A stretch of DNA of 64,000 nucleotides, taken from the IMG/VR virus record IMGVR_UViG_3300024270_000002. The stretch is one strand, 5' to 3'. The notes under the pieces are model-generated. The model was not told the DNA's origin and did no database searches. It was given only the letters and a program-made list of their open reading frames with translations. A program made the translations under genes and the position numbers. Position 1 is the stretch's first letter, and every line of letters begins with the position of its first letter. Shown here in pieces: positions 1 through 64,000 of this stretch. Source of the stretch: a virus (taxonomy: Duplodnaviria; Caudoviricetes).

Positions 1-2
1 CT

Positions 3-308
3 GTCGCGAAGCACGCTGCTGAAATGGATATGTGGCGAGTTATTGCTGCTGAGAAACAGGCTTTGCAGGACCAAAATAAAAGACTAATTGCGGATACTGA
101 GGAGCTCTATAAAGAAATGGTTGAACGAATAGCTGAGGAGCGCAAAATTGAGAGAAAGCTTACTCTAAGACGAGTACATGCAAATCTACAGAGATACACT
201 GAAAGTGTTGGTGAGTGTACTACTGATTCCCCGCTCGCGGAAACTTACTCAGTAGTTAGAGAAGAAGATATTAACCAAGTAATAAATGAAATGCTGGAGG
301 ACTGTTGA
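3..308 (+). CDS. hypothetical coiled-coil protein (5'-truncated by window)
   Basis: Open frame runs to the window edge; overlaps next ORF. Confidence 0.6.
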   Translation, partial: VAKHAAEMDMWRVIAAEKQALQDQNKRLIADTEELYKEMVERIAEERKIERKLTLRRVHANLQRYTESVGECTTDSPLAETYSVVREEDINQVINEMLEDC

Positions 309-643
309 TGAGAAAGATACTTAAGCCTACGCCGAAAACAAAAGCTTATCTTGACTCACTTCCAAAGATTTATGGTATTTTCTTGTGGGCCAAGTGGGGA
401 ATACTAGAGCTGCCATGGTCTGGTAAGTATACTAAAGGTGATATTGCTGTTCCTTTAGTTTATCATTACTATGATGCCAATGGAACTTGCGATGAATATC
501 ATCTTGTACCAATTACTCGCTGCTCAAGCGGCGCCTTTTGGGATTGGTACGAAACTAAAGAAGGTGCAAAGTACGCGCAGGACAAACTTAATGAAGCATT
601 AAAGAGAGGAGAATACGGATATGACGAACTTAGAGAAGATTAA
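305..643 (+). CDS. hypothetical phage protein
   Basis: ORF in tightly packed + strand operon, GGAGG RBS. Confidence 0.7.
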   Translation: MMRKILKPTPKTKAYLDSLPKIYGIFLWAKWGILELPWSGKYTKGDIAVPLVYHYYDANGTCDEYHLVPITRCSSGAFWDWYETKEGAKYAQDKLNEALKRGEYGYDELRED

Positions 644-947
644 GAATATGGATCTCGACCAGCTTGCCGAGTGGCTTGATAAGCATGGGATGTTTGATCA
701 CTCACCTTGGAATGACTGGTGGGATAAAAACTATTGTTCTAAGTGTGAGCCTATTGAATGCCACTATGCAGATGCCAAAGAAAAGCTTGGTATTGAGCCC
801 TATTTCCATGATGATACTGTTGAGTGCGCTTATTGTGAACTTGCTGATGAGTCAGGAATAACGAGATGTAGATTTTTTCCTGATATGAATGATGTACCGA
901 ATAATGTAGAAGTTATTAAAATGTGGCTTGAAAAGGAGGCAGAATAA
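621..947 (+). CDS. hypothetical phage protein (MTNLEKIK start, Cys-rich)
   Basis: Overlapping ORF with RBS. Confidence 0.7.
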   Translation: MTNLEKIKNMDLDQLAEWLDKHGMFDHSPWNDWWDKNYCSKCEPIECHYADAKEKLGIEPYFHDDTVECAYCELADESGITRCRFFPDMNDVPNNVEVIKMWLEKEAE

Positions 948-1208
948 ATGAGTTACTATTGTGAAACTTTTGAGCGACCGGAGATTGGAGAAACTATTTA
1001 TTTTATCGGCTACGGTATTGTAGAAGCTCTTAAGGTTGTAAAGATTACTACGGAAGAAACCGAAGAGCAGTTTATTGGATACGTGGATGCTTGCAGACCT
1101 GACGGTACTACTGAGAGTATCGGCTTTAATGCTTTTGGTGAGCTTGCTTTTCGTTGGAAGTGCGATGCAGAAGCAGCTTTGAACCCGGAGGTGGAAGAAG
1201 ATGCTTGA
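948..1208 (+). CDS. hypothetical protein
   Basis: AAGGAGG RBS, abutting ORF. Confidence 0.7.
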   Translation: MSYYCETFERPEIGETIYFIGYGIVEALKVVKITTEETEEQFIGYVDACRPDGTTESIGFNAFGELAFRWKCDAEAALNPEVEEDA

Positions 1209-1497
1209 AGAACTTGCCAAAGAATTTGAGTTTACTCTTTGGAGTACTGCTAATACTGAGAAAGGAAAATCTTATCAGTATATGGATCCTATCGGTATTA
1301 ATATAATTTTTAATGAGTGGGACCAAAGTTTTGAGCTTAAGTGGCTTATTCCTAAATCTATTTTTACTATCGAGTGCCCAAGCTGTTCGCCTTATACAAA
1401 CAAAGAACACTTTCAAAAAATTTACTTAAAGTTCTGGCGCACTATTCGAGCTTGGAATGTAAATATGCCTGAAAGATACGTGAGGGAAGAACTATGA
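1201..1497 (+). CDS. hypothetical protein
   Basis: Overlapping ORF with GGAGG RBS. Confidence 0.7.
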   Translation: MLEELAKEFEFTLWSTANTEKGKSYQYMDPIGINIIFNEWDQSFELKWLIPKSIFTIECPSCSPYTNKEHFQKIYLKFWRTIRAWNVNMPERYVREEL

Positions 1498-1703
1498 AAA
1501 AGAAACAATATTTGTATGCAATTTCTTATTGGTGCACCGATAAGGAAGGACGTAGTGGACAGAGCTGTAGCTTAATTACTCGTCCCAGTAAGATTAATAC
1601 TGTTCTTGATTTTAATAATATGTCTGACTATCTTAGAGAACATAATCAGTTTAGGACTATTGCAATTTGTAATATCATGCTGCTTGGAAAGGTGAAGGCA
1701 TAG
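1494..1703 (+). CDS. hypothetical protein
   Basis: ATGA overlap with upstream gene. Confidence 0.65.
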   Translation: MKKKQYLYAISYWCTDKEGRSGQSCSLITRPSKINTVLDFNNMSDYLREHNQFRTIAICNIMLLGKVKA

Positions 1704-1858
1704 TGAAAATGTGTAAAAATTGTGATAACTACATATGCAAAGCTTATCACGGTACTTGCAGTAAATATAGATTTGTAAGATTTATTAAAGCTATTCCAGA
1801 CAGTATTATACGAACTTGGGATTATTTCAAGACAATTCCTTTTTGGAGGTGGTTTTAA

Positions 1859-2284
1859 ATGATTAAAACAATTAAGAAAATTGATTTAAACGGTAATGAA
1901 GTTTGGCAGGAAGTTTGTGTCTGCAATCGTTGTAAAAAGACTTTAGAACCAACTGATTTTGTAAATGAAACTAAGTGGACTGCTTGGCATCCAGTAAAAA
2001 TGGAGCCTGGTGTAGCTTACGGCTTTGGTCAAGGGTCTAATCCTGTAAAGCATATTTGTGAGCGCTGCAAACAACAGGTAGAGGCTTTTCTTAACGGTGA
2101 AGACATACAAAAAGAAAGACAGGCATTGAGTAAGCTTTCTACTGATAACCTTAAGAAAATTAGAAATAGTTTTATGTGTGGTACTTACCTCGCTGATGAG
2201 ATTGATGAAATCCTTAAGAGCAGAGACCGATTAGGCGCTCATGATGTTTTTCAACCCATTCCTCTAAGAAAGCAGTGGCCATAA
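1859..2284 (+). CDS. hypothetical Zn-finger protein
   Basis: CxxC...CxxC; GGAGGT RBS. Confidence 0.7.
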   Translation: MIKTIKKIDLNGNEVWQEVCVCNRCKKTLEPTDFVNETKWTAWHPVKMEPGVAYGFGQGSNPVKHICERCKQQVEAFLNGEDIQKERQALSKLSTDNLKKIRNSFMCGTYLADEIDEILKSRDRLGAHDVFQPIPLRKQWP

Positions 2285-2457
2285 TGACTATTAAGACGTG
2301 TAAAGATTGTAAATATTTTATGGGTATGGGAGACTGGGATCTTTGTTGTGCAAAGCCGCCTGCGAGAGCTAAAGAAAGCTGGTGTGGTTTTCTATGTTAT
2401 GAGGATACAGAGGCTTGCGAAAACTTTAAAGAAAAGGAAGAAGCTAAAAATGAATAA
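2275..2457 (+). CDS. small Cys-rich hypothetical protein
   Basis: CKDC...C...CENF pattern typical of small phage ORFs. Confidence 0.6.
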   Translation: MAIMTIKTCKDCKYFMGMGDWDLCCAKPPARAKESWCGFLCYEDTEACENFKEKEEAKNE

Positions 2458-2590
2458 ATGTGATTTTTGTTTGCACTCAGTAAATAAAAAGGGTACATGT
2501 ATTTGTCCATACAGTTTTTGTGTTTTGTCTCAGGCAACTATAAAAGAAATATTGGATAAGATTGTGAGGATATCAAATGGCAATAAATGA
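2450..2590 (+). CDS. small Cys-rich hypothetical protein (MNKCDFC...)
   Basis: Internal ATG of track ORF 2348..2590 overlaps upstream stop. Confidence 0.5.
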   Translation: MNKCDFCLHSVNKKGTCICPYSFCVLSQATIKEILDKIVRISNGNK

Positions 2591-2789
2591 CAGCTTTGCT
2601 TTACATAAAAAGCTTCCTGAGATTTGTAATGGCACTGACTATGAACTTAGTGAGCTTAATGAGATTGCTTGGGAAAAGGTCAGCGAAGAGTCTGCTCTCG
2701 GCGTAAGCGCTATTACTTATATTGACCCTAATGATACTATTGTCAAGAAAGTTTGGCACGATGGTATGACTGAATATTATTATACTTAA
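2577..2789 (+). CDS. hypothetical protein
   Basis: Overlapping ORF with GAGG RBS. Confidence 0.6.
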   Translation: MAINDSFALHKKLPEICNGTDYELSELNEIAWEKVSEESALGVSAITYIDPNDTIVKKVWHDGMTEYYYT

Positions 2790-2799
2790 GGAGTTTATT

Positions 2800-2997
2800 A
2801 TGGGATGTAAGTATTGTACTGAATATGAAGACCTGCCGGAACGTATTATAAATGGCGAGCCGGTTGGTAAAGTATTTGATACATGTATTCAGGAAGATGA
2901 AAATGGTTGGCATATTGAGGTGCCGTCTGGTTATGATATAGGAATTAAGTTTTGCCCTTATTGCGGTAGAGAGTTGAAGGAGGCGTCGAATGACTAA
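2800..2997 (+). CDS. small Zn-ribbon protein
   Basis: CKYC...IKFCPYCGREL. Confidence 0.7.
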   Translation: MGCKYCTEYEDLPERIINGEPVGKVFDTCIQEDENGWHIEVPSGYDIGIKFCPYCGRELKEASND

Positions 2998-3385
2998 TAA
3001 AAAGAGACTTACTCAGCTAATTTGTGAAAGCTATCAGACAGATGAGTGTATAGCTCACTGTAATTATGGACCTTGCTGTACTTGTGAGCGTATTGCTAAT
3101 TACTTAGTAACTAGCGGAGAAGTAATTCCGCCTGTAGATGTAGGAGATAAAGTTTGGTACATTAACGGTGGTTATTATAATTCTGCCCGTCAGGAACCGC
3201 GTGAGATAGAAGTTACCGAGATAAGTAAAAAGAAGAGTGGTAAAACTATTGACTGGGCTTTTATTGCCAACAGAACAAGATATAAATTTTCTAGTATTGG
3301 TAAAACAGTATTTCTCACAAAAGAAGCTTGTTTGGCAGCAATTAATAATAAAAAGAGCAAAAATTTTAAACAGCATATTGTATAA
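2990..3385 (+). CDS. hypothetical phage protein
   Basis: PxxVGDKVW...IGKTVFLTKE motif common in phage accessory ORFs. Confidence 0.7.
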   Translation: MTNKKRLTQLICESYQTDECIAHCNYGPCCTCERIANYLVTSGEVIPPVDVGDKVWYINGGYYNSARQEPREIEVTEISKKKSGKTIDWAFIANRTRYKFSSIGKTVFLTKEACLAAINNKKSKNFKQHIV

Positions 3386-3420
3386 TAAAATATAAACAAA
3401 TTTTACTAAGGAGAAAATAA

Positions 3421-3750
3421 ATGAAAATTTTTGGTGTTGACTTTGTAACTAAGAAGGAACTTAAGGCACGTAACGCAGAACTTACGAGTGAAATTGAAGC
3501 TCTTACTGATGAGCTTAATGATGTAAACGGGTCGTTTCCTTTTGACCTTGGACAGATCGTGTATGATGTTGCCCTGAAGAATGCTCAGGGTAGATATACT
3601 AAGACTAAGCCTTCAAGAGAGCATTGCACTATTACTGAAGTAGAGGTCAATGAGAAGAACTATTTTAGTCTTGTAAGACGTCTGAATAATAAGGATGTAT
3701 TTTTCAGTCTTAAAGACGCCGAGAGCTATCTTGACCACGTTTGTAAGTAA
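3421..3750 (+). CDS. hypothetical protein
   Basis: AAGGAG RBS downstream of TTGTATAAT promoter. Confidence 0.75.
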   Translation: MKIFGVDFVTKKELKARNAELTSEIEALTDELNDVNGSFPFDLGQIVYDVALKNAQGRYTKTKPSREHCTITEVEVNEKNYFSLVRRLNNKDVFFSLKDAESYLDHVCK

Positions 3751-3752
3751 TT

Positions 3753-4817
3753 ATGTATAAGCTGTTAGACAATATTATGCTAGTCTGCAGAGATGAAGAG
3801 CACCATAAAAGTACTGAAGCTTTGCAGGCGTATCTTGTAGATCCTTCTAATAAGAGTCAGCTTAAGTCTGCTCAGCGATGGGCTACTTATACTGAATATG
3901 GTGATCACGTTAAAACAGAGTCCGGCAAGTGGGAGTATACCTGGATTAAAGAGCACAAGCCTATTGAGCATACTTTCGGTAATCAGCACTTCAGACTTGA
4001 GCTCCTTGACTGTGCCGGTGGAAGTTCTCAGGGTGGAAAGCTCAGCTTTTGGAATTGTATCGTATCAAAAGATGACCAGAAATTTAAGATTGGTATTAAT
4101 TCTGAGATGCTTCTTGAGCTTTTGAAGAATGCAACTTTTGTTAAGGGAGTTTGTCAGGACGACTTGCTTTTTGTGACTGATAACGGCAAGGTAGGCATGT
4201 GTGCAGAAGGTTCTGAAGTACATAGATCTGCTATCAAAGATATGGAACTTAAGGCAGAGGCTAAGAAGAACGCTGTTTCTAAGTTTTCTTTCGGTGACAT
4301 TATAACAACACCTACTCTAAGAGAAGTGTATCTTGGTACAGTTACTCAGTATTATACTTTTGACCCAGGCAGCAATAGTCGATATAACTATTCGCATATG
4401 TATTATCGAGATTACACTATTACTAAGCTAGCCAAGCCCATTACGTACCATGTTTTTGACTCGGTCTACGGAAATAAAACTAAGGTATCTGAATTTCTTA
4501 ATGATTACGGTACTTCTCGCTGGTATTCTTATCCAGATTTTAAGAAAACTTGTCCAAAGAGAACTATTGAAGGAAAGCTTGAAGTAGATTGCTCAGAAGA
4601 GTATTTTAAAGAAGAGCTAATAAAGAAGATCTATGATTACGCGGCATTTGAAAAGTATGCTAATGAATCCTATATTAGGCCTGACAATCGAGTGTTATAT
4701 TATTTCTTGAGTAAAGAAGAATTTGGTCTTGGTTTTGAGCCTTTCGAAATCCCAGAAGATATTATATACAAGATTAAGGCAGCCGGCATTAAGTATGTAG
4801 ATGAAACAAAAAATTAA
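3753..4817 (+). CDS. hypothetical protein (354 aa)
   Basis: Long ORF in operon. Confidence 0.8.
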   Translation: MYKLLDNIMLVCRDEEHHKSTEALQAYLVDPSNKSQLKSAQRWATYTEYGDHVKTESGKWEYTWIKEHKPIEHTFGNQHFRLELLDCAGGSSQGGKLSFWNCIVSKDDQKFKIGINSEMLLELLKNATFVKGVCQDDLLFVTDNGKVGMCAEGSEVHRSAIKDMELKAEAKKNAVSKFSFGDIITTPTLREVYLGTVTQYYTFDPGSNSRYNYSHMYYRDYTITKLAKPITYHVFDSVYGNKTKVSEFLNDYGTSRWYSYPDFKKTCPKRTIEGKLEVDCSEEYFKEELIKKIYDYAAFEKYANESYIRPDNRVLYYFLSKEEFGLGFEPFEIPEDIIYKIKAAGIKYVDETKN

Positions 4818-4893
4818 ATAAAACATTAAAAATAACATCACTGGTATTGTATAATATATCAGTGATGTTTTAATTATGCGGAGGAGAAAAGTT

Positions 4894-5271
4894 ATGGCAC
4901 TTGATATTGATGAGATTATAGTTAATTATAATAAGGGAGTATATACTTATAAAGCAGATATTCCTAAAAAAGTAAAGCCGGATCATGTATTTGATGAGGA
5001 GCTTTCTGTTAAGCGTAACCGTGAGCTTGCGCAGGAGCATAATGACAACGTAGATAGACTGTGGCGAGATAAAAACAGAATTCAGCACGAGCTTGATGAG
5101 CGACTAACTTATGACGTAGTGGTTTATATGATGGAAAATTATGACCTTACCGAACGTCAGGCGAAAATTGTTGAGAATTTTGTTTATCAGCACTATCACT
5201 CTTATATGAGTGATTACTTTGGCTATATCGATACTTTTGCTGATCTTGCTAATGACCTTGTTAAGAGCTAA
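4894..5271 (+). CDS. hypothetical protein
   Basis: GGAGGAG RBS before ATG 4894. Confidence 0.7.
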   Translation: MALDIDEIIVNYNKGVYTYKADIPKKVKPDHVFDEELSVKRNRELAQEHNDNVDRLWRDKNRIQHELDERLTYDVVVYMMENYDLTERQAKIVENFVYQHYHSYMSDYFGYIDTFADLANDLVKS

Positions 5272-5282
5272 GGAGGAAACAA

Positions 5283-6308
5283 ATGACTGATTTTAAAGAG
5301 ATTCTTAAAACACCTGAGTACGAATTTTTGAAAACGAATCCGCACTTGGGCCATAATATTATTTTATTGGGCCTCGGTGGAAGTCATGCATACGGAACTA
5401 ATGTAGCAGGCTCAGACATTGATATCAGAGGAATTGCGCTTAACTCTAAAGAAGAGATTCTTGGCGCGGCTAATTTTGAACAGGTAGTTAATAATGAGAC
5501 TGACACTACAGTTTATTCATTGAGAAAGATTGTTTCTTTGCTTACTTCCTGTAATCCTAATACTATTGAGTTGTTGGGGCTGAAACAAGAACACTATTTG
5601 TATCTTTCATCTATCGGCCAGGAACTTCTCGATAATAAGAAGCTTTTCCTTTCAAAGAGGGCTAAGTATTCTTTCGGCGGATATGCCTTTAGCCAGCTGC
5701 GTAGACTTAATAATAAGGCAGCAAGAACAATTGCGCAGGCAGACAGAGAGCAGCATATCCTTAATAGTATTACGGCAGCTACTTATGTTTGGCCTGATAA
5801 ATATGGCTGTTTTAAGACCGGTGAGGGAGTAAAACTTTATCTTGATGACTCTGAGCAAAACGACATGGATAAAGAAATTTATATGGATATTTTCCTTACA
5901 CACTACCCGCTCAGAGATTATAAAGCAATGTGGGCAGACATGAAAAATATTATCTCTGACTATGATAAAATCGGGCATAGAAATCAGAACGCGATCGAGC
6001 GAGGAAAGCTTGGAAAGCATATGATGCATCTTGTAAGACTTTACTTGATGTGCCTTGATATTCTTGAAAAGGAAGAAATTAATACATATAGAGAAAATGA
6101 TATTCCTTTCTTGCTTGATATTCGTAATGGTAAATTTCTAGATAAGGATTCTCAGCCGCTTCCTGAATTTTATGATATGGTAAATGAGTATGAGAAACGC
6201 CTTGAGTATGCTGCTGAAAATACTTCTCTTCCAGAGAAGCCTGACTACGATGCAATTAATGAATTTCTTATGAGTGTTAATGAAAGGGTTGTTAAAGGTT
6301 TAGTATGA
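5283..6308 (+). CDS. Pol-beta superfamily nucleotidyltransferase (RlaP/YcgL-like, RNA-repair associated)
   Basis: GGSHAYGTNVAGSDIDIRG motif; NPN..ELL; KHMMHLVRL helix. Confidence 0.85.
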   Translation: MTDFKEILKTPEYEFLKTNPHLGHNIILLGLGGSHAYGTNVAGSDIDIRGIALNSKEEILGAANFEQVVNNETDTTVYSLRKIVSLLTSCNPNTIELLGLKQEHYLYLSSIGQELLDNKKLFLSKRAKYSFGGYAFSQLRRLNNKAARTIAQADREQHILNSITAATYVWPDKYGCFKTGEGVKLYLDDSEQNDMDKEIYMDIFLTHYPLRDYKAMWADMKNIISDYDKIGHRNQNAIERGKLGKHMMHLVRLYLMCLDILEKEEINTYRENDIPFLLDIRNGKFLDKDSQPLPEFYDMVNEYEKRLEYAAENTSLPEKPDYDAINEFLMSVNERVVKGLV

Positions 6309-6703
6309 AAAAGTTATTTGTGAGTGTGCCAATGAAAGGCCGCACTGAAGAAGAAATTAAGTATAGTATTGCAAAAATGCACCGTATTGCAGAAGCTTAC
6401 GAAGGTGAAGAGCTGGAGCTAATTGACTCTTGGGTGGATGAAGCTCCGCCTGCAGACTGTAATAGAAGTGCTTGGTATCTTGGAAAGTCTATTGAGAAAC
6501 TAGCTACGGCAGATGTGTTTATCGGAGTTAGTGATCTCAGCGGTTGGCCTGGCTGTAAAATTGAGTCTGACGTTGCCAGAGCTTATGATGTTAAAAGTTA
6601 TAGCGTGGATACTAAAATTGTTGTTGACTATGGTCCAATAGTACAAAGAGCTTTTCTGAATGCTACTTATAATACTATTAATAATGAAAGGAATAACGTA
6701 TAA
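6305..6703 (+). CDS. DUF4406 / nucleoside-deoxyribosyltransferase-like protein
   Basis: KLFVSVPMKG start; GCKIE..A motif. Confidence 0.55.
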   Translation: MKKLFVSVPMKGRTEEEIKYSIAKMHRIAEAYEGEELELIDSWVDEAPPADCNRSAWYLGKSIEKLATADVFIGVSDLSGWPGCKIESDVARAYDVKSYSVDTKIVVDYGPIVQRAFLNATYNTINNERNNV

Positions 6704-7332
6704 TGATTGAGTATAATAAGATTGATACTCTCTATAAGAGAGATATGGAGGGCTCCAAGAAGCTTCTTGAGGGCGAGTTTAGAAACCCTACAGTAGAGTT
6801 TTTGAAGGATAATATTTGGACATTTACCGAGAAGGTAGATGGAACAAATATCCGCGTATATTGGGATGGACATAAGGTACAGTTTGGCGGGCGTACCGAA
6901 AGAGCTCAGATTCCGTCTGACCTTGTGAATTATCTTAATTCTGTTTTCGGCACAAATGAGGCTGAGCAGATTTTTGAAGAGAAGTTCGGTGAGACTGAGG
7001 TAATTCTTTTTGGTGAGGGTTATGGTCCTAAGATTCAGAATGGCGGCCTTTATAGAAATGATGTAAGCTTTATCATGTTTGATGTGCTTATTGCCGGCAA
7101 CTACCAGCCCAGAGAGTCTGTTGAGGATATTGCAAAGGCCTTTGGTATTGATATCGTTCCTATTATCTTTGAGGGCACTATTCAGGAAGGTGTTGACTTT
7201 GTAAAGGGTCATCCTGACTCTACTATTGGAACTGCAAAAATGGAAGGTCTCGTAGGTCGCCCAAAGATAGAAATGAGAGATCGCTGCGGTAAGCGAGTTA
7301 TTGTAAAGATTAAGTGGGAAGATTTTAAGTAA
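6703..7332 (+). CDS. ATP-dependent RNA ligase (Rnl2-like adenylyltransferase domain)
   Basis: Motif I TEKVDGTN, FGEGYG, FDV, EGLVGRP, IVKIK. Confidence 0.85.
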   Translation: MIEYNKIDTLYKRDMEGSKKLLEGEFRNPTVEFLKDNIWTFTEKVDGTNIRVYWDGHKVQFGGRTERAQIPSDLVNYLNSVFGTNEAEQIFEEKFGETEVILFGEGYGPKIQNGGLYRNDVSFIMFDVLIAGNYQPRESVEDIAKAFGIDIVPIIFEGTIQEGVDFVKGHPDSTIGTAKMEGLVGRPKIEMRDRCGKRVIVKIKWEDFK

Positions 7333-7345
7333 ATTGTGCATAATT

Positions 7346-7375
7346 GAGCGTGGTAGAAATTACTGCGCTCTTTTT
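7346..7375 (+). terminator. intrinsic terminator
   Basis: GAGCGTGGTA/TACTGCGCTC hairpin followed by T-run. Confidence 0.7.
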
Positions 7376-7433
7376 GTAAAATTAGCAGCTTACCTACTGT
7401 ATAATATTTAAGAAAAAGAAGGTGAGGTAAGAA

Positions 7434-8258
7434 ATGATGCTAAAAAGAAATACTAATTTAATTGTTAAGTTACTGCTAATTGTTATTTTTGTCGGTCTAC
7501 TTGTAGTTATTTTTGTTATAGCTGGCAATATGGAAACAGCTAATAGTGCTTCTATTAAAGTACCTGCCAGAGAGACGCAGAGAAAAGTACTTATTGATTC
7601 GCCTAAGCTTTACACAGAATTGGATTATGTCTGTTACTTTGACCCAGAACCTACGGAAGAATACCTAAGTAAAGTTCGGGCTAGTATTTGTAAACTTGAG
7701 AGTATAAATAAAGATGCTTATACAACTAAAGCGCGTAATGCAATGGCAAAAGAACTAGTTAGACTAAAAGGCATAGAAACGAGAATGGCTTCCGACTTGA
7801 CTAAATATTTAAAGTGGGAAGAAGAACATTACTACGCAGCTAAAACTTGGGAGTTTTTAAGACAAAGAGATTTTAGCCAAGAAGTGACCTGCGGTATTAT
7901 TGGCAATATGATGATAGAAACTTCAGGAGGCAGTTTAAATCTTAAACCTGAAATATATAGCCCGAGCGGCAACTACTATGGTTTATGCCAATGGTCTCGT
8001 AAATACTATCCTGAAGCTCATGGTCTTGCTTTTGAGCATCAGTTGGATTACTTACTCGGTAGCATGCAATGGGAATTTAATACTTTTGGTAAAAATTATG
8101 AGAACGGTTTTAAATATGACGACTTTCTAAAAATGACAGATTCTGCTGAAGCTGCACTTGCTTTTGCCAAGTCTTATGAAAGATGTGGGCCTGCTAGTTA
8201 TGAAATGCGTCAGAAGGCGGCAGTCAAAGCCTATGAATATTTTGACCTAAACTCTTAA
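7434..8258 (+). CDS. membrane-anchored phage tail-type lysozyme
   Basis: N-terminal hydrophobic helix; GIIGNMMIET...GLCQW...FAKSYER. Confidence 0.75.
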   Translation: MMLKRNTNLIVKLLLIVIFVGLLVVIFVIAGNMETANSASIKVPARETQRKVLIDSPKLYTELDYVCYFDPEPTEEYLSKVRASICKLESINKDAYTTKARNAMAKELVRLKGIETRMASDLTKYLKWEEEHYYAAKTWEFLRQRDFSQEVTCGIIGNMMIETSGGSLNLKPEIYSPSGNYYGLCQWSRKYYPEAHGLAFEHQLDYLLGSMQWEFNTFGKNYENGFKYDDFLKMTDSAEAALAFAKSYERCGPASYEMRQKAAVKAYEYFDLNS

Positions 8259-8334
8259 AAATAAAGTACTCTATTTTTATAGGGTACTTTTATTATTTTA
8301 TTATTGTATTATATATTGTATATAACTATAATTT

Positions 8335-8703
8335 ATGGAGGATTTAACCTTGATTTATACGTCTTATTTTTCATCGCGTAAGTACAAGACCGAAGATGGC
8401 GTGGCTATAGCAAGATGGTGTAGCTTTTGGTCTGGATCTAAGTTTTCTGCTCTTGCACCCAGTGAGGAGCTTCTCGAGTGGTGGAAAAGTCTTCCATTTA
8501 AAGATCGAGAAAAGGCAGAACCTAAGTGGCATTATGAAAAGCTATATAGAAAACAGACTTTGAGTAAACTTGATCCGAAAGAAGTCGCAAGGCTTCTTGA
8601 GGGTAAGACTCTTCTTTGTTTTGAAAAGTCTGAGGATTTCTGTCATCGACACATTGTTGCTAAGTGGCTACAAGAGGCCGGCTTTGAGTGTGAGGAACTA
8701 TAA
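8335..8703 (+). CDS. DUF488-family protein
   Basis: IYTSYF...LAPS...LLCFEK..FCHRHIVAKWL. Confidence 0.75.
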   Translation: MEDLTLIYTSYFSSRKYKTEDGVAIARWCSFWSGSKFSALAPSEELLEWWKSLPFKDREKAEPKWHYEKLYRKQTLSKLDPKEVARLLEGKTLLCFEKSEDFCHRHIVAKWLQEAGFECEEL

Positions 8704-8791
8704 TGTAGCCTACCTGTCGTTTATGTAATCATTAACTTACTAAATTTATTTGCTAAATTAAATAGAAATATGTTTAAATTGGAGTAAATAA

Positions 8792-9688
8792 ATGATTGGT
8801 TATATATACTTGACTACAAATAAATTAGATGGTATGCGTTATATAGGTAAACATCATGCAACAGCCTTTGAGCCAGAAAAGTACTTAGGTTCAAATAAGC
8901 ATTTACAGGCATCAATTAAAAAGCATGGTCGTCATAATTTTGACTGTAAATTATTACAAGAATGTTTTACAGATGGCGAATTAAATTGCGCTGAAAAAGC
9001 TTGGATTGATAAATACGATGCAGTAAATTCTCCACTATTCTACAATATCGCAGAAGGCGGTGAGGGTGGACGTGTGATGCTCAATCGAATAGCGATAAAT
9101 AATGGCTTAGTTGAAAAACGTATACTTAAAGACGAGCATATCCCAGATGGCTTTGCTTTAGGTGGTTTAAAACGTAAGGGTGGAGAAAAAGTAAGCGCCG
9201 CCAAAAAAGGCAAACCTAGCAAGAGTCGTGGAAAGCAGTGGTTTAATAACGGCATCGAGCAGACTATGGCTGATTGTTGCCCGGTAGGCTGGGTAGCAGG
9301 AAGATTGGATAATTTTTGTTCAAACAAAGAAAAAGAATTATATAATAATGGCATGGAACAAAAATTTTTTTCTGTCTCCGATGAAATACCTGAGGGTTGG
9401 ATAAAGGGAGCCCTTCAAGGGTTAGTTGTTTCTAATACAAAAGGCAGAGTTGCATACAATAATGGGTCTAAACATATCTATTTAAAAGTTGGTGAAGTTC
9501 CGCCCGAGGGCTTTGTACGTGGCTATTCCGCTGAACGCAAAAAAATAAATAGCAGCTCTGCTAGTCGATACAGTATAGGTAAGCATTGGTATAATAATGG
9601 AGTAGAACAACGCTATTTCACTGAGGGCGATACCATACCGGAGGGTTGGAAACCTGGCTGCTGCAAGACTAAAGTTAATAAAATCTAA
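8792..9688 (+). CDS. GIY-YIG (Seg-like) homing endonuclease with five NNG..P.G(W/F) repeats
   Basis: GYIYLTTN...YIGKH...YLGS...FYNIAEGG. Confidence 0.85.
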   Translation: MIGYIYLTTNKLDGMRYIGKHHATAFEPEKYLGSNKHLQASIKKHGRHNFDCKLLQECFTDGELNCAEKAWIDKYDAVNSPLFYNIAEGGEGGRVMLNRIAINNGLVEKRILKDEHIPDGFALGGLKRKGGEKVSAAKKGKPSKSRGKQWFNNGIEQTMADCCPVGWVAGRLDNFCSNKEKELYNNGMEQKFFSVSDEIPEGWIKGALQGLVVSNTKGRVAYNNGSKHIYLKVGEVPPEGFVRGYSAERKKINSSSASRYSIGKHWYNNGVEQRYFTEGDTIPEGWKPGCCKTKVNKI

Positions 9689-9714
9689 TTAAACTTATAT
9701 TTATGGAGTTATTT

Positions 9715-10113
9715 ATGCCAAAAAGAAAATCATTGTCACCGAAAGTACGCGAGGCAGTTTATCAGAAATATGACGGGCACTGCGCTTATTGCGGAAAGAA
9801 ATTAACTTATAAAGAGTTTCAGGTAGATCATCTTATTCCAGTACAGAGAGAAAGGTTTGGAAAATATATCGAAGAGCAACTTGAGAGATTCGAAAATTAT
9901 ATGCCGACAGATAGAGTTTGTAATCATTACAAACGTGCGCACTCCCTAGAAACTTTTAGAAGATATATAGAAGAGATTCCTATGAAGCTTGAGAGGGATA
10001 ATTATATTTATAGGATAGGTAAAAAGTATAACCTTATTGAAGAGCACCCGCGAAAAATTGAGTTTTATTTTGAGCAAGTTGAACGCGAAAAGAATAACCA
10101 CATAATAGAATAA
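9715..10113 (+). CDS. HNH endonuclease
   Basis: CAYCG...VDHLIP...N...CNHYK. Confidence 0.8.
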   Translation: MPKRKSLSPKVREAVYQKYDGHCAYCGKKLTYKEFQVDHLIPVQRERFGKYIEEQLERFENYMPTDRVCNHYKRAHSLETFRRYIEEIPMKLERDNYIYRIGKKYNLIEEHPRKIEFYFEQVEREKNNHIIE

Positions 10114-10178
10114 AAATTGTACTAAAATTAACTGCTAAATTATTTGATAAAAACTCTTATGAAAGGAGTTACTTTTAG

Positions 10179-10973
10179 ATGAATATGTTTCGTACTTTTA
10201 TGGAATTGGATGAAGCTTATAATGATAGGCAGTTTCATATAGACGAACTTAAAAAGGCCGGTAAAAATTATAATTTTAATAAATATACTGATGCACAACT
10301 CTATCGTATGTGGCAAAGACTTCAAAAACCTACTTGTGCTGTTAAAGAGCCTGAGCATGAGCTAGATCTTGACTTTGATACAAAAGAGCCAGAATACTGC
10401 GAGTGCGGCGTAAGATTAACCGATTTCGGTCAATGCCCAGTATGTGATCTTGGCGAAGAAGACTTAAAGGAAGATCTTCAATATTGCTGGTTCGGCTATT
10501 ACTTAGATAAAGACGGTAAAAAGAAAATTATTTATGCTCCACAGGATGCTACTTCTCACGACCCTGACGAAGGTGCTGAAAAGTTAGAATATATGATTCC
10601 TGAGCCCTATACCAAGTTTGTATTTAGAGGAAATATTGATAATCGCACAGCAGAAAGACAAGGTTGGACTTTAGTTGAGTGGGTATCTACTTCTGGAAAA
10701 CAAGTAAGTTTAAATAATACTTCTACAGGTCATCCAGCCCAGGCTCAAACACAACAGACACCTAAGCCACACTTACCTAGTGGAAGATATGCTGTAAGAA
10801 TTGTGTCATACCATGGTAGACTAAGAGCACTCGGTACTGATGGTGTGCACCCTGCGGCTTGGGTAGCTTTTCCGAATGACCTAAGACAGTTTGATGGTCA
10901 GCAGTATGAGGTTGATCAGCTTATTTGGAATGGAAAAAATTATCGAGTTGCTGGTAATATTGTAGAAATCTAA
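10179..10973 (+). CDS. hypothetical protein (late-type promoter)
   Basis: ORF with RBS after GCTAAATTA motif. Confidence 0.75.
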   Translation: MNMFRTFMELDEAYNDRQFHIDELKKAGKNYNFNKYTDAQLYRMWQRLQKPTCAVKEPEHELDLDFDTKEPEYCECGVRLTDFGQCPVCDLGEEDLKEDLQYCWFGYYLDKDGKKKIIYAPQDATSHDPDEGAEKLEYMIPEPYTKFVFRGNIDNRTAERQGWTLVEWVSTSGKQVSLNNTSTGHPAQAQTQQTPKPHLPSGRYAVRIVSYHGRLRALGTDGVHPAAWVAFPNDLRQFDGQQYEVDQLIWNGKNYRVAGNIVEI

Positions 10974-11028
10974 AGTGTAGAATAATACACAAAAATATAA
11001 ATTAAAAATTAATAAGGAGATTTACAAA

Positions 11029-11640
11029 ATGAATAATTTTAATAGTGTTTTTGAGGAGCTCAGTAAGCTTTACGAGGAAGAAGTCCGCGAAGAAGCCGCA
11101 GCAGAAGAAAAGGTTGATGAAGCTTGTAAAGAAGAGCTTACCGAAGCTGCTGATGATGTTGTAGTAGAGGATGATGCTCCCGTAGACGAAGTTCCTGCAG
11201 AAGAACCCGCTGTAGAAGAAGAGCCTAGACAGATTATTTGTGAGTGTGATAAATGTGGTGCTCTTATAATCAAGGACGAGGCTGATATTGTTGTAGATGA
11301 AGAGACTGACCTCGTAAATGTAGAGGACGAGTGTGCTTTCTGCGAGGAAGCTAACGGCTATAAGATTGTTGGCGTAGTTGCTCCATATGAAGCAGTAGAA
11401 GCCGAAACGCCTATCGAAGAGCCTGTAGCAGATGATGCAGATATTGTTGAGGAAGGCTTAGGTGACGTTTATCGTAAGACTTTTGATAGACCTGCATCTA
11501 TTAAAACTCAGCAGTATTGGGAAGCCGAACTTAACGGTGAATTTGGTGAAATCAGTGACGAGCGTAGAGCTGAGCTTGAAAAGAAATTTGCACAGCAAAG
11601 AGACTGGGAAGAAAGACATCCTGGCAAAGAAGTTAGATAA
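11029..11640 (+). CDS. acidic hypothetical protein with Zn ribbon
   Basis: Glu-rich; CxxC...CxxC; AAGGAG RBS. Confidence 0.75.
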   Translation: MNNFNSVFEELSKLYEEEVREEAAAEEKVDEACKEELTEAADDVVVEDDAPVDEVPAEEPAVEEEPRQIICECDKCGALIIKDEADIVVDEETDLVNVEDECAFCEEANGYKIVGVVAPYEAVEAETPIEEPVADDADIVEEGLGDVYRKTFDRPASIKTQQYWEAELNGEFGEISDERRAELEKKFAQQRDWEERHPGKEVR

Positions 11641-11748
11641 TCTTTATAAGTAAAGACTAGTGTAAAAGCTAGTCTTTATTCTTTATGTGGTCAAAAATAT
11701 CACTTGTTATATTGTATATTATAATATATAAAAACAAAGGAGATTGTT

Positions 11749-12156
11749 ATGGCTAATTATATGTTTGTTTTGCATCCGATCGAAAGTAAGATTAAGACAG
11801 TTTGTTTGGCATGCGCGAAGCGTGGTGAGGTAGTAGATTCTTGTCAGTTTTGTCATGGTAATGGTATTATTACGAAAGCTATGACTCAATACGGAGTAAA
11901 AGAAAGACCTATCCGCATTGATAAGATTGATAGAGATCCTGAAACCGGCATTTTGCGTTATTGGGAAAATTCTTGTGAGTTTTTTTATGAAACCGCTTAC
12001 CCAGAGCTAAACAAGTATGTTCCTAATGTACCGCACGGTATTCATTTTTGTCATGATGATATGAAATCCGCTATGACTGAGCGAGATAGAATTAACAAGT
12101 ATCTTAAGACAGAGGCGAAAGAATCTTTTGAAACTGTTCGATTTGAGCCTGTTTAA
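11749..12156 (+). CDS. hypothetical protein with DnaJ-like CxxC..CxxCxGxG
   Basis: ORF with RBS after early-type promoter. Confidence 0.7.
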   Translation: MANYMFVLHPIESKIKTVCLACAKRGEVVDSCQFCHGNGIITKAMTQYGVKERPIRIDKIDRDPETGILRYWENSCEFFYETAYPELNKYVPNVPHGIHFCHDDMKSAMTERDRINKYLKTEAKESFETVRFEPV

Positions 12157-12168
12157 TACGAGGTACTT

Positions 12169-12339
12169 ATGGATATTAAGTATTGTGATAATCAATGTAA
12201 CGTTGGCATAAAAGCTCGCGATAAATTCTTAGCAGAAAACAATTCAGCATATGATGCTGCTTTTGATTTTTTATATTTTGTAGAGAATTGTTTTAAAACA
12301 TGCCCATATAAAGACGAACATAAGAAGGAGAATTTATAA
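12169..12339 (+). CDS. small hypothetical protein (MDIKYCDNQC..., 56 aa, not in ORF track)
   Basis: GAGG RBS; stop overlaps next start. Confidence 0.6.
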   Translation: MDIKYCDNQCNVGIKARDKFLAENNSAYDAAFDFLYFVENCFKTCPYKDEHKKENL

Positions 12340-12869
12340 TGAAAGTTTGTTGTATTAGTGCAAAAGCACAACATGGAAAAGATACCGCAGCAGAGCTGCT
12401 TAAGGAGTACCTTGAGTACAGAGGTCAGAGAGTTATTGTAACCCATTTTGCGGATTTGCTCAAGTTTATTTGCACGAAATATTTTGGTTGGGATGGAAAT
12501 AAAGACTCTACCGGTAGAACACTTTTACAATATATTGGTACCGACGTTGTTGGCGCGAAGAATCCTGCTTACTGGGCAGAATTTGTTGTAAGTATTCTTA
12601 AGATGTTTGAAAATAATTGGGATTACGTACTTATTCCCGACTGCCGTTACCCTATTGAAGTATCAACCATGAAGGATAGTTTTAAGACTACTGTGCTTAG
12701 AGTGGAAAGACCTAATTTTGATAACGGTTTAACTGAAGCACAAAAGAGCCATCCTTCTGAAGTTGACATGGATAATTATGACTTTGATGTAGTACTGCTT
12801 AATAACGGAGGCCTTGAACATTTTAAAGACAAAATGCAGTGGTTTGCAGATAGTTTCTTGCTTAATTAA
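12339..12869 (+). CDS. deoxynucleoside monophosphate kinase
   Basis: P-loop SAKAQHGKDT; FAD.LK; RTLLQYIGT; DCRYPIE; HPSE. Confidence 0.85.
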   Translation: MKVCCISAKAQHGKDTAAELLKEYLEYRGQRVIVTHFADLLKFICTKYFGWDGNKDSTGRTLLQYIGTDVVGAKNPAYWAEFVVSILKMFENNWDYVLIPDCRYPIEVSTMKDSFKTTVLRVERPNFDNGLTEAQKSHPSEVDMDNYDFDVVLLNNGGLEHFKDKMQWFADSFLLN

Positions 12870-12987
12870 TACACTTATAAAATTATTTTAGGATATGCCG
12901 TAAAGGTATATCCTATTTTTGTTTTATTTATAAATAAAATTGCTAAATTATTTGATATAAAATTTTTAGTTTGGAGGAACGACGAGA

Positions 12988-13500
12988 GTGTTTAGCTATT
13001 GTACAAATTATACCGCAACAATGCCAGATATAACAGTATATATGAACTGTGATACCAGGCTTGCCATAAACTTAGCAAGATTTAATTTGGGCGACAACGA
13101 TGAATTTATTTTTGCAATAAAAAATTATAGCTATATAGATTCGCCGTATGTATTTTTATTTAGGGCCAGAAAATCAGATATGAATAAAGATGGTGAAGTT
13201 CTTTTTAAAATTACACCAGAGGCCTCAAAGTTTGTAAAGCCCGGTGCTTTCTATAATTTTTCAGTACTGCTAAATGCTTTTGATGTTCATGAGGATACAG
13301 AGTATAAAAAACTTACTGACAACGGAAATGTTATTATTGAGTACGGCGCACAAGATTTAGTAATACCAAGGGATAAAGCAGATGCTGAAAGCGAAATTAT
13401 TAGTGTGCGCTTAGAGCCTATCGTGAGTACTACAGACCTTAAAGCTAATAGCTTTATGGGTGAAATCGTAAAGATGCGGCTTGAGTTGTTAAAAGAGTAA
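12988..13500 (+). CDS. putative virion structural protein
   Basis: First gene of late-promoter structural block; beta-rich. Confidence 0.6.
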   Translation: MFSYCTNYTATMPDITVYMNCDTRLAINLARFNLGDNDEFIFAIKNYSYIDSPYVFLFRARKSDMNKDGEVLFKITPEASKFVKPGAFYNFSVLLNAFDVHEDTEYKKLTDNGNVIIEYGAQDLVIPRDKADAESEIISVRLEPIVSTTDLKANSFMGEIVKMRLELLKE

Positions 13501-13512
13501 AGGAGTTTTATT

Positions 13513-13815
13513 ATGATTGAAGTACAAAAACAACAGCAGACCAATAACTCTATTACAGTCATAAGACCGGCTTCTAGTAAGGAATTGACTGAGTTTGAAA
13601 AAAATAAACTAGCAGAAATAGAAGAACGCGCACAGCGAAATAAAATAGAAGCTATTCGAGTTAATGGCGAAAGAGTTAAAGTAGATGAAGAGACAAAAAC
13701 AGCAGATATTAAGTTAGGTTTAGGCGATTTAGCTTTCAAAAATGTTATCTCTTCTAATGACCTTGATGGGTATTTTTTCATTAAGTGTGAGCTTGATGAA
13801 TCCACTTATTCCTAA
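13513..13815 (+). CDS. putative tail-fibre-associated protein
   Basis: KLAEIE..AQRNKIE.I.VNG fibre motif. Confidence 0.6.
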   Translation: MIEVQKQQQTNNSITVIRPASSKELTEFEKNKLAEIEERAQRNKIEAIRVNGERVKVDEETKTADIKLGLGDLAFKNVISSNDLDGYFFIKCELDESTYS

Positions 13816-13849
13816 AATAATTTATAAGCAGAGGAGATAGATATTAATT

Positions 13850-14077
13850 ATGGCACTTTATAAAGTTTGGCTTACAGTAAAAGATAAATACGGTAACACA
13901 CGAGAACTCGACGGTGGAGATATTAGAATTGATTTTAATAGTCTTACTGATACAGATGTTGATCAAATGGCTAAAAAACTTGACCCATATTTTACGACTG
14001 ACGCAGAAGTAGAACACACAGTTGAAAATAATGATTCTATTAAATACTCTGATTTTAATTTAAGGCCAGAAGCATAA
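13850..14077 (+). CDS. hypothetical protein
   Basis: GAGGAG RBS. Confidence 0.65.
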   Translation: MALYKVWLTVKDKYGNTRELDGGDIRIDFNSLTDTDVDQMAKKLDPYFTTDAEVEHTVENNDSIKYSDFNLRPEA

Positions 14078-14096
14078 GAGAGGAGTATTTTGAAAA

Positions 14097-15194
14097 ATGA
14101 TTGATTTTAAAATACAACGTGGCTCATCAGACCTGATTTTTCTAGAGCCCGGTGTAATTAATCCTAGACTAATTATAGAAGATGGCTGTTGGTATCTCTG
14201 CACGGATACAGCTGAGCTCTTCCTTGGTGTGCAGAGTGAAGATGGTTTAACTTTAAAGCGTATTAATGCTGGTAGCCAGACAGACATTACTATTGACCCA
14301 GAAGTCCTGTCAGCACTAAGGGCTGAGCTCAACGCTATAAAAGAAAGTCTCGGTAATTATGCTACAGAGCAGTACGTAATTGATGCTATTGAAAACCATG
14401 AGACCCTGGCTGCTATTGAAGAAGTTAAAACAAAACTTGAAACAGAAGTACTTCCTATCATTCCAACCGTCAAAAAAGTTGAAACTGAGATTATTCCAAC
14501 AGTTCAAGAACTTACTGAAAAGGCTGCAACTCAAGGGTGGGTAGCAGATCAAAAATATTTACAAACTGAAACTTTTAACACGGCTATTGCAACAAAAGCA
14601 GAGGAAGTTCCCTTTACAGCAGACAAATTTGTCACAAAACCTATTGGTGATTTTAATGTCGGTGACAGTGTAAAAGGCCTTACGATAGCTCAAATATTTG
14701 CTAAATTATTAGGACTGTCTGATGAGCCAAGTACAGAGCCTGATATACCAGAACAACCAGGTGATGATGCAACACCTGAAGAAATTGTAGATTATCTAAT
14801 CGCTACTGGCGCTACGATGTATAGTCAGGATGAGCAAGGTAATTTAGTCGAAACTCCTTTTGCTTCTATTGCTTGGACTGAGGCTGAAGCAGCTGCTCAG
14901 ATGAACGGCATAAGTACTATTTATACCATAACCGATGAGTCTGGCGACATTGTAGAGTCTGGCTATCAAGAAGCAACGGATTATAATGAAGAAGCTTGGC
15001 TGACTGTTGCTCTGCCTTCTGAAATTAAAAATGTAAAAGTTAAGATGTATGACCCAGACGTAAATGATTGGGTAGACATGCTTTGGAAAGTCGTTCCGGC
15101 AGAAGAGCAGACAATGGACGGCTATACCATTTGGACAGTACCTGAACAGTACGAGGTTACGTCCGGTGATACATACAGATTCGTAATTATTTAA
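14097..15194 (+). CDS. putative tail fibre/structural protein
   Basis: FKIQRG...DGCWYLCTDTAELF N-terminus; YATEQYV repeat. Confidence 0.65.
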   Translation: MIDFKIQRGSSDLIFLEPGVINPRLIIEDGCWYLCTDTAELFLGVQSEDGLTLKRINAGSQTDITIDPEVLSALRAELNAIKESLGNYATEQYVIDAIENHETLAAIEEVKTKLETEVLPIIPTVKKVETEIIPTVQELTEKAATQGWVADQKYLQTETFNTAIATKAEEVPFTADKFVTKPIGDFNVGDSVKGLTIAQIFAKLLGLSDEPSTEPDIPEQPGDDATPEEIVDYLIATGATMYSQDEQGNLVETPFASIAWTEAEAAAQMNGISTIYTITDESGDIVESGYQEATDYNEEAWLTVALPSEIKNVKVKMYDPDVNDWVDMLWKVVPAEEQTMDGYTIWTVPEQYEVTSGDTYRFVII

Positions 15195-15213
15195 TGATAG
15201 GAGACAAAGATAA

Positions 15214-17397
15214 ATGGCACGTGTTATAGGCGCAGTAGCAAGAAACACTAACTATGAAATATCAATTAAAAAACCACTTGACGCTAGATCGCTAGTTAAG
15301 ACTTATGAAGACCTTTTACTAGAGTCTAACTGGCTAAATGACGCTGGCAAATCAATTGCATATAATGGCATGCTAGTTGCGGTGGCGAATATTGAAGATG
15401 TTTCAAAAAATGGTTTATATTTCTTATTTGATATAAATTGTACAAGTTCATTAAAAAGTCCAGATGTTACTTCTGAAGTAAACTGGCTTAAGATTGGCGA
15501 GACTTCTGAAATTGGCGACCTTGCTGGCCGTGTTACAGACACTGAGACTGATATAGCTGATATTACAAAGGCAACTGACGGTATTATCGATACCAGAATT
15601 GCTGCTGCTGAAGGCCGCGCAGCTACTGACGCGCAGAATAAGGCGAATGCTGCTGAGAGCGCTGCTAAGACTTACGCAGATGGTCTTAACACTGCAATGG
15701 ATACCCGAGTTGATGCACTCGAAACTGCAAGCGGTGAGCACGCCGAGGCTATCTCAGATCATGCAGACGCGATTGATGGTATTAATGATGCTATTGACGC
15801 TATAAATAACGAGACTAGTGGTATTCTTGCTACTGCTAAGGGCTATACTGATGGTCTTGTAGGTAATGTTCCGGAAGGAAGCACTGTAATGAGTATCATT
15901 ACAAACATTCAGGAGAATGCTTATGATGATACTGAACTAAGAGGACTTGTTTCTACTAATACTACAAATATTGGTCTAAATGCTCAGGCTATTGCTCAGG
16001 AGAAGTCCGATAGAGAAACAGCTGTTGCAGGTGAAGTTTCTGCGAGAGAGACTGCTATCAATGGCATCAACACTAAGATTGGTAATGTTACCGATGGTAA
16101 AAATGTTGTTACTATGATTTCTGAGGCTGAGGCTGCTGCAAAGTCTCATGCAGAATCTAAGGTATCCGAGCTTGCTGCCGGTGCGGTTGCAACTAATACT
16201 GGTGACATTGCTAAAAATAAGCAGGATATCGCAACTCTTCGCTCAGACCTTACTACTGAGACCGGTGCTCGTGAAGCTCTTGACGCACGTGTTGTAACTA
16301 TTGAGACCTTCTTTGAAGGTGCTTATGCTGAAGACGGTAAGCCTTTAACTGATGCTCTTGATACTTTAGAAGAAATTCAAGATTATATTGATAGCCACGG
16401 TGAAGCTGCTGCTAAGATGGTTGAGGACATCCAGGCAAATGCAACCGCTATTGATACTAAGATAGGTGAAAACGGTACTATTACTAAGGCAGTTGCCGCT
16501 AATACTCAGGCTATTTCTGATATGGACACTGCTTATAAGGCTGCTGATACTAAGGTTCGTGAGGACTTTGCAGCTGCTGATAAAGTAATTACTGATGCTA
16601 TCGGTACCGCTGCTGACGGTGCGGATGTTGCAACTGTTTACGGTGCTATTGCTAAGGCAAAGGCTGAGGCTATTTCTGAAGCTAACGGCGAAGTTACCGA
16701 GCTTGGTAAGACTGTTGCCGCTAATACTGAAGCCATCGGCAAAAACGCACAGGATATCTCTGATGTAGACGGACGTGTAGATACTCTTGAGAGCATTACG
16801 AAGAGCTATTTAACTGGTGGCGAAGATGCTATTAAGAAGGCTATTGATGCTGTAAGTGAGCGTGCTGAAAAAGGCATCACTGATGCTAAGAATGCTCAGG
16901 ATGCTGCAGATGCTGCTCAGGGTGATGTAGATGATCTTGCGGCTGTTGTAGGTGATGCTAATAGCGGTCTCGTTCAGCTTGTTAATAGCGTAAAAGTTAC
17001 TGCGGACACTGCTGCTCAGAACCTTGCTGAGCTTACCGGTGACACTGGTAGAATTAAGGCTGTTGAAGGCGAAGTTGATGACATCCAGGCTATCGTTTAT
17101 AAGACTGTTGATGGCACTACCACAAACATTAGAGAAGATGTTACTTCTCTTCAGGCTCTTACCGGCGACGCTTCTAAGGGTAACGTAGCTCTTTACAACG
17201 AGATTACTAGAGTTGCAGGTCTTGTAGAAAATGCCGATACTGGTCTTGCTAAGGTTAAGGAAATTGCTGACGGTGCAGCTTCTCTTGCAAATACAAATGC
17301 AGGTGATATTGCTGACATCAAGGCAGATTATCTCAAGGCTGCTGATGAATACATCTTTAGATGCGGCACAGCTTCTACTGTAGTTCATAACGTATAA
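15214..17397 (+). CDS. long coiled-coil tail fibre protein
   Basis: Ala/Thr/Asp-rich heptads; AKTYAD, LDTLEEI fibre motifs. Confidence 0.75.
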   Translation: MARVIGAVARNTNYEISIKKPLDARSLVKTYEDLLLESNWLNDAGKSIAYNGMLVAVANIEDVSKNGLYFLFDINCTSSLKSPDVTSEVNWLKIGETSEIGDLAGRVTDTETDIADITKATDGIIDTRIAAAEGRAATDAQNKANAAESAAKTYADGLNTAMDTRVDALETASGEHAEAISDHADAIDGINDAIDAINNETSGILATAKGYTDGLVGNVPEGSTVMSIITNIQENAYDDTELRGLVSTNTTNIGLNAQAIAQEKSDRETAVAGEVSARETAINGINTKIGNVTDGKNVVTMISEAEAAAKSHAESKVSELAAGAVATNTGDIAKNKQDIATLRSDLTTETGAREALDARVVTIETFFEGAYAEDGKPLTDALDTLEEIQDYIDSHGEAAAKMVEDIQANATAIDTKIGENGTITKAVAANTQAISDMDTAYKAADTKVREDFAAADKVITDAIGTAADGADVATVYGAIAKAKAEAISEANGEVTELGKTVAANTEAIGKNAQDISDVDGRVDTLESITKSYLTGGEDAIKKAIDAVSERAEKGITDAKNAQDAADAAQGDVDDLAAVVGDANSGLVQLVNSVKVTADTAAQNLAELTGDTGRIKAVEGEVDDIQAIVYKTVDGTTTNIREDVTSLQALTGDASKGNVALYNEITRVAGLVENADTGLAKVKEIADGAASLANTNAGDIADIKADYLKAADEYIFRCGTASTVVHNV

Positions 17398-17470
17398 TAA
17401 ATTATTCACTGTGATAGTGGTTTAGGCTGCTATCACAGTGCCAAGATATAAAGAAAAGGAATTATTGATT

Positions 17471-18664
17471 ATGGCAACAAAAACACTTAATACAAGAATT
17501 AAAAATAGATTTGACAGTCTTACTAACTGGTCCAAAACTGGAGTAGAGCTGCTTCCTGGTGAAATTGCTCTTGTTAGCGTTACAACTCAGCAGATTGACG
17601 AGACTACTGGCAATGTTGTAAATGTGCCTGCTGTTTTAATGAAGGTCGGTGAGTCTGATGGAAATGGTGGTACAAAAGCTTTTAGTGCTCTTCCTTGGCT
17701 AAGTGCAAAAGCTTCTGATGTTTATGGCTGGGCAAAAAATCAATTTGCAAAAGATGTTCCCGTAACTGTTGCAGACGGAACTACTTATACTACCGGAACA
17801 CTTGGTAAGTATCTTTACGATCACGGTAAAAGTATTGCAGCAAATGCTCAAGATATTTCTGACTTAAAAGTAAGCGTTGACGTTACTAAAGTAAGCACAG
17901 CAATTTCTGACGCAATTTCTGCTGCTGTTAATGCTCTTGATCATACTGGTAATCCTACCGCAGATAAGCATGAGATCGTAAAAGCAGTTACTCAGACAGA
18001 CGGTAAAGTAACGGTTACTTATGGTGAAATTACTAAAGAAGAGCTTCCTAAGCTATATGCTTCTGATATAATTGTGTCCGACGCTGTTGGTACTCCAGAG
18101 ACTGAAGGCTACCAGCCTGCGGTAACAGTAGCCGATAAGTTTGGTCTTGTTGATCAGGAAATTGACTCTTTAAAGAGCTCTGTTTCTGGTGGCGTACACT
18201 TTATTGGTGTAACAACTTCAGAGATCTCTGATGATGCTACTGTTAATCCTGTGATTGTTGATGGTAAGGGTCATAACGCCTCTGCTGGTGATGTTGTTCT
18301 TAAGGACGAGAAAGAATATATTTGGGATGGTTCTAAGTGGAACGAGCTAGGCGATCTTACTCGTGTAGGTACACTTGAATCTTGGCGTGATGGACTTGAC
18401 GCTGAATTTACTAAAGTAGATCATCAATTCGCAGTAGGAATTAAGCAGGTTGATGGCATAATTACTGAATTCGTTACTGCGAGACCTACTGCTGTAGATG
18501 TTCAACGCGGAACAAGCAATGTTGATACTGACCTCGGCGCTGCCGAACAGGCAATTAGCAATATTGAAGCTGACTATATGAGAATTGGTACTGATAATAA
18601 AATGTACGCAGGTAAGTCCGGCGCTGATATGATTATCTTTGATTGCGGCGGTGCAGAAATTTAA
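17471..18664 (+). CDS. tail fibre protein with hyaluronidase/Mtd-N-type N-terminus
   Basis: LLPGEIAL...MKVG..DG...FSALPW; EYIWDGSKWNELG. Confidence 0.75.
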   Translation: MATKTLNTRIKNRFDSLTNWSKTGVELLPGEIALVSVTTQQIDETTGNVVNVPAVLMKVGESDGNGGTKAFSALPWLSAKASDVYGWAKNQFAKDVPVTVADGTTYTTGTLGKYLYDHGKSIAANAQDISDLKVSVDVTKVSTAISDAISAAVNALDHTGNPTADKHEIVKAVTQTDGKVTVTYGEITKEELPKLYASDIIVSDAVGTPETEGYQPAVTVADKFGLVDQEIDSLKSSVSGGVHFIGVTTSEISDDATVNPVIVDGKGHNASAGDVVLKDEKEYIWDGSKWNELGDLTRVGTLESWRDGLDAEFTKVDHQFAVGIKQVDGIITEFVTARPTAVDVQRGTSNVDTDLGAAEQAISNIEADYMRIGTDNKMYAGKSGADMIIFDCGGAEI

Positions 18665-18683
18665 GCTAATAAAATTTGATATA

Positions 18684-18712
18684 AAGGGTGACCTATAATG
18701 GTTACCCTTTTT
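18684..18712 (+). terminator. intrinsic terminator
   Basis: AAGGGTGACC/GGTTACCCTT hairpin plus T-run. Confidence 0.7.
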
Positions 18713-18728
18713 ATTTTATTAAATCTAT

Positions 18729-18740
18729 TTGCTAAATTAT
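18729..18740 (+). promoter_or_regulatory. TTGCTAAATTA phage-specific (late-type) promoter motif (representative of about 13 copies)
   Basis: Recurs about 35-50 nt upstream of structural and endonuclease genes. Confidence 0.65.
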
Positions 18741-18773
18741 ATGATTATAAAAACTGTAGATTGGAGATAACCT

Positions 18774-21700
18774 ATGGCATACAAAATCACACAACACCGT
18801 AGAGGTACAACTCAAGAGTGGCTTGAGCTTGACTTAGTGCCTTATGAAGGTGAGCTTGTTATAGAAGAATGCGAAGGTAATGTTCGTAAATGTAAGATTG
18901 GCGATGGCAAAAATCCTTTCTCTAAGCTTCCTTATATTACAGACGCGTTAGCAGAAGAGCTTGAATCCGAAATAGGCAATTTACGAGAGCAGACTAACAG
19001 TACCTTAAATACTGCTGTTGATATGCTTGAACAAAAAATAGCTAATTCTAGTACAGCTTTGTCTAATACTATTACAACCTTAGATTCAGATATTAATAAG
19101 AAAGTACAAGTATTAAGTTCTGATATTGAAGAACTTTCTGACAAACTTACTGATATTGACTCAATTGTCCATGACGGCATTAAATCAGATGTAGAAAGCT
19201 TAGATGCGAGATATAGCCAGACATTAACAGAAATAACTGAACAGCATGCAGCTGATGTTGCGACTTTAAGTGCTGACATCGAAACCAGAGCTAATGAATT
19301 AACAGAAGCTTTTGAAACGTCACTTGAGCAGACTGAGGCAAAGATCGAGGCTAATATCGCAGCAACCAAGACGAGCTTAGCAGAAGACTATGCTACCAAA
19401 ATAGAGGTAGCTGAGGAGCGTTTACAGGATGCTATTAATTCTTCTGAGCAGACGGTGCAACAGCATACAAAAGACCTGGGCGATATTCAAGAGTCTATTG
19501 TTGAGCTACAAACTGCTGTGGATAGTAAAAGCACTGAGATAGATGAGAAGGTATCTGCTAGTGAAGAACGTGTTACTATAAGCATTGAAGAAGTACAGGA
19601 AGCTATTAATAAAATTAATTTCACCCTAGAACAGATGCAGGCGAGCAAAGAAGAGATTCTTCCTGATTTTAATATTAATAGTCCAAGTGCCGAAGAAATA
19701 CTTCCTGTTGTAGTAGAGCAGCTCGAGAACCTACATTATAAAGTAAATATGCTGGAGCGTGGGGTATCTACTTCTACCACTGATATTCAAAATATTAATA
19801 TTGAATTAGGACGCTTGGCTACCTCTTTATCGAACGTGCTTGAACAGCACAAAACCAGCTCCGATAGTTTTTCAAAAGCTTTAAGCTCTTTAGACTCAAA
19901 ATTAAGTAAAGCAGACTCTGATATAACGGCGGCAATTGCAGCAAATAAGAAAGAGATACATGAAAACCTAGAAGCTTTAACTGCCAGTGATACTCTTTTA
20001 TATCAAGTTATTTACAAAATCAGAGATGATTTACTTAAGAAGATTGATGCGACGGATTCTTATTTACAAGCAGAGCTCAAGGAAGATATTGCTTTAATTA
20101 CTGAAAGCGTTAATGATTCTAAGCTTAAGCTTGACTCTAAACTGACAGCTGTTCAGTCTGGCTTAGCTGACGGTGTAAATGCTGTAAAAGTAGAGCTAAT
20201 TAAGAAACTTGATAATTTAGAAAAGCTTCACGATACTAGACTCAGCACTAATGAGACATCAATAAATGCCTTAAGTACTATTGTTACATCTAACCAGGCA
20301 GCGTTGTCTAGCGCTATTGAAACTGTCGCAGCTGACGTTGCAAATAATAAAGTTAATATAACAAATAATAGTGCAGAAATTGATCGAGTATATTCTGTGC
20401 TTGATGATAAAATTAATCTGGCTAATTCCAATGTAGATGCTTTAAACACAAAGGTTAACACACAAATTTCCGGTGTTGAAAGTCGTATGCAGACTTTACT
20501 TGCTGCAACAGACCAAATTGTACAGCAGCAGGCAGAGGCTATACATAATATTCAAGACAACATTACTGATCTAGACCAAGAAATAGATGATAGGATAGTT
20601 AATAAAATTTCGGATAGTGTAGCTGAAACTAATACAAACATCTTAGAAATAAGAGCTGCAATTAGTCAGATCAATCTTACACTAGAACTCTTAAAGAATG
20701 AAGTCAATAATAATTCTGGTGGGAATAATAACAACAGCTTATTGCTTCTTGCTGAACAACTTTCAGAATTACAGCATAAAATAACTTTGGTAGAAAGCGA
20801 TGCCTTGGCTACAAATGCCGAAATTCAATTGGTTAAGAATGAGCTTTCTCACCTAATCACTACTTTGACCAGTGACCTGGATGACCTTACTAAGACGACA
20901 GCTATTACAATTAGTTCATTAGATACAAAGCTTAGTAAAGCTGATGCTGATATTCTAGCTGCTTTGGCTACCCACACTGCTAACATAGCAGATGATTTAG
21001 CCGATCTGGCTGCCGACGATACACTTCTCTATCAAATTATCTATAGAATACGCGATGAGTTACTAAGTAAAGTAAGTGCTACTCAAGCTGTTCTACAGAC
21101 TAATATAGACGCCAGTGTAAATAATCTTAACCAAAACATTGTTGATACTAAAGCTGCTTTAGAAGAACAGCTTAGTCAAGCACAAGAAGACTTGACAGGG
21201 GTCCTTACGACGACTGAAAGCAGGCTGGACACAGAGCTTAGTCGAATTAACACTCTTTATAATGCAAAAACTTCCGCAAATAAAAAAGAGATAGATGATT
21301 TACATACCACAGTTGAGACTAACCAGGCAGAACTTTTAGCTGGCTTAGAGACTGTTACTTCCTATATTGCTGATAACAAAACCAGTATAGCTAATAGCAT
21401 GGCCGCGATCAACCAAGTAAATTCAACTCTCGAAGGCAAAGTTGCTCTTATAAATTCAAATATAGATATACTTGATTCTCAGCTTGAGGCACAAGCAAAC
21501 CGCATTGATAGTCTAATTGCTTTTGACTTAAATGATTTTACACTCAAAGAGGGTGAAATAACTAAAGAAGATTTCACAAGGCTGGCTCAAGAAGTTTCAG
21601 ATATTCGTAATGGCTATGACGGTACTACACATGAAAGTGCTCAAGCTGCAGTAAGAGCTATTGGTGATAATTTAGCAGAGCTAGAAAGCAAACTATCACA

Positions 21701-24700
21701 ATATGTTGAAACTCAAGCAGTTGGTGGCTTACGTTATGATGTTGCCGGTGAATACGGCTTAATGCAGCCTTATATGCTCTATTTAGAAACACCTGACGGA
21801 GAAGTTATTCAGGATTCTGGTGTACAGATAATTGGGGGAGCTGGCGGAGGACCCGGTGGTGGCGGAGCAAGTACGCTTAAAATTAACTATGATGAAAGAT
21901 CACCCCAGGAAATTAAAGTTACTCCTTCTAATGAAGTTAAAATATACTTTACGTTTTCTGGTACAGATGCCTCCGGCGACATGATTCGTACAGCTTCAGC
22001 AACTTGGAGAATTGATGGTGTTGTTGTAGAGCGTGGAACAATAAAAAGCGGTGAAAACTACTTTGATGCAACAAAGTATGTTAAAGATGGCACTATAAAG
22101 GTACATTTAACAGTTAATGATGATAACGGTAGCACTGCTACAAAATCTTGGGAAATACAACAGATTAACCTTAAAATAGAGTCAGAGTTTTCTGATAAGA
22201 AGACGTATCCTGTCGGCGAAAGCTTTACTTTCTACTTTAAACCAACTGGAGCTATTAATAAAGTAGCTAGATTTATCTTAGACGGTGACGAACTAGGTGT
22301 AGATATTTCTGTTCCAGATTTTCCAATAGTATTAGATGCGACTAAGTCTGGTGATATTGTATATTGCGATTTGCCCGCAATGAGCCACGGCTCACACCTA
22401 CTTGAAGTTTATTTAGAGGCTGATATTAACGGTACTACTGTTGAGTCTGACCACCTACTTAAAGATATAATCTGCTTTGATACTTCTGATAAAACAAAAC
22501 CGCCGGTAATAGGCACAGTTACTCAGAGCATCATGGGAGCAAAACAGTATTCTACAACTAATATTATCTATACTGTTTATAGTAACGCTACAGATACTCC
22601 TATGGTTGATATTATGGTTGACGGTAGTATTGTTTCTAACGATTATACTGTTATGCCTAATAAAGATTATGGTAATACTCCTACTGCGATATACCCGTAT
22701 GTTGCAACTGACCCAGGTCTGCATGAAGTTAAAATAGTTTGCGAAGGTATTGAGAAAGTAATTGATATCTTTGTTGAAGACCTTGGGCTTAACATTGTTC
22801 CTGTAAAGACTGGCCTGGCTTTTGACTTTAACCCTGCTGGTAAAAATAACGGTGATATATGGAGTGATAAGGGTGTTAGTCTGTCTGTTTCTGATAACTT
22901 TGACTGGACAAATGGCGGTTACTTACCAAATGATCCTAATGGACCTTGCTTCTGTGTTAAAGCCGGTTCAACTGCTACAATTAGCCATAAATTATTTGAA
23001 AAAGAAGCGAAAGAAACTGGAAAAGAATTTAAGCTGGTATTCAAAACTAAAAACGTAGCAAATCCCGATGCAGTATTTTTATCTTGCGTAGATAGTGAGA
23101 CCAGCTCGTCTCGTGTTGGCTTACAAATGGGAGTACATAATGCTACTATTTATGGTAAGAGCGGCAATCTTGAGTTAGCATACTCAGAAGAAGACGTTAT
23201 TGAATTTGAGTTTAATATTTCACAGTATAGTACCGCAGCAGATGCTCTTAACATGGTTATGGGTTATGAAGATGGCGTACCTAGCCGTCCCATGGTATAT
23301 GATGATTCTTATAGCTTTAAACAGGATTCCGCAAACGTTAAACCGATAACTATAGGTTCTCCAGACTGTGATGTATATATTTATAGACTTAAAGTTTATA
23401 ACATTTCACTGTCTACCGCTGATATTTTAAATAACTTTATTGCCGATGCAAGAACCGCTGAGGAAATGGTTGATAGATACACTAGAAACCAGATATATGA
23501 CGAAAATAGAAAGCTAACCCCAGAAGCTCTTGCTGCAAAGTGTCCTTGGCTGCGAGTTATTAAGGTATCTGCACCTAAGTTTACTTCTAGTAAAAAAGAT
23601 GATATTGCTAAAACAACTATTCAGCAGATTTATGGTCAGGGTAGACCTTCTGATAACTGGGTGGCTTACGATGCAGTTCATAGCGGTCAAGGAACAAGCT
23701 CAGATAACTACGGTGCCGCTGGAAGAAACTTAGATTTAAAGGTGCGTATAGTTAAGGACAAAAATGGAAATCCAATAAATACTAATCCCTATTTCCTATA
23801 CACAGATGAACAGGGTGAAGATAAAATTGTTCAAAAAGTTTCTTTAACAGACACATCGATCCCAGTAGATTACTTTAACATAAAAGTTAATATTGCATCT
23901 TCTAATAACTTAACCAATGCTATTATTGCTAAACGTTATAACGAATTTAACCCTTATAAGAGGCCATATGTTCGTGACGATGAATCTATAATTCCTTATT
24001 TAAAGGATACAATGGAATTCTATAACTGTGTGGTATTTATTCAAGAGACTGACCCTGATGTTACTACCCATAGAGAGTTTGCTGATAATGACTGGCACTT
24101 CTATGCAATAGGTAACATCGGTGACTCCAAGAAGACGGATAAAACCAGATTAACTGACCCCAGCGATAAGTACGAATGTTGTGTTGAAATTATGGACGTA
24201 GGGTTACCCCTATCTGGTTTCCCATGTGATACTATGATAGATGCCATGGGCTATACTATAGATGAAGAGACTAATGAACAAATTTATACTTGGGCGAAAG
24301 ATGAGCATTTAGGTATCTTATTTGAGCGAGAGTATTCATTAACAGCTGACCCAGAAGTTAACTTAAATAAGACATACTACATAGAAGTTGACGGTAAAAT
24401 GGTTAATGCGATGGAGTATGTTATTACGGAAGTAAGGGATTACATTTGGGCTAAAAATGAAAATCTTGCTTTATTATATGAGCTTATCGATGGTGAATAT
24501 ATAAAAACTGAAGACACCGAAGTTGATTTAGAAAAAGTTTACTATATAGAGGTCGAGGAAAAAGATGCTGACGGTAATGTAACTGGTACGGTATTTTCTG
24601 ATGCTATGGGTTATACTACTAAAGAAGTAAAAACCTATACATATGCGAAGAATGAAAATCTTGACCGACTCTATGAAGTAACTTACTTTAAAACTAATGA

Positions 24701-27700
24701 TACTGAAGTAAATTACCAGAAAACTTACTATGTAGATATTTTAGAGCATGATGACTTTAGTGAAGACTACACTTATGGCTGGCGTTATATCTCTGATGAT
24801 GAGGACTCTGAGGTAGTAAACACTTGTAAACAGGCTTGGATCGATTTTTATCGATTTGTAACCACTTCAACAGACGAAGAGTTTAAAGCACACTTTGGTG
24901 ATTACTTTGTAAAAGACTCCGCGTTATACTACTATTTATTCACGACTAGATATTGTATGGTAGATAACCGTGCAAAGAATACTTTCTGGCACTATGGTAA
25001 AACTGCAGACGGTACTCGTAAGTGGGACCTTTGCTGGGACTATGATAACGATACATCGCTTGGTTTAAATAACTACGGTAAACAGGTATATCGTTATGGT
25101 CTCGAAGACATTGACCATGATGCTACTGGAGAAGAAGTATTTAGACAGAGCGATAGTACATTCTTCTGTAGAGTAAGAGACATGTTCGGCCCCGAGCTAA
25201 GAAATATGTACCAGAGCTTAGAGTCCAGTAATGCTTGGAATGCTAATGCTTTTATAAATGAAAGCGACGCATGGCAAGAGCAGTTCCCAGAGGAATTATG
25301 GCGAATAGATATTGAGCGTAAATATATTAGAACTTATACAAGTTCTTTCGTTAACGGAGGATCCTGGAAACAAGGCTTGACAACTATGGCTAACGGTAGA
25401 ATGAAATACCATAGAAGACAGTGGGAACGAAATCAAGAGCAGTATATGGCTTCCAAATATCAAACAACTACTGCTTTGGGCGATGCGGCTCATGCTAACT
25501 TCCGAGTTGGCAGACCTTCTGTTGAAAATCTTGCTATCGCACCTAATTATCAGTTCACATTAACACCATATTCTCATATTTATTTAAATGTCCAGTATGG
25601 TGGAACCTCTCCGATTTCGGTTAGGGCTGTGCCTAATGTTCCAACAGTTGTTCCATATGCCGGCGCTTCTGCCGATATTATTAATGTAGGTAGCGCTGCA
25701 GCAATTAGTAACTTTGGTGATTTATCTGCATTTTATCCAAAAACTGCTAGTGTTCAAAATGCAACAAGAATTAAGAAATTAAAACTTGGAAATAACACCT
25801 CTGGTTACTCAAACACCTTATTCCAGAGCCTTGACACTGGAAATAATAACTTACTGGAAGAACTTGACTTAACAAATATAACAAGTTACGCAGGCTCGTT
25901 AGACCTTAAACAGCTAATAAACCTTAAAAAACTATACGCCTTTGGAACTGGTTTAACTAGTGTAAGTTTTGCTGATGGTGGTAAATTAAGTTACGTAGAG
26001 CTTCCTGCGGTAAACAACATAACACTTAAAAACTTAGCTTATTTAGAATACAGTAGCCTTAAATTAGCAAGCTATAGTAATGTTGAGGATCTTGTTGTTG
26101 ACGGTTGTTCTAAGATTAATAAAGTTGATTTGTTCAATAAATGCCCTAATCTTAAGAGAGTACGCTTAATTGATATTGACTTTGGTGAAATCTCTTATGA
26201 AGAGTTTACTACTAAGGTATTTAATCTCAGAGGAATATCTCCTACCGGAAGTGAACTGGTTAATGCAGTACTTACTGGCAAAGTACGTTTCAATGACCCT
26301 AAAATAACTGGTGAACAATATAACCAGATTAAGGAACGCTATCCCGATTTAGAAGTTTCTTATAATGAGCTTGAATCTACTCTAAAATTCATGGGAGTAG
26401 ATAATGAAACTGAGCTATGTCACCAGATAATTATAAATGGCCAAGATGGTGAGGCGCCAGCTAAAGAGCTTACAGATACCTTAATAAAAGCTCCTTCTGA
26501 AAACGGTGAATTTACTTATAGCTGGATTGGTTGGTCAACTGAGCCTAATAGCACTAAAGTTGATACAGATGCTCTTAAGAATATAGAAGGTGATCGCGTG
26601 CTCTATCCTGTGTTTAAAGCTATTACTAGAGCCTATACAGTTACCTTTATTAACCTGACTGAGCCAGAGGACAGCGAGCATTACTCTTGTGTAGTTAATA
26701 ATGTGCTTTACGGTACGACTGCAATATGTCCTTGGAGTAATGATGAGATTCGTAAACAGGACGCTGTTGACCCAACTGCTTATGTGTTTAACGGCTGGCG
26801 AAATGACAATAAGCCTATAGACGCAAACGTATTTATTACGGGTAACACTGAGTGCTATGCGGTGTTTGCATATGCTAGTGAGGCAGTGCTTTCGCTCGCC
26901 GATATTACCGGTGAAGGCCTTCTTAATAGATTCGGTAATCCTTTAAGTACAGGAGATAAAGGCTATACTACAAATGAAGCAGCTAACACTATGGAAATTA
27001 TTGCGTGTAAGCCATGTCTAAACGCATCAATAATTGTGCCTGATAAGCTGGAGGGTATACCGTACAAGGTAGTAGCGCTAGGAGGCTTTTATGCCGTTTC
27101 AAATCCAGCTACGTATAATCACAAAAAGTTAGCGCACATAAAAATAGCAGATACGATAACATCTCTATTAGATTATGCGTTTATGGGCTGTACTAACCTT
27201 AGCGATGTAGAGCTGTCTAACTCATTGAGAACTATCGGTACTCATTGTTTTGAAAATTGCTCTTCATTAATCGAATTAAGTCTACCTGATACTCTTATAA
27301 ACATAGCCAACGGCGCTTTTATTGGCTGTACCAAATTAACTGACATAAATACAAATGATAATGACTACGTTAAGATTATTGATAACTGCTTAGTAAATAA
27401 CGGAACTATTGTCTTTGGAAAATTTGTACCAGATGTTTGTATACCAGACGATAGCACAGTAACTAAAATTGCTGAAGAAAGCTTTGTTTCGAATAATTAC
27501 CTTAGCCCAGAATTGATTATTCCTGAAAATATTGTTGATGTAGGTAAAAATGCTTTTAAGTACTGTTCTAGTGTTACAAGTGTAGAAATTAAAAACAAAA
27601 ACGCTACACTTAATGGTATGTGCTTTGATCAGTGCTGTAATTTAAAGTCAGTCATACTACCCGAAGAATTATTAAAGATTCCAGTATATGCCTTTAGTAA

Positions 27701-27980
27701 AACAGCACTACAAAAAATAGACCTACCTAGTACTATTAATGATATAGGTGATAGTGCTTTTAGTGACATACATGGAACGATAGCTAATCCCTTTATAGTT
27801 ACTTTTGCGGGAGGCACAAATATTGATAATCTTACTATTCATGCTAAGGCTTTTAATAACTGTACAAACATCCAATTTAAGTTGCCTTGGACAGAAAAAG
27901 AATATAATGAGTCTAAATTTAATGGTAGTGATTGGGGTGCCGTCAATCCTACATTTATATTTAACGGAGGTAATAATTAA
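18774..27980 (+). CDS. giant tail/adhesin protein (Mtd-N, coiled coil, CotH-kinase-like region, LRR and BspA-type LRR)
   Basis: KIGDG..PFSKLPY; MVDNRAKNTFW...WDYDNDTSLG; AF.GC..L..I.LP repeats. Confidence 0.8.
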   Translation: MAYKITQHRRGTTQEWLELDLVPYEGELVIEECEGNVRKCKIGDGKNPFSKLPYITDALAEELESEIGNLREQTNSTLNTAVDMLEQKIANSSTALSNTITTLDSDINKKVQVLSSDIEELSDKLTDIDSIVHDGIKSDVESLDARYSQTLTEITEQHAADVATLSADIETRANELTEAFETSLEQTEAKIEANIAATKTSLAEDYATKIEVAEERLQDAINSSEQTVQQHTKDLGDIQESIVELQTAVDSKSTEIDEKVSASEERVTISIEEVQEAINKINFTLEQMQASKEEILPDFNINSPSAEEILPVVVEQLENLHYKVNMLERGVSTSTTDIQNINIELGRLATSLSNVLEQHKTSSDSFSKALSSLDSKLSKADSDITAAIAANKKEIHENLEALTASDTLLYQVIYKIRDDLLKKIDATDSYLQAELKEDIALITESVNDSKLKLDSKLTAVQSGLADGVNAVKVELIKKLDNLEKLHDTRLSTNETSINALSTIVTSNQAALSSAIETVAADVANNKVNITNNSAEIDRVYSVLDDKINLANSNVDALNTKVNTQISGVESRMQTLLAATDQIVQQQAEAIHNIQDNITDLDQEIDDRIVNKISDSVAETNTNILEIRAAISQINLTLELLKNEVNNNSGGNNNNSLLLLAEQLSELQHKITLVESDALATNAEIQLVKNELSHLITTLTSDLDDLTKTTAITISSLDTKLSKADADILAALATHTANIADDLADLAADDTLLYQIIYRIRDELLSKVSATQAVLQTNIDASVNNLNQNIVDTKAALEEQLSQAQEDLTGVLTTTESRLDTELSRINTLYNAKTSANKKEIDDLHTTVETNQAELLAGLETVTSYIADNKTSIANSMAAINQVNSTLEGKVALINSNIDILDSQLEAQANRIDSLIAFDLNDFTLKEGEITKEDFTRLAQEVSDIRNGYDGTTHESAQAAVRAIGDNLAELESKLSQYVETQAVGGLRYDVAGEYGLMQPYMLYLETPDGEVIQDSGVQIIGGAGGGPGGGGASTLKINYDERSPQEIKVTPSNEVKIYFTFSGTDASGDMIRTASATWRIDGVVVERGTIKSGENYFDATKYVKDGTIKVHLTVNDDNGSTATKSWEIQQINLKIESEFSDKKTYPVGESFTFYFKPTGAINKVARFILDGDELGVDISVPDFPIVLDATKSGDIVYCDLPAMSHGSHLLEVYLEADINGTTVESDHLLKDIICFDTSDKTKPPVIGTVTQSIMGAKQYSTTNIIYTVYSNATDTPMVDIMVDGSIVSNDYTVMPNKDYGNTPTAIYPYVATDPGLHEVKIVCEGIEKVIDIFVEDLGLNIVPVKTGLAFDFNPAGKNNGDIWSDKGVSLSVSDNFDWTNGGYLPNDPNGPCFCVKAGSTATISHKLFEKEAKETGKEFKLVFKTKNVANPDAVFLSCVDSETSSSRVGLQMGVHNATIYGKSGNLELAYSEEDVIEFEFNISQYSTAADALNMVMGYEDGVPSRPMVYDDSYSFKQDSANVKPITIGSPDCDVYIYRLKVYNISLSTADILNNFIADARTAEEMVDRYTRNQIYDENRKLTPEALAAKCPWLRVIKVSAPKFTSSKKDDIAKTTIQQIYGQGRPSDNWVAYDAVHSGQGTSSDNYGAAGRNLDLKVRIVKDKNGNPINTNPYFLYTDEQGEDKIVQKVSLTDTSIPVDYFNIKVNIASSNNLTNAIIAKRYNEFNPYKRPYVRDDESIIPYLKDTMEFYNCVVFIQETDPDVTTHREFADNDWHFYAIGNIGDSKKTDKTRLTDPSDKYECCVEIMDVGLPLSGFPCDTMIDAMGYTIDEETNEQIYTWAKDEHLGILFEREYSLTADPEVNLNKTYYIEVDGKMVNAMEYVITEVRDYIWAKNENLALLYELIDGEYIKTEDTEVDLEKVYYIEVEEKDADGNVTGTVFSDAMGYTTKEVKTYTYAKNENLDRLYEVTYFKTNDTEVNYQKTYYVDILEHDDFSEDYTYGWRYISDDEDSEVVNTCKQAWIDFYRFVTTSTDEEFKAHFGDYFVKDSALYYYLFTTRYCMVDNRAKNTFWHYGKTADGTRKWDLCWDYDNDTSLGLNNYGKQVYRYGLEDIDHDATGEEVFRQSDSTFFCRVRDMFGPELRNMYQSLESSNAWNANAFINESDAWQEQFPEELWRIDIERKYIRTYTSSFVNGGSWKQGLTTMANGRMKYHRRQWERNQEQYMASKYQTTTALGDAAHANFRVGRPSVENLAIAPNYQFTLTPYSHIYLNVQYGGTSPISVRAVPNVPTVVPYAGASADIINVGSAAAISNFGDLSAFYPKTASVQNATRIKKLKLGNNTSGYSNTLFQSLDTGNNNLLEELDLTNITSYAGSLDLKQLINLKKLYAFGTGLTSVSFADGGKLSYVELPAVNNITLKNLAYLEYSSLKLASYSNVEDLVVDGCSKINKVDLFNKCPNLKRVRLIDIDFGEISYEEFTTKVFNLRGISPTGSELVNAVLTGKVRFNDPKITGEQYNQIKERYPDLEVSYNELESTLKFMGVDNETELCHQIIINGQDGEAPAKELTDTLIKAPSENGEFTYSWIGWSTEPNSTKVDTDALKNIEGDRVLYPVFKAITRAYTVTFINLTEPEDSEHYSCVVNNVLYGTTAICPWSNDEIRKQDAVDPTAYVFNGWRNDNKPIDANVFITGNTECYAVFAYASEAVLSLADITGEGLLNRFGNPLSTGDKGYTTNEAANTMEIIACKPCLNASIIVPDKLEGIPYKVVALGGFYAVSNPATYNHKKLAHIKIADTITSLLDYAFMGCTNLSDVELSNSLRTIGTHCFENCSSLIELSLPDTLINIANGAFIGCTKLTDINTNDNDYVKIIDNCLVNNGTIVFGKFVPDVCIPDDSTVTKIAEESFVSNNYLSPELIIPENIVDVGKNAFKYCSSVTSVEIKNKNATLNGMCFDQCCNLKSVILPEELLKIPVYAFSKTALQKIDLPSTINDIGDSAFSDIHGTIANPFIVTFAGGTNIDNLTIHAKAFNNCTNIQFKLPWTEKEYNESKFNGSDWGAVNPTFIFNGGNN

Positions 27981-28669
27981 TGTATAAAATTATAAAAGAA
28001 GACAAAGTAATTGATGTAGTTCAATATGCTGATTTTATACGCTTTTTACCTGCGGGACAGGTGATTCGTACAAATGAGGAACTTGCAGAAGGTCTTATTG
28101 GTTCAGACTACCAGACTTTATATAGCTTCAAACCAGTTAAAAATCCCGAGGCAATTATTGTAACAATAGAAGAAATTTCTGCAAAGGAATTCAATAGGCT
28201 TCAAAACCTATTGAATTCCGCTAAGAGCATTAGTGCTAATGAAAAAGCTTTAGCGCAAGCAAAAGAAGCTAAAATTGAAAGTCTATCTACTATTTGTAAA
28301 AATATGATTACAGAGGGCTTTTCAATAACATTGGCCGATGGTAAGGATTATAATTTTAGGCTAACTACTGAAGATCAGCTTAATTTATTAAACTTTGAAA
28401 ATCAGCTAAATTCAGGTGCTAAGCAGTTTATTTATCACGCCACAGCACTGCCTTGTAGAGTCTTTAAACGAGATGACATGGCAAAGATTATAAAAGCCTA
28501 TAGACAGTGTTTGTTATATCACACTACTTATTTTAATGTTGCTAAACAGTACATAGCTTCACTTACTGACTTAGATTTAGTTAACTCATTTTCTTATGGC
28601 GCTGATATAACTAGCACGGCGACAGACCCTATTTTACGTCAGATACTGGTAGAGGGGGGGCAAAAATAG
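27980..28669 (+). CDS. DUF4376-like tail fibre assembly protein
   Basis: F.LTTEDQLNL...YHA...C...YHTTYFN. Confidence 0.65.
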   Translation: MYKIIKEDKVIDVVQYADFIRFLPAGQVIRTNEELAEGLIGSDYQTLYSFKPVKNPEAIIVTIEEISAKEFNRLQNLLNSAKSISANEKALAQAKEAKIESLSTICKNMITEGFSITLADGKDYNFRLTTEDQLNLLNFENQLNSGAKQFIYHATALPCRVFKRDDMAKIIKAYRQCLLYHTTYFNVAKQYIASLTDLDLVNSFSYGADITSTATDPILRQILVEGGQK

Positions 28670-28930
28670 ATGAAAGCACGAATAAGCCAATTGCATAAAA
28701 CAGAAGTTGAATGGCAAAAATTTTCTAGTTGGATTCCAGAACCTGGAGAGCTCGTTGTGTATGACCCGGACGGAAATTACGCACATGCTCGTGTAAAAGT
28801 TGGTGACGGCAAACGTACGCTCAGCGAGTTAGACTTCTTTATTACTTCTGCAATCGAAGACGTATTAAAACAAATCCGCTTTGAAGAATCTGTCGACGGT
28901 GGACGTATTACAGAATATTCTAAAAAGTAA
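28670..28930 (+). CDS. small Mtd-N/hyaluronidase-N domain protein
   Basis: PEPGELVVY...KVGDG...L. Confidence 0.65.
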   Translation: MKARISQLHKTEVEWQKFSSWIPEPGELVVYDPDGNYAHARVKVGDGKRTLSELDFFITSAIEDVLKQIRFEESVDGGRITEYSKK

Positions 28931-29036
28931 ATAAAAAATAAACCCAAAATAGATTTATTAAAACTATCGCTATTCTGGGTTTATTTTTTGCTAAATTATA
29001 TAGAAAATGTTAAAATGAAAGGTGAGTTTGTAGCTA

Positions 29037-29696
29037 ATGATCCAATTTAGACGCGGAACAACTAAAAACTGGCGAAATACAAAAACAAAACTGGCTTCTG
29101 GTCAGCCTGGCTATGATAAAGATAAACATAAGATTAAAGTAGGCGATGGTGAAAAAATTTGGTCTGACCTGCCCTATGTCGGTGGCCTATCTGCAGAAGA
29201 AATTTTAAACTCTGAAAAAGCTGCAAAGAGTAGATATAATAAAGATAAAGAGGATATAACTCTTATTACCTACGGTACAGAAGCACCTGATAAAAATACT
29301 GTTGGACAGGTCTATCTACAACAATATGAAGCTGAACCAGAGACAGACTATATAGTAAGTTCTGGTATTAGCGATATTTGGACATATCAAAAGTGGAAAT
29401 CCGGTGTAGCAAAATGCTGGGGCACCTTGTCTCTAACTACTAATATTCAAAATGCTTTTGAGGGTATGGAGCTTTTTCATGATAGTAAAATGAAGAGTGT
29501 GAAATACCCTTTTACTTTTAAAGATATACCTAGTGAGACGGCTACTCTACAAAGTCCTGGTGCTATTGCTTGGTTGGCAAATAAATCTAAAAATACCAAT
29601 AGCACTTCAGGAGTATATACTATTATTAGTCCGGATAAGCAATCAACAAACGCTGTCTACAATATTTCTTTGCAGGTCGAAGGCTCCTGGAGATAA
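29037..29696 (+). CDS. tail fibre protein (Mtd-N plus C-terminal fibre tip)
   Basis: IQFRRGT...KVGDG...LPY; WTYQKWKSGVAKCWG. Confidence 0.75.
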   Translation: MIQFRRGTTKNWRNTKTKLASGQPGYDKDKHKIKVGDGEKIWSDLPYVGGLSAEEILNSEKAAKSRYNKDKEDITLITYGTEAPDKNTVGQVYLQQYEAEPETDYIVSSGISDIWTYQKWKSGVAKCWGTLSLTTNIQNAFEGMELFHDSKMKSVKYPFTFKDIPSETATLQSPGAIAWLANKSKNTNSTSGVYTIISPDKQSTNAVYNISLQVEGSWR

Positions 29697-29711
29697 TCGG
29701 AGGTCTTTGAT

Positions 29712-30737
29712 ATGGCAACAAAAATAAAAATAGGCCACGCGTCAATTAGTGAAAATAATTCTATTAATGGTGTAGCCGGCGACTCTACTGGTCAAGAGGT
29801 TTATATAAATAATGAGTTTGATATAGCTAGTTTAAAACCTAATGTGCTTTTACGCCCCAATACTGCCACTCTTGCGAATGCTTCTGCAAAAGCATGTGAG
29901 GTAGGCTGTGAGAATAATAATATAGGTTATTCACAGAGTGGGAGAAATACTCTTTATAACCTTGCTAGCGCCAATGGATATGATTTGTCGAAAGTTGGAT
30001 TATGTAATACAGACTGCTCTGCTTTTCTAACTGTTTGCGCTATAGCTGGAGGTGCAAAAATCACTTATGGTAGCAATGCACCTACGACTACTAATATGCG
30101 TACTAGGTTCAAACAATCTGGCGATTACTTAGTTTTAACGGACTCTAAACATCTTACAAATACTGACTACCTTAAGCGTGGCGATATTCTCGTTTGTGAA
30201 GGTAGCCATACTGTTATGGTGCTTGAAAATGGTAGTAATGTAATTGATGATATTGAAGATAGTGGAGCTACCGGAGTTACTCCTATAACCATTATAAAAG
30301 TACATGTTATAGAAGTAGCTATGAGTAAAATTAATAAAAATTCGGCCGTGGCTTCTGTTAAAATACTGGAACAAAAAACTGGGGCAGCTACCAAACTGTT
30401 AAGTACGAAGGCTGTAAGAAACTATACCCTATCTTATACCTTAGAGCATCTGGGTGGCAATACTACTACAAAACAAATTAAGGTTGTTTCAAACCGGCTA
30501 AGTTTAACACTGAATAACCTACAACCAGATGCTTCTTATATGTTGAATGTTATTGCTAAAAAAGACGGTGAAGTAGCATTTTGCTCACAAAAAGTGTTAT
30601 TTACAACACTACCAGAAAAAGAGACTATTAATAACACAAAGAGAGAATTTGCTGCAAAAACTTTGAATGTGGTTGATCATTTTTATATAAAAACAGGCGA
30701 TAAATTTAGCCCTGTAATAATTTATAAAGAGGTATAA
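29712..30737 (+). CDS. NlpC/P60-like cell-wall hydrolase with FN3-like C-terminus
   Basis: DCSAF...GDILV...HTVMV. Confidence 0.7.
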   Translation: MATKIKIGHASISENNSINGVAGDSTGQEVYINNEFDIASLKPNVLLRPNTATLANASAKACEVGCENNNIGYSQSGRNTLYNLASANGYDLSKVGLCNTDCSAFLTVCAIAGGAKITYGSNAPTTTNMRTRFKQSGDYLVLTDSKHLTNTDYLKRGDILVCEGSHTVMVLENGSNVIDDIEDSGATGVTPITIIKVHVIEVAMSKINKNSAVASVKILEQKTGAATKLLSTKAVRNYTLSYTLEHLGGNTTTKQIKVVSNRLSLTLNNLQPDASYMLNVIAKKDGEVAFCSQKVLFTTLPEKETINNTKREFAAKTLNVVDHFYIKTGDKFSPVIIYKEV

Positions 30738-30739
30738 TA

Positions 30740-33016
30740 ATGGTTACTCTGTGGATAGGAGATTTTAGAACAAAACAACTTCAAAAAGCATATAAAGCCG
30801 CAGAGCAGACAGCAGAATATCATTATATTGTTGACGACCTCGCGGAGTATTCTTGGTTTAAAGATAATGCTGCCGCGCAGCTTCCTTTGCTGTCTTTAGA
30901 AAATGCTAACGTGGTTATTATGCTCGGCTTTAATGATTGCGTATATAGCTGTGTGTGGGATTCTTTTAAGGTGGATAAACTCGCAGAGCAATATGCAAGT
31001 ACTATAAATGAACTTGTAGAAGATTTTGCTAATTTTAATTTTTATGTTTGTTCAGTAAATCCTATTAATGCTGACTATCCATTTGCAGAAAGTAAAAATG
31101 ATGTGATTACAAAAAGTCAACTTAGTGACAAAATAGCAATATTTAACAACACACTTAAAGACAAATGTAAGGCAGAGTACATAGATAGCTATGACTACAT
31201 AGTAAACACAAGTTTTGAAACACGCGATGGCGTACGTTATACATATGATACCTGTATTACTTTACATAATTATATTAGTGCTCACTTTAAAAGTAGTATA
31301 TCTGCAGTTTTCTTACCTAGACTGACTGCACCAAATCCTAATGTAGATACTTATTTGTACTGGACGCCTACTACTGCCGATGGCGCTAACAAGTTTCCTG
31401 AGACTACTGCTGGGTTTGCCTTACCAAGCTGTGAGGCTTATGCTTGGGGCAGATTTTATGAAATTTTAGGTGAAGAGCCTAAGTTAAGTACAGATAATGC
31501 TAAAACTTGGTATTCTTTTGATGATGAATATAATCGTGGTGAAGAGCCTCGCATCGGAGCTGTTGCTTGCTGGACAGGCGCTACTTCAGGTTTTGTAGCC
31601 GTAGTTGAGCAGGTAAAAGAGGACGGAACTATAATAACTTCTGAAAGCGATATTACTGCTAATGAAGTATGGCGACTTACGGAGCGAACAAAAGGTACTG
31701 GAAATTGGGGAATGCCTTCCTCATACGCCTTCCAAGGATTTATTTATTGTCCAATTATTACACCTACGGCTTCTGTCGGCAGCTTAGATAAATCTACTGT
31801 TGTCTCTAAAGCGGAGGCGTTGACCAGAACTGAAATGGAAGCCAATGCAAAATATATTTGGAATTACTTAGGTAGTAAGGGCTGGACACTTAATGCTGTT
31901 GCTGGTATGCTAGGTAATATGCAATATGAGTCCACCATAAACCCTGGACGACATCAAGTAGGTAGCGGTGAAGATGGTGGCTATGGTCTAGTACAGTGGA
32001 CGCCAAAAATAAAGTTAACTGAATGGTTAAGTAATAAAGGGTATGCTGAAGACGACATGGACGGACAGCTCGAGCGTATTCTCTGGGAAAAAGAGAATAA
32101 TGAGCAGTATGCAAAAAATAAGTATAAATATACTTTTGAAACATTTACAACTAGCTTAGATAACCCTTATACATTAGCCTGCGCTTTTGCTTTTGACTAT
32201 GAGCGCTCTTGGGTAACTCTGTACGGCACCGAAGCAGCTAAAGAAACTCTACGTAAAGAGCGTGGAGGAGCAGCAGAAGATTGGTATAGCTTTTTATCGC
32301 CCTTTTCACCCAGCGCTGCAGTTGTAGAAGAAAAGTTTACTTTAGAGAACTTTAAATTAGATAGCATTACACCTACTGAGGTAGAGGCCTCATTTATAGT
32401 TAGAAATGGTATTGATGGCATGTACGTGCTTTATGTTTATGATAAGTCTAATACCGAACTTCTGGAAGTACCTTTACAAATAAACTCAGATACTAGTAGG
32501 CTGCAGGTTATTTCTTTTAAATGTAATAAAAAAATAATGCCAAATGCAGAGTATACCCTAAGAATACAAGCAGTGGGCAAAGTCGGTGAGAATATTTTAA
32601 CTCGAAGTATTACTTTTATAACACCACAAAGTCTACCAGGCTCAGCCAAAGCTGTTAAGCTATCATGTGAAGATGAAGTAAAATCAATAAACAGTACTTT
32701 TGAATTAAGCGTAGAAATGCCTACAGACTTAGGTTATTGGAGCAATAATAGCTGTGGTTATGAAAAGCTGTTAATTGTTAATAATGATATTGTAAAAACT
32801 AACACTTCTAAAAATATAAAAAACATAGTAGCAGACGAATTTGTTATAAAAGAAGAGTTTGGCTATGACTGCCAAATGGGTGATACTGTACAAATCGGTA
32901 TTCGTATTTGGACAACAGATAATAATGGTAAAAAGATTTATGATGCTTCGACAGCAAAAACTTCTGAAGTTATTTGTTTGCTAAATAATCCAATACAGGT
33001 TTATTTAAATAAATAG
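30740..33016 (+). CDS. multidomain virion lysin: degenerate SGNH + degenerate CHAP + tail lysozyme
   Basis: LGFND; CEAYAWGRFYE; AGMLGNMQYES...GYGLVQWTP...YER. Confidence 0.8.
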   Translation: MVTLWIGDFRTKQLQKAYKAAEQTAEYHYIVDDLAEYSWFKDNAAAQLPLLSLENANVVIMLGFNDCVYSCVWDSFKVDKLAEQYASTINELVEDFANFNFYVCSVNPINADYPFAESKNDVITKSQLSDKIAIFNNTLKDKCKAEYIDSYDYIVNTSFETRDGVRYTYDTCITLHNYISAHFKSSISAVFLPRLTAPNPNVDTYLYWTPTTADGANKFPETTAGFALPSCEAYAWGRFYEILGEEPKLSTDNAKTWYSFDDEYNRGEEPRIGAVACWTGATSGFVAVVEQVKEDGTIITSESDITANEVWRLTERTKGTGNWGMPSSYAFQGFIYCPIITPTASVGSLDKSTVVSKAEALTRTEMEANAKYIWNYLGSKGWTLNAVAGMLGNMQYESTINPGRHQVGSGEDGGYGLVQWTPKIKLTEWLSNKGYAEDDMDGQLERILWEKENNEQYAKNKYKYTFETFTTSLDNPYTLACAFAFDYERSWVTLYGTEAAKETLRKERGGAAEDWYSFLSPFSPSAAVVEEKFTLENFKLDSITPTEVEASFIVRNGIDGMYVLYVYDKSNTELLEVPLQINSDTSRLQVISFKCNKKIMPNAEYTLRIQAVGKVGENILTRSITFITPQSLPGSAKAVKLSCEDEVKSINSTFELSVEMPTDLGYWSNNSCGYEKLLIVNNDIVKTNTSKNIKNIVADEFVIKEEFGYDCQMGDTVQIGIRIWTTDNNGKKIYDASTAKTSEVICLLNNPIQVYLNK

Positions 33017-33068
33017 ATTTGCTAAATTATATAGTATAAAAATAAAATTTCTTTGAAAGGATTTTATT

Positions 33069-35186
33069 ATGGCAGAAAATTTACAAAAAACCATAAAAAT
33101 TGATGGTGAAGAATTTAACATAAATGCTGTATACAGTGACACCGCTGCAAAAGTTCAACATAATTTGGTAATAAAAGAGTCTTTATCTAACAGAACTACA
33201 GAGAGTTCTTTTAATGGCAATGAAGATAAAACAATAAATTATGTACCAGCAGATAAAGGTGGAATGTTTAAGAAGCCAATTTATCTTTCAGAGCCATCAA
33301 GACAGCCAACAACTAATGAAATAATCACCTCTGGGCAGGTGGACAACCGAGTTTATAACCTAAACGGAACACCTGTATGTACTTGGGATCCTAGTAGTAG
33401 CTATAGATTTTACGAAGTCAAAAATTCAGAGGACCAGATTGAGAAGCTAACAACTATTATAGGAACGTTTGAAGACTTCGAGGACCTGAAGTATATTGCT
33501 AAACCAGTGAGCGTTGGTTTACAATTTGGTAAAAATAGCTCTGGTGATATACAGCTGGAGGGTATTGGAGAATGTACAGACACAGATATAGTAATTCCTG
33601 ATTTTGTTGAATTTGGAGGCACTCTTCAGCCGGTTAAGCGCATTATAAGTAATGCCTTTAATCCTGATAATGCTGCAAATACAAGTAAAAAAGATGTAAT
33701 TAATTCTATAAAAAGTATAGTTATCCCATGTGGTGTTGAAAGCATCAGTGAAAGTGCTTTTAGATACTGTGAAAAATTAACGTACATTATAGTACCTGAT
33801 AGTGTAAAAACGATAGCCGGTTATGCGTTTGCAGAGTGCCCAGCACTTAAGACTGTGAGGCTCTGCTATGGCCTAGAGTCTATAGGAGAAAATGCTTTTT
33901 ATAAGTGTCTGAGTCTAGAAAACATTAGTATTCCAAGTAGCGTAAAATCTATTGGACGCCAAGCTTTTTGGCAGTGCGAGAAGCTTAAAGTTATAGCACT
34001 TCCTGAAGGTATGACAACGCCAGACCCTGCAGCAGCTAATGTTGCTTTGCAAGCAATTGGCACTGCTACTTTCGCTGAGTGCTTGGAGTTGCAGGCTGTA
34101 TATATTCCAGCAAATATTACTGCCATTGGATATAACACTTTTAATATTTGCTCTAAGTTGAAATCTATTATTTTTGGTGGCACAGCTGACCAATGGCGAG
34201 CTATCACTAAGGACAGTAACTGGATTACAAATGATAATAATAAGTATTGTGTTTATTGTTCAGATTTTTACCTAACTGAAGCTGATAATAAATATTCATA
34301 TACTCAGCCTAATAGTGTGATAACACACTATGTTGTGCCGCCCACATCTAGCTCACTCAATACCGGTGTACTTAACAGTTATACAAATTTAGTTAGTATT
34401 ACAATTCCAAGTAGTGTAAAAACTGTTGAACCTAATGTTTTTACTAACATTACAAAGTTAGCTACTGTGTTCTATAAAGGCAGTAGAGCTGACTGGAATA
34501 ATATTAATATTGCAAGCGGCAACGATTACCTACTAAAAGCAAAGTTAGTAACACTGACAGACTCTAATATAAGAGGAACACTTAATACTACAGACATTGT
34601 TAAAGGCCCTTTTATGTATATTTGCAAAGATACTGAGTCAGCAAGCTCGCCCGCATCTAATAAGATGTTTTTAAAGCTACCTGGTTATGATGAGATTATC
34701 GAAATTTCTAAAGGAGCTGCTCGTTTAGAAAGCACTGAAAGTGCAGTAGTACAAGGTTATTATACTTATGAGACTTTGGCGGCGATTATAGCCGGTATTA
34801 ATACGCGATTAGAAGGCTTAGGTGGAGGCATTCTGAAACTTCCAACCACGCTTCCAGCAACAAATTCTGTAATTATACCAGATGGTTTACACGCAACAGT
34901 TTTAGATGATACTTTTAAAACAGACGCTATACCTACTATACAGGATCTTAGTGAACTTATTAGTGGCCTTAGAGATGACCTTGAAGATCTAGCTGGCGAA
35001 GTTGACTATGAATTAAACGGTGAAGCTATTGCCGCAGGTCTTAATAGCCGACTAGACTATATAGAGCGTGCTTTTAATTACCATGATAATACGATTACTT
35101 TAGATGGCGAAACCATGACTGCAAAACAATTTAAAAAACTACTTCATTTTATAGATTCTATAGCGGATGAATACGTTGAAGAATAA
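33069..35186 (+). CDS. BspA-type leucine-rich repeat protein
   Basis: Repeated IP.SV.SIG..AF..C..L. Confidence 0.85.
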   Translation: MAENLQKTIKIDGEEFNINAVYSDTAAKVQHNLVIKESLSNRTTESSFNGNEDKTINYVPADKGGMFKKPIYLSEPSRQPTTNEIITSGQVDNRVYNLNGTPVCTWDPSSSYRFYEVKNSEDQIEKLTTIIGTFEDFEDLKYIAKPVSVGLQFGKNSSGDIQLEGIGECTDTDIVIPDFVEFGGTLQPVKRIISNAFNPDNAANTSKKDVINSIKSIVIPCGVESISESAFRYCEKLTYIIVPDSVKTIAGYAFAECPALKTVRLCYGLESIGENAFYKCLSLENISIPSSVKSIGRQAFWQCEKLKVIALPEGMTTPDPAAANVALQAIGTATFAECLELQAVYIPANITAIGYNTFNICSKLKSIIFGGTADQWRAITKDSNWITNDNNKYCVYCSDFYLTEADNKYSYTQPNSVITHYVVPPTSSSLNTGVLNSYTNLVSITIPSSVKTVEPNVFTNITKLATVFYKGSRADWNNINIASGNDYLLKAKLVTLTDSNIRGTLNTTDIVKGPFMYICKDTESASSPASNKMFLKLPGYDEIIEISKGAARLESTESAVVQGYYTYETLAAIIAGINTRLEGLGGGILKLPTTLPATNSVIIPDGLHATVLDDTFKTDAIPTIQDLSELISGLRDDLEDLAGEVDYELNGEAIAAGLNSRLDYIERAFNYHDNTITLDGETMTAKQFKKLLHFIDSIADEYVEE

Positions 35187-35197
35187 GGAAGTGTAAT

Positions 35198-35575
35198 ATG
35201 TCTAACAGAATAATTAAATTTAACCGAGGTGACTCATACGAGTTTAATATTAGGATTCCTGATAAGTCAGATCGTACTAAAAATTATATCTTACATGAGG
35301 ATACCGATGTAGTTTATTTTGCAATAATGTTTCCACATCAGTCATTTGAGCATGCTTTTTTAATACAAGGATATACCTTAGAAGACCAAGATCCAGCAAC
35401 GGGCGAAATTACTATTAAGTTAGTACCAAAAGACACAAGAAGTATTATGCCTGGCGTTTACTATTATACCGTTAAACTACAAATAGGTGGAACACCTGGT
35501 ATCATTAATGACTTTGACGAGCCGGACGAAGTAAGAACAATAATAGAAAGAACAAAATTTATTATATATGACTAA
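35198..35575 (+). CDS. putative baseplate/structural protein (BppU-like)
   Basis: NRGDS...I.L.P.DT....PG.YYY.VKL. Confidence 0.55.
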   Translation: MSNRIIKFNRGDSYEFNIRIPDKSDRTKNYILHEDTDVVYFAIMFPHQSFEHAFLIQGYTLEDQDPATGEITIKLVPKDTRSIMPGVYYYTVKLQIGGTPGIINDFDEPDEVRTIIERTKFIIYD

Positions 35576-35664
35576 ATTTCAAAAGTTTTTATTGTATATA
35601 ATAAATATATTTATTAATTAATAAAGTATATTATATATTATTAAATATATTATATATTTATTTA

Positions 35665-35700
35665 AGGACGTAAGAATTTAACTTGCGTCCTTTTCTTTTT
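35665..35700 (+). terminator. intrinsic terminator ending structural module
   Basis: AAGGACGTAAG/CTTGCGTCCTT hairpin plus T-run. Confidence 0.7.
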
Positions 35701-35809
35701 CTTAAAAATGTTTTTGAGATGCTGCCAAAATATTCTAAACGACATTGTATTATATAGTAAGCTGTAAATTACAGACTCAAAAATATTAAATTTTTTAGGA
35801 GAAATTATT

Positions 35810-36178
35810 ATGAGAAATTATGAGACAAAGATTTATGACTATGTAGACAAGAAGACTGGTGCTCACATTGTAAAGGCTACTACGATGTACGCCGGTAAGA
35901 CTGTTAGTGCTTATTCTAAGTGTGATCCGAAGGATAATTTTGATCTTAAGTTTGGTACTGACGTAGCTCTTAAGCGTCTTGACATTAAGATTGCTCAGAA
36001 GCGTGCAGCAAGTATGACTACTTATGCAAAGTTTTGTAAAATGAATCTCAAATCTATTGAGCAAGAAAAACGCCGCACAAAGAAAGCTATGGAAAGAGCT
36101 GAGATTGCCGCTCTTGACCGTAAGGCGGAAGCAAAGGAACTCGAGGCAGAACTTGCTGAGATGCTTAATAATATTTAA
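35810..36178 (+). CDS. hypothetical protein
   Basis: KCDPKDNFD..G..VAL.R motif; RBS. Confidence 0.75.
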   Translation: MRNYETKIYDYVDKKTGAHIVKATTMYAGKTVSAYSKCDPKDNFDLKFGTDVALKRLDIKIAQKRAASMTTYAKFCKMNLKSIEQEKRRTKKAMERAEIAALDRKAEAKELEAELAEMLNNI

Positions 36179-36180
36179 AT

Positions 36181-36402
36181 ATGGAAGAAAAGAAGTTTAT
36201 AGGACGTATTTGCCCAAAATGCGGTGCACTATATACTGAACATCAGATTGCTAAAGCGCATCTTGCCTCCGGAGCACAGGTAAATATGTCTTGTGAAAAT
36301 GGACACAAGTGGTCTGAATTCTATAATCTTGATTATCAAGGTTATTGGTGGGATGGAAAAATGTACGATTCATATGGAGAGGAAAAGAAAAAGGAGGATT
36401 AA
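36181..36402 (+). CDS. small Zn-ribbon protein
   Basis: CPKCG...CENGHKW. Confidence 0.65.
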   Translation: MEEKKFIGRICPKCGALYTEHQIAKAHLASGAQVNMSCENGHKWSEFYNLDYQGYWWDGKMYDSYGEEKKKED

Positions 36403-36405
36403 GCT

Positions 36406-36834
36406 ATGATTCTTAGAATTACTGTTGGTGACAATGACTTTACGGAAGAGCTGGAGCAGTTTGCAAACGACCCTGATGGCTGTGCTTATTTGTTGAAGGC
36501 TTGTGCACCAGATAACATCAGACTTACACAAGACGAAAAGCTTGTTCTTTTTAAAGAGGCTGATCGTTTCAGAGACTTATTTTATAATACGGATAAGTAT
36601 ACTCCCGCTCTTGCTGGTGAGCTTTGTGAGAGAGTAAGAGAAAATTGGGAAAACTTCGTAAACTACGTTATGAAGGACCATGAGTGGTGGACTGACGAAG
36701 ATAAAATTAGAATTAGAGAGTATCTTATCAGAGATTTTAAGGTAAAATTTCAGAAGAGCCTTACCCCGAAGTGGGAAAATGGAGAAGTAGTTTATATCTG
36801 TTGTGGTTATCATAACAAACAGTGGACGTTTTAA
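36406..36834 (+). CDS. hypothetical protein
   Basis: AGGAGG RBS. Confidence 0.7.
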   Translation: MILRITVGDNDFTEELEQFANDPDGCAYLLKACAPDNIRLTQDEKLVLFKEADRFRDLFYNTDKYTPALAGELCERVRENWENFVNYVMKDHEWWTDEDKIRIREYLIRDFKVKFQKSLTPKWENGEVVYICCGYHNKQWTF

Positions 36835-36844
36835 GGAGAACCTT

Positions 36845-37117
36845 ATGAGCTGTAGATTTTGTGAGAATAACAGAACAAATCCTGAATGGGAACTCTCTGA
36901 AGAGCAATGCTTTTATGCAATGACTATCGGTGATGCTGAAAAGGGTTATCGTATTATGTTTAATAAGGAACCCTACAGACCACTTGAAATTGAATTTGAC
37001 AAGTGGAATGAGAAGCTTCATCCGCCTATTTGGCAAACTATGGGAGTTTATTATCCAAAGTTTTGCCCTGAGTGTGGACGTAAAATCGATGAATATGATA
37101 GGAGTAAATTTGACTGA
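36845..37117 (+). CDS. small Zn-ribbon protein
   Basis: CRFC...FCPECGRK; AAGGAG RBS before 36845. Confidence 0.7.
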   Translation: MSCRFCENNRTNPEWELSEEQCFYAMTIGDAEKGYRIMFNKEPYRPLEIEFDKWNEKLHPPIWQTMGVYYPKFCPECGRKIDEYDRSKFD

Positions 37118-37395
37118 TGAGTATTAACACGGATAGCTTAAGTGCCTTTATTGAGGACCGTCTTTCTTGGGAACTTTCTGCTTTTGATGATATTAATGTA
37201 GGAGGCCTTGCAGAAGATATTGCTTATGACCTTAAGAGTCATGGTTATTGTTCTGAGCCTTATTTCGCTTATGAAAAAGCTCTCCAATGTTCTATTAATA
37301 AACGAGGCGAAAAGTATTGCAGCTGTACAAGTTGTGAAAGTCATGAATTTTGTATGCTTTTAAGAAAAGAGGGGTATATTCATGGAACGAATTGA
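37117..37395 (+). CDS. hypothetical protein
   Basis: TGATG overlap. Confidence 0.65.
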   Translation: MSINTDSLSAFIEDRLSWELSAFDDINVGGLAEDIAYDLKSHGYCSEPYFAYEKALQCSINKRGEKYCSCTSCESHEFCMLLRKEGYIHGTN

Positions 37396-37810
37396 AGTGC
37401 CTGCAACGATTTATTGGAAGTCTAAGCATGGAAAGAAGTTTACTTCCAAAGAGGATTGTGAAAAGTATGAACGGCTTTTCGATAAGTGGCAGGTTCCTGA
37501 GCTTTATCGCGAATTTGAGAATGTAGAAGGTCAGCTTTGTTACGCTTATTGGATTGTGTCGAAAGAAGAGCTTGATGAAGTTATTTGGCTTACGTGGCGG
37601 AGACTTGATACTTCCACTTGTAATTATGTTTCTGTAGATAACAGAATATTGGAGCCACAGTGGATTATTGTCTGTCCTGGATACAATGAATACAGTTCTG
37701 AGATGGCTATAAGAACTATGAAGGATTTTCGTGAAGAAATTGATGATATAATCAAGGCTGCGATTGAGACAAATGAAGCACTTGCTAAGCTTATTTGGGA
37801 GAAAGCTTAA
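37382..37810 (+). CDS. hypothetical protein
   Basis: GKKFTSKEDCEKYE motif. Confidence 0.7.
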   Translation: MERIEVPATIYWKSKHGKKFTSKEDCEKYERLFDKWQVPELYREFENVEGQLCYAYWIVSKEELDEVIWLTWRRLDTSTCNYVSVDNRILEPQWIIVCPGYNEYSSEMAIRTMKDFREEIDDIIKAAIETNEALAKLIWEKA

Positions 37811-37811
37811 T

Positions 37812-38204
37812 ATGGAAGTAAATAATGTACTTATCAAAGCAATTAAAGAAAAACGCTTGGCTGATTTTAAACAGCAGCTTGATGAAATTTATAATTATGT
37901 AGCTCGTACTGAGGAAACTGCTGACAAAGCATTAGCAACAGTACGAGATTGGAATAAAGATTCTGAGATTCAGAAATTACAGAAAGAGCTTCGTGAGCTT
38001 AGATCTAAGATCTATGATGACTTTACTTTGACCACCGATGAGCATGCTGAAATTATTGATTGGCAAAATAAGCATATGGAAGCTAAACATAAAAACAAAC
38101 GATATGTTCCTTGGTCTTTTGAGTTTACACCAACAGGACTTGGTCTGGTTGGTTGTTGTAAATGTAATGAGTGCAATGAAGAATTTATGTTTAGGGAGCC
38201 TTGA
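37812..38204 (+). CDS. hypothetical protein
   Basis: FEFTPTGLG motif common in phage ORFs. Confidence 0.7.
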   Translation: MEVNNVLIKAIKEKRLADFKQQLDEIYNYVARTEETADKALATVRDWNKDSEIQKLQKELRELRSKIYDDFTLTTDEHAEIIDWQNKHMEAKHKNKRYVPWSFEFTPTGLGLVGCCKCNECNEEFMFREP

Positions 38205-38206
38205 TT

Positions 38207-38422
38207 ATGTTTAAACTTGGAGAGATTATTCCTAGTGAAGGTCCTAAGGGTACTGAATATTACATTGTAGTAGAAGATGGACATAGACCTTTGCTCGAGC
38301 TACTTGATGATTATATCATGCGCTGTCGTACGGTACCTTATGAAGGTGAGTATTGTACGTTAAGAGAAATTGTAGAGCGCGAAAAACAAAGAATAATTAG
38401 TAAAGGATATATAAATGTTTAA
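38207..38422 (+). CDS. hypothetical protein
   Basis: Operon packing. Confidence 0.6.
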   Translation: MFKLGEIIPSEGPKGTEYYIVVEDGHRPLLELLDDYIMRCRTVPYEGEYCTLREIVEREKQRIISKGYINV

Positions 38423-38903
38423 AAGTATTAGATTTTGGTTTACTGATAGATCTAAACATAAGCAGTGGAAGCGATATGCGAAGCGGCAGAAGGCATATCG
38501 TAGGAAGCTCGTAAAGCAGGCTAAAGAATTTTGTCCTTGGTCAGGCTGGTATATGCATGAGATGATGAAGACTATGCTTGAGTTTTATAATAAAACTTAT
38601 GAAGCAGGTGATTGTTGTCATAGTACTGAAGAGCGAGTAAAAAAGATTGCTGCTCAAACAAGAAAAGCTTTAGAATACGCTGAAGACCTTGATACTTATG
38701 AAGATTTGAGCGAGGAAGAGCTTCTTGCTATGGCTGAGAAGGAATACGGTTTTAGAAAGTACGTAGAAAAATGGGAAAAGAAGACTGGGATCAAGGCTAA
38801 TCCTAAGCTTATGTATGGAATTGCTTATGATTATTACGAGAAAAAATACACTGAGGCATTGTATAATATTATAGGAAAACATATTTGGGAGTGGTGTGAC
38901 TAG
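38415..38903 (+). CDS. hypothetical protein
   Basis: Overlapping ORF ending WEWCD. Confidence 0.7.
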   Translation: MFKSIRFWFTDRSKHKQWKRYAKRQKAYRRKLVKQAKEFCPWSGWYMHEMMKTMLEFYNKTYEAGDCCHSTEERVKKIAAQTRKALEYAEDLDTYEDLSEEELLAMAEKEYGFRKYVEKWEKKTGIKANPKLMYGIAYDYYEKKYTEALYNIIGKHIWEWCD

Positions 38904-39268
38904 TGGAATATAACCGTGTATATCCTTTTACTAAAGAAGAGCTTGAAAAACTTGGTGTAAATTTTAAACTCTGGGAATTATGTAAGTATCAGCAGAATAT
39001 TATCGATAAGTATAAAGAATATATTGAAAAGCAGATTCATCAGAAAATTACCGAGGAAACATTTAAGCAGCCCCGCATAGACTTTAATCAGTATTCTGTT
39101 TTTCGACATATTACAATTCCTGAGACTCGTATGGTAGCTTGCTGTGACCCATGGGTACATAAAAATTGGGAGATTCTTCAGGCTGAAAATCCTGTGATTA
39201 CGCCTGAATATTTCATTAGCCTAGCTTATCGTGAGATGGAGGAAAATAAAAATGCTGATTCCGATTAA
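38903..39268 (+). CDS. hypothetical protein
   Basis: Stop/start overlap. Confidence 0.65.
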   Translation: MEYNRVYPFTKEELEKLGVNFKLWELCKYQQNIIDKYKEYIEKQIHQKITEETFKQPRIDFNQYSVFRHITIPETRMVACCDPWVHKNWEILQAENPVITPEYFISLAYREMEENKNADSD

Positions 39269-39464
39269 AACTTATTATGCCGGCGGAAGTCCTGAAAAGC
39301 AGGACCTTATTGATGCAAAACAGATGTGTATTGATGAAAATTGTGTAGTAGAGCTTCGTTGGTACCCTAGCTGCTATGCTGGCTGGTATCATATTTATAT
39401 TATTAAGGACTCTGATATTGATAAAATGTATGAAGAACAGATTCCTAAGGTTTATGGGTGGTGA
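39252..39464 (+). CDS. hypothetical protein
   Basis: GGAGG RBS before ATG 39252. Confidence 0.6.
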   Translation: MLIPIKTYYAGGSPEKQDLIDAKQMCIDENCVVELRWYPSCYAGWYHIYIIKDSDIDKMYEEQIPKVYGW

Positions 39465-39468
39465 TTAA

Positions 39469-40398
39469 ATGGCAAAGTTAATTATTTTATGTGGGCTTCC
39501 TGGTTCCGGAAAAAGTTATTATGCTGAGCATTTCAAGCTTATAGATGATACTTTTTATGACGGTGCTACAGTTATTCATTCATCTGATAATATCAGAGAG
39601 GAGCTTTTTGGTGACGCAGGCTCTCAGGAAGATAATGGTAGAGTATTTGAGCTTATGCGTAAGAGAACTCAAGAAGACCTTAGAGCCGGCAAGACTGTAA
39701 TTTATGATGCTACTAACGTTACCAGAAAGGCTCGTAAGTCTGCTATTGCTTGTGCTCATCCTACTAATGATACTATAGAGTGTCATGTAGTATGGGCAGA
39801 TCCTGAGGAGTGTATCCGTCGTGACGGCCTACGAGACCGTAAAGTAGGTCCTGCAGTAATTGATAAGATGCTTCGTCGCTGGCAGAGTCCTTGGCTTGAT
39901 GAAGGCTTTGATAAAGTTGAAATTCATCTAAATCAGCACGATTTTGACCAGGTTAGATATGTTGCTAGCATGACTTCTGATATGCATATTCCTCATAATA
40001 ACCCTCATCACAAGCTTGGAGTATGGGAACATTGTATGCAGGCTTATAATAATATTGTAGTAAAGCATAAGGATACTAAGCATATTTTTAATTCATTGGC
40101 TGCTGCAGCTTTTTGGCATGATATTGGAAAGCCTTATACTAAGTTTTTCAAGCATGGTGAGGATATTGCTCACTATTATGACCATCACTGCGTTGGAGGC
40201 TACCTAGCTTATGGCTTGTTTTTGAATCCTGATCATCACTTACTGCGTGATGTGGAGATGGACAATATTTGCTTTATTAGCTGGATGATAGCTAACCATA
40301 TGGAACCTTTCTTTGATTCTAATTACTATAGAGACCTTAATCCCAAGTGGAAGTGGTATATCGACGCTATCCACGAGGCAGATCTTGCTGCGCATTAA
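39469..40398 (+). CDS. polynucleotide kinase (P-loop) fused to HD domain; RNA end-healing enzyme
   Basis: CGLPGSGKS, SSDNIR, YDATN; NPHH...H...WHDIGKP...H...NHM...HEAD. Confidence 0.88.
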   Translation: MAKLIILCGLPGSGKSYYAEHFKLIDDTFYDGATVIHSSDNIREELFGDAGSQEDNGRVFELMRKRTQEDLRAGKTVIYDATNVTRKARKSAIACAHPTNDTIECHVVWADPEECIRRDGLRDRKVGPAVIDKMLRRWQSPWLDEGFDKVEIHLNQHDFDQVRYVASMTSDMHIPHNNPHHKLGVWEHCMQAYNNIVVKHKDTKHIFNSLAAAAFWHDIGKPYTKFFKHGEDIAHYYDHHCVGGYLAYGLFLNPDHHLLRDVEMDNICFISWMIANHMEPFFDSNYYRDLNPKWKWYIDAIHEADLAAH

Positions 40399-40478
40399 AA
40401 ATAATTTAAAAAATAATTAAAAATTAAAATTTTATATCGTATGATATAATGTGAGTGAAAACGCGTATCACTTACTCA

Positions 40479-40534
40479 GAGCCTATACTTATTTCTCAAC
40501 ATATTCTGGAAAAATATTTTTTGACAGTTAGGCC
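40479..40534 (+). ncRNA. bulged-stem (Y-RNA-like) small RNA copy 1
   Basis: GCCTA-T-ACT/AGT-TAGGC stem, TATTTCT, internal ATATT-CTGGAAA-AATAT hairpin. Confidence 0.75.
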
Positions 40535-40629
40535 AAAATAAAGAAACTACTTATTTAAGCGGTGGCTTGTTTTGGTGTATTTATTATCAAAAAGCTATCG
40601 CTAATTTTATTTTATCGGAGGTATTTACC

Positions 40630-48440: not shown

Positions 48441-49280
48441 ATGTCGAAAAACTTAATTTGTGTTTGTGGCGAAGAGTTTGATAATTCCCAAAAATTTAAT
48501 AGTCATAAAAGCCACTGTAAAGAACATTATATACATAAATATGGTAGCTTAGTAGAATATGAGGCACACAAAGCTTCTAAGCACAAGGCTGCAGGCAAAG
48601 CTTTACAAGTAAAAGCCGAAACAAATAAGCAAACTGCACTTGCTGCTTGGGTTGCTGAGCGACATAAATGTGAACGCTGTGGTGAACTTATGACTGCTAA
48701 GTTTGGGTCGGGGCGCTTTTGTTCAAGAACTTGTGCAAATGCTCGGGATCATTCTGAATGGACAAAAGAAAAGATCAGTCAGGCGCTTATCAAGCCTGAA
48801 GAGCTAAAAGTAAAAAGAATTAGACCAAAAACTGAGCCTAAGCCTAAAGTAATTAAAACTCAAGAGACTAAGGTATGTGCTGTTTGTGGAATAGCTATTA
48901 GTAAACATAGCGCTACGGGTTTCTGTTCTAAACATTTAACAGAACATAAGCAACAGTTAAAGTTGCAACATTGGCTTGAAACTGGCGATATTGGTATGGC
49001 TGTTGATACTACTATTCGTGGTATTTTTAGAGATTATATTCTAGAACAGCAAAATCATTGTTGTGCTATTTGTGGCATGTCAGATACTTGGAATAATAAA
49101 CCATTAACCTTTGTATTAGATCATATTAATGGAGATGCTGCTTATTCATCTCGTGAAAATCTTAGACTGATTTGCCCAAATTGCGATAGTCAGTTAGATA
49201 CTTTTAAATCTAAAAATAAGAATTCAGCACGAACTAAACGTAAAGAATTTTTACGTGAAATACGTGAAGAAGATAAATAA
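48441..49280 (+). CDS. HNH homing endonuclease with Zn fingers
   Basis: CAICG...LDHINGD...NLRLICPNC. Confidence 0.85.
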   Translation: MSKNLICVCGEEFDNSQKFNSHKSHCKEHYIHKYGSLVEYEAHKASKHKAAGKALQVKAETNKQTALAAWVAERHKCERCGELMTAKFGSGRFCSRTCANARDHSEWTKEKISQALIKPEELKVKRIRPKTEPKPKVIKTQETKVCAVCGIAISKHSATGFCSKHLTEHKQQLKLQHWLETGDIGMAVDTTIRGIFRDYILEQQNHCCAICGMSDTWNNKPLTFVLDHINGDAAYSSRENLRLICPNCDSQLDTFKSKNKNSARTKRKEFLREIREEDK

Positions 49281-49281
49281 T

Positions 49282-49374
49282 GGAGGAATACTCAAGCTGG
49301 CCGAAGAGAGTGCTCTTGAAAAGTACCAGGACGTTAGCTGCGTCGCGGGGGTTCAAATCCCTCTTCCTCCGCCA
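49282..49374 (+). tRNA. tRNA-Ser(UGA)
   Basis: Loop CTTGAAA, long variable arm, CCA. Confidence 0.92.
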
Positions 49375-49527
49375 TAAAACAAATAGTGTAATAGTGTTAA
49401 AAGTACGATCAATAAAATAGACACCTGCGAGATTAAGCAATCCTTAACGTTGAGATATTATGGACTCAAGTTTAAGTAGGTCCCAGTTGGAGAATCGGGA
49501 GTCTGGGTTACATTATTAAGTATTTAT

Positions 49528-49604
49528 GGGCCATTAGCTTAGTTGGTTAAAGCCACCGGCTCATAACCGGTCGAGCCGAGGTTCGAGTCCTCGATGGCCC
49601 ACCA
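49528..49604 (+). tRNA. tRNA-CAU (probably Ile2)
   Basis: GGGCCAT acceptor; ACCGG-CTCATAA-CCGGT. Confidence 0.88.
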
Positions 49605-49670
49605 AAAATATATAAGAAAGTAGAGGTATTCATTATGCGATTATAAATTTTAATTAAGGAGTAAACGCAA

Positions 49671-50048
49671 ATGAATAACAGACATAAGTATTTCAGAAAT
49701 CTTCGCTACAAGCAGAAACTTGAAGCCAGATATGATAACTGGGGTGAACATCACACTGGAATTTATTTTACTACAGAAGAGCCTGATCCTAGAAACATTA
49801 GAGAGCATCAGCATGCTAGATGGTTTAGAAATGAAAAGTTTCTTGGACATGATTGGTATCTTTGCTGGCATCGTCCTGAAGTACCTTACAGTATTAGGGA
49901 ATATACTTATCATACCAGTAGCTGGAAACAGCTTATGAAGCAGCAGACCTCGAGACGTAATCGTCGTATTAAAATTACAGAAGATGATGTTGCTGTAAGA
50001 GAAAAAGGTTTCTACAAAAAAGTAGAAGATCGTTGGAATTATGACTAA
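49671..50048 (+). CDS. hypothetical basic protein
   Basis: AAGGAG RBS. Confidence 0.65.
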   Translation: MNNRHKYFRNLRYKQKLEARYDNWGEHHTGIYFTTEEPDPRNIREHQHARWFRNEKFLGHDWYLCWHRPEVPYSIREYTYHTSSWKQLMKQQTSRRNRRIKITEDDVAVREKGFYKKVEDRWNYD

Positions 50049-50468
50049 AACTTTGATCATTGATATTGTATAATATAATAAGCTGAATAGTGAGTAAAAA
50101 TCCATTCCTGGTATGCTTTCACGTACAGACTCTATCAACAAGGACCTGTACAATCCTATGATAGAGGAAGGCAGAGATTAGCGCAAAGATGGTGTAAGGG
50201 GAGCATCTGCAGCGGTTTGAGTGCTGCGGGGATCCGTTCGAATCGGATGAGCGTGCCAAACAAGAAAAATCTCTTAAAAATACTGCGAATGAAAAAGATG
50301 TGCCCACAAACTAGACTTACTACTTATTAAATTAATCACACATAAAGTAGCATTTAGTCTGGGAGTAAAAATGGATTGAAGATTAATAAGCAACTTTTCC
50401 TTGACGGTGCGCAACGGCTCGGAAACACATCTCCTATGTCTGAAACTGATATAGTTCAGCTTTTATTT

Positions 50469-50545
50469 CGCTCTGTAGCTCAGTTGGTTAGAGCAACCGG
50501 TTCATACCCGGTAGGTCCTTGGTTCAAATCCAAGCGGAGCGACCA
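50469..50545 (+). tRNA. tRNA-Met(CAU)
   Basis: ACCGG-TTCATAC-CCGGT; CCA. Confidence 0.9.
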
Positions 50546-50575
50546 TTAAAAATAAAAATATTGTGAGGTAAGTTT

Positions 50576-50899
50576 ATGAGTAGAACTAGAGCTTATACAC
50601 GTAAAATGAGAGCCAAGGCAATCAAGCGTAAGAAGAGAATTGTTTCTAATTGGCGTTGGTTTGAAAGTGGATATTATCCTCACGATGGTATGTATTCCAA
50701 AAATAAGATTCATTGTTCTTGTCCTCTTTGTAAGAGTAAAGCTTATTATGGAAAGCATCTTTTTACAAGGCAAGAAGTACACGCTCTCTTGAAGCTTCAA
50801 GAGGCAGAAAGAGAATGTACATATAATGAAGCTACTGGTACTTTTAGTATTGCTTCAGGTAATAGCGACGCAAATCAGAAGGTATCATGGGCAGAATAA
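50576..50899 (+). CDS. hypothetical protein (HCSCPLC motif)
   Basis: GAGGT RBS; KNKIHCSC motif. Confidence 0.7.
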   Translation: MSRTRAYTRKMRAKAIKRKKRIVSNWRWFESGYYPHDGMYSKNKIHCSCPLCKSKAYYGKHLFTRQEVHALLKLQEAERECTYNEATGTFSIASGNSDANQKVSWAE

Positions 50900-50900
50900 T

Positions 50901-50984
50901 GCAGGTGTAGCCGAATGGCATAGGCGCTAGTTTGAGGTACTAGTGGGTAACACCGTATGGGTTCAAGTCCCATCACCTGCACCA
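50901..50984 (+). tRNA. tRNA-Leu(GAG)
   Basis: CTAGT-TTGAGGT-ACTAG; CCA. Confidence 0.92.
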
Positions 50985-51186
50985 TAACCCTGACGACCGG
51001 AAAGTTAAATAATAGTGCACATATTATTTAGATTGGTCCTATCCGGCGCCTAAAGATTGTGTGATGAGCAGCGTGGTCCAGATGCTCCAGGGTTTAAAAT
51101 TAAGTAGCAATAAACAGTTCAATTTAAGTTTTCATTCCAAATTATTAGCTAAATTAAATGAGAATGAAAATAAGTTGAGGTTTAGC

Positions 51187-52131
51187 ATGTCTGAATTTTT
51201 TGTTTATTACGGTAAATCTAACACTAAATATCCTGCAACAGAATGTACTTGCGTTTTTTGTGGAAAAACTTTTTTAAAGGCTAATCGTTGGTTACAAAGT
51301 CGACCATTGCACGTTTGTAGTCGTGAGTGCAGCGTCGCCTATAAAGCCAAGCTTAGGTCAGATAGCTGGGCAGCTGAACAACATAAATGTCAGCATTGTG
51401 GCAAATTAATGACTGAAAAGTTTGGCACTGGCCAGTTTTGTTCTAGAGCATGTGCTAATACTAGAAAGCATTCTGATGAAACTCGTAGAAAAATTTCGGT
51501 TGCATCTACAGCTTTTTATGACATCTCAAAACTTACTGAATCGTCTTCAGAGCTTACTTGTTTGCCGCTACGTCAGCACTATCAGTCAGTAACCAGCTAT
51601 GAAAAATCACCAAATTTTTGTATTATCTGTAATACAGTTTTGCCCTATGAAAAACGGCATAATAAGACGTGTAGTAAAGCATGTAAAAATAAACTTGCGT
51701 CAATAAATGCAGTTAAAAATCAAAATGGCGGTTTAACTTCTGGCGGCGGTCCTAAGAGTACAAAACACGGTAAATATTGTGGTTTTAATTGTGATAGTAT
51801 TTATGAGTTAGTTTATCTTATTTATTGTTTAGATCACAATATTAAAATTGAACGTAATAAACAATATTTTACTTATGAATTTGAGGGTAAAATAAGAAAG
51901 TATTATCCAGATTTTTATCTTCCAGAAACTGATACATTAATTGAGCTTAAGGGTTATAAAGATTCTAAAGTTGATTTAAAATTACAAGCAGTACTTAACT
52001 CAGGAAAAGAAATTAAGATCTTGTATAAACAAGATTTATTGCCTTATTTTGAATATGTAGGAAAAACTTATAACAAAAAATATCATACAGATTATAATAA
52101 TATTGAAGAGCTTTATGATGAAAGCTGGTAA
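51187..52131 (+). CDS. PD-(D/E)XK-type homing endonuclease with Zn fingers
   Basis: DSIYELVY...YYPDFYL...IELKG; CSRxC repeats. Confidence 0.75.
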   Translation: MSEFFVYYGKSNTKYPATECTCVFCGKTFLKANRWLQSRPLHVCSRECSVAYKAKLRSDSWAAEQHKCQHCGKLMTEKFGTGQFCSRACANTRKHSDETRRKISVASTAFYDISKLTESSSELTCLPLRQHYQSVTSYEKSPNFCIICNTVLPYEKRHNKTCSKACKNKLASINAVKNQNGGLTSGGGPKSTKHGKYCGFNCDSIYELVYLIYCLDHNIKIERNKQYFTYEFEGKIRKYYPDFYLPETDTLIELKGYKDSKVDLKLQAVLNSGKEIKILYKQDLLPYFEYVGKTYNKKYHTDYNNIEELYDESW

Positions 52132-52144
52132 ATATTATTTATGT

Positions 52145-52224
52145 GGGGTTGTAGCGTAATTGGCTAGCGCGCCTGCCTTCCAAGCAGGAGATTTTTGCGA
52201 GTTCAAGTCTCGTCAGCCCCTCCA
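52145..52224 (+). tRNA. tRNA-Gly(UCC)
   Basis: CCTGC-CTTCCAA-GCAGG; U73-CCA. Confidence 0.88.
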
Positions 52225-52228
52225 TTAT

Positions 52229-52304
52229 GGTAGTATGGCCAAGTTGGTTAAGGCAACGGTCTGCAAAATCGGTATCATTGGTTCGAGTCCAATTACTACC
52301 TCCA
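52229..52304 (+). tRNA. tRNA-Cys(GCA)
   Basis: Loop CTGCAAA; U73-CCA. Confidence 0.9.
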
Positions 52305-52310
52305 ACATAT

Positions 52311-52387
52311 GGTAGCCGTAGCTCAGTTGGTAGAGCGTCAGATTGTGGCTCTGAATGTCACGTGTTCGATTCACGCCGGTTACCCCA
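52311..52387 (+). tRNA. tRNA-His(GUG)
   Basis: G-1/C73; TCAGA-TTGTGGC-TCTGA. Confidence 0.92.
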
Positions 52388-52702
52388 GCATATCTTATTA
52401 TAGGAAACCATGGGCCTGATAAGAAACTTCGATATATAGAAATAGAATAAGAAGGCTGAGTCCGTCGGTGCAGAGCAATATGAGAGAATGACTAACGGAC
52501 TACTCTCAAAAAATATTTAGCATAAAATAATTTGCTAAATTATACAAACGTCCGTAGGCAAGTATTAAAAGCCACTAAGACAATAGGAAGCTTCAACATT
52601 GGAACACTCGGAGGGCCAACTCCACATTTATCCGTTAGTATAAGGTTGTGAAATCCATAGAAGCTGCGTGAGGTTGCAACTACTCACCGGACAATTTTTA
52701 AT

Positions 52703-52781
52703 GGGGGATGGGACTGCTTGGGGTGGTCGCCAGTTTTGCAAACTGGATTTCAGATGGGTTCGAATCCCATATCCTCCACCA
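52703..52781 (+). tRNA. tRNA-Ala(UGC)
   Basis: G3-U70 pair; CCAGT-TTTGCAA-ACTGG. Confidence 0.85.
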
Positions 52782-52850
52782 TACAAACGCTCAGTTCACT
52801 TTTGTGAGTCGGTGTACAACGATCATCTTCGGAGGCTGAGCTTAAATTAT

Positions 52851-52927
52851 GCAGGCTTAACTCAGTTGGCCAGAGTGCGATCCTTACAAGTTCGAAGTCG
52901 GGAGTTCAAGTCTCTCAGCCTGCACCA
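52851..52927 (+). tRNA. tRNA-Val(UAC)
   Basis: Loop CTTACAA; CCA. Confidence 0.9.
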
Positions 52928-53131
52928 GACGAGTTCGGTTTATACTAGTTTTGTCGAATAACAAAGTCGAGAGACGAAAGGATGTTCCTCGAAGAGGTTG
53001 CAAACTCAGAGAGTTAGAAAGGTATGTAGTCCGCTCGTTGCCAATTAAATAGATAGTAAAAGGGACTCATAAGGCTGACGAGAAGTGTAGGCACTGAGGC
53101 CGGCTCGACTCCGGCTGCTATCTTTATATTT

Positions 53132-53276
53132 CGGGATGTGGCTCAGTTTGGCTAGAGCACGTGATTTGGTCGGAATGATGTTAAGTAGCATACATTATAA
53201 ATGAAGTGTGGGTTCAAATCCCATTTTCGGCACCAGGATCACGGGGTCGCAGGTTCGAATCCTGTCATCCCGACCA
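53132..53276 (+). tRNA. tRNA-Pro(UGG) interrupted by nested tRNA-like element 53169-53235
   Basis: CGGGATG/CATCCCG; TTTG|GGA loop restored on removing insert. Confidence 0.87.
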
Positions 53277-53279
53277 TAT

Positions 53280-53355
53280 GGAAAGTTGACGTACACGGTT
53301 GGCGTGCTGGACTGAAAATCCAGAGACTCTGGTTCGACTCCAGAACTTTCCACCA
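53280..53355 (+). tRNA. tRNA-Phe(GAA)
   Basis: CTGGA-CTGAAAA-TCCAG; CCA. Confidence 0.88.
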
Positions 53356-53388
53356 TTATTTTACTTAAATTTACGGTGAGGTATATTT

Positions 53389-54000
53389 ATGGCAGAGTTT
53401 TGTAAAGAGTGCTTTTTAACAAAGATTGATTCTTCAGTTAATCCTGATAATCTTGTTTTAAGTACAGAAGCAACTCTTTGTGAAGGCTGCGGTGAAAATA
53501 AGCCTGTTGTATTAGAAGTAGATAATACACCTAAGCTTACTATCGCTGAATGTCAGGTAGAAACTCAGAAGCATATTGAGGCTGTTAGAAAGTATATCAG
53601 ATTTATGATTGATAAGATTGATATGCGCGGCGTAAAGCATGATGCTTCTAAGCTTGAGAGTCCTGAAGTAGAAGTATTTGCAGAGTATACACCAAAATTG
53701 AATAATACAACATTCGGTAGTGAAGAGTACTATCAGAATTTAGATCATATGAAGTCTGCTTTAGATCATCATTATGCATCTAATCGCCACCATCCGGAGC
53801 ATTTTGTTAATGGAATTAATGATATGACATTAATTGATATTTTAGAAATGTTTTGCGACTGGAAGGCAAGCACTCTTAGACATAATGATGGAAATCTGCT
53901 GAAGAGCATTGAAACAAATGCTGAGCGCTTTAACATGGAAGGTCAGCTTAAACAGATTTTAATCAATACTGCTAGAATGATTGACGAACATGAAGATTAA
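53389..54000 (+). CDS. DUF5662-family HD-like protein with N-terminal Zn finger
   Basis: HDASKL...HHY..NRHHPEH...EMFCDW. Confidence 0.75.
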   Translation: MAEFCKECFLTKIDSSVNPDNLVLSTEATLCEGCGENKPVVLEVDNTPKLTIAECQVETQKHIEAVRKYIRFMIDKIDMRGVKHDASKLESPEVEVFAEYTPKLNNTTFGSEEYYQNLDHMKSALDHHYASNRHHPEHFVNGINDMTLIDILEMFCDWKASTLRHNDGNLLKSIETNAERFNMEGQLKQILINTARMIDEHED

Positions 54001-54056
54001 ATAAGCCTATAATATTGCTAGGTCTTATGGTCTAGCAATATTTTTATATTTAAATT

Positions 54057-54133
54057 GGGCGAGTAGTTCAGTTGATTAGAATTTCCGACTGATAATCGGG
54101 AGGTCGTAGGTTTGAGCCCTACCTCGCCCACCA
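54057..54133 (+). tRNA. tRNA-Ile(GAU)
   Basis: TCCGA-CTGATAA-TCGGG; CCA. Confidence 0.9.
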
Positions 54134-54417
54134 AAGTTTGTGCGTAGCTAATAATAAACGCTCACCGCAAGGGAAGAGGGAAAGCAGCGGTATATAAGTA
54201 GCATCACCGAACCTTATATTGACTCCCTGTGAGAGCCTTGATTGACGCAGTATAAGTGAGTCCAAAAGCCTTGATAGTAAGACTGGGGTTGAATGCAAGT
54301 AGGCATCTTTGGTGCAGTACGCTAAAAGCTATCTGAAATACCTCTGGCAAATATGTAAATTTTTAAATTTTTATTGTATAATATATTATAGTGTTTTATA
54401 AAAAGGAACTTTAATAT

Positions 54418-54969
54418 ATGTTACTAAAAAATAATGAGGTAATGGAAAAAATTCTTAAGGAAACTGAAGAAAAAAAGATTCACGTACTGTATTATAAATT
54501 AGGAGCAAATATGCAAGCTCTTAATAAAACGATGATGCAGCTTAGAAGATTGTACGGTGACAGAATTATTGCATTACCTCAGGATATAGCTAAGCTTGAA
54601 AATAATGCATTGTCTATTCAAGATCTTCTTAATATCAGAATGACTATTAATATGCTGATTATGGATAAGCTTAGAGCTGAAAATGATGTACTTCAACCAC
54701 CAGATATGAGAGTTGGTGCTGTTATGCCACCTAATGCTGGACGAGTGCCACAGAGTCAAAATGTGATACCTCAGATGACACCAGTTGCAGGCCCTAGTAA
54801 CATAACAGTACAGCCAGGAAACATGCGTCAAGAAGGTGTATATCAGCCACAGAATGGTCCTCAGAGACCTCCGGCTCCGCCTACATCAGGCAGTAACGCA
54901 ACAAAACCTGCTGCTCGGTGGTTTAATCAAGGTATTAATTTACCGTTTACAAATGATGAAAGGAATTAA
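54418..54969 (+). CDS. hypothetical protein with Pro/Gln-rich C-terminus
   Basis: ORF after promoter and RBS. Confidence 0.7.
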   Translation: MLLKNNEVMEKILKETEEKKIHVLYYKLGANMQALNKTMMQLRRLYGDRIIALPQDIAKLENNALSIQDLLNIRMTINMLIMDKLRAENDVLQPPDMRVGAVMPPNAGRVPQSQNVIPQMTPVAGPSNITVQPGNMRQEGVYQPQNGPQRPPAPPTSGSNATKPAARWFNQGINLPFTNDERN

Positions 54970-54974
54970 TTAAA

Positions 54975-55106
54975 ATGACGATTGCTGATAATATTAAGGC
55001 TATTGATCTTAGAATTGCACTTCTCAAGTCTCGTGGCGAGACTATGAATATGCGGCTTATTCGTAAGCTTGAGCGGAGAAAGCGCGCTCTGCAGACTCAA
55101 GCTTGA
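54975..55106 (+). CDS. small basic protein (MTIADNIKAIDLRIALLKSRG..., 43 aa)
   Basis: AAGGA RBS, directly follows upstream gene. Confidence 0.55.
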   Translation: MTIADNIKAIDLRIALLKSRGETMNMRLIRKLERRKRALQTQA

Positions 55107-55280
55107 GTTAATATAAAACACCATTATTGCAGTTCAATTCTGCGCTCAGAGGTTCATCCCAGTAGAGTTTATTAGGTTAAAAACTGGGTGGGATATGGTT
55201 CGATTCCATTAGGGCATGAGGTAAATAATGTAAACCTAATTTAAAATTTTAAAAAATATATTGTATAATATATTATGTTT

Positions 55281-55371
55281 GGAGGAGTACTCAAGTTGGT
55301 TAAGAGGACGCACTGCTAACGCGTTAGGCCGGTAACACGGTGCGTGGGTTCGAACCCCACCTCCTCCGCCA
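55281..55371 (+). tRNA. tRNA-Ser(GCU)
   Basis: Loop CTGCTAA, long variable arm, CCA. Confidence 0.92.
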
Positions 55372-55375
55372 ATAT

Positions 55376-55478
55376 GGATAAGTATACAAGCAGACTAAGT
55401 AGGGTAACGTAATATCCGTTGTTTAAGCTAGTGCACTTTGTTTAAACAATATCGTTGGTGCAAATCCAACCTTGTCCA
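55376..55478 (+). pseudogene. degenerate Tyr-like tRNA with extended variable arm
   Basis: GGATAAG/CTTGTCC; 6-nt ACGTAA loop; GTTGTTTAAGC/GTTTAAACAAT arm. Confidence 0.5.
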
Positions 55479-55491
55479 CTATTTATTATAT

Positions 55492-55579
55492 GGGTCGGTA
55501 TGTCTAGTTGGCGATGACACCTGACTGTAAATCAGGCACACGAGAAACATCGGGGGTTCGACTCCCTCCCGGCCCACCA
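55492..55579 (+). tRNA. tRNA-Tyr(GUA)
   Basis: CCTGA-CTGTAAA-TCAGG; CCA. Confidence 0.85.
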
Positions 55580-55582
55580 TAT

Positions 55583-55754
55583 GGGTTGATTCGCACGGGG
55601 CGAATAAGTACTATAAGGAGCTATGAGAGTAAAAACTGTGGTGTGGAGATAAGCGCCCACTGCCACCTTGCGTGAGCGTACCGGTTAAGCTCGGATGGGT
55701 CTCCTCAGAAAATTATAAGAAAAAAGAGAGGTTCGAGTCCTCTATAACCCACCA
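55583..55754 (+). ncRNA. tRNA-like scaffold with ~120-nt structured insert
   Basis: GGGTTG/TAACCC-A-CCA; AGAGG-TTCGAGT-CCTCT. Confidence 0.55.
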
Positions 55755-55990
55755 TTTAGGAAATAGCTGATGTGTAAGGCATCTTGTCGGTAAGGAGACA
55801 ATAAACCCTTTATCAGTGTGCGGAGCGCGGTACTAAGGGACGCAGCTATAATTCTCCCGGACGCAGAATTATCCCAGGCAATTGTTGCAAGGTAGCGCTC
55901 AAGTTGCTGGATCTTATAACCAGAATCGTAGCGCAACGAAGAGGATGCTGACCGTAAACAACCTCTATAAAAACAACGGTCCATTAATAT

Positions 55991-56073
55991 GCGGGTGTGG
56001 TGTAATGGCAGCCACGTATGCCTTAGGAGCATATGCCTTGTGCGTGTGGGTTCGAATCCCACCACCCGCACCA
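55991..56073 (+). tRNA. tRNA-Leu(UAG)
   Basis: TATGC-CTTAGGA-GCATA; CCA. Confidence 0.92.
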
Positions 56074-56084
56074 ATAACTTTTAT

Positions 56085-56161
56085 GGCGGTGTAGTTCAGC
56101 TGGTTAGAACGCGTGCCTGTCACGCACGAGGTCCTCGGTTCAAGTCCGTGCATCGTCGCCA
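56085..56161 (+). tRNA. tRNA-Asp(GUC)
   Basis: CGTGC-CTGTCAC-GCACG; CCA. Confidence 0.92.
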
Positions 56162-56681
56162 CTTGTAGAAATGTTAGCAAAATAAGCCACTACAGCAAAC
56201 CAGAGGCGTGGGTAACCAATCCCACAGGGCTCGCTATGAGCTCTTGGGCACGGAAGCTGCTGGGTATCAAATCGGCGGATATGCGGTTGGTCGACCTTAA
56301 GATCACCATTAATTAAAAATATTATTGGTCGCTGTGGTATGAACACAGACGCTGTCGCAGGTCGTAGCGGCGGAGCAAGGACGCGGTGAACAGACGACGT
56401 TAGTAACCAGTCTAAATGAGGTAAGGGCCATAAGCTTGCGTAAAGTGGTGCGTCTTAGCGGACAATTCCACGCCAATAAGTTATATATCGTGAGGATAGA
56501 CGAAGCATCGAGTCGGGTCTCTCATCATATGAGGCTGACAACACTAGAAGTAAGTTTGAATGTATCAGCTGTAGACTAAGAAACTGCTTCTTGAAGTGAA
56601 AAATAGGTGATGTACTTCGGTACCATGTATTTAGTAGCAAGTTATAAGTAGGTTTAAGTCCTACCTTCACAACCATTATAT

Positions 56682-56758
56682 TGCCGCTTAGCTCAGTCGG
56701 TAGTAGCACGTGACTGTTAATCACGGTGTCCTGGGTTCGAGCCCCAGAGCGGCAGCCA
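56682..56758 (+). tRNA. tRNA-Asn(GUU)
   Basis: CGTGA-CTGTTAA-TCACG; CCA. Confidence 0.9.
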
Positions 56759-56933
56759 ATAGAGTAAGAGCTACTCAAAAAGCTATTGCAAAGCTTTATA
56801 AAGCTCCATGCGATGCGAAGATGCCGCAAGTGTCTCCTGTAATAAGCCACTATGCGAAAAAGCCGTTAATGGGCCTCTGCTAAACGTTAAATACAGAGGA
56901 AAAAGACTTGTGATACAGGTACAAGTCTATTAT

Positions 56934-57009
56934 GCTCGGTTAGTCAAGTTGGTCAAGACGCGGGCCCTTCAAGCCTGAGGCAGGAGTTCGAACCTCCTAC
57001 CGAGTACCA
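56934..57009 (+). tRNA. tRNA-Glu(UUC) (C33)
   Basis: CGGGC-CCTTCAA-GCCTG; CCA. Confidence 0.85.
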
Positions 57010-57013
57010 TATA

Positions 57014-57069
57014 GAGCCAATGCTTATTTCTAACGTAAATTTTGGGAATTTAAAAGTAGTAGCTTGGCC
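57014..57069 (+). ncRNA. bulged-stem small RNA copy 4 with Pro-type UUUGGGA loop
   Basis: GCCAA-T-GCT/AGC-TTGGC; TAAAT-TTTGGGA-ATTTA. Confidence 0.75.
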
Positions 57070-57109
57070 AAATTAAAAATTTAAAAAATATATTGTATAA
57101 TATATTATA

Positions 57110-64000: not shown

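Follow-up and report, generated by a model that had tools for sequence, protein, structure and literature searches.

RlaP and minimal RNA ligase genes in a tRNA-rich gut phage: a probable RNA-repair pair with a possible second role in joining nested tRNAs

The analysed window, a 64,000-nt stretch of DNA from a large, tRNA-rich gut phage (IMG/VR record IMGVR_UViG_3300024270_000002), contains three adjacent genes that the original prediction, made from the sequence alone, described as translationally coupled. Their reading frames lie at 5283–6308, 6305–6703 and 6703–7332, all on the plus strand, and encode an RlaP-family Pol-beta nucleotidyltransferase, an accessory 132-aa protein and a minimal 209-aa ATP-dependent RNA ligase, respectively. 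The first two genes overlap in the sequence ATGA and the last two by a single nucleotide (TAATG), and an AGGAGG ribosome-binding site lies upstream of the RlaP gene; as had been proposed, the overlaps suggest that translation of the three genes is coupled. A further gene at 4876–5271 (plus strand) encodes a 131-aa protein without an assigned family and is kept directly upstream of RlaP in the relatives L003–L009 (48–94% identity by tblastn). The ATG at residue 7 of this frame may be the real start codon. The 131-aa protein has no Pfam or PHROG match, and a query of the protein Atlas from residue 7 on returned no usable match. On the same strand, promoter-like hexamers (TTAAAA-18-TATAAT) that overlap with a hairpin of 14 bp at 4826–4869, found by consensus scan only, probably represent the putative start of a transcription unit, and a sequence scan located a terminator-like hairpin followed by a T-run at 7346–7370, 14 nt past the ligase stop codon. 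Together, these signals suggest a four-gene transcription unit (4876–7332), in which the 131-aa gene precedes RlaP, the 132-aa gene and the ligase. A megablast search of the locus against phage genomes gave no match; a 96% complete relative, G001, served as proxy for the whole genome of the window's phage.

The RlaP gene product (5283–6308) matches the Pfam RlaP family (PF10127; 3.7e-20, 73.1 bits, cut-off 23) and phrog_388 (3.6e-58, residues 22–339). It features a Pol-beta motif of the GS...DxD form (GGSHAYG...GSDIDIRG, residues ~31–49), which lines up with the same motif of a second RlaP-like protein; a PDB sequence search gave no useful match. By homology, the enzyme is predicted to put one or two nucleotides onto the 3'-OH of broken RNA. 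Addition of 1–2 NMPs to an RNA 3'-OH is established for Pseudomonas RlaP enzymes only, and RlaP prefers mimics of cleaved tRNA, whose 3'-OH it acts upon (PMC12776372). The name RlaP derives from its linkage to RNA ligases (PMC12776372), and in jumbo phages the distribution of RlaP mirrors that of RNA ligases (PMC7824862).

The ligase gene (6703–7332) encodes only the nucleotidyltransferase domain of an Rnl2/Rnl5-like enzyme. Its product matches PF09414 (RNA_ligase; 1.9e-19, 70.9 bits, cut-off 27) as well as phrog_548, and 32 diverse homologues share its nucleotidyltransferase motifs I, III, IIIa, IV and V. In these sequences K44, aligned with motif I of T4 Rnl2, and D127 are invariant, while E105, E181-G182, K202 and K204 occur in at least 90%. 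Profiles (PF10127 and PF09414) and catalytic motifs thus bear out the clear nucleotidyltransferase and Rnl motifs that had been noted at this locus. The AF2 model (pLDDT 95.7) has the nucleotidyltransferase domain of T4 Rnl2 as its top fold match (1s68, E 3.9e-10), the closest folds being T4 Rnl2, NgrRnl and REL1. Like the T4 Rnl2 and Rnl5 enzymes (NgrRnl, DraRnl), which are its best structural matches, the ligase has a nucleotidyltransferase fold with the full set of catalytic motifs. Unlike them, it ends five residues past motif V, lacks the C-terminal domain of Rnl2, and shows no PHA02142/OB match, so that the N-terminal OB module of Rnl5 is absent as well. It scores far under both equivalog cut-offs (26.1 bits against 197 for Rnl2, TIGR02307; 24.9 bits against 151 for Rnl5, TIGR02306, with motif I at residue 44). 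This compact form is widespread: the clade comprises 663 cluster representatives at E<=1e-30, nearly all of 200–225 aa. The Rnl1 profile PF09511 matches neither the ligase nor any protein of the near-complete G001, in which the PF09414 ligase is the sole RNA ligase found, alongside one ATP DNA ligase; G001 likewise has no RtcB. Rnl2 and Rnl5 favour nicks in duplex RNA over breaks in loops, and the catalytic domain of T4 Rnl2 on its own is reportedly, from work of the Shuman laboratory, defective in one ligation step; both points speak against the splicing role discussed below.

The gene between RlaP and the ligase (6305–6703) had been described as DUF4406-like, which may hold for its fold and does not extend to a curated family. 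The 132-aa protein has no Pfam, PHROG or NCBIfam match even at E<=10, and the designation therefore reflects resemblance in fold and motif only; a profile of its family retrieved nothing from the PDB sequences. In Foldseek, the AF2 model (pLDDT 89) resembles 7m5h, DNPH1 and NDT chains with a probability of ~1.0, but with E-values of 3e-3 to 3e-2 and a TM of ~0.5. The family numbers more than 1500 proteins and has no Pfam domain; one phage homologue is annotated as nucleoside 2-deoxyribosyltransferase. Within the family's 'GC.IE' motif, E87 is invariant, and we infer that it is the counterpart of the NDT nucleophile. In another phage, FP_oengus, a homologue sits in a DNA-replication module, flanked by SSAP and helicase genes and adjoining the DNA polymerase. 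The product is probably a nucleotide N-glycosidase unrelated to the repair pair. The slot between RlaP and the ligase lacks this gene in relatives L003–L008 (~90% identical), in which the ligase follows RlaP directly after a 13-nt spacer, and in relative L009 it is filled by other small ORFs. The 132-aa gene is therefore a variable insert rather than a conserved member of the RlaP–ligase pair.

RlaP beside an RNA ligase is an already published kind of phage RNA-repair system. Such RlaP-linked systems of bacteria and large phages were described by Burroughs and Aravind (2016), whom both PMC7824862 and PMC12776372 cite, and are also covered by Iyer et al (2021; PMC7824862) and in the preprint by Carruthers et al (2025; PMC12776372). 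As in those systems, a PF10127 gene of a large phage rich in tRNAs lies beside the gene for a 5'-phosphate-dependent RNA ligase, and a polynucleotide kinase/phosphatase is encoded elsewhere. The present locus differs in that the ligase consists of a bare catalytic domain of 209 aa, an unrelated NDT-like gene separates the pair, and the genome has tRNA genes with tRNA-shaped inserts. Adjacency of the pair is also limited to one shallow clade: the tight arrangement is restricted to genomes ~90% identical, and of the 80 ligase loci closest to this one, ~70 have no RlaP within 6 kb of the ligase. We also searched the longer ligase homologues for RlaP–ligase fusions and found instead LAGLIDADG endonuclease/intein domains or unannotated N-terminal extensions. 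In sum, the proposed RNA-repair operon stands for RlaP and the ligase, whose association is published, and fails for the 132-aa gene, whose slot is empty or refilled in relatives.

The kinase gene lies 32 kb from the ligase gene, at 39469–40398 (plus strand). Its product matches AAA_33 (3.7e-21) and phrog_505, carries an HD motif in its C-terminal half, and shares 43% identity along its full length with the Pnk-HD protein that adjoins a ligase in phage G044, with the HD motif conserved. This agrees with its earlier description as Pnk-HD, a polynucleotide kinase fused to an HD phosphohydrolase, which would act as an end-healing enzyme. The DUF5662 protein predicted at 53389 was also recovered (profile match 2.9e-37). 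Of the ORF that begins at 63970, which had been described as cyclic-phosphate receiver-like (cREC), just 31 nt fall inside the window.

In T4, Pnkp and Rnl1 repair tRNA against PrrC, and the phage described here has the same heal-then-seal components, a kinase/phosphatase and an ATP-dependent ligase in a phage with its own tRNAs. We consider it quite probable that the locus is a lineage-specific arrangement of the known phage RNA-repair pair. Host anticodon nucleases would leave cyclic-phosphate and 5'-OH ends, which Pnk-HD would first make ligatable; the 209-aa ligase would then seal 3'-OH to 5'-phosphate RNA ends via lysyl-AMP on K44. We infer these enzyme activities, and tRNA as the substrate, and the 132-aa gene would be an accessory gene that landed in a variable intergenic slot. 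Unlike in T4, no Rnl1 was found (PF09511 is absent in G001), the phosphatase belongs to the HD type and not to the HAD type, and the ligase resembles the catalytic domain of Rnl2 minus its C-terminal domain. Besides Pnkp and Rnl1, T4 itself carries Rnl2 and an RlaP homologue, NrdC.11 (PMC12776372). Taken alone, the locus is one further phage RNA-repair module and a matter of routine annotation; it matters because the same genome holds tRNA genes with tRNA-shaped inserts.

Two such genes are present, both on the plus strand. The tRNA-Leu(UAA) gene (43576–43764) is interrupted after position 34, before position 35, by a tRNA-shaped insert of 102 nt that ends in CCA, as seen by direct reading and with aragorn -i, and the insert has an Rfam tRNA match. 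The tRNA-Pro(UGG) gene (53132–53276) is split within the anticodon by a 67-nt mini-tRNA that also ends in CCA (direct reading, aragorn, Rfam). Each insert sits in the anticodon loop and begins and stops where a tRNA-like minihelix has its 5' end and its CCA 3' end. The inserts occupy the phage's only Leu(UAA) or Pro gene, and the codons TTA and CCA each account for 28% of their own codon family. The nested tRNA-Leu is kept in the ~90%-identical relatives that lack the 132-aa gene, and tRNA-Pro(UGG) is uninterrupted in the close relative G001. Joined exons would be expected to read ...GGGACUU followed by AAAAUCCCG for tRNA-Leu (CUU joined to AAAA) and ...GAUUUG followed by GGAUCACG for tRNA-Pro (UUUG joined to GGA). 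Each exon pair adds up to a full 7-nt loop, and the junctions need no extra nucleotide. Because both loops are complete, we rejected a role for RlaP in filling in an absent anticodon nucleotide when the exons are spliced; untemplated nucleotide addition by RlaP would impair precise splicing. A search of 241 million metagenome contigs found no intron-less Leu or Pro junction, although assemblies are a poor proxy for RNA. We regard the two nested tRNAs as candidate substrates of the ligase.

Nested tRNAs in other viral contigs were located by DNA pattern alone, which yielded ~30 further, diverse contigs. A motif derived from several inserts, GTAGGGGCAGYAYCTAC, was tried as a probe and discarded: only 4 of 79 loci were nested, the rest being mostly a free-standing tRNA-like element or chance coding matches. 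Among nested-tRNA phages at least 90% complete, 13 of 14 encode an ATP-dependent RNA ligase, compared with three of ten control phages with an uninterrupted tRNA-Leu(UAA), several of which have 14–29 tRNAs (Fisher p=0.0023, uncorrected for phylogeny; p=0.015 when lineages are collapsed; the controls are unmatched for habitat and phylogeny). The ligases of nested-tRNA phages fall into three architectures, namely minimal, OB-fused and Rnl1, and RtcB was found in none of the 20 nested-tRNA contigs tested. No nested tRNA ending in CCA was found in the surveyed tRNA islands of the control phages, ligase bearers included. Five additional phage contigs have nested tRNAs less than 6 kb from minimal-ligase genes. 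An exception is G043, which is 100% complete and carries a nested tRNA-Leu, with no PF09414, Rnl1 or RtcB match even at permissive thresholds; a 206-aa ORF between its RlaP-like gene and its Pnk-HD gene was considered as a divergent ligase and rejected, as it has neither a KxDG motif nor a family match. RlaP matches (E<=0.001) occur in 8 of the 19 nested-Leu records tested, in 4 of them above the family cut-off, and RlaP is missing from about half of the nested-tRNA phages. Conversely, ligase-bearing phages without nested tRNAs exist, and many nested-tRNA contigs stem from few related sample sets. The co-occurrence thus came out in favour of the suggested link between split tRNAs and ligation. 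What it supports is a role for an ATP-dependent RNA ligase of some kind, and neither RlaP nor this operon specifically, and G043 stands apart from it.

Since nested-tRNA phages nearly always carry a ligase, the ligase may also splice those tRNAs. That it rejoins the tRNA-Leu and tRNA-Pro exons after insert removal, as a second role, seems to us nearly as probable as its absence; being the only RNA ligase found in G001, it would be the sole phage enzyme able to do so. Somewhat more tentatively, we propose a protein-only tRNA splicing pathway in large phages, in which maturation enzymes would excise the inserts and a phage ATP-dependent ligase would seal the exons. RNase P would cut on the 5' side of the insert and a putative nuclease on the 3' side, after the CCA, and the resulting 3'-OH and 5'-P exon ends would be sealed, here by the 209-aa enzyme encoded at 6703–7332. 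The original argument that such ends suit an ATP-dependent ligase is consistent with established enzymology.

A role in repair only is a real, though not a favoured, possibility. The pair would then counter host anticodon nucleases by the logic of T4 Pnkp/Rnl1, and the nested tRNAs would be non-functional or processed otherwise, by a host ligase or a further enzyme. Co-occurrence would reflect a shared niche, in which large tRNA-rich gut and rumen phages hold both repair kits and mobile tRNA-shaped inserts; the few related sample sets behind many of the nested-tRNA contigs fit this explanation, as do the ligases in phages without nested tRNAs and the retention of a nested tRNA in G043 without a detectable ligase. 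Moreover, the known activity of RlaP suits damage repair rather than precise splicing, and Pnk-HD is present though needless for ends of the RNase P/Z type. However, nested tRNAs repeatedly go together with a ligase of one of three non-homologous architectures, at the frequencies given above, and never with RtcB. Furthermore, inserts of 47–108 nt are too small for known self-splicing introns, they hit the phage's sole Leu(UAA) or Pro gene, and an intron-less allele of these exact exons was not found among the metagenome contigs.

It is unlikely that the ligase acts not on tRNA but on nicked RNA or DNA–RNA hybrids, on mRNA or rRNA breaks, or in RNA 5' adenylylation. Its nearest folds, T4 Rnl2, NgrRnl and REL1, are those of duplex-nick sealers, and, according to PMC5397189, Rnl2 and Rnl5 have no known physiological substrates. 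Against this, 27 of 80 homologous loci have tRNA genes within 6 kb of the ligase, its homologues occur mainly in phages rich in tRNAs (Lak, Streptomyces BE-type and Campylobacter phages), and the partner RlaP prefers cleaved-tRNA mimics. Very improbable is a dedicated splicing operon, in which three or four genes would have evolved together for the maturation of nested tRNAs, with RlaP and the 132-aa protein preparing the exon ends. Overlapping genes in an apparent single transcription unit, in a genome with two nested tRNAs, would fit such an operon, but synteny largely refutes it, as the 132-aa gene is absent from ~90%-identical relatives that keep the nested tRNA-Leu. The absence of RlaP from about half of the nested-tRNA phages also argues against it, as do junctions that need no added nucleotide and the distance of 36 kb between the putative unit and the tRNA island. 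A repair pair whose ligase may also join nested tRNAs remains our preferred reading.

Since the Lak megaphage paper, which reported 'enigmatic' tRNA introns (Devoto et al, 2019; PMC6784885) and mentions neither ligase nor RNA repair, tRNA genes with tRNA-shaped inserts have remained an oddity that lacks an explanation. The Lak megaphages resemble the phage described here in having tRNAs interrupted by a tRNA-like insert, and a minimal-ligase homologue (32–33% identity) is present in 15 of 15 Lak genomes, all of which also match RlaP. Unlike at this locus, RlaP was not found within 8 kb of the ligase in Lak-C1. Eukaryotic and archaeal tRNA splicing relies on the Sen endonuclease together with Trl1 or RtcB. 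The proposed phage pathway, if true, would likewise involve protein-catalysed cuts flanking an anticodon-loop intron, followed by ligation, but the cutters would be tRNA end-maturation enzymes; these leave 3'-OH and 5'-P ends, and therefore no healing step would be needed.

The census gives the first quantitative hint that phage ATP-dependent RNA ligases, and never RtcB, are what such split tRNA genes depend on. The widespread 'bare catalytic domain' RNA ligases also emerge from it as possible molecular tools and as enzymes that may join tRNAs, and ligase-dependent splicing is now cheaply testable with one ~210-aa enzyme and one pre-tRNA. If true, the pathway would be new to bacteria and their viruses, and possession of a ligase gene would let tRNA-shaped inserts spread into single-copy tRNA genes.

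The three ORFs at 5283-6308, 6305-6703 and 6703-7332 lie on the plus strand of a large uncultured phage (G+C 34-44% in 2-kb windows) and overlap by ATGA and then by one base (TAATG), with a strong ribosome-binding site ahead of the first. Together with the gene of a 131-aa protein with no assigned function (4876-5271), they form four genes bracketed by a promoter-like site and hairpin (4826-4869) and a terminator-like hairpin (7346-7370). The first product matches PF10127 (73 bits; cut-off 23) and phrog_388 (3.6e-58), contains the GS...DxD motif and is a predicted RlaP-family Pol-beta nucleotidyltransferase. Its closest matches are of human faecal origin, and its nearest named relative by protein identity belongs to a phage infecting Clostridioides. 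The third product matches PF09414 (1.9e-19) and is a predicted ATP-dependent RNA ligase. An alignment of 32 homologues (36-61% identity) shows no variation at the motif I lysine K44 or at D127, and E105, E181-G182, K202 and K204 are present in at least 90% of them. The ORF coordinates, their overlaps and the two Pfam matches confirm the original prediction of a three-ORF locus with nucleotidyltransferase and ligase motifs. Further downstream, a lysozyme-like gene is directly followed by a DUF488-N3a protein (8335-8703, plus strand), which in some relatives is far less conserved and about 4 kb more distant, and by a GIY-YIG/SegE-like homing endonuclease (8792-9688, plus strand). A single ORF of 3068 aa occupies 18774-27980 on the same strand.

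The confident AF2 model of the ligase (pLDDT 95.7) has the T4 Rnl2 catalytic domain as its top fold match (E 3.9e-10), followed by Naegleria Rnl5, the trypanosome editing ligase and archaeal Rnl3; its closest fold relatives act on duplex nicks, not loop breaks. The 209-aa protein consists of the catalytic domain only: it ends five residues beyond motif V, has neither an OB module nor a C-terminal one, and scores far under the NCBIfam cut-offs for Rnl2 and Rnl5. Such bare domains make up a large natural family, with 663 fifty-percent-identity cluster representatives (E<=1e-30), nearly all of 200-225 aa. Longer homologues were considered as possible fusions; the members scanned instead contain LAGLIDADG endonuclease and intein domains, or are extended at the N terminus by unannotated sequence. 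LAGLIDADG domains interrupt four minimal-ligase homologues (L040, 1483-3555 in viral contig G006, and proteins P0248, P0254 and P0280), three of which also contain intein splicing domains.

Searches of Pfam, NCBIfam and PHROGs gave no match for the 132-aa middle gene. For its model (pLDDT 89), Foldseek retrieves nucleoside 2-deoxyribosyltransferase and DNPH1 chains at high probability but with weak E-values, and the N-terminal 'PMKG' turn and the invariant glutamate in 'GC.IE' are compatible with that fold. A homologue in Faecalibacterium phage FP_oengus lies among DNA polymerase, SSAP and helicase genes. In phage contigs encoding RlaP and ligase proteins about 90% identical to ours, the two genes are separated by a 13-nt spacer and the middle gene is missing; in another relative, two unrelated small ORFs fill the slot. 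The conserved unit thus comprises three genes, for the 131-aa protein, RlaP and the ligase; the slot between the latter two is variable, and the middle gene is an unrelated passenger. Accordingly, the proposed three-gene RNA-repair operon holds for RlaP and the ligase and fails for the gene between them.

The pairing itself is phylogenetically narrow. Of the 80 nearest ligase homologues in IMG/VR (57-91% identity), only those of the ~90%-identical clade have RlaP immediately upstream; two further loci have it 4.2 kb upstream, and in about 70 it was undetectable within 6 kb. Conversely, the genes for RlaP's nearest relatives, in a C. difficile phage and in a faecal contig, have no ligase next to them, and Lak-C1 has no RlaP within 8 kb of its ligase. 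The tight 'operon' is therefore a recent, local arrangement, while the looser association of both genes is well known.

The window encodes 31 tRNAs by ARAGORN, including one with a four-base anticodon (aaag; 45448-45522, plus strand; Rfam 46 bits), and its tRNA island also contains a full-length GOLLD RNA (RF02032; 57469-57989, plus strand; 160 bits, E 5e-43). Two tRNAs are split: tRNA-Leu(UAA) (43576-43764) by a 102-nt tRNA-like insert after position 34, and tRNA-Pro(UGG) (53132-53276) by a 67-nt mini-tRNA after position 35. Both inserts have a 7-bp acceptor stem, a discriminator base and CCA, followed directly by the remainder of the anticodon loop, and both split tRNAs are real. ARAGORN finds no other gene for either anticodon in the window, where TTA and CCA each account for 28% of the respective codon family. 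In the 96%-complete relative G001 (ligase 91% identical), tRNA-Leu is nested with a 67-nt insert and tRNA-Pro(UGG) is uninterrupted (locus L014, 7855-7930), so inserts are gained and lost within a lineage that carries the ligase. A tRNA-like gene with a Tyr-type GUA anticodon loop (47933-48095, plus strand; Rfam 34 bits across the whole tRNA model) carries a ~84-nt CCA-ending insertion after the anticodon stem, outside the loop, and is kept in G001 (L014, 11760-11922). Several nested inserts share the 17-mer GTAGGGGCAGTACCTAC. It is the T arm of a free-standing tRNA-like element that has an unusual GGCAGUA loop (as in '...cccatcgaccgagcaagcgaacgggcccgactgttaatcgg...gatggga') and is widespread, occurring in many unrelated viral contigs (loci L185-L262, e.g. 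L185, L187, L215 and L221), often adjoining ordinary tRNAs. Introns like those of the split Leu and Pro tRNAs are reported in the Lak megaphage paper, which nowhere mentions a ligase (PMC6784885).

We searched IMG/VR with ligase-independent patterns (CCA followed by the 3' half of an anticodon loop of Leu(UAA) type and by a T arm of class II) and with a motif from some inserts, recovering about 30 contigs with nested tRNAs, whose inserts are CCA-ending minihelices of 47-108 nt within diverse exons. Ligase families were then sought across the whole records; weak PF09414 matches in 480-495-aa ORFs are OB-fused ligases with intact motifs, and those in ~670-aa ORFs were rejected as NAD DNA ligases. 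An ATP-dependent RNA ligase is present in 13 of the 14 records at least 90% complete: minimal in G001, G048, G049 and G050, OB-fused in G002, G009, G013, G019, G044 and G045 and probably in G046 (408 aa), and Rnl1 in G007 and G017. RtcB was found in 0 of 20 nested-tRNA records, and the ligase-negative records other than G043 are at most 64% complete. The controls were phage contigs of 60 kb or more whose tRNA-Leu(UAA) is uninterrupted; of the 10 that are at least 90% complete, 3 encode an RNA ligase, three of those lacking one have 14-29 tRNAs, and no control tRNA island contains CCA-ending nested tRNAs. The difference (Fisher one-sided p = 0.0023) was obtained with few controls, unmatched for habitat or ancestry, and many of the nested-tRNA contigs stem from related samples; limiting the controls to those of at least 100 kb gives p = 0.011, and collapsing obvious lineages gives 0.015. 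The predicted co-occurrence was thus upheld with one complete exception (G043), and ligase-less nested-tRNA genomes were not common in this census. A homology search with the ligase also turned up five phage contigs in which a nested tRNA lies within 6 kb of the minimal ligase, and ligases of this minimal type occur in 15 of 15 Lak genomes.

The census gives moderate statistical support to the proposal that the ligase also seals the split tRNAs, which is quite possible though somewhat short of probable. Against it stands the complete 163-kb phage G043, which has a nested tRNA-Leu and in which neither a PF09414, Rnl1 or RtcB gene nor a homologue of the ligase found in its relatives was detected. 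Its RlaP-like gene (269 aa) and Pnk-HD form an overlapping trio with a 206-aa gene (L306, 59-2394), whose product was rejected as a ligase for lack of a KxDG motif and of any family match. Thus either a phage ligase is no strict requirement or some phage ligases escape recognition, and G043 may have an unrecognised sealing enzyme. Splicing would further involve a hypothetical nuclease cutting exactly after the insert CCA; RNase Z is normally blocked by CCA, and to our knowledge cleavage after CCA is known only from Thermotoga. The joined Leu/Pro exon sequence was not found in 241 million metagenome contigs, so intron-less alleles cannot be common, and splicing gains no evidence from this search. 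The exon pairs of the nested Leu and Pro tRNAs already add up to complete loops, leaving RlaP no obvious job in splicing.

Repair of a known kind is the base reading. RlaP is named for its linkage to RNA ligases, and Pseudomonas RlaP enzymes extend RNA 3'-OH ends by one or two nucleotides, act preferentially on the 5' half of a mimic of cleaved tRNA and are proposed to restore a nucleotide taken by nucleases such as RloC ahead of ligation (PMC12776372). In jumbo phages, RlaP distribution parallels that of RNA ligases, and ATP-dependent ligases are accompanied by kinases and phosphatases (PMC7824862). The Pnk-HD predicted at 39469 is a kinase-HD protein, 43% identical over its full length to a Pnk-HD that in other phages adjoins the ligase and an RlaP-like gene. 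The 220-kb G001 encodes the window-type minimal ligase and an ordinary ATP DNA ligase, with neither Rnl1 nor RtcB found. Together, these point to a kit in which the kinase-HD protein would heal, RlaP would fill and the ligase would seal. Since ligases are also found in phages without nested tRNAs, they are not dedicated to splicing. The locus thus belongs to the known RlaP-RNA ligase repair systems, with a passenger gene in its middle.

Follow-up and report, generated by a model that had tools for sequence, protein, structure and literature searches.

A tRNA-shaped, CCA-ended insert as a putative intron in the anticodon of a phage tRNA-Pro(UGG) gene

The tRNA introns of bacteria and their phages are group I ribozymes in the textbook account, and protein-dependent tRNA splicing is regarded as archaeal and eukaryal. 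Group I introns interrupt bacterial and phage tRNA genes in the anticodon loop, e.g., tRNA-Leu(UAA) between U34 and A35 (PMC3984707). For Lak megaphages, Devoto et al. (2019, Nat Microbiol, PMC6784885, Fig. 4, Table S6) also described "enigmatic" anticodon-loop introns and noted that one of them "itself may encode a tRNA"; the same remark on tRNA introns was made, with no mechanism, in a study of 262 jumbo phages (PMC13037316, 2026). No described splicing mechanism for tRNA-shaped phage introns was found in our literature searches.

Here we analyze a tRNA-Pro(UGG) gene with a small tRNA-shaped insert in a 64,000-nt stretch of phage DNA (hereafter the window). The insert is read as an intron of a tRNA-shaped, CCA-ended class, removed by RNase P, an RNase Z/BN-type cut and an ATP-dependent RNA ligase, a reading that we hold with evenly balanced confidence. 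If true, it would represent a new splicing logic, in which a ribozyme-free intron borrows the universal tRNA end-trimming enzymes and an RNA-repair ligase. Moreover, the Pnk/Rnl/RlaP "repair" genes that are widespread in phages would acquire a second function, a constitutive one, and the "enigmatic" introns of Lak megaphages and of hundreds of jumbo phages would be explained. The Pro locus is a good test case: it spans only 145 nt, a close relative supplies the intron-less allele, and a candidate ligase is encoded in the window itself.

Structure of the interrupted tRNA-Pro gene

The gene occupies positions 53132-53276, and its insert lies within the anticodon (Table 1). The two Pro halves, the insert with its arms and the terminal A-CCA are all located where the first-pass annotation of this DNA had placed them. 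When introns were allowed, ARAGORN called a gene with a 67-nt intron at the same coordinates; when they were not, it found 31 tRNAs for 19 amino acids in the 64 kb and none for Pro. The earlier claim that this is the only tRNA-Pro, with the other 19 amino acids served by uninterrupted tRNAs, is thus true within the window. Bacterial-mode tRNA finders miss such genes, and phage tRNA sets consequently look incomplete, as for Pro here. Deletion of 53169-53235 in silico gave a UUUGGGA loop and an ARAGORN call of tRNA-Pro(tgg), in agreement with the loop restoration that had been claimed.

Table 1. Coordinates of the features of the window that are discussed in the text
Feature	Position	Strand	Sequence features or support
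Rnl2-family ATP-dependent RNA ligase, 209 aa	6703-7332	+	PF09414, 70.9 bits against a 27-bit cut-off
RlaP (RNA-ligase-associated Pol-beta) nucleotidyltransferase	5283-6308	+	PF10127, 73 bits; phrog_388
Polynucleotide-kinase-like P-loop kinase	39469-40398	+	AAA_33, 76 bits; phrog_505 polynucleotide kinase
tRNA-Leu(UAA), sister case	43576-43764	+	102-nt tRNA-shaped intron, 43611-43712, between U34 and A35
tRNA-Pro(UGG) 5' exon	53132-53168	+	Acceptor CGGGATG, D arm, anticodon stem CGTGA, loop UUUG; ARAGORN
67-nt tRNA-shaped insert	53169-53235	+	Rfam tRNA, helix table, minimum-free-energy fold, homologues in L205 and L203
Insert acceptor strands	5' 53169-53175; 3' 53225-53231	+	GTCGGAA/TTTCGGC, 7/7 pairs
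Insert D-like hairpin	about 53178-53191	+	
Insert stunted arm	about 53193-53203	+	CATT-ATA-AATG
Insert T arm	53208-53224	+	GTGGG-TTCAAAT-CCCAT
Insert discriminator A; CCA	53232; 53233-53235	+	
tRNA-Pro(UGG) 3' exon	53236-53276	+	Loop GGA, anticodon stem TCACG, variable loop, T arm, acceptor CATCCCG, A, CCA

The insert alone scored 36 bits with the Rfam tRNA model (gathering score 29 bits). In the minimum-free-energy fold it is nested inside the Pro anticodon stem, and at the splice junction a 4-nt/7-nt internal loop separates the anticodon stem from the acceptor stem of the insert. A bulge-helix-bulge intron was therefore rejected, since that motif has two 3-nt bulges and a 4-bp helix rather than a 4-nt/7-nt internal loop between long helices, and PF01974 was absent from five relatives; an integration-site remnant was considered and rejected as well. 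Nor does the insert appear to be a real decoding tRNA, because its stunted arm has a 4-bp stem and a 3-nt loop in place of the 5-bp stem and 7-nt loop with U33, and ARAGORN makes no call. In family members of 47-50 nt this anticodon-like arm varies or is missing altogether. What the insert does have is everything in the minihelix rule for RNase P and RNase Z substrates, namely a coaxial stack (7+5 bp, where about 12 bp is expected), a purine discriminator, a 3' CCA and single-stranded flanks; G1-C72 occurs in 10 of 11 inserts, and A73 and CCA in all. Judged by these features the insert is a predicted substrate for cleavage by both enzymes.

The exact boundary of the Pro insert is ambiguous by one base, and TTTG/G...CCA/GGA and TTTGG/T...CCAG/GA (slashes mark the boundaries) yield the same product. 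The single boundary given in the first-pass annotation, from G+1 to CCA, is preferred by analogy with five relatives in which the boundaries cannot slide, but it has this shifted alternative.

Empty sites, homologues and a family of inserts

In the closest relative phage (L001:9591-9668), the same Pro gene is present without the insert and differs from the window exons by one base: the 5' exon is identical base for base to L001:9591-9627, and the difference lies in the 3' exon. Intact Pro genes also occur in the syntenic place in L002 and L006, while diverged Pro(UGG) genes interrupted at the same site, with sequence differences of their own, were found in two independent metagenome contigs (L205:948-1092 and L203:679-819), so that the insert shows a presence/absence polymorphism. 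The two contigs came from a scan of metagenome contigs with a pattern of 22 specified bases, which gave four matches, two of them by chance. Other searches yielded little. The region 52000-56000 had no megablast match among GenBank phages. In distant blastn searches the Pro gene gave only exon-level matches, including an intact Pro gene in a human-faecal phage fragment, and the Leu gene gave none; no cultured phage carrying the Pro insert was found by either method. Neither the exact 33-nt junction pattern nor the Pro family pattern matched in IMG/VR, and in the GTDB genomes the family pattern had only two chance matches, in coding DNA.

The window derives from an uncultured assembly, and an assembly chimera, which the first-pass annotation had considered, or a sequencing artefact could have put a tRNA-like fragment into the Pro gene. 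However, two contigs from a different assembly carry homologous inserts, with their own differences, at precisely this site; nine other genes share the design, and the boundaries are base-exact. The chance that the insert is such an artefact is close to negligible.

When the interrupted genes of the window, L203 and L205 were aligned, all helix cells paired (108/108). Eight pairs were changed on both sides, i.e., two in the acceptor, one in the D stem and two in the anticodon stem of the tRNA, and one in the D-like hairpin and two in the T stem of the insert. In the controls, slid alignments gave no such pairs, and the observed number was attained in 1 of 500 shuffles. The insert is 95.7% identical between the window and L205 and 77.9% between the window and L203; the exons of the window and L205 are only 88.5% identical. 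Since the insert is more alike than the exons in this last pair, some of the exon divergence may pre-date a recent intron transfer, and the argument from compensatory changes may be weakened to that extent, but it still stands.

The scan for further split phage tRNAs that had been proposed was carried out as a structural scan of our own, checked with ARAGORN and controlled with all 64 end triplets, because the MAFFT alignment of inserts of very unequal length was too poor for a covariance model. Among the related phages it gave 10 unique inserts, in Leu(UAA), Lys(UUU), Asn(GUU), Ile(UAU) and Pro(UGG) tRNAs, at positions 32/33, 34/35 and 35/36. In nine of the 10, the acceptor or the T stem was fully paired with at most one mismatch in the other stem, the only exception being the Ile insert of L024, which had two T-stem mismatches. 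The T stem abutted the 3' strand of the acceptor in every case, as in real tRNAs, and the discriminator was always A, a base on which the scan made no demand. With the end triplet left free, 108 candidates ended in CCA, of which 11 were validated; the remaining 63 triplets together had 9,340 candidates and 5 validated cases, every one of them spurious. Five inserts have boundaries that cannot slide, and these inserts start precisely at +1 and have the A of CCA as their last base. Upon removal, each of the 10 unique cases regained an anticodon loop of exactly 7 nt, with U33 in place and an anticodon that makes sense.

The sister case in the window, the Leu(UAA) insert, scored 39.4 bits by itself with the Rfam tRNA model and has homologues in L129 (103 nt) and in L006 and L119 (67 nt). 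It had been called largely unrelated to the Pro insert. That description is contradicted by the 67-nt Leu insert of a relative, which has the same architecture and is alike at 50 of 67 positions (shuffles, 39.3 +/- 2.2). The Pro and Leu inserts of the window belong to the same family and represent separate insertions; the two cases are thus independent, as proposed earlier, with respect to insertion but not as inventions. The element is probably mobile or selfish.

The same Leu(UAA) site is occupied by a 237-nt group-I-like intron in L001 (Rfam Intron_gpI 28.6 bits, below the gathering score; at U34/A35) and by ORF-bearing introns in other IMG/VR phages. Such cases could suggest a self-splicing or self-cleaving miniature ribozyme that needs no protein nuclease, as the tRNA introns so far known from bacteria and phages belong to group I and lie at the same loop positions. 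However, the family members (47-103 nt) are far smaller than any group I core, the Pro insert matches no Rfam ribozyme or intron family at E<=1, and what the family conserves is the ordinary acceptor/T-arm stack of a tRNA. The intron closes with A, where group I introns have a terminal G, and the base before the intron is G instead of U. We regard a ribozyme as very improbable. A group I intron proper was rejected on the same bases at −1 and at the end, on its length (67 nt against more than about 200 nt) and on the lack of a match to RF00028 at E<=1, a model which found nothing at that threshold in the whole of 43000-61000.

The insert might also not be removed at all. The Pro gene could be inactivated and the unit could serve only to make a mini-tRNA, set free by RNase P and 3' trimming, e.g., a decoy for tRNA-targeting defence nucleases or a protein handle, or a dead gene could have been hit by a mobile element. 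The insert possesses every feature for maturation as a stable tRNA-like RNA, is, when the window is compared with L205, better conserved than the exons, and shares the tRNA island with other tRNA mimics. On the other hand, the Pro exons carry five compensatory double substitutions and form a perfect cloverleaf in three lineages with zero unpaired cells, and this is the sole Pro tRNA in an otherwise complete 20-amino-acid set in the window. Similarly, the window and L129 Leu(UAA) exons differ by compensatory changes in the acceptor, anticodon and T stems, although their homologous introns are 82.5% identical, and a normal anticodon loop is regained in all unique cases of the family. Loss of function of the Pro gene is accordingly improbable.

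Because of the empty-site alleles, the compensatory pairs, the insert family and the exact boundaries, the interrupted Pro gene is under selection and its insert behaves as an intron. The earlier suggestion of a maintained mechanism rather than an accident gains from the empty-site allele, from the compensatory exon changes, from the spread of the insert family over five tRNAs, and from the RNA ligase, RlaP and Pnk-like genes in the window.

A proposed splicing route and its candidate enzymes

That the insert is excised at all is, in our judgment, quite probable; whether RNase P, an RNase Z-type enzyme and the phage ligase carry out the excision and joining is about equally balanced for and against. 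By the proposed route, the insert would be transcribed as part of pre-tRNA-Pro and would stand out from the Pro anticodon loop as a minihelix of acceptor and T arm, in which the D and anticodon arms are vestigial. RNase P would cut 5' of the insert G+1 and leave a 3'-OH on the Pro 5' half, and an RNase Z/BN-type activity would cut right after the insert CCA and leave a 5'-phosphate on the Pro 3' half. The halves would be held together by the Pro acceptor, D and anticodon stems until an ATP-dependent ligase, possibly that encoded at 6703-7332, joined them. The products would be a normal tRNA-Pro(UGG) of 78 nt and a free mini-tRNA, and the expected spliced junction is GUGAUUUGGGAUCAC, i.e., ...CGUGAUUUG joined to GGAUCACG....

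The ends left by RNase P and RNase Z, 3'-OH and 5'-P, are those that Rnl2-type ligases take as substrates. The weakest step is the 3' cut, because CCA can inhibit RNase Z in some bacteria. The RNase Z of Thermotoga, E. coli and archaea cuts directly after an encoded CCA and prefers a matured 5' end; elsewhere, e.g., in Bacillus subtilis with Mg2+, the enzyme is strongly inhibited by an encoded CCA (PMC7479834). In the window, 29 of the 31 ordinary tRNAs encode CCA followed by a trailer, so the infected cell must already own a CCA-exposing activity.

The Rnl2-family ligase is the "obvious candidate" for the sealing enzyme. Its motif I (KVDG, residues 44-47) fits KxDG, and homologues of the family occur in three relatives with such introns (G002, G004 and G005); the protein is without the Rnl2 C-terminal domain and gave weak matches to T4 Rnl2 structures. 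Directly upstream lies the gene for RlaP, the function of whose family is treated in a bioRxiv preprint (10.64898/2025.12.29.696909). The Pnk-like protein, a candidate end-healing enzyme, is encoded at the edge of the tRNA island; it matched Pnkp kinase domain structures (4jst/4gp7) and, weakly, TIGR04075 (bacterial Pnkp), its C-terminal part bears a weak likeness to the HD region of CCA enzymes, and a related-locus search with it gave no loci. A PF09511 (Rnl1) search had zero matches, as did its controls, and is therefore uninformative. Genes for RNA ligase, RlaP and Pnk would be expected here even if there were no introns, because large phages commonly encode them for repair against anticodon nucleases (PMC7824862). 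Competing splicing machinery was not found: the insert has no group I match, and neither RtcB nor EndA was detected in the relatives (PF01974 was searched in five, with positive archaeal controls). The island also holds a YrlA-like element and a GOLLD RNA, identified with Rfam.

The presence of the Pnk-like kinase, with its possible HD phosphoesterase part, raises the question of a different nuclease, since healing would be superfluous in the RNase P/RNase Z route. A dedicated endonuclease, either encoded by the phage or an anticodon-nuclease-like enzyme of the host, could recognize the insert and leave 2',3'-cyclic phosphate and 5'-OH ends, which Pnk-HD would heal and the ligase would seal, as in yeast and plant splicing or with T4 Pnkp/Rnl1. 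Several uncharacterised or endonuclease-like ORFs lie between the tRNAs of the island, and the insertion positions of the family are those at which anticodon nucleases cut, a point in favor of such an enzyme. However, the island ORFs resemble free-standing homing endonucleases (HNH, GIY-YIG, PD-(D/E)XK) and no EndA-like enzyme was found in the relatives. Moreover, the base-exact +1 and CCA ends, the kept discriminator A and the full acceptor/T-arm stack would have no explanation. A dedicated endonuclease is thus rather unlikely.

If removal does proceed through RNase P and RNase Z, the CCA-ended mini-tRNA inserts could constitute a third tRNA-splicing route and the first protein-dependent one in the bacterial world, in which the intron ends pose as tRNA ends, the two maturation enzymes cut and a phage repair ligase joins. 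The inserts could possibly spread by the reverse path, in which the ligase would place a freed mini-tRNA in an anticodon loop opened by a defence nuclease and the joined RNA would then be copied back into DNA. This wider proposal is tentative, and we place it somewhat short of an even chance. That the insertion sites mark anticodon-nuclease cut sites and that the inserts spread by mis-repair is only a thought.

Comparison with known splicing and repair systems

The Pro insert is best regarded as a variant of the Lak-type tRNA-shaped introns, a kind already remarked upon in print and thus not wholly new. In both, the intron lies in the anticodon loop of a phage tRNA, is itself tRNA-like and restores a normal tRNA upon removal. 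Both also show presence/absence polymorphism among relatives, unusual conservation of the intron and no Rfam intron match. However, in the Lak introns about 30 nt with a hairpin precede the tRNA-like part, which ends at or near the discriminator without CCA, whereas the Pro insert starts at acceptor +1 and ends in CCA. RNase P alone would not remove this Lak 5' extension. Encoded CCA is also absent from the Lak tRNAs of Table S6, and Pro(UGG) is not among the Lak cases. The phage studied here is roughly of the 200-kb class, and its long ORFs read under the standard code.

With the group I introns, the tRNA-shaped inserts share the same loop positions and a patchy, mobile-looking distribution. 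They differ in their small size, in having no ribozyme core, terminal G or homing-endonuclease ORF and, for the Pro insert, in having no U at −1; the conserved structure is instead an acceptor/T-arm stack ending in ACCA. The archaeal and eukaryal introns (EndA/Sen, with RtcB or Trl1) are likewise short, ribozyme-free and located in the anticodon loop, and protein removal and resealing is also what is proposed here. However, no bulge-helix-bulge is present in our case, the position is 35/36 or 34/35 rather than 37/38, EndA and RtcB are lacking in the relatives, and the setting is bacterial.

T4 Pnkp and Rnl1 can replace yeast Trl1. In T4-type repair (Pnkp/Rnl1, or Rnl2/RlaP), a kinase and an ATP-dependent ligase of the phage reseal tRNA anticodon loops broken by PrrC-type anticodon nucleases, and these gene families are also found in the window (for context see PMC7824862). 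Nevertheless, T4 repair answers host damage to an intact tRNA, while here an encoded insert would itself program the break, and no healing would be needed in the RNase P/RNase Z route.

Another parallel is given by mitochondrial tRNA punctuation and the MALAT1 mascRNA, in which a tRNA-shaped module is cut from a longer transcript by the tRNA end-maturation enzymes. The flanks stay unjoined in those systems, whereas in the interrupted tRNA-Pro gene the rejoining of the flanks would be the purpose.

The interrupted tRNA-Pro

ARAGORN in normal mode called 31 tRNAs for 19 amino acids in the window, with Pro missing, and the first-pass annotation was right that the other 19 amino acids have uninterrupted tRNAs. 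With introns allowed, a gene with an intron of 67 nt was reported at 53132-53276, and when the insert was removed in silico the program called tRNA-Pro(tgg). The insert has an acceptor stem of 7 bp (GTCGGAA/TTTCGGC, including two G-U pairs), a short D-like hairpin, a stunted third arm (CATT-ATA-AATG) and a canonical T arm (GTGGG-TTCAAAT-CCCAT) adjoining the acceptor 3' strand, followed by a discriminator A and CCA. Scored alone with the Rfam tRNA model, it reached 36 bits against a cut-off of 29 bits. In the minimum-free-energy fold of the 145-mer, the acceptor and T helices of the insert were nested inside the intact acceptor, T and anticodon stems of tRNA-Pro. The coordinates and elements first described for this locus were exact; the boundary is ambiguous by one base, since the next base is G on both sides and the insert can be slid accordingly. 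The window (~37% GC) is phage-like in content and belongs to a large genome; its features and those of related loci are listed in the table.

Features of the window and of related loci (L numbers, IMG/VR or metagenome contigs)
Feature	Location	Strand	Remark
Pro(UGG) 5' half	window, ends 53168	+	CGTGA-TTTG at end
Pro(UGG) insert, 67 nt	window, 53169-53235	+	from sequence reading
Pro(UGG) 3' half	window, starts 53236	+	GGA-TCACG at start
Pro(UGG), 68-nt insert	L205:948-1092		metagenome pattern match
Pro(UGG), 63-nt insert	L203:679-819		metagenome pattern match
Leu(UAA), 102-nt insert	window, 43611-43712
Leu(UAA), 103-nt insert	L129
Leu(UAA), 67-nt insert	L006/L119
Leu(UAA), 47-nt insert	L024
Leu(UAA), 50-nt insert	L189:2239-2288		CCA-ended minihelix; unrelated small IMG/VR contig
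Lys(UUU), 78-nt insert	L129
Asn(GUU), 75-nt insert	L001
Asn(GUU), 50-nt insert	L031
Ile(UAU), 74-nt insert	L024
Group-I-like intron, 237 nt, in Leu(UAA)	L001:1527-1763		Intron_gpI, 28.6 bits, below cut-off
RNA ligase, candidate	window, 6703-7332		PF09414, 70.9 bits; KVDG motif
RlaP nucleotidyltransferase	window, just upstream of ligase
Pnk-like kinase	window, 39469-40398		edge of RNA-gene island
RNA-gene island, 16 kb	window, ~43.3-59.3 kb	+
3,068-aa ORF	window
Tail lysozymes	window
BspA-type LRR proteins	window
ORF with Mtd_N domain	window, 29037-29696		major tropism determinant N-terminus
Free-standing homing-endonuclease-like ORFs	window, 8792-9688, 46822-47619, 48441-49280, 51061-52131		PD-(D/E)XK-like, HNH and GIY-YIG/SegE types; between tRNA genes and elsewhere
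Circularly permuted tRNA-like element	window, 43349-43452		order T arm, acceptor hairpin (CCA in loop), D arm; YrlA (Y RNA-like) model 39 bits, under 69-bit cut-off
Weaker YrlA-like matches	window, 57522-57672 and elsewhere
tRNA with 8-nt anticodon loop	window, 45448-45522		ARAGORN gives four-base anticodon (aaag)
tRNA-like element, 110 nt	window, 45615-45724		acceptor and T arms, irregular middle, 3' end CTA not CCA; Rfam tRNA 37.8 bits; kept in L006:4487-4597
tRNA-like gene, GUA	window, 47933-48095		complete Tyr-type anticodon arm; ~90-nt insertion replacing variable arm; miscalled by ARAGORN as Asn with intron
GUA tRNA-like gene in three relatives	L001:3691-3863; L002:998-1160; L006:5894-6056		lengths 163-173 nt
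GOLLD RNA, within tRNA island	window, 57469-57989		RF02032, 160 bits, cut-off 150 bits; kept in closest relative, L001:15939-16454
tRNA-Met and tRNA-Thr	window, 59073-59224		zero spacer; Met ends ACC and next base is G+1 of Thr, so Met CCA incompletely encoded
Drum RNA in tRNA island of a relative	L031:9029-9140		RF02958, 68.8 bits; RNA ligase gene of this relative ~1.2 kb upstream

From the Mtd_N domain, a target of a diversity-generating retroelement may be suspected, and with it a reverse transcriptase encoded by the genome.

Intact and interrupted Pro genes compared

Eighty IMG/VR loci were fetched around homologues of the DUF5662 gene just downstream of tRNA-Pro. In the closest of them, L001 (DUF5662 protein 90% identical), tRNA-Pro is uninterrupted at the unchanged place and differs by one base from the joined exons of the window, and Pro genes are also intact at the corresponding place in L002 and L006. 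Metagenome contigs were searched with a degenerate pattern (22 bases specified) taken from the Pro loop and family-type insert ends, and four matches were obtained; two were interrupted Pro(UGG) genes (in contigs L205 and L203) and the other two were chance matches in coding DNA. The gene order Ser-Tyr-Leu-Asp is common to the tRNA arrays of L205, L203 and the window. An assembly chimera was excluded, because the inserts of the two contigs come from another assembly and have substitutions of their own.

When the three interrupted Pro genes were aligned with the nested structure written out, 108 of 108 cells were standard pairs. Both sides had changed in eight pairs, five of them in tRNA-Pro itself (acceptor stem, two; D stem, one; anticodon stem, two) and three in the insert (D-like hairpin, one; T stem, two). 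No both-side changes were found when partners were slid by 1-3 columns, and the observed values were reached by one of 500 shuffles. The Pro exons of the window were 88.5% identical to those of L205 and equally to those of L203, inside the range of the neighbouring intact tRNAs. Between the window and L129, the Leu(UAA) genes showed compensatory differences in the acceptor, anticodon and T stems, and their introns are homologous (82.5% identical). Comparison of these sequences indicates that selection acts on the interrupted Pro gene. Since a perfect cloverleaf is kept around an insert that would destroy decoding, the simplest reading is that the insert is excised from the RNA, and it is probably removed to yield a working tRNA-Pro. 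The inserts of the window and L205 were 95.7% identical, closer than the exons, and the exon bases adjacent to the junction differ. It is possible that the insert was recently transferred between diverged Pro genes without co-conversion, in which case part of the exon divergence may be older than the insertion.

A family of CCA-ended inserts

A structural scan of ~2.4 Mb of loci was made for inserts of 36-199 nt with a CCA end, at least six of seven acceptor pairs, a 5-bp flanking stem and a restored 7-nt loop with U33; a case was accepted when ARAGORN recognized a tRNA in the joined flanks and the junction fell within its anticodon loop. Ten unique cases were obtained, all in sense orientation. 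When all 64 end triplets were allowed in a control of 119 kb, 11 of 108 candidates with CCA were validated, and the other 63 triplets pooled gave five of 9,340, all five spurious. Every one of the ten inserts has a discriminator A, a feature not among the scan criteria, and in each a T stem of 5 bp with a loop of 7 nt is stacked directly on the acceptor; those of 47-50 nt, the shortest, approximate a bare acceptor/T-arm minihelix. Acceptor positions 3, 4, 6 and 7 covary among members, and G1-C72, U2-G71 and G5-U68 are common. Seven inserts lie at 34/35 (including that of L024 Leu, which is equally readable at 35/36), that of the window Pro gene lies at 35/36 and that of L189 at 32/33, and therefore the class is not bound to the 34/35 site.

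The first-pass annotation considered the Pro insert largely unrelated to the Leu insert, which was too strong: the Pro insert and the 67-nt Leu insert of L006 agree at 50 of 67 bases, compared with 39.3 +/- 2.2 (maximum 48) in shuffles. Judged by these similarities, the Pro and Leu inserts are diverged members of one family. L197 (- strand, gene start ~1553) has a tRNA-Leu-like 5' half and, after a further ~190 nt, a T arm and acceptor; the ~190 nt seem to include another tRNA 5' half, and this may be a larger nested arrangement.

The kind of insert at one site, between U34 and A35 of Leu(UAA), differs among phages. L001 has a group-I-like intron at the site identical to that of the tRNA-shaped intron of the window, and other IMG/VR phages have long ORF-bearing introns (L177, L182-L184, L190, L198) or none. 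Different mobile introns thus commonly land in the anticodon loops of phage tRNAs, and the tRNA-shaped introns are one such kind.

Proposed removal route and published counterparts

In five family members whose boundaries cannot be slid, the insert ends exactly at its acceptor +1 and at the A of CCA, and these two boundaries are the phosphodiester bonds cut by tRNA end-maturation enzymes. Cleavage by RNase P gives a leader with a 3'-OH and cleavage by RNase Z a trailer with a 5'-phosphate, precisely the pair of ends that ATP-dependent Rnl-type ligases join. In the proposed route, RNase P would cut at the 5' end of the insert and leave a 3'-OH on the Pro 5' half as leader, an RNase Z-type cut after the insert CCA would leave a 5'-phosphate on the Pro 3' half as trailer, and an Rnl-type ATP-dependent ligase would join the halves. 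We give the route about an even chance. The features required by bacterial RNase P are present in the insert, i.e., an acceptor/T-arm stack, G1-C72, A73 with CCA, and single-stranded positions -1 to -4. Encoded CCA, followed by a trailer or the next tRNA, was found in 29 of the 31 ordinary window tRNAs and in nearly all tRNAs of the insert-carrying relatives, so encoded CCA ends must already be made accessible in the infected cell. Of the proposed steps the 3' cut is the least certain, as the RNase Z data come from organisms that may not be the host: in Thermotoga maritima, E. coli (RNase BN) and archaea, RNase Z cleaves immediately 3' of an encoded CCA, accepts minimal acceptor-stem substrates and favours those with a 5' end already matured, whereas CCA inhibits that of B. 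subtilis unless Co2+ is present (PMC7479834).

Beside the candidate ligase, the window encodes an RlaP, a family whose biochemistry has been described (bioRxiv 10.64898/2025.12.29.696909). The ligase family was found in three related phage genomes or fragments (G002, G004 and G005), all with such introns, and in the 12.9-kb fragment G005 the ligase lies ~5 kb from an interrupted Asn gene. A clear ligase match was missing in two relatives, which are only 63-64% complete, and neither RtcB nor EndA was found in the relatives examined. RNA-repair genes are common in large phages regardless (PMC7824862).

Full-text literature searches found no described mechanism for such introns. Lak megaphage tRNAs were reported to have "enigmatic introns", and that of tRNA-Thr(TGT) "itself may encode a tRNA" (Devoto et al. 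2019, PMC6784885); similarly, in a 2026 survey of 262 jumbo phages such introns "could encode another tRNA" (PMC13037316). However, the Lak introns (PMC6784885, Table S6) have ~30 nt with a hairpin before the tRNA-like part, unlike the window insert, and the tRNA-like part ends without CCA, like the Lak tRNA genes shown there, whereas the window insert has CCA. Given this difference in design, the window locus differs from, yet belongs with, a kind of intron already remarked on in print and left unexplained.
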